Of a stretch of 64,000 bases of DNA, positions 1 to 64,000 are shown one piece after another (position 1 is the stretch's first letter; each line of letters opens with the position of its first letter). Source of the DNA: Mobula hypostoma (Eukaryota); contig NC_086097.1 in the NCBI RefSeq assembly GCF_963921235.1, forward strand, positions 144,090,001-144,154,000, read 5' to 3'. The notes under the pieces were generated by a model. The model was given only the letters and a program-made list of their open reading frames with translations. It was not told the origin of the DNA and ran no database searches. Made by a program: the position numbers and the translations under genes.

Positions 1-470
1 TTGTCACAACACACTACTTTCTTCACAGAGAGGTGCTGATGTCAAAAGCTCTTGAAGATGAAATAAAGTTCTGCATGATGTTGCAAAAATATTTAACTTC
101 ATTAAACAAAGACCAGTTCACTCGAGAATGTTTAAAAAAAACTGAAAATTTGGACAAAGAGCACACCAATCTCCTGCTACATATAGAAATCTATACTCTA
201 TATCTATAATAATCTATATTGGCTTAGCAGAGGAAGCGTTCTCAAAGGATGCTTGAGATGAAAGGTGAATTGCTGGAGTACCTTCAAGAAAATAGTAGGC
301 CAGATTTTGCTAAGTGCATTGAAGATGAAGAATGGCTGCAGAAACAAGCCTACTTAGCAGACATTTGTCATCATATGAACCAGTTGAACAAGTCTCTGCA
401 AGGCCCTGGAGAAAATGCTTTGACTTCAAGTGACAAAATCCTTGGATTTAAAAGGAAACTGACACCTTAC
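1..470 (+). mobile_element. hAT Charlie/Buster-like (FAM200/ZBED5/SCAND3-type) transposase fragment, truncated by window edge
   Basis: Translations include FLHREVL, WLSRG and WLQKQAYLADICHHMNQLNKSLQG..ILGFKRKL (ORF 249-473); frameshifted. Confidence 0.8.
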
Positions 471-657
471 TGATCATGCTAATGTACCATGAGCTGTACA
501 GACATCCCACCCTGCAAAAGCTCATTTCAGGGAGGTAGCACCTCCCACCCCCCACAACCCCATATACCCCACCCGCGGTCGACCTCCAAGAGTACATGTG
601 TACAGGACATTTGATTATGAAAGAACACAACAATTTATTTGATCACATATTGAAACT

Positions 658-660
<3 letters not shown>

Positions 661-700
<40 letters not shown>
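661..700. repeat. (CA)n(TA)n microsatellite
   Basis: Directly visible. Confidence 0.95.
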
Positions 701-701
<1 letters not shown>

Positions 702-765
702 TCCTTGTTGAGTATTTTGTTGGCAGTCTCAATGCTAATAGCTAAATGCTAATGCAAATAGCTTT

Positions 766-3074
766 CTATTTCTTTTGCAAACATTCCTTGTACTGTGATG
801 TGGCTTGCTTGGCAGATTTGAGCATTTTTCCGGAAGTCTCAACCTCATAGTAGTCTGTGTCAATGAATTTGTTAATTTTGCAAAACATCAGATTCGCAAG
901 TGTTTTGTGAGACAGCTGATTTCTGAATTCTGTCTTAATGTGACGCACCATGCTGAATGCCCTTTCTACATCACAATTAGAATTTGGCAGCACCAAAAGC
1001 AGCTTCATCAACTGGCAGAGCTCTTTGAATCTCAACTGCCCTGAGCTCACAGATTTTACTTTGGACAGCTTCCCCCAGAACTCATCAACTGGCAAACTTC
1101 TGTAGTTTGGCACCAGTCCTTCAAGGTTAGTTGAGACATAATCCAGGACTTCCAAGTGGAGCTGCTCTCTTGCATCTGCCTTGATCACATTTGGAAATCT
1201 CTCTGCCAAAGTTAAAATCTGGTCTGGATTCACCTCATCTTGGCTCTCTGTATTGACCACTGACAGACTTTTCAAGATTTGTCCTCTCATTGGGAACTTC
1301 TGCAAGATTTTTTGAAAGCACCTGACATAGAATGCTCTAGCATCTTTGAAGAACTGTTTTGTCTTGTAAGGGGGGATCTCCTGTGCTTCCTCGCTTAGCA
1401 ACTGCCTCCTTGCCAGGTACTCGGTAAAAAGCTCTTCATCTGGGCGGTGAATTTCAGGGTTGCTCACATCTATCTCCTGAATGTTCTGTTCTCTCAATAC
1501 CTTTGGCTCAATAAATCTGCTTGCTATGTCATGCAGGAGCTCTTCTACACTCTGATCCAACTTGAAGAAGATAGGTACCTTGTTTTGAAAAATCAAATTG
1601 AATTTGTCAAAACATTGTGTGACATTATGGAGAAAGCAAGTGTATATTTTCATTTGGGGGTTTCTTCACATTTCAGCCTCTTCTGAATATGAAATGTCTT
1701 CTGATTCTCACTCTTTGACTCAAAATATGAAATAAAGGCTGGCCATTGGTGGAGCAGATGGTCCAAACCTTTTCCTAAAGAAAGCCAGCGTGTAGGACAA
1801 TGCTTTTGTACTCTCTGCTGAGCAACATTGCAGAACTCTTGAAACTGTTTTAGGTCTTCTCTTCGTTTGGAACTTTTCTCAAAGTACTAGTAGATGTCAA
1901 TGAGCAGTTGTTCAGGTGACTTTGAGAGCTCCTTAGCAGCAGTTTTGGCACAAATGTTAACCAGGTGACTTGGACAGCCAACGCTGTAAATATGAGGGGC
2001 CTGTGCTTTCACTCTTGATAAGACAGAGTTGTTTTTGCCAATCATCACATTGCAGTTGTCACTGCTAAATCCTACACAGTTAGACCATTCAAGGCCTTTG
2101 TCAAAAGGCTTTGCATGGACGATGCAATGCAGTTGAATATGTTTTCAGCTTCGGCATCATTGCACACTGGCATGTCTACAAATCCAACTGTTACCTAATC
2201 CTGTTTTTCATTATAGTACCTGGCTAAAATAGTACATTTCTTCTCACACATGATATCATTGCTTTCGTCAACCAAAATACTGTATGGCCTTTTTTCTGTC
2301 CAGATGAACTTGTACGGATCCTCTGAACATTCAGGTTCCAGTACCACGTTCACAATTGCTGCTGTCTTGGTTGATGAGCAGGCATAATTTTTTGCTATTT
2401 CTGAATCAGGAAACATTTTCCTGAATAGCTTGCCTGTGTGCTTACTCACCTGGAATGGCAGGTTATGCTCAACGATGGAAGATGTAAAGTACACTCAGCT
2501 CTAGTGACCTTCTCTGTCAGATACTGGTTTTCTGCTGAAAAGAACTGTGAAATACTTGAGCAGCCTTCCCTGCGATTAGCCTCCCTAATATGTTGTGGTC
2601 CCTAAAGGAAATAAAAGCATAAGGTGTGTCCTTATTATATTGTCTTATGTAATAGTTTGTTTAGTGGTTTTGTCTAATCTGTAAACCAAGTTGGGTATAT
2701 GCAGAAAATGTGACATTAAAATATGTACTTATATTATCATGGAGTCATTTTTTATTCTATTACATCTTTAAGCACGTCTACAGGGAGTTTGGCCTCATCA
2801 CGTAGGTCATCAATAGAGTAGTTCCTTAGCAGCTAGCCAGCTAATTTAAATAACGTTAGCTATGCTGATGAACGAATGACACCTGTTAAACTCACCTCAA
2901 CATGTCTTTTACAGTCATTTAAGCCACCATGGGCAATAGAAAAGTCAAACTGTTGCAAACAGTGCAGTGAGCAACACTGTCATTATTTTTGACCCCTATT
3001 AGGCAGGGGTACACTTTAGTGTAGTCTGGGGTGACGTACATTTTATATTTTCTTTTTTTGAAACACTCTGCCAT
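766..3074 (-). pseudogene. Two-exon hAT transposase pseudogene (BED finger, DDE core, dimerisation domain)
   Basis: ATG at 3074 (MAECFKK); CTVC..RHVE|GPQH zinc finger across intron 2602-2895; ILVDESND, FSSDN, GCPSH and LLVLPNSNCDVERAFS motifs; several stops and frameshifts. Confidence 0.85.
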
Positions 3075-3317
3075 GGCGGTGCAGGACACTAAACTGAACT
3101 GATGGAGGGACAGAGGTCGACTGTAAAGCCCGCTCACAGAGAAAACTGATAGGTGTACTTAGCACAAAGAGAGACCAATCAGGATGCTTGCTCTCACTCT
3201 CCCTCTCCCTCTCAAAAAAACCGATTTCCAGGATATTGTATATAATTTGCGGGCATCAGGGAGCTGCTATCGATATGCGGGAGACTCCCGGAACTTCCGA
3301 GGGAGGTGGGATGTCTG

Positions 3318-3409
3318 GCAGTAGATGTAATAATTTTTGTGCTGGGGTTCCCTGAGACCTGAAAATTATTTCAAGGGTTCCTCCAGGGCAAAAAGATTGA
3401 GAAAGACTG
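3318..3409 (+). mobile_element. 3' terminus of the Charlie-like hAT element
   Basis: Ends aaaagattgagaaagactg (Charlie-type TIR), followed by ctctaatt, which resembles the NTCTAGAN target preference. Confidence 0.65.
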
Positions 3410-3779
3410 CTCTAATTTTTTTGACTTTGCCACTTCTGACTCAGATACGGCCCAATTGCCTGGATTTTATGTTGTATCTGTCAGTTGTTGATTGTGAAGG
3501 GGTCAATGGGGTAAACTGTTAAACAGCCTCATTGAAAATTAAAGCAACTTTTTCATCTTCTGTTATCAGTTTGGTTCACTGGAGTAGTAAGTGCTGGTTC
3601 TCTGAACCTTAGCTTGAATGTTTGGTCTGTCCAATCCATTGTATAATTTCCCTTCTGGAAGCAGATATGAAAGTGACATTTAAGAGGCTTTTAGATGACA
3701 CATTGTTATGCAGGGAAAAGCGGGATATTGTGCATCTGAAGGCAGAGGAGATTTTGTTTAATTTAATTCTAATTTTTAT

Positions 3780-4060
3780 TTAGAGTTACAGCGAGGGAAA
3801 GGTCCTTCCGGCCCACCGAACCATGTCTCACAGCAACCCACCAATTTAACTCTAACCTTATCGCAGGACAATCTACAATAAGTAATTAACCTACTAAGCT
3901 TTGGACTGTGGGAGAAATCTGGAGCAACTGGAGGAAACTCACGCACACATGGAAAGAATGTACAGTACAAATTTTCTTACAGAGGCTGCGGAATTGAACT
4001 CCGAACTCTACTGTCCCATGCTGTAATAGTGTTGCGCTAACTGCTACACTATCGTTGCAT
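3780..4060 (-). mobile_element. tRNA-headed V-SINE (HE1-like)
   Basis: Minus strand: tRNA-like head (tagtgtagcagttagcgc..ggagttcaattcc), V-domain-like tttctcccacagtccaaag, CR1-like tail. Confidence 0.75.
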
Positions 4061-7000
4061 CAACGTCAGCACAGACATTATGAGTTCAATGCCCCGTTGC
4101 AGTACTGTACTACTTTATGTTCAATATTCTGCATATGGAGTAAATTAATGAAAATAAATTTTCTCCATTTTAAGGAAGGGCAGGCAATGCAATCATTAAA
4201 CAGATATTTTGGTAGAAACTATTAGAACCAATATTCTGAGGCAAAATTAATTGGTGTATGTAAATGTATAGGCAATATTTTTGAGTTATACACATACATG
4301 TGAAATACAAATTGTGTAAGACTAGTTGATAAGCTCTTTGAAGTAACAGAGAGAGTTAACACTTCATATTTCTACCGGATAACAACCATATAATAAGCAC
4401 ACTTACTGTACTTCAAATGCAAAGTGTTCTCACTATGGGTTTTGACAAGATAGACATTTTTACAGACCACATAGACCTGGAGGCTCAGAGCAGATTCTAC
4501 TCTTCATAAAACTATTTTCTCACGTTTGTTTTTAAAACATTCAATATTTTACAAATTCAAATAGAGCAATATAATATTGCCAACAGTACACAAAGGTCAT
4601 TCCAGCGGAATGAAATCTGGGCTTGTTGGCTTTTGTTGATTAATCAACACAGCTATTGGAAATAAAAATTTGGAATGCATCTTGTACAGGGTAATTGTAC
4701 AGCCACCATCTGCTCATTAAAAAAAAAGCCTCTCCTGTTAAACTGTTGTGGCATTTCTCTCTTAAACTGTCTATTTGCAGCTCTTTTAAATTTTATCACC
4801 CTTTACTATACAATTAACCAAAAAGTTTATCTTTTAATATAGGTCCTCTTAGTCCTCCATGATGTTACAAAGGCTTACAGTCAGGCTAGAGGAAAACAGT
4901 AAGTATTCCATGCTCCATACGTTATGCATCTCTCTCTTAAAGTAAAGATATCCAAATCTGACTTGATGAGATATTTAGATGAGCTTATCAGGAACTAGGC
5001 CTGAAAATAAAGCTATCGTGGTGAAACCTTAACACAGAATCATAAAATCAGAATGTCCCAGCATAACTGGAGCCTACACATGCAGCAGCATTTGTGTCAA
5101 TTCTTCAAAAGTGACGTTTCAACCATTTCCTCATAATCCTGAAAAATACAGCTATTACTGGTCAAAAACCCAAGATGTTCCTCCTAAAATCATTGCAAAG
5201 GTAGATTTACATTAGTTGTGTAGCAGTCTAAGAAGGTAGTCCCCATTACGGCTTTCTGAATAGCCAGGATGACTATGGAATACTCCCATTGTCAATGACA
5301 CTGCTACTCCTTGTATGTTAGCAAGATGATCCTGACTCCTGAATTTCTTTCAAACCATAAGACTTCAGGAAGGTGATGGTTGCTATTCCAACTATTCAAC
5401 ACCTTGACGCTATCAAGAAAATTGCATCAATTTGAGTACCATGCTTTTAACCAATAACATTCTTTATTTTTGCCATTCAATTTATGAAGCTGCTGTGTGT
5501 ACTAATTACTTGATATACTTCAGTTACTTGGCAAGGACTTGTCAATAGCAGTTTCCAAACCTGTGACTTTCTTCTCAGAGAAAAGAAAATGACACAGACA
5601 CATAGAATTCCCCTCCCTCCAAGTTTCTCTCTAATTCAAACAATTTCGATTCACATAGTAATAGTAATTTTTTCAATGTTGGGTAAAGATACTAGTCTTT
5701 ATGGCAAAGCACACACTGTTAATAGAATGCGTACTGCTGTGGAGTAGACATTAGAGAAGGCAGCTTACCATGACTTCTCGTGGAGAACTGCAGTTAGGCA
5801 TCAACTGCCAATGATGCCCATTCTCCAAGCAGAAAATGGACTAAATTCACAGGTTCATAAACTGAGAGTACTGGGTAATAATGATCATAAATTTATAAAA
5901 GTAGAAATAACTGGCTACATTGGAATGATAGACACTTTTTATTGCACAACAGGTAACTGGATTTTGTATACTGAGCAAATTGAGCAGTATTTTCAAGCAA
6001 ATGGAATAGCCGTTGAGAAGCAAGTAGCAATTTTGCTGTGTTCATTGGGTTTAGAGGCATATAGCTTGCTTAGAAGTTTCACTGCTCCAAGCAAACCAAC
6101 CGAAGTGAACTTTGCTGATATTGTGAAAGTAATGCAGAGACATTTAGAAATGAAACCATTGTTGATTGCAGAACATTTTAGGTTTCATAAGTGGAATAAT
6201 AATGAAGAGGAGTCCATTTCAGCATACATGGCTGAATTGAAGAGATTGTCTAAGCATTGTCAGTTCAGTGATGGGCTTAATGGTGCACTGAGAGATTGGT
6301 TACTTTGTGGAATCTTACAAGAAAACGTTCAAAAATGGCTCCTTACTGAAGTGCAACTTGCACTTTAAAGAGAAGTTAAAATAGCTGTACCAAACGAAAC
6401 AGCAGACAAAGACACAATTGAGTTGCAGGCAGGAATACAATTGAGCATCAACAAAATTGCAGTGCCTAAACAGAAAGCAGCCTAGCCTAACAAATTATGT
6501 TGTTGTTGTGGCAGGGGCATATTTACTGTACACCAGACCAATGCAGATTTAGTCTGGTCGCAGAAAATGCCACAAAGTAGGACACATACAAAGAGCATGT
6601 CAGGCAGACAAAAATAAATGCACTGTTCTAGGAAGAAAAAAAGATAAAGTCAAGTTGCTGATGAAAAATCTGATAGTGATGGGAGTGACAAAGGACTGTT
6701 TAGCCTTAGATTTACAGTGTGAAAATTAACAATCAACAAGCACCATGGCTTACACCAGAAGCAAATGGCAAATTAAGTAAAATGGAATTGGACACTGGCT
6801 TGGCTGTTTCAGTCATTCCACAAAATGAGTTTGAATGGCATTTTAAAGATACTAAACTGAAGTCCACAGATATCCAACAAAGAATGTATACTGGAAAAAA
6901 AAAACTCCTGTGGGATGGACATTCGTAACACAGAAATACAACAACCAACAAGCCACATTTGACTTGCATGCGGTAAAACAGGAGGATCAGCATTGTGGGG

Positions 7001-7929
7001 ATGTGACTGGCTGAGACAATTACAACATGATTGGAGATCCATCCACAATTTGCATGCCACGTCCCTGTAATAGAGTCAACTGAAAGCAAATTAAGGAAGA
7101 TACTGTATGATGTGTGTGATGCCACAACAGTGTTCAAAGATGGCACTGGAAAGCTTAAACATTTTATGGGTAACATAGTGTTAAATAAAAATGCCATACC
7201 GAAGTTTTACAAAGCCTTATGCCATCTGTGATAAATTAGCCAGTGAGCTAGATCGCATGAAGGCTGAAAGAATTCTTTGCAAGTTTGTGTGGAGCCCATT
7301 GGCAACACCAATTCTCCCAGAAGCCAAGAAGAATGGATCTACCAGGATCTGTGGTGATTTTAAGGTCACCGGTACCAAAAGTAGATCAATACCCTCTGCC
7401 AAGATAGAGGATATCTTTTTTGCAAAGTGGATTTAGCTGAGGCCTACCTACAGATGGAGGTGGAAAAAGTGTCCAAAGTGCTTCCCATCATAAGCACTCA
7501 GAAAGCACTTTATTGCTATAATAGGCTAATTGTTGGAGTAGCATCTGCACAAGCAGAAAGCTATGGACCAGAAGCTGCAAGGTTATCCAGGCACTCAGTG
7601 TTACCTAGATGACATCATTGTTACTGATAAGGATAACAAGGAACATCTCCAAAATCTCAAGACAGTGTTAATAAGATTTGAAAATTAACGTGCTCAGAGC
7701 ATGACACATTCTTTAAATGAAGCATCACTTACTATGGCACACTATTTATCCATAAGGATTACACAAGTGTGCTGAGAAAATTCTGTGTGCTGGAGGATAC
7801 CCCAAGGCCAAAGGACATGTCAGAGTTGTGGCCTTTTTAGGATTTGTCTATTACTATAACAGGTACCTGCCAAACTGGCTACTGTCCTGCATTCCTTGAC
7901 CTCATTACTACAGATCGGGAAGAAATGGC

Positions 7930-8912
7930 TGTTACAATGGGGCATTTGGGAGCAGACCCAAGAGCAGGACACAGGTATAGAGGGCGGATTAGGATTCTTG
8001 CACAGACTTGAACGTTGATTTGGACTCAGAGCCTGGACTTGGACTTGACTTGGATACCGAGCCTGGACTTGGACTTGACTTGGACACCGAACGACAAAAC
8101 CAAACAAAGACAGACAATTCATATCGCGGCTCAGAGCAGCGGCAAATGGCCTGCAACACTCAGCTGGACACAAGACGACAAAACAACAACAGTCCATTCG
8201 TATCTCAACTCTGGGTAGCTCATGTAGCGGCAAGCGGCCAGCAAACTCAGCTGGATGACAGGCTCTCGACTCGACCCAGGAACTGCAGACTCAACCCAGG
8301 AACAGTGGATGACAGGCCCTTGACTCAACCCAGGAACAGCGGACGACAGGCTCTCGACTCGACCCAGGAACTGTGGACGACAGGCTCTCGACTCGACCCA
8401 GGAACTGCGGATGACAGGCTGTCGACTTGACCCAGGAATTGCAGATGGTAGGTTCTCGACTCGACCCAGGAACAGCGGACGACAGGCTCACGACTCGACC
8501 CAGGAACTACAGACAGCAGGCTCTCAACTCGACCCAGGAGTTGCGGATGACAGGCTCTCGACTCGACCCAGGAATTGCGGATGACAGGCTCTCGACTTGA
8601 CCCAGGAACTGTGGACTTGACCCAGGAATTGCGGACGGCAGGCTCTCGATTTGACCCAGGAACAGCAGATGACAGGCTCACGACTTGACCCAGGAACTGT
8701 GAACGGCAGGCTCTCGACTCGACTCATTCTCGGCGGTCCGGAACGAGCATAGCCGCACTGCTGAGGTGACGAACCAGCAGTGAGTAGATGTAAGCTGGAG
8801 TTTCTGTGCTGCCGGTTCAACTGAGGATCAGGTGCCCCAATCAAGGAGCCCGGTGGAACACGGGGAAAAGGAAATTAACTGAAATGAGGAGTCAATGGAC
8901 TGGACCGCGACA
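7930..8912 (-). mobile_element. Solo LTR with internal minisatellite, inserted in the Gypsy RT/RH linker
   Basis: TG..CA ends; 5-bp TSD atggc at 7925-7929 and 8913-8917; removal restores QIGKKWQWTK. Confidence 0.85.
8255..8725. repeat. ~33-bp minisatellite (about 14 units, some shortened)
   Basis: Repeated gactcgacccaggaactgcggatgacaggctctc-like unit. Confidence 0.9.
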
Positions 8913-10054
8913 ATGGCAATGGACAAAGCCGTCTGATGTGGCTTTCAAAAAGATAAAGGAAATGGTAACATCAAACATTGTACTCACATACTATGATCCA
9001 CATCATCCAGTAAAAATTGCCTGTGATACCTCACTTTATGGTATAGGTACAGTCGTGTCACGTTATGAGTGATAGGAGTGAATGCCCCATAGCCCTTGCA
9101 TCACGTTCCCTTACTACTGCAGTGAAATTATGCCGAGTTTGATAGAAAGTCCTTGAGTCTGGTTTGGGGTGTAAAACATTTCAACTGGTACTTGTAAGGG
9201 AGAGAGTTTACCCTCATTACTGATTATCAGCCACTAGTGTCCATTCTCAATCCACAGAAGTGTGTTCCATAGCAGCAGCAGCACCATTGCAGATATGGAC
9301 TCTGATTCCTGGAGGACACAATTGCAAGATTGAATTCAAGAGGTCAACAAATCATGGAAATACTGATGGATTGTCCCATTTACCCTCTGGAAAAGAAATA
9401 CCTGAAACATTTACAAAAGACGACAGACCTCAAGATGTATTCTCCCTAATGCAAATCGAAAGTCGCTCTTTTATGACAGAGATGATCCAAAGGGAAACCA
9501 GGAAAGACCCCACACTGTCTCAGGTCTATATGGCCACCCAGAATGGCTGGAATGGGGAACAGAAACTCCAGTTTCCCCATTTTTACCAGCACCGGGATGA
9601 ACTTGCCCTTGACAGAAGTCACCTTATATGTGGATAGATAGTTGTCGTACCATCGAAGCTGAGAGCTAAAGTGTTGTAGGAGCTACATGCTGGTCAGATA
9701 GCAATGGTCAAAACAAAAGCATTGGCTTGAAGCTTTGTCGGGTGGCCTGGGATAGCAGATTGAGCAGCTTGCCATGTATTGTTCGGGATGCCAACATGTC
9801 CAAACGAATGGTGTCCAGAGCTATCAAAACCACTTGCTGCAGACACAGAGTCAACTCCTACAACTATCACAGAGGAGGCACAGAACCTGAGATTGTTTCA
9901 CAGCCACAAGTCTCACCTGCCAAGCAGAGTGATCCCCCTAGTCAGGAAAGACTTATACCACAACAGTAAGAAATCCTTCACATTGATTAAATCTTTAGGC
10001 CTGAATGGGACAATTAAAAAAATTTTAAGTGGTAGAATGCATCTCAACTTATGT

Positions 10055-10099
<45 letters not shown>

Positions 10100-10433
10100 T
10101 ATATACACACACACACAACGTTTGTGTGTATACATAAATTGTAAGTTGAGATGCATTCTATATTGATTTGGAGCTTATAGCAGGGAGGGGTTGTGTATTT
10201 AATATTTCTGTAATATTTGAGTAATACTCTAAATATATTATTTGATTAAGCATTCCCTGTTTAAATAATTCATTGTGGGTTATTTGTAAGAGTATGTGAA
10301 TGGCATACATCATCGCAATGCCATATCATATGTATATGCCATACTGAAGTAAAAAATGAAACAGATACAGTTGCTCCCGTGTTTTTTTCTTTTAATTAGT
10401 TTTTATGCTTTGGGTTTACAAATGATAGCAACA

Positions 10434-10942
10434 CCTAGTACAGATAATGGATTGCCTTCATACAATGCTTTCGATGATTGCATCCTCCAAATCTTCCTTT
10501 TCATTATAACATTCAAGATGATTGTCGATACCTTCAAATTCTTCAAAGTCCTTAACTTGTTGAAGTAGTGAAATCATTTCATTTTCACTCCCAGCCGTTT
10601 CTGGCATCTGCAAGCCTGCATGCTTGAAACCACAGTGAGCAAAACCGTCCTGAATCGTCTTACAGCTTATCTCTCACCAACTTTCTGTGACAATAATCAC
10701 TGCTTTTTGAACACAGGCATATGCAATTGACACTATTTAAAAACTGCTACGCAAGTTCAGTGACTGATGCGAGTTAGAAACTGTTCAGCAATGTCTCCTG
10801 TCCCAATTAAGTTGCATAGTGTCCCAAATAAATGAAAGGAATCCCTGCTATTTTCTAGATTAGTTTTTATTCTTAATAAGCATTATCCCAAATAAGTGAC
10901 TGTCTTGATTAACCAATGGCCCAATTAACCAGAATCCACTGT
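10434..10942. mobile_element. Tigger/pogo-like non-autonomous DNA transposon relic
   Basis: Terminal ccaattaaccagaatccactg followed by TA; same terminus recurs at ~49730. Confidence 0.6.
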
Positions 10943-11119
10943 ATATGGTACAAACCAGAAGTGTGATGATGCACCTTTTATTTGCCTGGAGAGTGTATTT
11001 CCGGCATAAACTAACAATCTGGTGTACAGCACAAAGCAAGCTACTTGATTGGCATCTAATTCACCACCTAAGGCATTTACTCTTTCCACCATTGGCAAAC
11101 CACAGAAACAGTGCATAAA

Positions 11120-11250
11120 CAAACAAGAAAATCTGCAGATGCTGGAAATCCAAGCAACACACACAAAATGCTGGAGGAACTCAGCAGGCCAGGCAGCATC
11201 CATGGAAAAGAGTACGGTCAACATTTTGGGCCGAAACCCTTTAGTAGGAC
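11120..11250. repeat. Penelope-derived short interspersed repeat (related copies at ~12050-12180, 30135-30180, 30560-30660, 33320-33615, 34010-34130, 50565-50720)
   Basis: Shared core aaaatgctggaggaactcagcaggccaggcagcatc plus degenerate hammerhead-like segment. Confidence 0.65.
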
Positions 11251-12619
11251 ATAAAAGACATAAACAGTGCATAAAATGTTCTTTGGCAGTCACTTATTAG
11301 TTAGATTTTGAAATTCCTTGATCAAAATTCTGACATTTCCAAAATATCAGTACTGTTGGAGACTCAAAGGTCCTACATACCAACAAGTGTATAGCAATCC
11401 ATTGCCCTAAAGTGTTAAGTACTATTCTTCTTTCCAATCCATCTCCCATCTTCCAACTCAGAATGAACTTGAGCTGATCTAAAACTCTGCTTTACCTTTT
11501 TTTTTCCACAATGGTGTCTTTTACAGATTACCTTGTGCTTGATTACCCACATTTCTAATATATTGATTTTAAAGTCTAAAAGCCTGTTACATTTCTTCTT
11601 TTTAAGTCCAGACTGTGGAGATTGTGCACTTCCTGAACATGACAGTGCAAAAATACTGGAAATACTCAGTTGGTCAAGTAAGAAGAACATTAGTGTTAAT
11701 ATTGTCAGCTGATTGCCTTTCAACACAAATGGACTGAATTAGAAAGGCTGGAATGCACTGTTAAGATCTAAAAGCTGTAAATTAACTTTATCTTACTCAC
11801 TCTGAAGAAGATACTTGACCTGCTGAATATCTATATCATTGTCTATTTTAGTTTAGGTTTCTAGCATTGGCAAATACCTACTTTTTAAAATGTGTAGTGC
11901 GATCACAACTCTGAATAGTTTAAAGGAAAACAATGCGACAACCTGATTGAAGCTGATTCTTTTGTACATTCATGCTGCTGTTGGTAGTTTCTCAATCAAA
12001 AATCTTTGTTGATAAGGAGGGAAATAAGCAGTCGATGATTCAAGCAAAATCTCTTCATCAGGTCTTGGCCCGAAACATCGACTGTTTATTTTCCTCCATA
12101 AATGCTGCCTCACCTGTTGAGTTCCTCCAGCATTTTGTGTGTGATGCCCAGTATTTCCAGCATCTGCAGAACCTCTCGTTTCACCCATAAAATAAATGAG
12201 TTAAACCACCAGGTGGTGCTGGAAAGCCTTGCCTGCTTCGATTGCCAAGTACTGCCAAGCACCAGGGGGAGCCTTAGGACCTCTCACTGCACAAGTAGCT
12301 AAGTGTATGCTTGTTATATTAACGAAGGGAGAGCTCATGGTTTCAATTAAATAATTTAATTTTGTAACATAAAGTTATATTCTTAAGGCTATGCCCAATT
12401 TCCACTCACATCTGTTTTTGGGGTGTTCTAAGCTTCATTCCTTTGTTTTCTATATTTTGGACCAGAACACACAACCAATTATATAAGGGTTCTAACATAT
12501 GCTGTCATGTTTGCCTATGCTGTAATGGTAACTAAAATTCAGATAGTATTTAAGGAACATTTGGGGATAACATGGGGATGTATACAAATGAAAATATATT
12601 CAACATATTTTCACCGTGT

Positions 12620-12890
12620 GCACCACAGTAGTGTAGCAATTAGCATGAGCCTATCATAGCTCGGGGTATTCTGGTGTTCGAAGTTCAATTCTAGCACTGT
12701 TCAGTAAGAAGTCTCTTTTCGTCCTTCCCTGTTTCCTCCCACAGTCCAAAGATGTACCGGGTAGTTTAATTGGTCATTGTAAATTATCCCGTCATTAGTT
12801 TAGGGTTAATTGGGGTTGTGGGATTGCTGGGGCAGCATGGCTGGAAGAGCCAGAATGGCCTACTCCATGCTGTATCACTAAATTTAATTA
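12620..12890 (+). mobile_element. V-SINE (HE1-like)
   Basis: tRNA-like head, tttcctcccacagtccaaagatgt V-domain, CR1-type 3' tail. Confidence 0.75.
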
Positions 12891-13639
12891 AGTAAACATA
12901 GTAAAACCTCAGAGGGGGTAGCTGAGGGACGACACTGTGGGAGTAGCCAGGCCGTTGTATGTACAGTGCAGATGGTGATTCTGGCCTGGTATTTCTGCAG
13001 TGAACAGGGAGTCCAGAGACTGACATTCAGGCTTTGTGCATTTCCCTGGACCAATACTGGGACAGTACTGAGGGAGTTCAGTCAACGTTGCTATGTTTCG
13101 TAACTACAAAACATTAAACTAATTCAATGCAAGACACAGGAGTCGGAAATGTGAGTCAAACTTCATATTTTACTTTAAGTGAGGTAGCGTGATGACATAT
13201 GCAATTCATATATTTATACATAGAACACAATGAATTATTTAAACAAACAGGAATGCTTAATCAAACAATATATATACAAGATTACTCACATATTAATGAA
13301 ATACTGAATACACAACACTCTTCCTGCTTACCTATAAACTCCAACTCAATAGAGAATGCATCTTTATACACAATATACTGTATAATACAACTACTATATA
13401 AACACATCCACAGCATAGTACATTTTAAATTGTCCTCTTCAGGTCTAAAGATTTAATAGCAGTGGAGGCTTCCTTACTGATGTGAGATAACATCTTTCAT
13501 AACAAGGAAGAACACTCTGCTTGGCAGGTGATTCTTGTGGCTGTGAAACAATCTCAGGTTCTGGGGTCACATCCGTGGTGTTTGTAGGAATTGACTCTGA
13601 AACTACAGGAAGTGATTCTGACAGCGATAACTACCTTTC

Positions 13640-13950
13640 CTCTTCTTCCCTTTTCTTCTTCTCGTTCACACATCTTAATCTTGAAAATGAGCATTCAGTT
13701 CACTGGAGTATTCTCTTATTAATCCTCCTGTTGCTCCCGTTACGATCTGATCTCTTCTCTTGGCTTCCTCATCCGCAACATCCTCTGATGAACTCTCTAT
13801 ATTCATACCTTTATTGACTCCATTCTTTTTAGCCTTCCATTCATCTAACTGGGCTTTGGCTTTTACATCTACTGTTAGAAGCAGCTTTTTTTGCCTCCAA
13901 CTCGAAGTTCATGCAATAACCTTAATGCACATAGAGCAGATTCTGATTCT
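13640..13950 (-). pseudogene. RBM25: RBM25 retrocopy fragment, 3' part (RRM C-terminal half and following helix)
   Basis: SESALCALRLLHELRVGGKK/LLLTVDVKAKAQLDEWKAKK..DEEAKRRDQIV..LIREYSSELNA matches recalled vertebrate RBM25; one frameshift and stops. Confidence 0.85.
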
Positions 13951-14991
13951 TGTTACATACCCCGTAACTGGGTTGCCAAACCAGCAGAAATGGATCACTC
14001 AGTTGGAGTCTGGATTACTAGAACTAAGAAAGTTTTATTAAAGAAACAAGCAACACAGTACTCTAATCAAAAGGATAATGAATGCAACAGTTCAGCAATG
14101 ATAAACATACATGTACACAGAATTAAGATAACAGGATCAATCAAGCTCTATCGTTGTCTAGGGGTAAATGACCAGTTTCAAAGTGACGCAAAGTTCAGTT
14201 CAATTTAGTTCAGTTCAGTTCGCAGTAATCACTGCTGTGGCGATGGACAGTGGGGGGGGGGGGGGGGGGAGGAGAGAGAGAGCAAAACGAATGAATATTC
14301 AAAACGACTTCCACACAGACCTCCGCAGTCAGCTTTCGGGCGAGTCCTTTGTGATGTCATCTGAGGTCACCGACCGTGACCCCCTCCGTTTCCAGATACG
14401 ATCGTTTCCCTGCGGTGAACCTGGCACCCAGGCAAGGGTGGACACACACCAGGTTCCCGCCGATCGTGCCTTTCCACCCTGTGTGTCTATGGCCCGATAC
14501 TTCCCACCGACTTGTGAGAGATGCACCGCTTCCAGGGTCTTGTTACCTCGGGTGTCGTGTGTGTCTTGCCTTAGCGAACCTGTCCCTTTTTATCCCCCTG
14601 CTGGGGTATCGCCTGTCCATCACTTCAAACAGTTCTGGGTTCAAAGGGGGAGCCGATCTTGACAGCTCTCCTTCCCCTTCATTAACATCTCCAAATGCTG
14701 CTCCATTGTTTTCCTTATCTCTCTTTCTCCTGAAGACAGGTGGCAGACCAACTGCTGATTCCACCGGTGCCAACACAGGACAGCTACATCTTAATCTATG
14801 TGTATTCTTGTCACACTTCCCCCCTTTAAGGATTTTTACTGGGGGGTAAAAATTACAAACATGAATACATTATTTGATACACACACAAATATACATCTTT
14901 GTCAGCTATTTGGCTGATACAGCGAGTTTGAAGTTGTCAACACCTGACAGACAGTCAGCCATCACATTTTCTGTTCCTTTTATATGTGCTA

Positions 14992-16685
14992 TTAATAATC
15001 CCTTAGACCAGGCTCCAACTTAGCAAACTTCATAGTGGCCAAAAACACTGATGAATTGCGATCAATGTAACCTCTCATTGGGTTTCGTCCCGGACCACAA
15101 TAACAAGGGTCGTCCCATTCTGACTTAGTTTTCTCTCGCAAGGGCTTAGTAGGAGGGGGAGGGGTGGTAACCGCAGAGTTATTGCAAAACTTCCTACAGT
15201 ACCCCACCATCTCCAAGAGCCTTCTGAGGGCCCTCTTGTCTGTCGGGGTTGGGATGTCAGCGATAGCCTGCACTGTAGCTTGCATCGCTGCCAGCTGCCC
15301 CTGTGTCACCACAATTCCCAGGTAAGTGACCTTCGGGTGGCCGAACTCATTTTTTTCAAGGTTCACTATCAAGCTGGCTTCAGACAGCCGTATTACATCA
15401 CCAATACACACCTCTGTGTTCGTCAGCCCTTTAGTCACTGAATTACTCATTCTATATGGGTGTTGCTCGTTAGGCTAACCTAGTGTAACAAACACCACCC
15501 AACGTCTCAGTTCTTTGCATCGCCTCGGGACAATCAAACACACAGGTGCGAGTCGTTTAATTACTTCTCCTAAAGAGTCACTTTGTTCGGGGATTAAGGG
15601 AGAGACCTTATCAGCAGACCTGGCCAAAACAATAGCCTTCTCCCATCTGGTCGATACCATACTCATCTTTTCAAAATGTTTTTTTTTCTTATCGGGGGGA
15701 CCCTAGCTTCATTGATTTCCGCGCTAACACCGACTAGGTTTGTTAGCATATCAAAAGTCTGTGACCGTCTCAGTTCGCGTCGGCCATAATCAATAACATC
15801 CTTCCTCCGGTGCAGCCGGTAAACCTCTTTCATGATTCCACCAACTGTTCCCTCCAGTACCGCAAAATGTCCACCGGGGTGTACCTTGTGGGCCAGGTTA
15901 AAAACCTCATCCCCATAACTCTTTTGCACCACCCCCCATTCCTCATCTGCGGGTACGGTACTTGGTTTCCCTTTCTTCCTTAGCACTTCCTCCTCCACAC
16001 AATAGCCTACTAGTTCCCTTGTTAGGTCTGTGTCAGAGAGAGCTGTCCCTGCCGAAACCATCAGCCCCTTGTCTCACTCCTGCACCTGCACAAATTCTTT
16101 CCTGGCTAATGCTATGTCTGTCCCAGCTCCCTCACTACCTCTTGTCTCACTACACTCCTTCTTTTCACTTTCTACCCACTTCTGGTACAAGGCTGGCAGA
16201 AACGTCTCAGCTAAATTTACTACTGCAGTCCCGTGATGAACCTGTGAGTCCATGGGCGGGGCCTCAATGCTGGCAGGCTGACCTGTCAATCTCACTGCTT
16301 CGAACACGATTCCCCCGGCGAGGGCATTACCGAGCAAGACTTCCACGCCTTTCATCGGTAATTCGGACCTCACCCCGATCGTGACTAGTCCAGAGACCAG
16401 GTTGCTTTGTAAGTGTATCTGGTGCAAAGGGACTGCTTCCATCCCTTTTCCAATGCCTTTGACCTTGACCTCCCCAGTCTGGGTCTCTGAGCTAACCTCT
16501 AATACACTCTTCAGTATTAGTGACTGACACACTCCCGTGTCTCTCCAGATCCGCACTGGAACTGGTTTTAACCCCTCCTTCACTGACACCAATCCGGCCG
16601 AGATAAACTTCTCGCGCCCTTCCTGAACCTTGGCAGACCTGTCCTTCCCTAGCGGTTCGTTTACCAGCTCGATACAGCCAGTCAA
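14992..16685 (-). pseudogene. Protease plus decayed integrase zinc-binding and RT remnants
   Basis: WRDTGVCQSLI protease; LAHKVHPGGH IN-like; VTYLG..PTPTDKRALRRLLEMVGYCRKFC RT thumb; catalytic cores missing. Confidence 0.75.
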
Positions 16686-16807
16686 AATCGCCGTTTTTCC
16701 TTTTCTTGTCTCCTTCTTTGGGGCAAAGCACCTGGACGCAAAGTGTCCGACTTTCCCGCAATTATAACAGACGACCCCAGGAGACTTCCTACCAGACTGC
16801 TTCCGGT

Positions 16808-17920
16808 CTACCTTATCCTTCTCACTAGTCCCTGGCTTACTTTCTGACTTTTCTGGCGGACTCTCCCCGCCGTCCTGACTACCCTTCTGGTAGCCTTTAC
16901 TTGGGGCAACTTCATTTTATGCGTCAACGCATACTCATCCGCTAACTTAGCAGTTGCGGCTAACGTGGCTGCCTCTTTCTCATCTAGGTAGGGTCTCATA
17001 CCCTCAGGGACACAACCTTTAAACTGCTCAATCAGGATCAGCTGTAGCAGTCTGTCATAATCCCCCTCTACCCCCTTCGAGGCGCACCAACGCTCACAAT
17101 ATGTCTGCATCTCACAGGCAAACTCTAAATACGTGCCGTCCCACTGCTTCCTTGCATTCCGGAACCTCTGCCGGTATGCCTCCAGGACCAACTCATAAAT
17201 CCTAAGGATGGCCTCTCTCACCACCTCATACCTCTGGGCATCTTCCGCGGACAAAGCTGAGTAAGCTTCTTGGGCTTTCCCTTTCAGTACACTCTGAAGC
17301 AAAACAGCCCACTTATCCCTCGGCCAGTCCTGACTTATAGCCACTTTTTCGAAATGGAGAAAGTACTGATCCACATCGGTATCGTCAAATGGGGGAACCA
17401 GCCTAACCTCCTGGGTCGCCCAGAACCCTCCACCTTGGTTCGGCATGGGCCCCTGCTCTGCCCTTATCTTTAATTTCTCCAGCTCGAATTCCCGTTCCCT
17501 CTGTTTCTCCTCTCGCTCCAGCTGTCTCTCTCTCTCTCTCTCCTGCCTTTCTAACTGTTTCTCTTTCTCCCGCCTTTCTAACTCTCTCTCCTTCTCTTCT
17601 CGCTCCAACTGTCTGTCCCTCTCTTTCTCTTCTCGCTCCAACTGCCGTACCCGGAACTCGTGCTCGAGTCTCAGTTTTTCAAGCTGCACCTGTACCGCGT
17701 CTCCGGCAGGTTTTTCAATAGACACCACCTCCAGCTCACCTTGGTGAAACACACCTTTAGATACATAGTGCTCTATGATAGCTCTGTGTATCTCCTCTCT
17801 CCTCATTGTCCACTTCCCCTTAGCAAGATTCAATCGTTTGGCCACAGCTACCAATTCCGATTTCCTTGCATCGTCTAATGCCTCCAAGGTCGGCGCCTTT
17901 ATAATTTCCTCAGCCTCCAT
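16808..17920 (-). CDS. Gag of the Gmr1-like element (coiled coil plus SCAN-like capsid domain); frameshift before the CCHC knuckle
   Basis: 370-aa ORF with EAYRQRFRN and LILIEQFK..YLDEK..AKLADEY; CYNCGKVGHFASRC at ~16730-16770 in another frame. Confidence 0.8.
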   Translation of the reverse strand: MEAEEIIKAPTLEALDDARKSELVAVAKRLNLAKGKWTMRREEIHRAIIEHYVSKGVFHQGELEVVSIEKPAGDAVQVQLEKLRLEHEFRVRQLEREEKERDRQLEREEKERELERREKEKQLERQERERERQLEREEKQREREFELEKLKIRAEQGPMPNQGGGFWATQEVRLVPPFDDTDVDQYFLHFEKVAISQDWPRDKWAVLLQSVLKGKAQEAYSALSAEDAQRYEVVREAILRIYELVLEAYRQRFRNARKQWDGTYLEFACEMQTYCERWCASKGVEGDYDRLLQLILIEQFKGCVPEGMRPYLDEKEAATLAATAKLADEYALTHKMKLPQVKATRRVVRTAGRVRQKSQKVSQGLVRRIR

Positions 17921-18882
17921 TTCTGCTGTTTGTCTTTTCTTTCTTTCGGGAATTTTGACCCAATCAATTTACTCCATCCCAAATTTAGCGTTCAAAATCG
18001 CGGACGAGAACCCCACTTATGTTACGTACCCTGTAACTGGGTTGCCAAACCAGCAGAAATGGATCACTCAGTTGGAGTTTGGATTACTAGAACTAAGAAA
18101 GTTTTATTAAAGAAACAAGCAACACAGTACTCTAATCAAAAGGATAATGAATGCAACAGTTAAGCAATGATAAACATACATGTACACAGAATTAAGATAA
18201 CAGGATCAATCAAGCTCTATCGTTGTCTAGGGGTAAATGACCAGTTTCAAAGTGACGCAAAGTTCAGTTCAATTTAGTTCAGTTCAGTTCGCAGTAATCA
18301 CTGCTGTGGCGATGGACAGTGGGGGGGGGGGGGGGAAGGAGAGAGAGAGCAAAACGAATGAATATTCAAAACGACTTCCACACAGACCTCCGCAGTCAGC
18401 TTTCGGGCGAGTCCTTTGTGATGTCATCTGAGGTCACCGACCGTGACCCCCTCCGTTTCCAGATACGATCGTTTCTCTGCGGTGAACCTGGCACCCAGGC
18501 AAGGGTGGACACACACCAGGTTCCCGCCGATCGTGCCTTTCCACCCTGTGCGTCTATGGCCCGGTACTTCCCACCGACTTGTGAGAGACGCACCGCTTCC
18601 AGGGTCTTGTTACCTCGGGTGTCATGTGTGTCTTGCCTTAGCGAACCTGTCCCTTTCTATCCCCCTGCTGGGGTATCGCCTGTCCATCACTTCAAACAGT
18701 TCGGGGTTCAAAGAAGGAGCCGATCTTGACAGCTCTCCTTCCCCTTCATTAACATCTCCAAATGCTGCTCCATTGTTTTCCTTATCTCTCTTTCTCCTGA
18801 AGACAGGTGGCAGACCAACTGCTGATTCCACTGGTGCCAGCACAGGACAGCTACATCTTAATCTATGTGTATTCTTGTCACA

Positions 18883-19104
18883 TTCTTTATACTCATGAAA
18901 GCAAAATGCTCGCAACTTTCCTGAAGCTCCTTGAACTTTCTTCCAGCTTAAAACCAAGCCACATTTCACAAGTAACTGCTTGATTAACATATCAGAAACT
19001 TCCTCGGATATGTTGCCTACTGTTTCATGTTCCCTCTGAGCAGCATGGTCCTTCTTTGGTCCAATGTGCTTTCCAACCAGAGGCACAGGACTTGGCATGA
19101 ACAC
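18883..19104 (-). pseudogene. RBM25: RBM25 retrocopy fragment, 5' part (RRM N-terminal half)
   Basis: VGKHIGPKKDH..VGNISEEVSDMLIKQLLVKCGLVLSWKKVQGASGKLRAFCFHEYKE. Confidence 0.88.
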
Positions 19105-20324
19105 CTGTTTACCCTCTGTTTAGGAACAGTTCATGGTGTACAGCTAGGAGACAATTGTAGTGTCATCCAGTACTCTTCTTAATTTGCTTTTAATTGACTC
19201 TGTTGTATTTTCCTCATCCACTCACATCCCCAGAAGCCCAATGTGGCTTGTTAGTTGCTGTATTTCACTGTTACAAATGTTATTCCCAGAGGAGTTATCT
19301 GTTTTTCATTATAATTTCTTAGTTGGATATCTGCAGGCTTCAATTCAGTATCTTTGAAATGCTGTTCAAACCCATTTTGCAGAATGACTGAAGCAGCCAA
19401 ACCAGTGTCCAATTCCATTGTAATCATTTTGCCATTCACTTCTGGTGTAAGCCATATTGCTTGCCTATTAGTAGCTTTCATATTGTAAATCTCATGGCTG
19501 GTCAGTCACTCTCATCATTATCAGACTTTTCATCAACAGCATGCAGTTCAGTGTTCTTTTCAAAATGGCAACTTGACTTTTTAGCCTTTTCTTTTCTCTG
19601 TGCAGACCATTTATTTTGTCTGCCTGACATGCTGTTCGTATGTATTCTACTTTATGGCATTTTCTGCAAGTTTCTGCAACCAGACTAAGCTTTCATTAGT
19701 CTGGTGTATGTGAGCCCCTGGTTCGGTCAGGCTGGTTTCTGTTAGACATGGAATTTAGTTTATGCTCACTTTCATTCCTGACTGAAACCCATATGCAACT
19801 TAATGTTTGCTGTTTCCATTGATACAGTAATTTCAGCTGCCTTTTTAAATGTAAATTGTACTTCAGTTAGGAGCTGTTTTTGAATGTTTTCTTGTAAGAT
19901 TCCACAAATTAAACCATCTCCCAGTGCATCATTAAACTCATATAGAACTGAAAATGCTCATCCAATCTCTTCAATTCAGCCACATATGCTGAAATGACTC
20001 CCCTTCCTTTTGATTCCACTTATGAAACCTAAAACATTCTTCCATCAACAATGGTTTTGGTCCTATATGTTCCTGTATTACTTTTACAATATCAGCAAAG
20101 CTCATTTCCAAATTGTTTGGTTGGAGCAGTTAAACTTCAAAGTAAACTGCATGTCTTTAAACCCAAAACACTCAGTAAAATTGGTACTCATTTCTCATTG
20201 GCCATTTCATTCGCTTCAAAATACTTTTCACTTAGCTCATTATATATGAGCCCATTATCTCTTCTGGATTCAAACCTCTACTTCTGCTCTTTCAGGCATT
20301 TCTGGTCGTTTTTTAAAATTTTTA

Positions 20325-21560
20325 TTAACAGCCTAAGTCTGAACATGGAGAAGACCAAGGAAATGATTGTGGACTTCAGGAAGGTGCAGATGAACTACGT
20401 CTGTGTATACATGGCCTCTCCATAGAGAGAGTTAAGTGCCCCAAGTTCCTCGGTGTTCACATCACGGATGAGCTCACCTCAATATCACCTCCCTGAATAA
20501 GAAGTGTTGACCAGAAGAAACTGCAGACTAATACTAATCAAGGACAGGGGAAGCAGCCATGCCAGTTGTCTCTTTTTCCCCTTTGTGGACTCTAAACTGA
20601 TTCTTGCTCTTGGATAATCTAATCAGAGCAACTGAATGTGGACACAGGAAGCTTCAGGTAATGATCTGCTAAATCTGAGACCATTCTCCAACAAGTATTT
20701 ATTTGTTATGTAAAGGAAGTGGACTCTAAACTGATTCTTGACTCTGGGACAATCTAATCAGAGCAATTAGCCAGAGACCATTCTCAGAGGAGTAGCTACT
20801 TATTATGTAAAGTGCCAGACCTACCAAGGAAGCAATCTGCAATCTCATTAGACTCTGTCTGGGTCACCTCATTTAACTGGTTTGGACCGGTCAGTGTAAA
20901 GGCACAAATACACAAGGCTAGGGTGGACAGAACCATGAAACAATGTTGGTTGTAGCCCCGTACAATGACCAGTAAGAAGGTGACTCAAATAGGTAAGGTG
21001 ACCTTGAACCAATGGGATGGAGATCCAATGGTTCAATTGATGAGGAACAGTATAAGACTCAGGAGCTTCGTAACTCTCCAGCAGCCAGAGACAAACCATT
21101 GCAGATATGGAGGACCCCATGGACATGTGGAGATCAGGACCACGAGGAATGCCTGGCCAGCGTAGACTTCTTTCCCAGGTAATACCTTTTCTTTTCATTG
21201 ACTGTTCATGGACTGTCAGGGAATTCTAGTAGGGAGCACACAGGTAGATAAGAGGGTGAACCCATGTGCTTTTTAAGTAGAAATAATAAAAGTTGTCAGT
21301 AAAAACAGATTCTCTGTACCTTACTGATCGTTATCACAAGGGTTGATTCTTGTAACAGAAGGCACAGCATCTCCTCCACTTCCTGAGGAACTCGAAGCAA
21401 GTGAGGCTCCCCCTGCCCTATCTTAACTGAATTTTACAGGAGCACCACTGAGAGCATCCTGACAAGCTGCATCACCATTTGGTATGGAAGCAGCTGAGCT
21501 TCAGACTGCAAGTCCCTACAAAATACTATGAAAATGGCCAAGAGGCTCCCTACCATCCAT
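20325..21560 (+). mobile_element. Rex1/Babar LINE fragment split by a solo LTR
   Basis: LSLNMEKTKEMIVDFRK..KFLGVHI; KK|AQHLLHFLR reads across the insertion. Confidence 0.75.
20505..21357 (+). mobile_element. Solo LTR (853 bp)
   Basis: tgttga..gtaaca ends; 4-bp TSD gaag; aataaa ~21285; internal direct repeat gtggactctaaactgattctt at ~20585 and ~20719. Confidence 0.85.
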
Positions 21561-24500
21561 GCTGTAATCAGCAAAACCCAGCATGTACCAGGTAATCAAG
21601 TGTCTGCATTTCAGATCAAACTTTTTGTCATAAAGTTGCTGTTCTTTGGAATTCTCTTCCATAAAAACCGTGTGTTAACTTACCTGCTTTGACTGTCTAA
21701 GCAGTCCCATCCATCCTTAATTACCTTCCAGTTCATGCTGGTCAGCAAAGTGCTTGGATGCACTATGGAAATTCAAGTTGGTTATTTTCAATCTTGCACT
21801 AGAACACTTTAATGATAAGCATGTTTGTGGAAATTTCATTGATTGAGATGGGAGACCACGATGTTCCCTGAGGCAGCTAAGCCTTGGGAATCTTGATTTT
21901 ATAATTGATTTCCCCAGATATTAGCATCACTGACCATGCATTTATTGTCCACCCCTGGTGTAATGTTAGAATTGTTTGGCTGGATCATTTCAAAGAGAAC
22001 TACACTGTTGAAGGTTTTGCCCTCAAAGATGATGCCTCATTTGCAGAGGATCCAGAGCATTTTCTGTTTTTTTTTAATTCTGAGCATCGGCTTTGCTTTT
22101 GATTAGTGATACTGGAATCAAATAGCCCAGACTGGTTAAGGACAACATTGCTTTAAAATTGAACTTTCGGCATGTTTTGTACTTTACATTAATGCTGCTT
22201 TGGAGTTAACATCTAAAAAATTTTACTTGAAAAATAGTAAAATTGACCTAAAGTATATTTCTAAAATGTTAAGAATGTTTGGTACTCAGCATTGTACCAT
22301 AACACTGGACCGGCATTGTTGTGCTATTTACACAACACAATAGAAAGCACCTGTATGGAGAGGGAGAGCGGGGGGAATATATAATCTAATCTGATTTAAA
22401 AGTAACATCTTAGATGAAGGAAAGAGCACTGTAACAGAGAGTTGCCAAGAGAGCTGGCAAGGTTGTCACTATGAGATCTTAAGAGAAGGTTGCTGGGGTG
22501 ATGACGTGCAACCATGGTAACAATCCCTTTTTTACGGACCTCTTTCATGTGGAAGCTTATTTTCAAACATACAATCTCACACACAGACCTTATTGACATT
22601 CTTCATGAATCACTCTTTCTGTGGAACTCTGCAGCCTCTCACCACACTCGTAGCCCTGTAGCCCAATTCGTAATGCAATCTAGTATTCAAACCAAAATGC
22701 TAGTCCAGTAACACCCTTTATCTCCATATTGATGCAACAGGCTGTATGGAGTCTATGGAGTAAGGGTGCCATAATTGCCTTCTCTGGAAACCCAATTCAT
22801 GGGCAAAAACTCAGAGTCAGCCCGATTACATGGAACTTACTGGAGCTGGGTTCATCTGCAATGGAATTACTGACAGAAGCCACACCAAGTCTGAACGCAT
22901 ATGTATTGTCTCACCCTGACCCAACTAATTGTCTAATCCTGAACACATGGATACAACTTCATGCTTTAATGAAACAAATACATGTCACCTGGCACTAGTT
23001 TGATATTTTAAGAGTAAAGAGATTCTCATGCCCATAAAGACAGAGGGTAATATGTACAATTCCTATACAAATGTTTCTTTCTCTAAAGGAAACATTTCAG
23101 CTAGATTCTTTCCAAATAAATTTTTAACAGAATTTATCAAACTTGCTTGAGTAGATACAGACTTATGTTCTATGAGTTACAAGTTTTTGATAGTTTAAGC
23201 CTGGAAAAATAATTGCAAAATCTACAATCAGCACCTCTGTGTACCCTCAGCAGGTGATGAAAATTGCATTGCACATGATATGTTCATTGGTGCAACTGGT
23301 CTGGGGAGGTAGCAGTTATAGTGTGCAGTGCATGAATGATGCCTTATGAGATCAGACATGTGCAATAAAGAAAACTTGTAGGTCTGAAATGCCAGAGTGG
23401 GGCTCAATAGAAGTGTGAAGACCTGTTCGAAAGTTTGTTAAAGTACACTGTCTTTACAGAAAATAGAATCAGGAAGACTGCAAATAGAAACCACAAATCT
23501 TATGGATTCATGATAGCTCCAATTCCTTTAACACTACAGATAAAGCTTTCTATTTTGCTGGCATGTGTAATAGATAATTAACCACACCGATCTTCTTACT
23601 ACGTCTCCATCTCCAACTCAACAGATCACCCTTTTGCTTCAGATACATGTTGTGCCCCACCCCAAGTTGCACCATCATGCAAAAGCTCCACTCCTGGAAT
23701 TGGGCTTTCTGATTGGAACTGTTACTTTAAGCTCCAGCTACAACAAAACATCACATAATAAGAACATAGAATAGTACAGCACAGTACAGGCCCTTCGGCC
23801 CACAATGTTGTGCCAACCCTTAAACCCTACCTCCCATATAACCCCCCACCCTAAGTTCCTCCATATACCTGTCTAGCAGTCTCTTAAATTTCACTAGTGT
23901 ATCTGTCTCCACCACTGACTCAGGCAGTGCATTCCACGCACCAACCACTCTGAGTAAAAAACCTTCCTCTAATATTCCCCTTGAACTTCTCACCCCTTAC
24001 TTTAAAATCATGTCCTCTTGTACTGAGCAGTGGTGCCCTGGGGAAGAGGTGCTGGCTGTCCACTATCTATTCCTCTTATTATCTTGTATACCTCTATCAT
24101 GTCTCCTCTCATCCTCCTTCTCTCCAAAGAGAGAAGCCCTAGCCCGAGGGAACACCTGGACAGGACGAGGGAACTCCTGGGCAGGACGAGCCTTGGACTT
24201 GGGATGACAGGAACCTCGGAACCTTACACTTGGAATGACAGGAACGCAGAACACAGAGCCTTGGTCTTGGGAGGACAGGAATTCAGAGCCTTGGACTTGA
24301 GAGACAGAAACACAGGGACATGGAACACAGAACCAGGACCCTCCTTGGGAACAGGACTCGTACACAGAACACAGAGCCAGGACCCCGCCCAACCCTTGGG
24401 AACAGGATTAGGGGCCAGAGCTCTACACAGAATGCCTAACACAACGAGATAGTTCCCAACACTAGGTAGCAGCAAACAGCCAGACCTACCTAGTGAAGGC

Positions 24501-25524
24501 ATGGACGCAGAGACAGTTCCAACTCAACAATAGACAGTTCCTTATCTTGACACAGCAAGGCTCTGGTCTCACTCCAGTGGTAGAACTTGACACAGGTTGC
24601 CGGCAAGGCTCCAGACATGGGTTGCCGGCAAGGCTCCAGGAGGAAGGGGAAGGGAAGGGGAAGGGAAGGGGAAGGGAAGGGAACAGTTCAGCCTCAGGGT
24701 AATGGCAAAGACAGCCTGGCTTACCCAATAGAGGCAAGAACAGGAAGGGACAGATCCAACTGCAGGGTAACAGCAAAGACAGCCTGACTTACCCCACGGA
24801 GGAAAGGAGAGGATACTGACAAGATGAACCAGCAAGCACACTTCTTTTTTTGTTTTATGGGGTTGGCAACCAGTTTTCAGTGCATTACTGCCACCTGCTA
24901 GACTTGTTGTGTTCCAACTAAATATGTCCTGGAGTTCTCTACCTTAGACAATCTAGTTCAGCCTGCAGTTCTCTATTAGCAGCACTCTGTAGTTGCAATT
25001 CCTCGTGAATGCTTAATGCGCTCATTAGATAATGCCGCAAACTGCTATTCTTCCCTAATTTTGTCACGTTCGAGTAGTTGCATTACCTCAATTACATTGA
25101 TTTCATCTACATCACTTGTAAGACTAAAATGATCTTGTTAAAGAATAGTAACTATCGCACGATATACTTTTAAAATTGCTTTTTTCCAAGTCTATCTGCT
25201 TTTTCAGGTTTTCCTTTTCTTGGATCGTAGCCTGCAGTTGTTTACTGAGACCTCGGAGTTCTTCATTTGCTTCCATGTTTTCATTTTATAATCTGAATGT
25301 AGATAATTCACTTTGCAACAAATTCCTTTTCCTTTTGTATCCTTGTAATAATTTCCTCCATTTTCCAATCTCTTTCCAACTCACCGTTGTTCTTGTTGGG
25401 TACTTCTGTTTGTGGTTGGAGTTCTGCATATTTACCCTGGGCTTCAACCATAAAATCTGAGGATTTTCCTTAAGTTCTGAAACATTTCTTAAATTCTTGA
25501 CCATTTGCGATAAGTATACTGCCA

Positions 25525-26940
25525 TTAAGTTTCCATCTCCCCTGCCTGTGAACTGTTGGATCCTCCATTCAGCGTTTCTTTGACTTCTTCCCACCTAATC
25601 CCTTTAATACCAAGATACTTTTCTGCAGACTTGATGATAATTTTAATTTTCTCAGTTCTTTTGCTTGTTTGCGCTGAACAATTAATTGCATCTACCATAA
25701 AAAGCACGAAATCCTTTCTACTCATTAGTAGTGTATCCTTATTTTTCATATTACAACACTCACAATTCATCAGTTCATTATTCCCTATATTTGTTTGCTT
25801 GACAGCCTTTTTTTCATCAAATTCTTTCACTGCCTCTGCATAACTGATTCCTTGAGTTACTTTTACATATTGTATCTCAGCTGTCTTCTTGCTATATATG
25901 CACCCTCGATAAGCTGCGCTGTGTTCCTCGCCACAATTGCAGCATTTCAGCCTAGCGCCCGCTTCACATTTCCCATATTTATGTATTCCAGCACATCTCC
26001 CACATCTGTGTTTTCCTTTCCAGACCGCCGCAATGTGCCCGAATTTCTGACATTTATAGCATCTTAAAGGCGGTGGTATATATATTCTAACCACATAATA
26101 CATATACCCTAAGTAAACGTTAGTTGGCAATCTGTCTTCATCAAAATTAATCATTACTGATAAACTATCACACTTTTTTCCATTTCTTGTAACTTTCATC
26201 GATAGATAGATAGATATACTTTATTGATCCCGAGGGAAATTGGGTTTCGTTACAGCCGCACCAACCAAGAATAGAGCATAAATATAGTAATACAAAAATC
26301 ACAAACAATCAAACAACAAAATGCAAACTATGCCAGATGGAAATAAATCCAGGACCAGTCTATTGGCTCAGGGTGTCTGACCCTCCACGGGAGGAGCTGC
26401 AAAGTTTGATGGACACAGGCAGGAACAACCTCCCATGACGCCCAGTGTTGTGTCTCGGTGGAATATGGAATATGGTCAAACGTTTGGCCTCAATAATTTT
26501 TGCTCCTTTTATGTTCTGTTTAATCTCATCCATAGTAACTTTTGTTGGTATCCCTGAAATAACTCCTCTAGTCCACTTTCTATTGTTGGATATTGAGCAT
26601 TGTACTTCTTTGCCGTCTATTTTACATAATCTTATCACTTTGCCTTGCTGAGCACTTTACCAACAAATCACTAATAGCGATCCCTTTCATAAAATCTTTG
26701 CTCCTTTAATCTCGCCTATAATTTTGTTGAGCATCTTCGTCAAACGAATTGGGTTCCAATCACCAAAAGACACCCCATCTTCACTTAATTTTATCTTTGC
26801 TTTAATCTCATCTTCTTTCTATTGTTTTGCTGTCCTGGTTTGATTATCTGCTGACTCCTCAGAGTTTGATATCCCATATCTCTGCTTTCTTTTCTTCCTC
26901 TTTCCACTCTGTTCCTCTTTCCCACCAACCTCCATCTCTA
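25525..26940 (-). pseudogene. Nimb ORF1 nucleic-acid-binding protein with three zinc knuckles
   Basis: RGVISGIP, YIPPPLRCYKCQKFGH, CGRCAGIH, CCNCGEEHSAAYRGC; interrupted by stops and a Rex1 tail. Confidence 0.85.
26200..26478 (-). mobile_element. Rex1/Babar 3' end inserted in Nimb ORF1
   Basis: FLPVSIKL..GGSDTLS, aataaa and (ctat)n tail; homologous to 51690-51910. Confidence 0.8.
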
Positions 26941-29900
26941 GTTCACCTCCACTCTCACCAAAAACTTCCTTCAACAGCTTGGCTCTCTCCTTGAGGTGTT
27001 TTCTTTTTCTTTTTTCTTTTTTCTTTTTTTCTCTCTCTCTCTCTCTCCTCTCCCCCCCCCCACCCCCACCCCCACCCCCCCCCCCAACCACCACCATTTT
27101 CCAGTCACAACTCAACTCCTGGATCACCTCCAAAAAAACGAATCTGTCCCCAGCAAGCACACTCAACCCCAGGGCCACTTATATTCCCAGCTCCAAGATG
27201 AGCATCAGCTGCCTATGATTAAGCCCAAATGAAACAAGTGACAGCTGGAAGACCTGGAGTCCGGAGTCCACGGACCGGACCATGACAGTACCACCTCACA
27301 CTTCTTCGGGTTGAATTCCATCTGCCACTTCTCAGCCCACTTCTGTATCCAATCATTGTCTTTCTTCAGTCTTCGAAAATCCTCTACACTATCCACCACA
27401 ACACCAACCTTTGTGTCGTCTGCAAACTTGTCAACCCACCCTTCTACCCCAACATCCAGGTTGTTAGTAAAAATCACGAAAAGTAGAGGTCCTAGAACTG
27501 ATCCTTGTGGGACACCACTAGTCACATCCCTCCAACCCGAACGTACTTCCTCCACCACGACCCTCTGCTTTCTGCAGGCGAGCCAATTCTGGATCCATCT
27601 GGCCAAACTTCCTTGGATCCCATGCCTTCTGACTTTCTGAATAAGACTACCATGTGGAACCTCGTCAAATACCTTAATAAAATCCATGTAGATCACATCC
27701 ACTGCACTACCTTCATCTATGTGCCTGGTCACCTCCTCAAAGAACCCTATCAGGCTTGTTAGACACGATCTGGCCTTCACAAAGCCATGCTGACTGTCCC
27801 TGATCAGACCATGATTCTCTAAATGTCCATAGATCCTATCTCTAAGAATCTCTTCCAACAGCTTTCCCACCACAGACGTAAGTCTCACTGGTCTATAATT
27901 ACCCGGACTATCCCAACTACCTTTTTTGAACAAGGGGACAACATTCACCGCCCTCCAATCCTCCAGTACCACTCCTGTGGACAATGAGGACATGAAGATC
28001 CTAGCCAGAGGCTCAACAATCTCTTCCCTTGCCTCGTGGAGCAGCCTGGGGAATATTACGTCAGGCCCCGGGGACTTATCCATCCTAATGTATTTTAACA
28101 ACTCCAACATCTCATCTCCCTTAATATCAACATGCTCTAGAACAACAACCTCACTAAAATTGTCCTCACCTTTCATTTGTGAATACCGAAGAGAAGTATT
28201 CATTGAGGACCCTGCTCACTTCCACAGCCTCCAGGCACATCTTCCCACCTTTATCTCTAATTGGTCCTACCTTCACTCCTGTCATCATTTTTTTCTTCAC
28301 ATAATTGAAGAATGCCTTGGGGTTTTCCTTTACCCTACTTGCCAAGGCCTTCTCATGCCCCCATCTTACTCTCCTCAGCCCCTTCTTAAGCTCCTTTCTT
28401 GCTTCCCTATATTCCTCAATAGACCCATCTGATCCTTGCTTCCTAAACCTCATGTATGCTGCCTTCTTCCATCTGACAAGATTTTCCACCTCACTAGTCA
28501 CCCATGGTTCCTTCACCCTACCATTCTTTATCTTCCTTACCGGGAAAAATTTACCCGTAACATCCAGCAAGTGATCCCTAAACATCGACCACATGTCCAT
28601 GGTACATTTCCCTGCAAAAATATCATCCCAATTCACACCCGCAAGTTCTAGCCTCATAGCCTCATAATTTGCCCTTCCGCAATTAAGAATTTTCCTGTCC
28701 TCTCTGATTCTATCCTTTTCCATGATAATGTTAAAGGCCAGGGGGCAGTGGTCACCCACTGAGAGATCTGTGACTTGACCCGGTTCGTTACCTAATACTG
28801 GTATTGCATTCCCCCAGTCAGCCTGTCAACACATTGTGACAGAAATCCGTCCTGGACATACTTAGCAAACTCTGCCCCGTCTAAACCATTGGAGCTAATC
28901 AGGTGCCAATCAATATTAGGGAAGTTAAAGTCACCCATGATAACAACCCTGTTAGTTTTGCACTCTTCCAAAAACTGCCTCCTAATCTGCTCCTCGGTAT
29001 CTCTGCTATTACCAGGGGGCCTGTAGAATACTTGCAATTAAGTAACTGCTCCCTTCCTGTTCCTGACTTCTCCCCATACTGGCTCAAAAGTGGATCCTGC
29101 TACATTACACACCCTTTCTGTAGCTGTAATAGTATCCCTGACCAGTAATGCCACCCTCCTCCCCTTTCGCCCCCACTCTCTAACCCTTTTAAAGCACTGA
29201 AATCCAGGAATATTGAGAATCTGTTCCTGCCCTGGTGCCAGCCAAGTCTCTGTAATGGCCACTACATCATAACTCCATGTATGTGTCCAAGCTCTCAGTT
29301 CATCACCTTTGTTCCTGATGCTTCTTGCATTGAAGTACACGCACTTTAGCCCTTCTACCTTTACACCCTCTATTCTGCTTCTCTTTCGTCAAAGCCTCTT
29401 TATATGTTAGATCTGGCTTTTACTCCATGCACTATACTTGCAGTTCTCGCATGACCTTTATCCTTCTTCACCTCACTATCTGCTCTAACCCTCTGGTTCC
29501 CCTCCCCCTGCAGATCTAGTTTAAACCCCCCGGAGCAGCACTAGCAAATCTTCCCGCAAGAATGTTAGTCCCCCTCCAGTTCAGGTGCAACCCGTCCCGT
29601 CAGAACAGGTCCCACCTTCCTTGGAACAAGGCCCAGTTGCCCATTGAATATTTCGCTCAGCTCTGCAATGTGCAGTTTCTGTGTGCGATCCCATCGAAGG
29701 GCAAGGATTTACAAGGCTCTTCTGACTAATTATTCCGCTTAGGAAAATCAGCACTCTGCAATCTCTGACGAAGATGAAGCAGATTCTCCAACTATTGCCT
29801 TTTCTTAGATATTTTCAGGAATTTTAGCTTATTTTCTTTAGATTATATCGCACTTTAAATTGGCTACCTGAACTGCCTTCCCTCTTTAGTTGTAAATAGT

Positions 29901-30049
29901 ACATTTTGCATTCTCTTTATTATTTTACTCTACTTCAATGTATTTATCTATGGAATTATTTGTTCAGATGACAAATAGACAAAAGGCTTTTACTGTATCT
30001 TGGTTCATGGGACATTAGTAAGCCAAAAACCAATTACCAATTATTAATT

Positions 30050-30760
30050 CATACAGTTATACATCAGAGAACAAGCCCTTTGGTCCAACTAGTCTATGCT
30101 TGTCAAGGTGATCGTCTCAGCTAATACCACTCACAACACGCTGGAGGAACTCAGCAGGTCGGGCAGCATCCGTGGAAAAGCTAATACCATTTGCCTGTAT
30201 TTGAACCATATTACTCTAAATCTTTCCTGTCCGTGAACCTATCCAACCCTTTTAAATATTGTAATTTTGCCTGCTTCTACCACTTGTTCCAAATACTCAT
30301 CATCCTTTGTGTGAAAACTTGCCCTTCAGATCCCCTTTTAAATCTTTTCTGTCTCACCTTAAACCTACTGTATATGCTCTAGTTTTGGACTCTCCTATCT
30401 TGGAAAAAATACACTTTGGCTATCTACTCTATCTATGCCCCTCATAATTCTATATAAGGACAACTCTCAGCTTCCTGTACTTTAGGGAAAACAGTACAAG
30501 GCTGTTTGATCATTCCTTATAACTCAAGCTCTCCAGTTCAAGCAACATTCTGATGAACACATGAGATTCTGCAGATGCTGGAAATCCAGAACAGCACAAA
30601 ATACTGAAGGAACTCAGTAGGTCAGGCAGCCTCTGTGGAGGGAATGAACAGCCGACATTTCTTATGAATCTTTTTTGTACCTTCTCCAGCTTCATCATAT
30701 CCTTCCAGGCGACCAGAAATCACACAAGATTCCAAGTACAGTCTAACTAGCATTTTGTAC
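30050..30760 (-). mobile_element. Old CR1 3' fragment with short repeats inserted
   Basis: LEKVQKRF and LESLSYKE motifs; CR1-like 3' UTR. Confidence 0.55.
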
Positions 30761-31899
30761 AACTGAATGATAGAGTCTTAAAGTGAAGCTCTACTTGCTT
30801 TTTTGGTAAAGGTACAAAATTCTATCGCCATTTTTCAATGAAAATTAGGTGAATTCTCCTTATATTCTGGCCAACGTGCATCCCTCGATACTAGCAAATG
30901 CAGAAGAATAGGTTATATTCTTTTGTTGTTTGAATTACCTAATCTTCAAGGAAAACTGCTTACATAAACATTGGTTAACCTATTGACAGTTAGTCATTTT
31001 GGAATCTTCTGAATATGCGAAAGATAATGTAAATACAAGGTGTTAAAAGTCAAACAGGTGTTAAAAGCATGTAGTAAAATACAAGGTGTTTGAAGCATGA
31101 AGCAGTGGATTTCAATTATTCTTGCATAAAATGGGAAATTCAATCAATTTCACTCTCTTAAAGAGCTTAATGGTAGATCTGCAGATATTCACATTTGATC
31201 TACATCATTCCATGTTACGTAACAATTCTTACAATATAATGGCATAGAGAAGATAAGCAAGGAGCAATATTGTCAAGTCCATCAAGTTAGCAGGATAGAC
31301 AACAAAAGTAGTTTTTGTGCAAGTCATCATCATTGGAGTAGAAATGCAAGTCCATATTCTAGGCTCATTTACAGAATTGCTAGACACTGCAATGAGGAGT
31401 CAGTAGAAATAATATCACTGTAGGAATAATATCTTTCATCACCAGCTCAAAACTTGTGTGTTGTTACCCAATAGTTTGCATTGGGTTCCTCATGTGTGAC
31501 ATCCTCATAACATTAGATTGCTACCCAGAATTTAGAGTGTCCAATGAACCTATCTGCAGTTGGTTTACCTCAAGGTTAATTGGTAGGTTAGATAGACCAC
31601 AAGTTTCGTGCCTGAATATACCATCCTTCTATTCCACACCTCAGAAACATGAATATTGGGGCATTTTTTCCACAATGATATATATATATATAGTACTCTT
31701 TATTAGAAAAATGATTTGGACAGTACCAAGATTTAAAGGAGAGAAAATGAGGTTGAGTTAATGAGCAGTGGCTGGACTAAGCTAAGTTTGATTTTTTTGA
31801 TTGGCTTTTTGTTGTGTAAGACTGATAAAATTGAGAGAGATTAATGTTAAAATCTTGAGATTGAGAAGCTATGCCATGTTACATTGGCACTGTGGTAGT

Positions 31900-32175
31900 T
31901 TTATTTATTTATTTAGTGATCTAGTGCGGAGAAGACCCTTCCAGCCCTTTGAGTTATGCTGCCTCAGCAACCCCCCAACCTCAATTAACCCTAACCTAAT
32001 AACGGGACAATTTACAAAGATCAATTAACCTGCCTAGTACGTCTCTGGACTGTAGGAGGAAGTCCAAGCACCCATGGATAGATGTACAGAGACTCCTTAT
32101 GGGATGGCACCAGAACTGAACTCTGAACCCCAGAACACCCCAAGCTGTCATGCTAACCGCAACAATACCTTGGCA
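31900..32175 (-). mobile_element. V-SINE
   Basis: Same tail and V-domain as 3780-4060. Confidence 0.7.
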
Positions 32176-33420
32176 CCTATTGTGATGGTAAGAAGTACTC
32201 TTTAGCAAAAATAAAAGAAAACAAGAATATTCAGAGAAGGAAAACATTGTAACAAAGATAAAACAGAAACAAAAATGACAGGAAATTTTAAATCCAGGAA
32301 ATGTAAGATTGATCTTCTTAGTCGATGCCAATTTTCATTTCTCAGATGTGGGGAATTCTGACAACATGATCATTAGTTGAAAGAGAAAACAACTTTAATT
32401 TATCTAACATCTATCTTCTTGAACTTTCCAATATTAAAAAAGTAGCAATGAATGAAAAAAGAGAATTTCTCTTTTAACTGTTGGCTTCAGGCATTTTGTC
32501 AAAATGTTCCATTGCTTCAAATCATCTTGGAAATTTTCCCCTAGATATGCTTTCTGTTGCATTGATGATACTCTGGCTCCTTAATTTGCTCAGTGCACCT
32601 CAATTGCACCATCACAGGTAATTCTTTCAATCCCCGAATTTGAAAATTTATCATATAAGTATAAAAACAATCTTTCCTTTTGCCCCCTCCAAATTTCCAG
32701 GAGCTTTTTAAAATCAATATCTTCCTGTTTTTGGCCACCATCTACCCTCCATGAAATTCCTAATTGATTTCATATATGACATCATCCAGTCAGTTTTCAA
32801 ATGCCCTGAGATCCTTCAGTCAAAGTAGAGACAATTAATTACTGTCCAAATAGATATAAATAATTTTAAAAATTAAAACATATTCAAATAAATGAAAGTA
32901 CTAAAACACATTTTTGTGTACTAAAATGAAATTAAAAACCTTAAGTAAAACCACTTACCTGCATTTTTTTACGTCCAGGTCAATAACACCATTCAAATGG
33001 ACAGGAATGTTCTACATATGCTGATTCAGTTTGTGAGTTCATTAATGGTAGAGATCTATAGTTTTCTTGATAGTAAGAGTATTAAGGGATATTGGGATAT
33101 TGTAGGAAAAAGCCATTGAGGTGATAGATCAGCTGTGATCTTGATGAATAGTGGAGCATGCTTGAAGAGGGAAAAGGCCTGCTTATACTATATTTCTTAT
33201 TTTCTTATCTTGTTATACAAATCTGAGGGACCATAAGCAAAGTACTTCTCGGCCCAGGGCAGTTGATGCAATGCTAAGTCCAGTGGCAGAGGATGTGTCG
33301 AACATTTTATCTTGGATGAATGCAAACACGAGGAATTCTGCAGGTGCTGGAATTTCAAGCAGCACACATCAAAGTTGCTGGTGAACGCAGCAGGCCAGGC
33401 AGCATCTCAATGAAGAGGTA

Positions 33421-33458
33421 CAGTCGACGTTTCGGGCCGAGACCCTTCGTCAGGGCTA
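33421..33458 (-). ncRNA. Minimal type I hammerhead ribozyme motif in a Penelope-derived repeat
   Basis: Minus strand tagcc-CTGACGA-agggtctcggccc-GAAAC-GTC-gactg. Confidence 0.7.
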
Positions 33459-35379
33459 ACTGAAGGAAGAGATAGTAAGGGATTTGAAAGTAGGAGGGGG
33501 AGGGGAGATCCAAAATGATAGGAGAAGACAGGAGGGGGAGGGATGGAGCCAAGAGCTGGACAGGTGATAGGCAAAAGGGATATGAGAGGATCATGGGACA
33601 GGAGACCCAGGGAGATTATTCTGGATGAAATTCTGTTCGATGTACCTGAAGATAAAAGAGACTGAGACTTAGGTTTTATTGAATATTTACTTTCTTACAG
33701 TTTATAATGTTTTTTGGAGGGAAGTGTGAGCCATTGTTAGTGAAGGAATCCATTGCAAGAAAAGATTGAGTTAAGGTAAATTTCGTACAGGTGTAAATTA
33801 AGACATGGGACACCCCCCCCACCCCCCGTCTACCACCCACACCTAATCCTCCCCAAGTTCAATCAACAGCCCTCTCCCACCCTTTCTGGTCCCCGGTCCT
33901 CAGTCAGGTTTTCAAGTCCTCTCTCACCTCCAATCCTCCAATTCTCTAGACGACATCCCACTGCAGTACTCACAAAATGTTTCTTTGCTAGTCCCGTAGT
34001 GGCAAGATGGAGACACAAGAGAATGCAGAACCTGGAATGTGGAGCAACAAATGAAATGCTGGAAGAACTCAGCAGGTCATACAGCATCTATGGACAGTTA
34101 ACTTTTTGAGTTGACACCCTTCATCGGGAATCAAATAAAACAAATTAAAGGAATGCATTAATATCTCCTAGTAGTTGTTTACTCATGAATAAAATGTTTA
34201 GTAGTCCGCTGCACAAGCCCCTCTAGTCTGCCTCTGACATCGATGAGTATCAAGGTCTGTACTCACAGTATTTACAATGGAATGTGTGATGACACTTGTG
34301 GGCTGCACCCAGCACGCCCTCGAAACACAGTATGTTTTGACATACACATGAGAAATAATCTTGAATTTTGAGTCTTTTTAAACTCAATGCATACAATGGG
34401 AAATATATTGCAGTTGTTACTTTCAATTTGATAATGCATTGTATTTTGGTGTATGTTATTTTGAAAGGTATGTTTACGTAGATCAATAGGTATGCTTACA
34501 CCAACGTACCTATAATATGTAAATTTCACTTTATATAGATATTTTTGCAGGTTTATCTATTCAAGCATCTTCATTAATAGAATACTGGGTAGAATTTAAT
34601 TTTTTTAGCTGATTTCAAGGTCAACCATATACAAATTTGTAAGGATTGTTTCAGACCCCGCACTTTCAGTTTTGCCAATGCTATACAAATTTCAAGAATG
34701 AAACTTAAAAAAACATCTTGCTTTTATTTCAGTCTTGCAGCATGGATTGAGTGTGATGGTTGACCTCAGTGGTTTAGAGCTTGTTTTCTAAAATTCGTTA
34801 CCTCCCCTTGTTGTTTTTCCAGTACCAGAAAGTAAAAAGATAATGTTTAGGCAGAGCCCTGTTAAAGCCTCAAAATTCTGGAGGATGATCAAACTCAAGC
34901 CCTTTAAAAATGCAGGTAACTTACTGAAAAAGCAAGGGATACCAAAGAATGATTTCAGGGTCATAATCTTCATGGGGTATAAACTTTCCAGTCAGAAAGC
35001 TGTAATAGATCCTTACTTATGTTGGGTTGATGTTAGTGTTTAATTGAGAATAACTTTAGCTTTTTGGTGAGCATCATTAACTTTCTTAGAAAACAACTAA
35101 AGTTTTCTGTTTCATTCTCAATACTAAGAAAATAATTACAAGCCACTTCCTCTTGACATTCTCTGAAATGTTAAATAACGTTTGGCTGCAGATTTTCCAT
35201 ACCACATTACAGTGGGTGTAATGTCACATTGTGTTTAAGTAACTGAGCTAATATCCAGAGACTTTGACGGTTAATCCAGCAAAATGAATTTGAATTTCAC
35301 AATTGTAATTGGGGAATATAAATAAAAATAATTAAATAAACCCAGGTTAAAAACTATAATACCTGCAAAAAATCATTCT

Positions 35380-37100
35380 GGAATATACATTTCTGATGAG
35401 GTAAAGGTTGGCTGGTAGTGTTGGCTGTGAGAAGAATGCAGAGAAATTTCAATAGTATTTAGGCAGGTTAAATAAATGGTTGAGAACATGGCAGATAGTA
35501 TATAATATAGAAAAAAATGCCAGGTTATGCATTTTGGTGAGTGTCTCTAAGCGAGGAGAGAGTGAAAGATCGTGCTGTTCAAAAGGTCCTTCTGCAAGAT
35601 TTTGTGAGACTGCATCTGGAATAATGTAAATAGGTCTGGCCTCCCTACCTGATGGAGGCAAGGCAGTAAGGAGTCACCAGTTTGATTCCTGCTATGGCTG
35701 GTTAACCACTTTAAGAAATAATTTCTTTAATTCATGGCATAAGCACCATTGCCTTCCTTGTTACACAAATAAACAACCTGAGCACAGATAGAGGGAAATA
35801 GTTTTAAAGCTGCATAGTTCATACACAATTAGGCATTGTTTATTTTAAAACAAGGATTGATGGACAGAAGACTGATGACAGAAATAAAACCAGTAGGAAT
35901 GACGTGAGTGAATAGATTGTCAGAATATTACTAGTGTAGTGCCACCGGAATCAGCTTAGGACCCTCAACTTGGGAAAGGCTGAGTGCCCAATGCTGATTC
36001 CAATGCTACCCCACTAGTGACACTTACAATCCATTTACAAGTTACATTGTCTGAAATGAAAAGACAGAATTTAATACATATGAATTTGCTAAAGATAAAG
36101 AGCGAGTTGAGAAAGTGAGAGTCTGCAAATGGACTAGATGTTGAGTGGAGGAGAAGGTAGTTGTTAGAGTCCTAACAGGAGAATGCACACTCTGGTGGAA
36201 AGTACGGAAAAAACCTAGAACTTACAGTAGAACATAGAACGTTACAGAGAAGTACAGGCCTTTGGTCCACAGTGTTGTGCTGACCTTTTAACCTACTTTA
36301 AGATCAATCAACCCCTTACCTTCTTCATAGTCCTCCATTTTTCTGTAATCCATGTGCCTATCTAACAGTTTCTTAAATGTCCATTATGTAACTGTCTCTA
36401 CCATCATCTCCAGTAGGGTGTTTCATGTTCCCAGATAGTTTTCAGAGATAATAAACTGGTAAATGTGTATTTATAAAGGAAATTAGACGTGCTGATTCAG
36501 GAGATACAGAAACTAAACAATAGGTACAACAAGGCATTTAGGAAGTCAAATGATTTGTTGGTCTTTAATTCAAAAAAGTAGGAAGGAAATCTTGCTGAGA
36601 TTGCAAAAAAGGCTTTGGTGAAAGTCTGCGTGCAGCTCTGACCTTCAAAATTAGGGAAGGGTCAGTGCAATGTAGATTTACAGCGCTGTTTCTGGGATAC
36701 ACAATGAAGAGTGATTGAAGAAGCTCGCCTTATACTCGCCAACTCACCAAAGTTTTGAAGAATGAATCACAGAGGGTTTACCAAAGTAGAGCCCAAGAAA
36801 TTAGTTTCTCCAGCTGGAAATTCTGGAATTAGAAGGCATAGTCTGAGGCTAAGGGATTGATACTTATGACTGAGATGAGGGAAATATCTTTATGCCATAC
36901 ATGTATATCCTTAGAATTTTCTACTTTGGAGGGTTGTGGTTAATTTGTTGTAGAGTATGTTCAAGATGGAAAGCAACACACACTGTCAGACACCAAGGGA
37001 ATTGGGATATGTGGTAACTGGGTGGCAAGGTGCAGTAGTTTGTACATAAGATCAGCCATTCTCTTACTGAATGCTGGATGGTTCAGTTGACCTAATTCTG
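35380..37100 (+). mobile_element. Highly decayed CR1-like fragments
   Basis: Scattered WQ..N..KC.VMHFG and LPP-S-LGP-like RT remnants; boundaries approximate. Confidence 0.45.
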
Positions 37101-37404
37101 CCTCCATTTCCTACCATGTTATAATTAGGAAAATAGCAGATTTTAAGGGCTTAGGGCTGACTGTTAAAATGGTTAGATACAACCCATTCTGTCTATATCA
37201 TAGACTTTGAGAAAAGCAGCAGAGAGGCAATATAATCAAGATAGCGTATTTCAAAGCTGGTTCAAGAGCAGTGAGATTTGAGAGTACTTATTCATAAACC
37301 CCTGTAGAGGGCAGGAGAAGTTGGTGAAGTGGTTCATAAAAGTATATAGCTTTGTAAATTGCAGCATTGATTACAAAAATGAAAAAATGCAAAAATATTA
37401 CACA

Positions 37405-37820
37405 CAGTACTTTGCAAAAGCCTTTGGCCCATGCAAAAACTTCTGTAAAGTGATGATGCTTTCAAAAATAATGAAATGAATAGTGTCTAAATATAAAAAA
37501 ATACACTAAAGAGCAGTAAACAATAAAAAAAAATTAGATCAAATAAATATTTGGTGTGACTACCCTTTGCCTTTAAAACAGCATCAATTCTCTTAGGTAC
37601 ACTGTTGTGCAGTTTTGTAAGAAAATCAGCTGGTATGTTGCTCCAAGCATCTTCGAGAACTTGCCACAGTTCTTCTGCTGACTTTGGCTGTCTTGCTTGC
37701 TTCCGTATTTCCAGGTGATCCCAGACAGCCTCGATGATGTGGAGATCTTGGCTCTGTGGATGCCATACCATCTGAAAGCATATAAAAATCTCGGGTGCCT
37801 AATACTTTTGCACAGTACTT
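37405..37820 (-). mobile_element. Internally deleted Tc1-like transposon
   Basis: TIR cagtactttgcaaaag / cttttgcacagtact; WHPQSQDLHIIEAVWDHL (WPxxSPDLNPIE-like). Confidence 0.8.
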
Positions 37821-38379
37821 TATGGTTAGATGGCTCACAGCTAGAGGACACTTTATAATTCTTACTATAGGAGTAGTATTGGGAGGTTCAGTGAAGATTT
37901 ACCAAGATGGTACCATGCATGGAGGACCTTGTTGATATAGAGAGATTAGTGAATCTGGAATTATTCCCAGAGTAAAAGATTAAAAATAAATATATATGTA
38001 TTCAGAGTTTTGACAGAGCATGAAATTTGAAACACTTTCGAATAATAGAAGGGTTGGTAGCCACTAGTCATTTAATTAGAATACTTGAGAAAGTAGCTAG
38101 AGAGTTAATAAGTAAGTTTGTCATGTGTCAAATGAGATTTGGGATGTGCAACATGAAAGGGTGGTGGAATTAAATTCCAATGAAAGTTTTTTTTAAAATG
38201 TAATTGGGTAAGTAATTAAGAAGGACGAATTAAGAGGATTGTAGAGATAATCTTCCAATATGGAACCAATGGTCAGTTTGGGTTTTGCCAGCATCCTACA
38301 ACGCCAAACATCATCACAGTTTAAATCAATCATTCGTGTAAAGAACTAAATTTCACAAGTAATTTGAGAGTGACTGCCC

Positions 38380-39400
38380 TTGACACCAAGGCAGCGTTTA
38401 GCTAGGTGTGATATCAAGCAGCTATGGCAAATTGAAGTCAAGGGGAAAACATTCCAATAGCGAAGGTCATACTTTATACAAAGGAAAATGTTTATGTTTG
38501 TTGATACTCAGTCAAGAGCTCCTTGGGATGCTCAGTCAAGAGTACTCCAGATGGAACTATTTTCAGTTAGTTCATCAATGACTTCTTTCCAGCGTAAGGT
38601 CTCAAGCTAGATGTTTGCAGATGGTTGCGCAATATTAAGCTTCATTCACACCTCCTGAGAAAATTAAGCATTCCATGCCTATTTGCAGCAAAGCTAGACA
38701 AAACTCAGCAATAGGATGATAAGAGGCAAGTAATGTTCATGCTTTAAAGGTGCTAGGTATGGAACATCTCAAACAAAAGAGTATACATATCTACCCTTAT
38801 TACCATGGTCAATAGAGTCATGGAGTTGTGGAAAAATATAGCACAGAAACAGGCCTTTTGGCCCATCTAATCTGTGCCGAGACAGTTAAACTATCTACTC
38901 CCATTGACCTACATCAGGATCATACTTCCTGGAGATGATCACTGAGCAAAAACACAATTGATGCAGCCACATAAATGGATGTGAATCCTATGGTTGGAAA
39001 AGTAGATCAGTGCCTGGATATCCTTTTGGAGATGACTCAGGGGTATTCCCCTCCTATCGAGTCTTTCCATCTACAAAGCACAAGTTAAGATTGTGATGGA
39101 ATACTGTCTGTTTGCCTGGATAAGTGCAGTTTCGAGAAGTTTGACATCATCCAGGACAAAACACCCAGCTTGTCTGGTACTCCATCTACCTCTATAAACA
39201 TTCAAATCCTCCACCATTGGCACAAAGTGTGTATCATCTCTAAAATATACTGCAGATACCTAGATGTCTTACTCTTTTAGCCCCTCTCAAACCCTTAATC
39301 ATGAGGCTGGATGAGAACTCCAGACACTTAGATGTTCCTTCATGTCACCCTGCAAGTTGCACATTGTTTTGACTTGGAAAATGATCAAGCTTGTTCATTG
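38380..39400 (+). mobile_element. Old CR1/L2-group LINE RT and 3' fragments
   Basis: Degenerate MFAD, YKAQV..VMEY..AW segments. Confidence 0.5.
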
Positions 39401-40753
39401 TAATTGCACCTAACTTCCAGAACCAACTATTGAACTGCACAGTGGAATGATCTTAACCAGAAAGACAGCACCATCCTTTTTCCTTTCCAGTGAGGTCTGA
39501 ACAATGAAAAGCTGGACAAGTCATTGAAAGATATGTCATAGTCACAATGTATGAATGGCCTATTCTGATGGTGAAGTGTTCAATGACTTCTGGAGAAAAT
39601 TGCTGAAAAGCTCAGCAAGTCAGGCAGCACTTGTTGAAAGGCAAACTGTCAACACTTTGGGTGTGCGGACCTCAAGGCTGGAAGGACAAGTGAGACCACT
39701 GAGGATAAGCAAGACAAAAGGTCAAGTGGAAATTTTGTTGGAGAGCAGAGGACCACAGATCCATCAGGCTAATTGATTCTCTTCCCACAGATGCTGTCTG
39801 ACTCTTTGCTTTTTGCCAGAATATATTTTTGCTTTAAATGTCGCATTTTTTAATTTCCATGACTTTCTAGTTTTCTAGTTCCTATGAAAATATCCCACCT
39901 TTTAATTAGTCAATGTGTAGAGATAAATATTTTCCTTAATTAACTTATTTCCAGAAAGTCTTAACCTTGAAAAGAATCTATTATATTTCTAAAATTCTCA
40001 ATTCTTGTGAAGCCACCTACATTTCTTCAGATAATAATTGATGTCATTCTACTGAACCTCTGTTGTCTTTTTCTGTACTCCAAAATGTTCCCTAAATAGA
40101 TCAATTCAGAGTGTATTTGATAGTCTGTTTGAAATAGTTGTTTACAGAAATACAAAGTCAGTTGTTCATTTCTGTAATAATGCCCTTATTTTTCCATATC
40201 TGTGATACAAAATCACAGAGTAATCACAGAACAACTGAATACCATGGCTCATTTTGTCCATTTAATTAGTAATGTGAGTGACTCAGAGTTCTACTGAAAA
40301 TTTTTCACCCATCAGACCTCTTCATAAAAGCAACTGTGATTACCTAAAGTTGTAATATGGTTTAACAAAAAAACTGTAATTATGTTTTCAACAGCTTAAA
40401 CAACATAGTGATATTTTTATATCTTTCCAAAAATAATTCTTGATAATGGACTATGACCTGAATGAAGAACATGTCAAGTAGAACTCTGATCAATGAGAAA
40501 CACAGCAGTCAGGATATAAAATGCAGTGGTGCATGTATGATATGGAGGATATCTGCTCAGGGAGAAGGGTCTGCACTGTGCAGGAGCGTGACGTAGTGCG
40601 CTAAGGTTTAAAAACAGACCACCATATGCAGTGGGCAGCAGAGTGAGAGGGAGCAGAGTGGGATGACTTTGGCTCAACAGGCTTTGGCAAGAACAGGCAG
40701 AGGCCAGGGTAGGTTCCGGTAAGTTTTTGTCCAGATTGTTTAGAGTGGAGAGA

Positions 40754-41690
40754 ATGCCAGGCAGGATGTTGGAATGCTCCTCTTGCAGGATGTGGGAAGT
40801 CAGGGAGCCCTCTGGTGTCCCTGACAATGACACCTGCAAGAAGTGCATCCAGCTGCAGCTCCTAACAAACCGCGTTAGGGAACTGAAGCAGGAGCTGGAT
40901 GACCTCCGGATCATTCGGGGGAGTGAGGAGATTATAGACAGTAGCTACAGGGAGGTAGTTATGCCAAAGGAGCAGAGCACAGGAAATTGGGTCATTTTCA
41001 GGCAAGGGAAGAGGAAAGGGCAGGCAGAGCAGCGTTCCCCTGTAGCCATTCCCATCAACAACAAGTATACCGCAATGGATACTGTTGGGGGGGATGACTT
41101 ACCTGGGACAAGCTGCAGCAGCCAGATCTCTGGCACTGAGTCTGGTTCTGCAGTGCGGAAGGGAGGGTGGAAAAAGAGGAGAGCGGTAGTGATAGGGGAC
41201 TCGATAGTTAGAGGTACAGATAGGAGGTTCTGTGGTCATGACAGAGAATCCAGGATGGTTAATTGCCTCCCGGGTGCCAGGGTCAAGGATGTCTCTGATC
41301 GCTTGCATGACATTCTGAAATGGGAGGGTGATCAGCCAGATGTTGTGGTGCACATCGGTACCAATGACATAGCAAGGAAGAGTGAGGAGGTCCTGGAGAG
41401 TGAGTATAGAGAGCTTGGTAGGAAGTTGAAAAGCAGGACCTCAAGGGTGGTAATCTCAGGATTGCTAGCTGTGCTACGTGCCAGTGAGGGTAAAAATAGG
41501 ATGCTCTGGAGGATGAACAAGTGGCTGAGGAACTGGTGTAGGGAGCAGGGTTTCAGATTTCAGGATCATTGGACCTCTTCTGGGGCAGGTGGGACCTGTA
41601 CAAAAGAGACGGGTTACACTTGAACTACAAGGGGACCAATATCCTTTCAGGGAGGTTTGTTAGTGCTATTGAGGAGGCTTTAAACTAGAT
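40754..41690 (+). pseudogene. CR1 ORF1 (zinc finger/leucine zipper plus SGNH esterase)
   Basis: CSSC..CKKC, VIGDSIVRG, VVHIGTND; frameshift ~41575. Confidence 0.85.
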
Positions 41691-41809
41691 TTGCAGGGGG
41701 ATGGGGACCAGAGTGCCAGAGCTGACAGTGGGGCTGGGGTGAAAATAAATGATGTTAAAAGTTCAAGCAAAGCCGCAAATAGAAAGATTGTGAGTGGTGG
41801 TAAAAATCT

Positions 41810-44625
41810 TCTGAGGTGTATATGTTTCAATGCTAGGAGTATTGTGGGGAAGGCGGACGAGTTGAGGACATGGATTGACACGTGGAATTATGACGTTATA
41901 GCAATTAGTGAAACTTGGCTACAGGAGGGGCAGGACTGGCAGCTTAATATTCCAGGGTTCCGATGTTTCAGATGTGATAGAGGCAGAGGTATGAAAGGTG
42001 GGGGGGGGGCGGGTTGCATTGCTTATCAGGGAAAATGTTACAGCAGTGCTCAGGCAGGACAGATTAGAGGGCTTGTCTACTGAGTCCTTATGGGTGGAGC
42101 TGAGAAACAGGAAAGGTATGGCCACATTAGTGGAGTTGTATTATAGACCACCCAATAGTCAACGAGAATTGGAGGAGCAAATCTGCAGAGAGATAGCAGG
42201 CAACTGCAGGAAACATAAAGTTGTGGTGGTAGGGGATTTTAATTTTCCACATATTGATTGGGACTCCCATACTGTTAGGGGTCTAGACGGGTTAGAGTTT
42301 GTAAAATGTGTTCAGGAAAGTTTTCTAACTCAATATATAGAGGTACCAACTAGAAGGGATGCAATATTAGATCTCCTATTAGGAAACGAGTTAGGACAGG
42401 TGACGGAAGTGTGTGTAGGGGAGCACTTTGGTTCCAGTGATCATAACACCATTAGTTTCAACTTGATCATGGATAAAGATAGATCTGGTCCTAAGGTTGA
42501 GGTTCTAAACTGGAAGAAGGAAAAATTTAAAGAAATGAGAAAGGATCTAAAAAGCGTGGATTGGGGCAGGTTGTTCTCTGGCAAGGATGTGATCGGTAAG
42601 TGGGAAGCCTTCAAAAGAGAAATTTTAAGAGTGCAGAGCTTGTATGTTCCCATCAGGATTAAAGGCAAAGTGAATAGGAATAAGGAACCTTGATTCTCAA
42701 GGGATATTGCAACTCTGATAAAGAAGAAGAGGGAGTTGTATGACATGTATAGGAAACAGGGAGTAAATAAGGTGCTTGAGGAGTATAAAAATTGCAAGAA
42801 AATACTTAAGAAGGAATTCAGGAGGGCTAAAAGAAGACATGAGGTTGCCTTGGCAGTCAAAGTGAAGGATAATCCAAAGTGCTTTTACAGGTATATTAAG
42901 AGTAAAAGGATTGTAAGGGATAAAATTGGTCCTCTTGAAGATCAGAGTGGTCGGCTATGTGCGGAACCAAAAGAAATGGGGGAGATCTTAAATGGGTTTT
43001 TTGCATCTGTATTTACTAAGGAAACTGGCATGAAGTCTATGGACTTAAGGGAAACAAGTAGTGAGATCATGGAAACTGTACAGATTGAAAAGGAGGAGGT
43101 GCTTGCTATCTTGAGGCAAATTAAAGTGGATAAATCCCCAGAACCTGACAGGGTGTTCCCTCGGACCTTGAAGGAGACTAGTATTGAAATTGCAGGGGCC
43201 CTGGCAGATATATTTTAAATGTCGGTGTCTACGGGTGAGGTGCCGGAGGATTGGAGAATAGCTCATGTTGTTCCGTTGTTTAAAAAAGGATCAAAAAGTA
43301 ATCTGGGAAATTATAGGCCGGTAAGTTTGACGTTGGTAGTGGGTAAGTTATTGGAGGGAGTACTAAGAGACAGAATCTATAAGCATTTGGATAGACAGGG
43401 ACTTATTAGGGAGAGTCAAAATGGCTTTGTGCGTGGTAGGTCATGTTTGACCAATCTATTGGAGTTTTTCGAGGAGGTTACCAGGAAGGTGGATGAAGGG
43501 AAGGCAGTGGGTGTTGTCTACATGGACTTCAGTAAGGCCTTTGACAAGGTCCTGCATGGGAAGTTAGTTAGGAAAATTCAGTCGCTAGGTATACATGGAG
43601 ATGTGGTAAATTGGATTAGACATTGGCTCAATGGAAGAAGCCAAAGAGTGGTAGTAGAGGATTGCTTCTCAGAGTGGAGGCCTGTGACTAATGGTGTGCC
43701 ACAGGGATCAGTGCTGGGTCCATTGTTATTTATCATCTATATCAATGATCTGGATGATAATGTGGTAAATTGGATCAGCAAATTTGCTGATGATACAAAG
43801 ATTGGAGGTGTAGTGGACAGTGAGGAAGATTTTCAAAGCTTGCAGAGGGATTTGGACTAGCTGGAAAAATGGGCTGAAAAATGGCGGATGGAGTTTAATA
43901 CAGACAAGTGAGAGGTATTGCACTTTGGAAGGACAAACCAAGGTAGAACATACAGGGTAAATGGTAAGGCACTGAGGAGTGCAGTAGAACAGAGGGATCT
44001 GGGAATACAGATACAAAATTCCCTAAAAGTGGTATCACAGGTAGATAGGGTTGTAAAGAGAGCTTTTGGTACATTAGCCTTTATTAATCAAAGTATTGAG
44101 TATAAGAGCTGGAATGTTATGATGAGGTTGTATAAGGCATTGGTGAGGCCGAATCTGGAGTATTGTGTTCAGTTTTGGTCACCAAATTACAGGAAGGATG
44201 TTAATAAGGTTGAAAGAGTGCAGAGAAGGTTTACAAGGATGTTGCCGGGACTTGAGAAACTCAGTTACAGAGAAAGGTTGAATAGGTTTAGACTTTATTC
44301 CCTGGAGTGTAGAAGAATGAGGGGAGATTTGATAGAGGTATATAAAATTATGATGGGTATAGATAGAGTGAATGCAAGCAGGCTTTTTCCACTGAGGCAA
44401 GGGGAGAAAAAAACCAGAGGACATGGGTTAAGGGTGAAGGAGGAAAAGTTTAAAGGGAACATTAGGGGAGGCTTCTTCACTCAGAGAGTGGTGGGAGTAT
44501 GGAATGAGCTGCCAGACGAGGTGGTAAATGCGGGTTCTTTTTTAACATTTAAGAATAAATTGGACAGATACATGGATGGGAGGTGTATGGAGGGGTATGG
44601 TCCATGTGCAGGTCTGTGGGACTAG
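41810..44625 (+). pseudogene. CR1 ORF2 (APE endonuclease plus reverse transcriptase), disabled
   Basis: FNARSI, ISETW, GDFN, SDH, PQGSVLGP, FADD; stops at 42693, 43218 and 43860, frameshift ~42005. Confidence 0.9.
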
Positions 44626-44796
44626 GCAGAAAATGGTTCGGCACAGCTAAGAAGGGCCAATAGGCCTGTTTCTGTGCTGTAGTTTTTCTATGGTTTCTAT
44701 ATGTCATGTGAATCAGTTATTAAATGAAACACATGCAAACTAAAACACAATGAAGCCAAGCATAGTTGAGAAACACGTGTCAAATGCAACACTCTA

Positions 44797-45320
44797 TACA
44801 TGTGGCCAATTTATTGGGCACAAGAGTGGAACCCAGTGTGGACTCCTGCTGCTGTGGCCCATTCACTTCCAGGTCTGACATGTTGTTCATTCACAGATGC
44901 TCTTCTGCGCACCACTGTTGTAGTGCATTGTTATTTGAGTTACCTTCCTGTTAGCTTGAGCCATTCTGGCCGTTCTCATCTGACCTTTCTCATTAACGAG
45001 GCATTTTCTCCCACAGAACTGCCACTCATTAGATGTTTATTGCTTGTTATACCATTCTCTGTTATCTCTAGAGTGAAACTCCTATTTGATCAGAAGTTTT
45101 TTGAGGTGCTCAAACCACACCATCTGGCACTAGCAACCATTCCATGATGAAAGTCAATTAGATCATATTTCTTCCCCATTTTTGTCTGAACAACAACTGA
45201 ACCTCTTGACCACGCTTGTATGCTTTTGTGCATTGAGTTGCTGCCACTTGATTGGCTGATTAGATATTTGCATTAACGAGCGTGTATACGAGTGTACCTA
45301 ATAAAGTGGCCTCTGAGTGT
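44797..45320. mobile_element. Non-autonomous Tc1/mariner element
   Basis: Imperfect TIRs gtggccaatttattgggcac / gtacctaataaagtggcctctgagtg-TA. Confidence 0.65.
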
Positions 45321-45547
45321 AAATTATAATGCAGAATAATACAATGTGTTTCCAAAAGTATGTATATAAGAAGAGGCTATGCTTAAAGAAGATAACACGG
45401 ATGGAAAATGATAGTTTTGTTGTCCCCAGATGATAATAAAATTATGCTATCACTAATATTTGTGGGAGAAAATCAACAACATCATCACATAGTATACAAT
45501 GATAGCCTGTTATTGAGTTTCCTTCCTGTAAGTTTGCGGGACGCAGG

Positions 45548-46175
45548 CGGGAGGAGAAGATGGCGGTGCAACGCAGCGCGCGCAGCTCTCTGGTGAAATG
45601 ATATCGTATTTGTAAGTAGGATGCCGTGCACAATTTTGATTTGATGGAGACAGATGTGAGAAGCACAGAGGAACATCTGAAGAAACTTCTGAAATGTTCG
45701 GTTTGCTGCTGCTGCTACTGTGCGATCGGGAATCTCTGGAGGGAAGGCCCCAAAATCCCCGGCTTTGCCTGCTGCTGGCGACTGGGGCTGGGGTCGAAGT
45801 GTTCGGCAGGGATGGTGCTCGGTACTCGGTGTCGGAGGGCTGGTTGGAGGCTCGAAGTTTTCGGATGACTCAGAGTCGGACTGTGGTCGGGCATGGCAGG
45901 GAGAGTTTTCTTCCTTCTCCCGTCTGCGTGAGATGTGGGACTTTCGAGAGACTTTGAACTGTTTTTATTGTGCCCATGGCCTGTTCTTCATCAAGTTATG
46001 GTATTGTTTGCACTGTTGTCACTATATGTTACAATTATGTGGTTTTTGTTAGTTTTTCAGTCTTGGTCTGTCCTTTGTTTCTGTGATATCACACCGGAGG
46101 AATATTGTATCATTTCTTAATGCATGCATTACTAAATGACAATAAAAGAGGACTACGTGTCCTTCTAATCTAATG
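45548..46175 (+). mobile_element. Non-coding, non-autonomous retroposon with LINE-like ends
   Basis: Starts aagatggcg, CpG-rich body, ends aaatgacaataaa plus (ctaat)n. Confidence 0.55.
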
Positions 46176-46868
46176 ATCTAATTATTAACGAAGTGATAAG
46201 GTAGCCCTGCCACAGAAGAATCTTGAGTATGGATTAGTGCCAACTACTTGAAAGAACTGGCTTGTAGACTACATGGACTGCAAAGGGTGATCAGAAGCTG
46301 TGAATGCATACCACAGGTTCCAGAAACCACCTGTGGCATAAAGCAATATTCTGCTACTGAGACAAGGTAAGTCAAAACCTTAAAAAGTTGAACCTTGCTT
46401 CTGACAGCTGGGAAAACCTTGCCCACAAACAGGGAAACCTAGCAATGTCTGTTGTAGTCACCAAGACAAAAATAAGATTGAGATGAACCAGGAGCTATAG
46501 TATGTTCCAACCTTTACTAGATAAGTGGAGATACGGCCACTATGAGTCACACTGTGGCAGCTCAGGCGTTGAGCTTCTTCACCACTTGTAGGCCCCATTG
46601 ATTGACCCTGATGTGTCTCCTTTTGATTCTTATGATGGTGGACAATTTTCAGCTTCACCTTTATCTCCTTTCTCCCTTCTCCTTTGGAAGTCCCTTGTAA
46701 TGAGGATGACTTGCTTCTGTCGCAGTTTTTCTCTGTTCTGAGCCGGTTACAGGGATAAATAATAGTCTTACTGGAAAGAAGGTTGGGAGTGATATAATAA
46801 TTTTGTTGAGATTTATCAAATGGATTAGATACTGTAGACCAGGGCAACTTATTTTACTTGTCCTGTGC

Positions 46869-47507
46869 TGTAGCCCAAAGGCTGCTGCTGATGGAAAGAA
46901 GGGATAGGTAAACAGGGGGAAAAACAGAGGACAATGATGAACTTATAATCAACCACCTTGTAAGCGCCTTAGCTTACTGCTTTGGACAAGTTTGGGTAAG
47001 TCAGAAAGAAGCTTCTCTCTGCAACGGGTGACGTACTAGTCATTGTTCTCTAAAGATAGGCAAAGTCTCAAATAAGGAACTATCTAATCTTGCAGAAGCA
47101 GCTCAAGGTATAGCTAAATATGGGAAGTATAGGGTAGGGGCTAGAATGTTCTGGAGAAAAGGGGAAGGGTCCGAATGAGGAACTGATGGGCTAGCTTTGG
47201 CTTAAAATAATTATAACTAACTGACCAATGATTATCTTACATCTAATTGTATCTTAGCATGTGATTGAAATGATTCTAATATTGTCTAAACTTGTAATCG
47301 TAAGATTTCGTGCTACCTGATCAATGTTATAAATTGTGGAGAATTGTGTAATTCGGGGGCAGTTTGTGGACTGGCTCTTTTGGGAGATCAGTCTGTAACT
47401 TCCGCCATAGCATGCTATGAGTAGAGAATAAAGGTTTGAAAAGAATTACGTGTGTCAGTGTATTTGTGGTACAATTGCTCTTGCATTGTATCTGATCGAG
47501 TACGACA
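46869..47507 (+). mobile_element. Probable solo LTR
   Basis: tgtag..cgaca ends; tataaa ~47328; aataaa ~47427; flanks gtgc/ctgc match 3 of 4. Confidence 0.55.
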
Positions 47508-48037
47508 CTGCAAGTGCTTGAAATGAGATTCATTCTAAATTAATTCTGTAAAAATAATTAATTATGCAAGAAGATCATTTACTGGAACAGGATCTCAGAT
47601 GATGATTGACGTAGTCTGAGTTCATTGATTAAAATTTATTTCAGATTGCTTTGTTTCAAAAATTAACTAGCAAAAGTAATGTAAATTATCTGAGACATAT
47701 CATAATAATAAATGTGGCATGCTTAGATGACTTTACAGTCCGAATCCCACTTCATCTTTTACAGCAATACAAAGCTAACCTCATGTTCTTCTTATGAACC
47801 TGTACCTTCCTTTGACTCAGGTATCTGAATCACTGTGTGTATTATAACCTATTTACTCAGCCTTTTTTGACAAAGAACCAGATATCTTCTACAACTGAAT
47901 AGTGCTCCACAATGCCCAACCACATCCAAAGTGATTTTATGGATCTACAGAAGTCCTACTGTTTTGCTGCCTTACATTTTCTTACTTATGCTTGCTGTCC
48001 TATTTTATCTGTCATGTATCTTCTACAGAAGCAAGCA

Positions 48038-48695
48038 ATTGAACTGAATTGACTTTATTTCTTCCATCCTTCACATACAAGAGGAGTAAAAATCTTTATG
48101 TTATGTCTCTGTCTAAATGTGCAATGTGCAATCATAGTGCTTTATAATAATTTATAATAAATAGAACAGTCAATGTAACATAGAAGTACACTCAAATCAG
48201 CGTGAGTTAATCGGTCTGATGGCCTGGTGGAAGAAGCTGTCCCGCAGCCTGCTGGTCCTGGCTTTTATGCTGTGGTACCATTTCCCTGATGGTAGCAGCT
48301 GGAATAGATTGTGGTTGGGGTGACTCGGGTCCCCAATGATCCTTCAGCCCTTTTCTCACACCTGCCTTTGTAAATGTCCTGAATCATGGGAGGTTCACAA
48401 CTACAGATGTGCTGGGTTGTACGCACCACTCTCTACAGAGTCCTGCGATTGAAGGAGGTACAGTTCCCATACCAGGTAGTGATGCAGCCAGTCAGGGTGC
48501 TCTCAACTATGCCCTTGTAGAAAGTTCTTAGGATTTGGGGGCCCGTACCAAACTTCCTCAACCGTCTGAGGTGAAAGAGGTGCTTTTGTGCCTTTTTCAC
48601 CACACAGCTGGAATGTACAGACCACGTGAGGTGCTGAGATGTGGATGCCGGGGAACTTAAAGCTGTTTACTCTCTCAACCCCAGATCCATTGATA
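48038..48695 (-). mobile_element. Rex1/Babar 3' fragment
   Basis: FKFPGIHIS, KKAQKHLFHLRRLRKFG, DSFFHQAIRP motifs; aataaa tail. Confidence 0.75.
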
Positions 48696-49729
48696 AAGCA
48701 GAAACAGATGCAAACGTCTTGTACCTACTGAGATAGTGCAAGGTGTTGTATAATATAGAGAAATACTGCAGATCAAAGCAGTAAGGCTTCATGGATAGTT
48801 GTACGAGCAGGTATTATAATTAGAGGGATAAACACAGCTCATATTATGAGTTAATCCGAGACTCATAACATGGGGTGTAAGGGGTAGCAACTTTGGTGGT
48901 GTGCCTGTCGTGCTCCGCCCAGGGTCAGCTCGTCCCCACCCGCCTTCCAGCTCTCACCTGTGGCTCCAAGTAACTGTTTGCTTGTGACAGTGGCCACACC
49001 CCAGTACACAGCTCCAACGGGTGGGTGAAACCAGGTGAAGGTAGCCGGGAACCTCCAACCCCAGTGAATTAAGGATATGCCTATCTATCCCAGCACGCAA
49101 AGCCAGTTCTAGTGGACTGAATGGATGAAATGATCTACAAGATCCAACCGCCAAGAAGGCTTCTGCAACACTTCATGGAGAGCGAAGAGCATGATAAGGC
49201 ACAGAAGGCATCATGGCTATCATCTGCAGCCAAGGAAGTCTCTAGTAGTGACAATTTTTCCATTGGACCAAGATTTTTGAGGCTGGGAGAGTGGAACTGC
49301 CCCACATTTCTTCTTCTGCACAGGTTTTTCTCCATGTAGTTCTGTCAATTGATGAGTTGCAGAGACAAATGTCATCGTTGGAAATGACGGACAACCAACA
49401 CTTGTCCAAAGCATAGACATGACATATAACTTCTTGAATTCCAAGGGTCTAGTGGTTAAAGATTTAAAGAAAATGCATGTTGTTTAGATTGGAGAAGGTC
49501 GGAAGTTCTGCCCCACCAATCAATGCTAACTTTACTTCCATTGTTCATACAAATTTATAATTTGTGTGTGATGTTGAAATCTGCTGATACCCGAAAGATG
49601 AAATGTTTAGCAATCATTTAGGAGAACTGTAATAAACAGGGAGACAGACAGAATAATGGAGGTGAAAGATAGAAATTAGAGGCAATTTAGCAGGAAAAGT
49701 CTAAGTTAATACTGCAAGAAATGGAAACA

Positions 49730-49880
49730 CAGCGGATTCCGGTTAATTGGGCCATCGGTTAATTGGGTCAGTCGCTTATTTGGGACAACTCTTAAAGAGC
49801 AAAAACTAATCATGAAATAGCTGGGATTCCCTTTGCTTATTTCGGACACTAAGCCGCTTAATTGGGACAGGGCAGTTTCT
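49730..49880. mobile_element. Tigger-like relic (family of 10434-10942)
   Basis: cagcggattccggttaattgggcca terminus. Confidence 0.6.
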
Positions 49881-50954
49881 AACTAGGATCTAATTAGTCT
49901 CTGGCCTGACTTCTAATTCCCTCATATCCCTGTCCCTAAACCCTAATTACCCTCTCTGTCTCAAAAACCATCTCTATAAACCTAGCAAAAAAACCCACTA
50001 AGGAACAATTAAAAATCCATGACTCAACGGCACCATCTTGAAAAAGATTTCAGCACTACAAAGCTGCTGACCCTCTTCACTGAGCTTGCACGATGAGGGG
50101 GTTTGAGTTTCTCGGAGTCTTCCCAGAGATTGGTCAGTCGTAAGTTCCCTAGAATCCATAAGGGTGTTAAATGTTTTCAAGGTTTTTGAATTAAATGTCA
50201 GGATATCCACAACTAGATGGTAGAGTCAAGTCTTGCAGGGGAGTTAGAGGAGATGCCCGACAAGATTTGGTTCTGCTTTCTTCCTTGTATTCAGCTTTGC
50301 ATGAACATTGAAAAGGTCACTAAAAATTTCAGGCCGGGAATTTCGCTGGACGTTTTTCTTCTTTACACTACCCCAATAAAAGATCAGTAGATACTGCAAA
50401 TGAACTATGTGTTAAGGATCTCCACTCCTAGTTAAAGCAGCCAATTAGGGGACAACGTAAATTCCATCAATGCTTTTCATACTGAACGTTAAGGACAGGC
50501 ATGTATAGCGATATCCCCTCAGTCAAGTCGCCTGCTGGAAATAGGATTAAGTTGATTATACAAAACATACACAAAATGCTGGAGGATCAGGCAACATCTG
50601 TGGAGGGAAGTAAACAGTCAACGTTTTGGGCCAGCACCCTTCATCAGGCCTGGAAAGGAAGGCGGCAGAACCCAGAATACAAAGGTGTGGAGAGGGTGTG
50701 GAGTGCAAGCTGGCAGGTGTGAGTCCAAGTTCAAGTTTATTATCGTTCAACCATATACTGTGCATGTATATGGCAAATGAAACTACATTCCTCTAGGCCG
50801 AAATGCACAACACAGTACATATAACTCGCACACAATACATGAAGTAATATTACCACAAATACATTAACAAGCAATAAAAATATATTACAGAAGATTGTCA
50901 TTTGGGTGATAGGCGAGACCAGGTGAGGAGGAAGGTGGGTGAGTGGGTGAAGGC

Positions 50955-51915
50955 GACAAATGGGGCTCCACAGGGGACTGTCTTGTCTCCCTTTCTCTTC
51001 ACCATTTACACCTCGAACTTCAACTACTGCACAGGGTCTTGTCATCTTCAGAAGTTTTCGGATGACTCTGCCATAGTTGGATGCATCAGCAAGGGAGATG
51101 AGGCTGAGTACAGAGCTACGGGAGGAAACTTTGGCACATGGTGTGAGCAGAATTATCTGCAGCTTAATGTGAAAAAGACTAAGGAGCTGGTGGTAGATCT
51201 GAGGAGAGCTAAGGTACCGGTGACCCCTGTTTCCATCCAGGTGGTCAGTGTGGACATGGTGGAGGATTACAAATACCTGGGGATACGAATTGACAATAAA
51301 CTGGACTGGTCAAAGAACACCGAAGCTGTCTACAGGAAGGGTCAGAACCATCTCTATTTCCTGAGGAGATTGAGGTCCTTTGCCATCTGCCAGACTATGC
51401 TGAGGATGTTCTATGAGTCTGTGGTAGCCAGTGCTATCATGTTTGCTGTTGTGTGCTGGGGCAGCAGGCTGAGGGTTGCAGACACCAACAGAATCAACAA
51501 ACTCATTCGTAAGGCCAGTGATGTTGTGGGGAAGGAACTGGACTCTTTCACGGTGGTGTCTGAAAAGAGGATGCTGTCTAAGTTGCATGCCATCTTGGTC
51601 AATGTCTCCCATCCACTACATATTGTACTGGGTGGGCACAGGAGTACATTCAGCCAGAGACTCATTCCACCGGGATGCAGCACGGAGCGTCATAGGAAGT
51701 CATTCCTGCCTGTGGCCATCAAACTTTACAACTCCTCCCTTGGAGGGTCAGACACCCTGAGCTGATAGGCTGGTCCTGGACTTATTTCATAATTTACATA
51801 TTACTATTTAACTATTTATGGTTCTATTACTATTTATTATCTATGGTGCAACTGTAACGAAAACCAATTTTTCCCGGGATCAATAAAGTATGACTATGAC
51901 TATGACTTTGACTAT
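50955..51915 (+). mobile_element. 5'-truncated Rex1/Babar LINE with open RT C-terminus
   Basis: GAPQGTVLSPFLF, KFSDD, YKYLG (ORF 50902-51765); aataaa plus (tatgac)n tail. Confidence 0.9.
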
Positions 51916-51929
51916 GAATGATGTGAGAT

Positions 51930-52500
51930 CAGAAATATTGGTGTTTCCATACCAGGCTGTGTTGCAACCAGTCAATATACTCTCCACTACACATGTAGAG
52001 AAGTTTTTCAAACTTTTAGATGACATGCTGAATCTTCATGGACTTCTAAGGAAGGGACTACCATGCTTTCTTCATAATTGCACTTACCTGCTGGCCTGCT
52101 GGGCCCAGGACAGATCCTCAGAAACCATAACACTGAGGACTTGAAAGTCGCTGGCCCGCTTGACGTCTGATCCCCTGATGAGGACTGGCTTATACCTTCA
52201 GTTTCCTCCTCCTGGAGTCAATAATCAGCTCCTTGGTTTTGTTGACATTCAGTGAGACATTCTATTGTGGCACCACTCAGTCAGATTTTCAGTCTTCCTC
52301 CTATATGCTGGTTCATCACCACCTTTAATTCGGACTACAACGGTGGTCTTGTCAGCAAACTTAAATGTGACATTGGAGCTGCCCTTAACTACACAGTTAT
52401 AAGTGTAGAGCGAGTACAGCAGAGGGCTAAGCACACAGGTTTGTGGTATACCTGTGCTGATGGAGATTGTGGAGGAGGTGTTGTTGCCAATCTAAACAGT
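51930..52500 (-). mobile_element. Older Rex1-like RT fragment
   Basis: LSPLLYSLYT..FKFAD. Confidence 0.7.
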
Positions 52501-52514
52501 TGTATGAATATGTA

Positions 52515-52800
52515 CTGGGAGCAAAATCTGTGGGGAGGAATGAGTGAGCTGTGGAGAGCGCGATCCTGCAGAAAGTTGGGAAGAGGAAGGGAAAGGTATG
52601 CCTGATAGTGGGAGGATGGCGGAAGTTGTGAAGAATGGATGCCGAGCTGTGTGAGGACAAGGAGAACCATATCCCTGTTTCATTAGGAGTTGGGAGTTGG
52701 ATTAGGTGAGGGTAGATGTGTGCAAAATGGAGAGGACAAGTGTTAAGGCAGCAATGATAGTAGTGGAAGGAAAGCCCTGTTTCTGAAAAAGAAATGTACT
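52515..52800 (-). mobile_element. Penelope-like element C-terminal fragment
   Basis: VLLVLT..ILHNFRH..DRALHSSLI resembles the PLE RT to GIY-YIG linker. Confidence 0.55.
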
Positions 52801-53421
52801 GGAATGGAAGTTAATTATATCATCAAAGTCATTCTCTTTGAAGATAGAAAAAAATGATTATTTTAATTTTGAGTAATCTTTTAAAAAACCCATTATGAAT
52901 TATTAGCACTGTATTTTCCCCTAATAGAATCAAACCAAAACGTTTCTTTCTTAATAATGAAACCTATCCTTCATTTTCTGGGAAACGTGTTGCTTGACAA
53001 GCAATGGCTGACGTAATCTTGGAGTGTATGCATTTCCAGTCACTGAATCTGTAATTTTCTTGCAGATAATTAAGAATCCCTGTGGACAGCACTGATCTCA
53101 CAGAGCGAGGCCAGGTATGTTCAAACTAATTCATATCTCATGTTGATGCATGCTAAACTGAAAGTCAGTGAAAGAAATTGGATGTTACAATGTCAACATA
53201 GATATTGATTCTCAAAGGAGCAAAGAAACATAGAAAGCTCTTAGACCCTGTTCCACCATTCAATATGGTCATGGCTAATCATCTATCGTAACACCATATT
53301 CTTGTTCTCTCCCAATACTCCTTAAGTCTTTCACCTCTAAGAACTTATTTATCTCCTTAAATCTATTTAGCTGTTGGCCTCCACTATTCTCATATAGCAA
53401 AGTCCATAGGTTTGTTATTTA

Positions 53422-53488
53422 CAGTATTGTGCAAAAGTCTAAGGCACCCTAGTTGTATATGAGTGCCTAAGGCTTTTGCACAGCACTG
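53422..53488. mobile_element. 67-bp Tc1-type MITE
   Basis: 26-bp imperfect TIRs, TA on both sides; same TIR family as 37405-37820. Confidence 0.85.
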
Positions 53489-53589
53489 TAGTTGAGGTAA
53501 ATCCAAAGCTACAGTAGTGAAGGCATTCACCAAGTACAAAGATTAACCCTTTACAATACATTCCATCACTCAACTATTACAACCTCATT

Positions 53590-54200
53590 ACATCTAGCCC
53601 ACAGGCTTTAATACAAACCCTGTGGATGCCCGACCATATTACAAGCAAATCCCAAAGCTACTAAGCATAAAAGCAAAATGGCTATAGTAACACTCCAGTG
53701 CGCTATGGTAGCCTATCAGCCTCCTAGCGCTGCACAGGACCACCAACTCCCTCCTGGGGTATAATAGTTATGGAGCTGATCTCCTACCTTACATATCCTA
53801 TCGATCAGCCATTGGATATGGCCAGCCAAATCTATTATATTTTCTGACTCATTTAACACTTCTGATCTACTGTGACACGAGGCACCTCTTTCCTTTTCCA
53901 GGATGTAAAGCAATGCCATTCTATTCTGTAGGGTCACTGGCCTCCAGGTTATTATCTCAGCTGAAAGCCGTATCACCACCTGCTTCGCTTGCTAAAAGCC
54001 AGTGCAGTCTCATTGGCTAATGCCTCCATGGCTGAATCCATCAGCATAAGCTCCCTTGATAACCGGGCAGTACAACGTGGGGGTAAAGCTATCATCCAGA
54101 ACCAATCAGCCCTTTTAGTTAATTGTTGGGTGTTCAGACACACCGCTTTCTGTTCTCCTGAATGTGCCATGCACTCATTGCCTATTGCCAGTCCTGGTTG
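53590..54200 (-). pseudogene. Retroviral env TM subunit remnant
   Basis: TKR cleavage-like site, fusion peptide ADWFWMIALP, heptad, ISD LQNRMALLYIL, hydrophobic anchor IAILLLCLVALGF. Confidence 0.8.
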
Positions 54201-54299
54201 TTTGTTGTATCCATACCATCCCTGACTCCAACTCCAATTCCACCTCCTCTATTTTTGTGAAGTCATTCACTGCAAAATGTCAGGACATCGGGGATCCTC

Positions 54300-55100
54300 T
54301 CCGACTGGCTGGTCTGGAGTACAACTTGTTCACTGCCTATTGTAGGACTCCCCACTACCGCTGCAGGATGCATGTAGCTGTTAACAATTTAACCTGCTGT
54401 TTCAGCAGCTCGTTCATCCACCTGATCAGTCCTGCAGCTTGCAGACAATAGAGAATGTGAAATGCCCACAGTCCCCTGGATTCTGCGGCCTATTCTTGAA
54501 CTTTGGTTCCCGCAAATTATGCAACATTGTCTGATTGTATTTCCTGGGGGAGTTCCATACATGGAGGATAAACATTGCAGATCATTAATTGTATGTATCT
54601 GATCAGCACAGTTGCAGTGCACTGTCAGTAGTAACCTAGAGTAGGTATCAACCATAGTCAACACATTTCACTTCTTACTAGGCATATGCAAAGGCCCAAT
54701 GTAGTCCACTTGCCAAATCTGGCCTGTCCCCCTCAACATTTCTGATTTGTCCCAAGGGGGCCTTGGCTTCACCTGCTGGCATGTTGGATAACTTGCTGCC
54801 ACTGTTTTGGCTTCATCATATCTCATCAGCACCAACCCTCGGGTCTCTGTTCATTTCCTTAATCCTTTCATCCCTAAATTCCTACTCTTCTGATGTGCCC
54901 ACAAGGTGAAACAACCTTAATCTTCTTCCACTGCCGTCTTTTTGGCTGTCATTATCTGAACAGCTCTATCAACAGAGGCATTGTATGCCACCTCCTCTGT
55001 CACAGGAGAAGTGTGAGCATCTACATGGTAGACAGTGATCTGCCGCAGCTGGCCGTTGTCCCAGATGTTTTCTCAATAGGACTGCCCCCAAAGAGAGATT
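54300..55100 (-). pseudogene. Retroviral RNase H C-terminus and integrase remnant
   Basis: VYHVDAH, LWAHQKS, WQVDYIGPL, VDTYS, IQSDN, QAAGLI..MNELLKQQ. Confidence 0.85.
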
Positions 55101-55109
55101 AGTCAGACC

Positions 55110-55720
55110 ACATCTCTGTGGATGTAATAACCCTAGTTGGTCGCGCTTTCAGTGGGGGGCATAGAGGGGAGGGCAACTTCCCACCCTCTCCTCTCGATCC
55201 TCATCATCAAACCAAATATCTCCATCCCAGATATCTGGGACATCGCCCCGTAAAATTAGAGCCCGGACTTTCACCAGGTCCAGTTGCCAATTAGCCCTTT
55301 GGGTTGCCTTCTGTTGCCGGACCTTAGCCTTGAAGCAGGCAGAAGCAATACTCTTTTCCTCTATCTCCTGCACCCAGGTTTATGCCAACTGGACACCCTC
55401 CTGCATGGTAGTGCAGTGCTGATTCAATGCCTCCACTTCATGTTTAAGATTCCTTATTTAATTCTCTTTCCAAGAGATTTTCTCATGTTGTTGTTTGATG
55501 ATGGCCACCAGCAGCCAGAAAGCCTCTCTCTGGCTCCCGCTCTTGTACTGCAACCCTAACACCTTTAGTATGGACATGAGATAGTCTCCCTTCTTTACCC
55601 CTTGGGATTCAGCTTGTCCATCCAATCCACTGGTGTACAATGGTCCTCTGGCAACTTGGCTAGATTGCCGAGCCCCGCAGAGTTATTGGTCCACTCTAAT
55701 ATTTGGTATTCTTTGCGCAG
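55110..55720 (-). pseudogene. ERV-L/Fv1-type gag N-terminal remnant
   Basis: AFWLLVAII, KVRALI..PDIWDGDIW, LKARP. Confidence 0.75.
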
Positions 55721-56669
55721 GAGGTCTCCCTTCTTACCCTTACTCTGAAACATTTTTGCTTTCTACCATACCCTCCAGATCCTTTGCTGACAATGCCAAA
55801 ATGTTGCATTATACCAAAAGGTTCACAGATCATCTTGATAAGGCTGAAAGACACAAACTCCAATGATCTATATAGAACTACAAAACTTCATTTATTAAGA
55901 CAAAATAGCAAAGCATTTATACACTTATCTATGTGTGCTTGAGCCCCTTTCATTTCAGCATACCTCCCACTTGATCCGTGTTCCCATTTGTGACCAGCTC
56001 ATCTGTGAGGCTTCAAAGACCACTTTGTAATGTATGGATCTATTTCTTTTAGAGCAATGACCCCCCCCCACCCCCCCTTGGAGCACTACATATTGACCTG
56101 TTGTCTGTGCATACACTGTTACCTATGCATGGACATTGTTCTCTCTCCCTCTCTCTCTTTCGTTGCAATGTGAATACATCAGTTAAAGCCATCTCCCATA
56201 TGCGTGCTTTTATTTAATTGATATGTAGTTGTGCACAGACACAACAATCCTCAAGCCTCCAGCTGCTATACTTTTGCCCCATTCCACTGATAAAAAATGC
56301 TGCTAGAAGTGGACCAATATATTAGCACCAGTTCAAACCTCAGAACTGGAACTAATCATCACTTGTCACCCACACTTCACAACCTCACACCTGTGTTCAC
56401 CTGACTTTCATGTATACCCAGTGCACTGCCCTCTCACAGTTGTACTCTATCCCCATGGTTGACATATTGTATTCCCACGGTTGTAATCAAAGCTCTGCAG
56501 GTAGTTCATGTAAGTCCATGGCTACAGTGGTGAAGACATTGAACAAGCACAAAGATCTATGTCCCATTGTATCGTAAGCCATATACAGTACTGTAGGATT
56601 TAGAAGCTGGAATTTAAATTTAAATTTAAATCCTGCATGGAATTTAGCAAGGCCTTTTACAAGGTCCAG

Positions 56670-58010
56670 CATTATAGGCTGGTCTCAAAGATTAGAACAC
56701 ACAGGATCCAGGGTGAACTAGTGAACTGCACACAAAACTCTGCTTTGGTAGCAGGAGTCTGAGGGTGATAGTGGAGGGATATTTTTCTGATTGGAGGCCT
56801 TTTAACCACTGATGTGCTGCAGGGATCAGTGCTGGGTCTGCTGCTGTTTGTCATATATATCAATGATTTGGATAAGAACAGAGGTGGCATGTTTAGTAAG
56901 TTTGTAGCTCTTATCAAAATTGATGGCATAGCAGATAATGAAGATGGTTGCCTAAGGTTACAACAGGATCTAAAGCAGCAGTAAAAATGGTAAGTGAATA
57001 GCAGATGGAATTTAACTCAAGCAAATATGGAGCGACGTATTTTGGAAAATTAAACCACAACAGGACATATCAGTGAATGTCAGAGCACTGGGGAATGCAG
57101 AGGAATAAAGATACCTTGGGGTACACATACATACAGTAGTTCTCTGAAAATGGCAGCAAAGTTAAACAGGGTGATGGGGAAGGCGTAGGCATGCTGGCCT
57201 TCATTAGCCAAGGCACTGAGTACTGGAGTTGGGATGTCATGTTGCAGTTGTTGCAGTTAGAATTTTGCATGGAGAACTGGCATATGGTGTTTAGTCTAGA
57301 CTGGTGTGCAGTGTTGCACTTAGGGAGGTCATATGCAAGAGGAAAGTATACAGTCAATGGTCAAACCGTCAGGAGCATTAATGTACAGAAAGATCTGAGG
57401 CTACAAGTCTATATTTCTCTGAAAGTGGCAATGCAAATAGGTAGTGTGGTAAGCTTGCCTTCATTGGTCAGGCAATGAGTTCAAAGTTTGGCATGCCGTA
57501 TTGCTGCTGTATAGAACTTCTTTAGGCCACATTTGGAGTTCTGTGTGCAGTTCTGGTTGCCACACTAGAGGAAGGATATGGAGGTTTTGGAGAGGGTGCA
57601 GAAGAGATTTTCAGGATGTTGTCTGGAGTTGTAAGGAGTGGTTGGTCGGATTTGGAGTGTTTTCTCTGAACTACTGGAGGCTGAGAGGCAAACTGATATA
57701 AGTATCTAACATTATGAGAAATAGATAGTCAATACGAGATGGCCTAGGCTTAAGGTGAGAGGACGAAAGTTTAAAGGAGCATGTGGGGCACGTATTTTGA
57801 CAAGAGAGTGATAGGTGCCTGGAATATGCTGCTAGGGGAGGTGGTAGATTCGTATATGATAGCAATGTTTAAACGGCACTTCGAAAGATACATGAACAGG
57901 CAGGGAATAGAAGGGTATTGATTGCGTCTAGGAAGTTTGTGAATAGCTTCATTTGACATCACGTTTGGCACTGATACGGTGGGATGAATGTCCTATTCTT
58001 GTTCTCTATG
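56670..58010 (+). mobile_element. Decayed CR1 RT and 3' fragments (at least two pieces)
   Basis: QGSVLGLLLFVIYINDLD, CVQFWLPH and related motifs. Confidence 0.7.
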
Positions 58011-59079
58011 GTCCCCTTAATCAAGGACAGCAGTGATAAACCTGGGCAGTGAATCTAATATCAACTGTAGGGAAGTTATTAGAAATAATTTAAACATACC
58101 GTAGGCAAATTGGAAGGGAGAAGCAACTTTGAATCAAATCACTATCTTTGAGGTTGCTTTAGTTTTCCCTCAGGTTATGTTGGAAACTTATTGACAGATA
58201 ATAGCTTCATAGTATTGTATTACAGAATTCATGGAGTGTTTGCAGGTGAATGAGATGAATCTTGGTTATCTTTTTACAACACTTTGTAAAATCAGAACTC
58301 TTCATTCCCAGTATGTGAAACATGCCTGCATTGATAGTGGCTTGGAGCCAACATAAATACTGACTTAGCCCTTAGCTCTGGAAACAAAGCTTCAGGTATT
58401 GTGCTTTGAAGGGTTTATCTATGTTTCAGACCAGGTAAGCCAGACACTGTTTTCATTGGGTAGCAGAGATGAAGAAAGTGGGCATCCAATTGTTATGGAG
58501 AGTAGATATCCACTGCATAACAGCGGAGACAAAGTTCTATGTTAATATGAGTCCTCAGAAGAGAAAGACCATGTTCCATCCCAGAGAAATGAAGAAATTA
58601 GTTTAGAAAGGTTAGCAGAGAATATCAAGTAATGGTTCAAAATTGAAAGGGGCATGTTTTGCAATACTGTTATTGCTAAAGGAAGGGTAGATTAATGGAG
58701 ATAAGGGGTTTCATTATATTGAAATCTTAGGAAAGACCATGTGATCTTTCACAGCACAAACCATTTAAAAGGTTGTGCTTTTAATTTGCCCAACATGCAG
58801 CAGTTCAAATAGAATAACCGGGTTACCATTTGTACAAAAAACGTGCCACACCTAGCTGGCACATTGACAATATAAACAAAGGAAGCATCCATGGAAAAGT
58901 GCAATAATTTACTGCCAAGGTAAATAGATCAGAAAATCAGGAAAGGTGTCTGTTGCATACAGAATTTCAGATATAGGACAAGAGATGTATAAAGTTTATC
59001 TTACTTTATTAATTAGCACAGAACAGGCCCTACCAGCCCAGTGAGCCGCACTTCCCAGCAATCCACCTATTTAATAGGT

Positions 59080-61813
59080 GGGTTAGAGATACCGAGGAGC
59101 AGATTGGGAAACAGATTTTGGAAAGGTGCAAAAATAACAGGGTTGTTATCATGGGTGACTTTAACTTCCCTAATATTGATTGACACTGGATTAGTTCCAA
59201 TGGACGGATTCCTGTCACAGTATGTTGACAAGCTGACTAGGGGGAATGCCATACTAGATTTACTATTAGGTAACAAACCGGGTCAGGTCACAGATCTCTC
59301 AGTGGGTGAGCATCTGGGGGACAGTGACCACCGCCCCCTGGCCTTTAGCATTATCATGGAAAAGGATAGAATCAGAGAGGACAGGAAAATTTTTAATTGG
59401 GGAAGGGCAAATTCTGATGCTATAAGGCTAGAACTTGCAGGTGTGAACTGGGATGATGTTTTTGCAGGGAAATGTACTATGGACATGTGGTCGATGTTTA
59501 GTCATAGTCATAGTCATACTTTATTGATCCCGGGGGAAATTGGTTTTCATTACAGTTGCACCATAAATAATAAATAGTAATAGAACCATAAATAGTTAAA
59601 TAGTAATATGTAAATTATGCCAGTAAATTATGAAATAAGTCCAGGACCAGCGTATCGGCTCAGGGTGTCTGACCCTCCAAGGGAGGAGTTGTAAAGCTTG
59701 ATGGCCACAGGCAGGAATGACTTCCTATGACGCAACTGTAACCGGCTGCATGCACGGCCGGTGCATGCGCACAAAATGAATGGGATCTCTTGCAGGATGT
59801 TAGGGATAAATTTGTCCCAGTGAGGAAGATGAAAAATGGTAGGGTGAAGGAACCATGGGTGACAAGTGAGGTGGAAAATCTAGTCAGGTGGAAGAATGCA
59901 GTATATATGAGGTTTAGGAAGCAAGGATCAGATGGGTCTATTGAGGAATATAGGGTAGCAAGAAAGGAGCTTAAGAAGGGGCTGAGGAGAGCAAGAAGGG
60001 GGCATGAGAAGGCCTTGGCAAGTAGGGTAAAAGAAAGCCCCAAGGCATTCTTCAATTATGTGAAGAACAAAAGGATGACAGGAGTGAAGGTAGGACTGAT
60101 TAGAGATAAAGGTGGGAAGATGTGCCTGGAGGCTGTGGAAGTGAACGAGGTCCTCAATGAATGCTTCTCTTCGCTATTCACCAATGAGAGGGAATTTGAT
60201 GATGGTGAGGACAATATGAGCATGTTGATATTAAGGGAGAGGAGGTGTTGGAGTTGTTAAAATACATTGGGACGGATAAGTCCCCAGGGCCTGATGGAAT
60301 ATTCCCCAGGCTGCTCTACAAGGCTAGGGAAGAGATTGCTGAGCCTCTGGCTAAGATCTTTATGTCCTCTTTGTCCACAGGAATGGTACCGGAGGATTGG
60401 AGAGAGGTGAATGTTGTCCCCTTGTTCAAAACAGGTAGTGGGGATAGTCTGGATAATTTTAGACCAGTGAGCCTTACGTCTGTGGTGGGAAAGCTGTTGG
60501 AAAAGATTCTTATAGATAGGATCTATGGGCATTTAGAGAATCACGGTCTGATCAGGGACAGTCAGCATGGCTTTGTGAAGGCCAGATCGTGTCTAACAAG
60601 CCTAATAGATGTCTTTGAGGAGGTGACTAGGCATATTGATGAGGGTAGTGCAGTGGATGTGATCTACGTGGATTTTAGTAAGACATTTGACAAGATTCCA
60701 CACAGGAGGCTTATTCAGAAAGTCAGAAGGCATGGGATCCAGGGAAATTTGACGAGGTGGATTCAGAATTGGCTTGCCTGCTGAAAACAAAGGGTCGTGA
60801 TGGAGGGAGTACATTTGGATTGGAGGGTTGTGATTAGTGGTGTCCCACAAGGATCGGTTCTGGGACCTCTACTTTTCGTGATTTTCATTAACGACCTGGA
60901 TGTGGGGCTAGAAGGGTGGGTTGGCAAGTTTGCAGACAACACAAAGGTTGGTGGTGTTGTGGATAGTGTAGAGAATTGTCGAAGATTGCAGAGAGACATT
61001 GATAGGATGCAGAAGGGGGCTGAGAAGTGGCAGATGGAATTCAACCCAGAGAAGTGTGAGCTGGTACACTTTGGAAAGTCAAACTCCAAGGCAGAGTACA
61101 AAGTAAATGGCAGGATACTTGGTAGTGTGGAGGAACAGAGGGATCTGGGGGTACATGTCCACAGATCCCTGAAAGTTGCCTCACAGGTAGATAGGGTAGT
61201 TAAGAAAGCTTATGGTGTGTTAGCTTTCATAAGTCGAGGGATAGAGTTTAAGAGTCGCGAGGTAATGATGCAGTTCTATAAAACTCTGGTTAGGCCACAC
61301 TTGGAGTACTGTGTCCAGTTCTGGTCGCCTCACTATAGGAAGGATGTGGAAGCATTGGATAGGGTTCAGAGGAGATTTACCAGGATGCTTCCTGGTTTAG
61401 AGAGTATGGATTATGATCAGAGATTAAGGGGGTTAGGGCTTTACTCTTTGGAGAGAAAGAGGATGAGAGGAGACATGATAGAGGTGTACAAGATAATAAG
61501 AGGAATAGATAGAGTGGACAGCCAGCGCCTCTTTCCCAGGACACCGCTGCTCAATACAAGAGGACATGGCTTTAAGGTAAGGGGTGGGAAGTTAAGGGGG
61601 ATATTAGAGGAAGGTTTTTTACTCAGAGAATGGTTGGTGCGTGGAATGCACTGCCTGAGTCAGTGGTGGAGGCAGATACACTAGTGAAATTTAAGAGACT
61701 ACTGGACAGGTATATGGAGGAATTTAAGGTGGGGGTTATATGGGAGGTAGGGTTTAAGGGTCGGCACAACATTGTGGGTCGAAGGGCCTGTACTGTGCAG
61801 TACTGTTCTATGT
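59080..61813 (+). mobile_element. 5'-truncated CR1 (same subfamily as 23760-29640)
   Basis: GDFNFP, SDH, PQGSVLGP, FADN ORF fragments; near-identical peptides to the minus copy; ttctatgtt tail. Confidence 0.9.
59500..59780 (-). mobile_element. Rex1 3' end inserted in CR1
   Basis: (gactat)n tail, GGSDTLS end; CR1 resumes at gggatctcttgcagg. Confidence 0.8.
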
Positions 61814-61879
61814 TATACCTGGCCATGACGTAGCCAGTCCATATACTCTCCACCACACATCTATAGAGGTTTGTCGAGG

Positions 61880-64000
61880 GTCCCACGGGGTGAAGTGACT
61901 GACAATATTTAAAACAAGTATATTTACAGGTCAAGTCTATCAGGCGGTCGACTCCGTCGCTGTGATCTACGTAGCACCGGTGGTAATTGCACCGGCGATG
62001 GTGGTTGTGCTGGCTCCGGCCTGACTTGAGGTGCCAGCGCGTTAGGCGTCAGTAGTCCCTCGTGCGTGTGCGTCGCGCCTGGTATGGGAGTGTCATGTGG
62101 TGTCTGTGTAGGGCTTGAAGTGAGCGGTGTCTCATGGGTATATATATCGGTGGATACAGGGTTAATAGTCACCAAGGAGTGTTCAGAGTAGGGGCCCGGT
62201 GCTCCTGCAGGTGCCAGGTCGCGGATGGAGACCGTGTTCTCCCGTCCATCAGGTAAAACCACATAGGCATACTGGGGGTTCGCATGAAGTAAGTGAACCC
62301 TCTCGACCATCGGGGAGTATTTATTGCTCCTCGCATGTTTCCGGAGCAGCACTGGCCCCGGGGACGTCAGCCAAGTTGGTAGGGAGGTCCCAGGGGTCGA
62401 CTTTCTGGGAAAAGAAAAGAGTTGCTCATGAGGGGTGGCATTGGTGGACGTGCGTAACAGGGAGCAGATGGAGTGGACGCCTTGGGAAGGACCTCCTGCC
62501 AGCGGGAGACCGGCAGTCCCTTTGACCTGAGGGCTAAGAGTGTGGCCTTCCACACTGTGGCATTCTCCTTCTCCACCTGTCCATTTCCCCGGGGGATTAT
62601 AGCTCGTGGTCCTACTAGCTGCAATACCCCTAGCCAGCAGGTATTGGCACAGCTCGTCACTCATAAACGAGGATCCTGTATCACTGTGTATATAGCATGG
62701 GTATCCGAACAGAGTGAAGAGCTTGTGCAGGGCTTTTATAACTGACGTGGTAGTTGTATCGGGGCAGGGGATGGCGAAGGGGAACCGCGAGTACTTGTCG
62801 ATAACGTTAAGAAAGTACACATTGCAGTCGGTGGAGGGAAGGGGGCCCTTAAAGTCAACGCTCAGTCGCTCAAAGCGACGGGTGGCCTTGATTAGTTGTG
62901 CCTCTTCGGGTCGGTAGAAGTGCGGTTTGCACTCTGCGCAGACTTGGCAGTCCCTGGTCATTGTCCTGATCTCCTCAAGGAAGTAAGGCAGGTTCCGGGC
63001 TTTCACGAAGAGGAAAAGCCGGGTGACCCCCGGGTGGCAAAGATCTACATGTAGGGAAGTATAGCTGGTCGATCTGCGCGCTGGCGCACATTCCCCGGGA
63101 TAGGGCATCGGAGGGCTCGTTGAGCTTCCCAGGCCTGTACATGATGTCATAGTTGTAGGTGGAGAGTTCGATTCTCCACCTCAGAATTTTATCATTTTTG
63201 ATTTTGCCCCGCTGTTAGTTACTAAACATGAATGCGACTGAGCGCTGGTCAGTCAGCAGGGTGAACTTTTTGCCAGGGAGATTGTGCCTCCAGTGCCTAA
63301 TAGCTTCCACTATGGCCTGGGCCTCTTTCTCCACCGTGGAGTGCCGAATTTCAGGGTCTTGAAGGGTACGGGAGAAGAACGCCACCGGTCTTCCCGCCTG
63401 GTTGAGGGTAGCAGCCAGCGCGAAGTCGGAGGCGTCACTTTCTACTTGGAAAGGAATGGCCTTGTCCACCGCATGCATTGCTGCTTTGGCAATGTCCCCT
63501 TTAATGCAGCTGAAGGCCACGCGGGCCTCAGCTGAGAGGGGAAATGTGGTGGACTTGACCGGGGGGCAGGCCTTGTCTGTGTAGTTAGAGACCCATTGGG
63601 CGTGATATGAAAAGAAGCCCAGGCACCTTTTGAGGGCTCTGAGGGTGTTGGGAAGAGGGAGTTCCAACAGGGGGTCGAGGTCAGGGCCAATGACTCCGTT
63701 CTCCACGACACACCCAAGGATAGCAAGTAGGGTGGTTCCAAACACACACTTGTCCTTGTTATAGGTGAGATTGAAAGCTTTGGCCGCTTGGAAAAAATTT
63801 TTGGAGGTTGTTGTTGTGATCCTGCCGGTCGTGACCGCAGATGGTGATGTTATCCAGATATGGGAACGTGGCCTTCAGTTGGCACTGGTCCACCATCTGG
63901 TCCATTTCCCTCTCGAAGACAGATACACCATTCGTGATACTGAAGGGGATGCACAGGAATTGATAAAGCCTGCCGTCCGCCTCGAAGGCGGTGTAAGGGC
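61880..64000 (-). mobile_element. Gypsy-type pol (RT, RNase H, integrase), frameshifted; runs off the window; no 3' LTR seen
   Basis: YLDN RT; VESDASDFALAATL RNase H; LSVDFKGPLP, IHSD and GNGQVE integrase motifs. Confidence 0.88.

Follow-up and report, generated by a model that had tools for sequence, protein, structure and literature searches.

The window analysed here is the whole 64,000-nt stretch of a Mobula hypostoma contig (NC_086097.1), and on its minus strand it holds the remains of a Gypsy LTR retrotransposon carrying, in place of most of its pol gene, sequence of the splicing-factor gene RBM25 (Table 1). The order given in a preliminary description of this DNA, from gag and protease through RBM25 sequence, a nested LTR element, more RBM25 sequence and a pol tail to a 3' LTR, is the order observed. 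The gag-protease stub is 74% identical over 1048 nt to a Gypsy relative at window positions 5967-6965 and gives a weak Pfam match to gag-asp_protease (E 0.067), while the integrase tail is 79% identical to this relative at 9820-10020 and recurs in cargo-free relatives. The polypurine tract (PPT) and the 3' LTR are present as had been described, with boundaries now corrected (Table 1), those of the LTR having been read from the sequence under the guidance of the LTR pairs (217-261 nt) of other copies. A search of the 64-kb window revealed no 5' LTR for this copy, which therefore offers no target-site duplication (TSD) of its own for comparison; the DNA upstream of the gag stub we take to be LINE-like. 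With stops and a frameshift near 13894, the window copy of the outer element is dead, as had been recognized.

Table 1. Features of the captured-RBM25 locus and of a parent-family element in the same window.
Feature	Positions	Strand	Basis or remark
Degraded Gypsy gag-protease-RT stub, outer element	19163..20320	-	Nucleotide match to relative; weak Pfam match
5' switch point (final 10 nt of RBM25 exon 3)	19153..19162	-	Decayed in window copy
48-nt RBM25 exon	19105..19152	-	Match to host exon
RBM25 exons 4 (lacking 33 nt) and 5 with the beginning of exon 6; first half of RRM; intron-less	18883..19104	-	
Younger, nested Gypsy element: gag with SCAN domain, zinc knuckle, short and broken pol	13951..18882	-	
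Remainder of RBM25 exon 6 with the greater part of exon 7, intron-less	13667..13950	-	Frameshift near 13894, stops
Residual RBM25 sequence from the start of exon 9 and from exon 10, up to the 3' switch point	13635..13666	-	
Gypsy integrase C-terminal tail and 3' untranslated region	13330..13634	-	
Polypurine tract (13329-13318) and 3' LTR (13317-13089)	13089..13329	-	
Decayed element of the parent Gypsy family, free of cargo, pol sequence kept	5967..10432	+	Parent side of 5' junction near 7118

As to the identity of the cargo, the earlier assignment to RBM25 is borne out by protein comparison, RBM25 being the best match of the first cargo piece (52 proteins at E<=0.001 among 68 candidates), with a Heptranchias RBM25-like protein at the top (E 5.4e-23). 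On this decayed piece the Pfam RRM_1 match is weak and below the cut-off (E 0.0018). A PDB sequence search returned generic RRM matches only. The host RBM25 gene lies on the same contig as the window, at about 99.79-99.84 Mb (G000:C1, ~99.8 Mb), where it was located by a C-terminal protein search; the exon numbering used here is our own. A search with the PWI family had given three matches, none of them RBM25. The window cargo follows a 48-nt host exon and then exons 4, 5, 6, and 7, crossing at least four splice junctions, with host introns of 1.7-4.8 kb missing, which upholds the description of the cargo as intron-less. Compared separately with the host exons, the window pieces differ at 36/269 and 46/272 sites, and the second of the longer pieces (13667..13950) is 85% and 83% identical to exons 6 and 7, respectively. 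The roughly 55 nt previously left unassigned, with the cargo thought to begin at 19104, do exist, but they represent the 48-nt exon together with the last bases of the preceding exon, the cargo starting at about 19162. The 48-nt exon (window 19152-19105; host G000:C1:99832633-99832586, 86% identity, with AG/GT splice sites) encodes a peptide also found in two Heptranchias RBM25-like isoforms and in one unnamed protein, and it is absent from the three bony-fish proteins compared. The purine-rich run at 13666-13635, in which the 3' junction had correctly been placed, does contain the suspected microhomology, of 9 nt, but the run itself aligns to the beginning of host exon 9 (84% across 31 nt, E 0.006), has its end in the exon-10 junction, and thus is not exon-7 sequence but what deletions have left of exons 9 and 10. 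The cargo lies in the sense of the outer element and, as had been stated, stands where RT, RNase H and the integrase core would be: these are absent from the cargo family, and a related cargo-free family is present.

The two parts of the cargo are separated by a second LTR element, whose LTRs (18882-18020 and 14815-13951; 863 and 865 nt, with TG...CA ends) differ by 16 substitutions over 863 aligned positions (1.85%), and which is bounded by the previously noted 4-bp TSD, AGAA (ttct on the plus strand), at 18886-18883 and 13950-13947. Since the cargo halves are contiguous, without the nested element, in 26 of 29 other loci, this element is a later insertion into the window copy. Its gag matches the Pfam families SCAN (E 8.5e-13) and zf-CCHC (E 1.5e-6), and its relatives, 40 of 40 scored among 1,942 candidates, are 95-100% identical. 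In Gypsy elements of the Gmr1 type the integrase is located upstream of RT. Such elements are described as including forms with a SCAN domain (PMC4131045), and the nested element is like them in having this domain in gag; unlike them, it possesses a short and broken pol, two fragments of which, when scanned, gave no Pfam match at E 0.1, and thus no domain confirmation of an integrase-first order.

The capture is real, yet it is not the one-off that had been supposed. A 21-nt chimeric junction pattern with at most one mismatch is matched 622 times in the genome, the reversed control being matched 0 times, and with 21 of 81 sampled copies passing this pattern, the scaled estimate is ~2,400 copies (1,700-3,700), probably an underestimate because the calibration sample is well preserved. 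This sample comprises 81 distinct other copies (88 loci minus 7 duplicates) and represents the best-scoring matches rather than a random draw. Searched at the DNA level, the two cargo halves yielded 2,374 and 2,303 candidates (40 of 40 scored were matches each time), and a protein search gave 5,555 (150 scored, 151 matches), these candidate counts not being equal to copy numbers. Contigs from four sequencing runs, labelled as four different organisms, also pile onto the cargo, with a summed depth of 21,000-50,000 at 18904-19004, which is not a copy number (single listed contigs reach 5-32, and one run may be of the same species), whereas coverage of the nested LTR bin 18601-18701 comes from a single one of the four. 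No long contig bridging the window insertion site was shown in these four runs. The distribution of coverage, with cargo in four runs and the nested LTR in one, suggests that the outer family is older than the splits of those species and that the nested family is not.

The sampled copies preserve both ends of the capture. In 53 of the 81, the match to host cDNA begins at one and the same base, 10 nt from the 3' end of exon 3; nine of those 10 bases (TGCCACAAC) are common to the parent Gypsy pol, and the base that follows the shared 9-mer is the host-type T in 49 of the 53. The parent is polymorphic at this site, one common variant sharing 7 nt only; shared runs of at least 9 nt are expected at 4.2e-5 of random position pairs, and runs of 7 nt at 7.5e-4. 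At the 3' end, the cargo stops in exon 10 at GAGAAGAAA, a 9-nt purine microhomology that is found, exact and at the same place of the integrase tail, in 5 of the 11 cargo-free relatives whose tail could be located, and the join is out of frame with this tail. The relatives taken as cargo-free carried cargo in none of 29 loci. Between the two ends, a single alignment spans four to six splice junctions in 75 of the 81 copies (one of the junctions counted adjoins the 5' microhomology), exon 8 is kept in 8, and the exon 9|10 junction is crossed in 19; none of the 81 has a match 5' of cDNA position 141 or past position 1235. On both sides the cargo is flanked by discontinuous parts of one LTR element. 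From the shared 5' start and the exon-10 end, the founder cargo can be placed at about 1,072 nt, reaching from the last bases of exon 3 into exon 10 and so beyond the extent first described, and it was shortened by later internal deletions. Exon 7 and the tail, 499 nt apart in the founder, are separated by 449 down to 30 nt in the 50 measurable copies, the commonest length being that of the window copy (49 nt, 16 of 50). In the commonest short class, a deletion of 119 nt costs the RBM25 frame after exon 7, a loss that speaks for a passenger cargo.

The family also shows the features of an LTR element: paired LTRs, a primer-binding site, a PPT, and TSDs of its own at independent sites. Among 40 longer loci, hand-picked for intact junctions, the start of the 3' LTR was identified in 31 and LTR pairs in 16, the paired LTRs differing by a median of 0.19. 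Both ends could be called in 10 elements, and for these a 5-bp TSD is supported by agreement at 33 of 50 flank positions, versus 15.5 by permutation, three of the duplications being perfect. The outer family gave no support for a TSD of 4 bp (12 versus 10.7, p 0.36). Half the corrected LTR distance, 0.11 per site, fits the mean distance of 9.7% between the copies and their column majority and is about twelve times the value for the nested element (0.009), which is much younger than the outer copy. As the mutation rate available for sharks, 7e-10 in the published estimate (PMC10587355), is per generation and not per year, no absolute age is assigned to the family.

Overall, we consider it highly probable that these copies descend from a single capture, in which RT, RNase H and most of the integrase of a Gypsy element were replaced by spliced RBM25 mRNA, followed by multiplication. 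An RBM25 mRNA would have been co-packaged in a Gypsy particle, and a double template switch, likely occurring only once, would have taken place at the 9-nt microhomologies of both ends. The switches themselves are not visible and the capture is a likely deduction from the junctions; the reading originally put forward, of capture by template switching, is supported by these microhomologies together with the spliced state of the cargo. Amplification was likely in trans, with the enzymes of intact relatives, as LTR, gag, and tail are common to the family and these relatives. It may have come as a burst soon after capture, with the cargo a passenger rather than selected; internal deletions later reduced the cargo, and the younger element became nested in the window copy.

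A different role for the cargo can be proposed for the same capture. An in-frame Gag-protease-RRM fusion may have co-assembled with helper Gag-Pol, favoured its own RNA in cis, and so driven the amplification. In this case, an enzyme core exchanged for an RRM fused to Gag-protease would have aided the packaging of its own RNA and given rise to a family of thousands across several related fish species, a proposal that we regard as rather unlikely in both its parts. The fusion itself, missed in the preliminary description, likely existed in the founder as one protein, as in natural copies a single frame runs across the 5' junction, from Gag-protease into RBM25, and the column-majority codons (59 copies) include 420 that are stop-free upstream of the junction in the cargo frame, versus 46 and 33 in the other two, this single frame remaining open through the junction. 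However, a join in frame is a one-in-three chance. Co-assembly with helper Gag-Pol and a preference in cis for its own RNA do have a precedent in the gag-pol fusion of mouse IAP 1delta1, as reported for that subtype (PMC6466679). Between the host and the column majority (192 codons, unpolarised) there are 19 non-CpG synonymous differences, with 12.8 expected, and 0 non-synonymous ones (P 0.063), leaving room for a period of selection, but a short wait between capture and burst accounts for this comparison equally well. Likewise, all seven non-CpG variants common to at least 14 of 78 copies (exon-coding, away from the deletion) lie outside the RRM; linkage among shared variants is limited to one pair at p<1e-4. 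The three cargo lengths each present in at least three copies keep the founder exit frame (32 of 50 copies), while the distinct lengths are spread evenly over the frames (10, 9, and 8).

The substitution rates argue against such a role. Non-synonymous to synonymous rates per opportunity are 0.85-1.20 in gag, protease, and cargo (the gag columns including non-homologous flank from truncated copies), and the RRM is no exception (1.18 for transitions, 0.86 for transversions). Shared transversions also appear neutral, at 11 synonymous to 58 non-synonymous versus opportunities of 186 to 996. The power of this test is low, owing to a star-like tree with 7% internal length. Counts of clade-diagnostic gag changes were set aside, being dominated by a four-copy cluster that resembles an alignment artefact. 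Stops occur in 69 of 78 copies and frameshifts in 53, nine of the 78 being free of in-register stops; these and the ratios near 1 are not those of an intact frame under purifying selection, as in a functional or domesticated retrogene. In a query spanning the junction, the best 120 of 166 matches (512 candidates; lengths 154-492) are all RBM25-type and covered to 75% at most, so that no chimeric protein is on record among them, an observation of little weight. We thus favour, on the sequence comparisons at hand, a cargo that was probably a passenger in a burst soon after capture.

Two further explanations concern the origin of the chimera and of its copies. A processed RBM25 pseudogene made by a LINE could have inserted in a Gypsy copy with a large pol deletion, the chimera then being amplified. 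LINE retroposition is able to delete target DNA. The cargo, however, stops within exon 10, well short of the 3' end of the mRNA, lies in the element's sense, and has both ends mid-exon, and the two 9-nt microhomologies in particular largely refute this route, which we judge very improbable even though LINE retroposition is described as common in vertebrates (PMC5131818). The preliminary description had named a best match other than RBM25, a single-exon or intron-bearing segment, and a poly(A) tail with a TSD as observations that would speak against capture; the best match is RBM25, the cargo spans several exons without introns, and neither a poly(A) tail nor a TSD was found around it in the junction sequences. 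Segmental or tandem duplication of a single chimeric locus is hardly credible as the source of the copies, despite one pair of copies 1.2 Mb apart (L064 and L065) with an identical 80-mer, as copies are found on dozens of contigs and both strands, similarity between them stops at the element boundaries, and the flanks differ and carry their own 5-bp TSDs, which refutes duplication for the 10 elements with both ends callable.

A single ancient capture of RBM25 by template switching, its history unusually well preserved, is therefore the likely origin of the family, and it presents a clean and datable vertebrate case of a fragment of a cellular mRNA turned into a successful mobile family. The copies serve as a fossil record of both switch points, of an ancient RBM25 splice form, and of the stepwise shrinkage of the cargo, and this record makes the role of a captured cargo, passenger or driver, testable. 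Thousands of copies with sense homology to the message of an essential splicing factor could also feed small-RNA silencing, and they may confound RBM25 gene annotation and read mapping in these genomes.

Among the papers listed in a literature search, judged by title and the opening of the abstract, none concerns an RBM25 retrocopy or retrotransposon family, though Repbase or Dfam may catalogue it, and the main text of the Greenland shark preprint makes no mention of RBM25. The mechanism of capture is already known. LTR-mediated retrocopies have been described in animals (Tan et al., 2016, Genome Res; PMC5131818), including chimeras that can behave as non-autonomous elements. The RBM25 family shares with them a partial spliced mRNA, discontinuous LTR-element flanks, microsimilarity at both switch points, sense orientation, in-frame fusion, and secondary retroposition as a non-autonomous element. 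The cases in the main text of that paper are present in single or few copies (its supplementary tables could hold more), versus ~2,400 copies and a deletion series here. The maize Bs1 element, as summarized in the same paper (PMC5131818), is likewise an LTR element with host exonic sequence and with switch points common to all copies, but it is a plant element of one to five copies that draws on three parental genes. The crocodilian elements CrocERV29 (KIT-ligand) and CrocERV31 (nectin3) also represent ancient captures of host mRNA by an LTR element in a slow-evolving vertebrate, subsequently recopied, but as reported they are retroviral rather than Gypsy, number nine and six copies, maintain intact frames under purifying selection, and keep pol (PMC4299795). 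Mouse IAP 1delta1 provides the parallel of a non-autonomous LTR subtype with an in-frame Gag fusion and strong amplification; its fusion, however, arose by internal deletion, without host cargo, and its cis effect was shown by experiment (PMC6466679), whereas one in the RBM25 family would be hypothetical. What is unusual in the RBM25 family is its scale, far above the published cases compared (1-9 copies) and exceeding the copy numbers given in those papers by two to three orders of magnitude.

Some of the cargo-free Gypsy relatives, namely the one in the window and those at loci L134, L137 and L140, carry a deletion that runs from the integrase zinc-finger region to a position in the tail, and this tail endpoint is the position where the RBM25 cargo ends, which hints at a switch hotspot there. 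In the window relative, pol is broken by an insertion that contains an array of 34-nt tandem repeats.

Coordinates of the features discussed (window numbering unless a contig is named)
Feature	Position	Strand
Tandem repeat array	8220-8767	
Deletion in cargo-free relative	9790-9815	
Nested element	13951-18882	-
Inverted match, first arm	27288-29004	
Inverted match, second arm	59085-61067	
Cargo-bearing copy L064	G000:C96 ~22.42 Mb	
Cargo-bearing copy L065	G000:C96 ~23.60 Mb	
RBM25 alternative acceptor	G000:C1:99829175-99829160	

The nested element that splits the window cargo is only 4.9 kb long and its pol is short; the same 501 nt are matched in its close relatives, so that it may itself belong to a young, high-copy deleted family. 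Copies L064 and L065, situated 1.2 Mb apart on opposite strands, have an identical 80-mer in common, suggesting a recent segmental duplication; within L064, the first 470 nt of the cargo are tandemly repeated. The long inverted match in the window, of ~90% identity, likely represents two copies of one dispersed repeat.

As to the host gene, the upstream alternative acceptor of RBM25 has a stop in the reading frame in Mobula hypostoma, while the corresponding acceptor in Heptranchias isoform X1 results in four extra residues.
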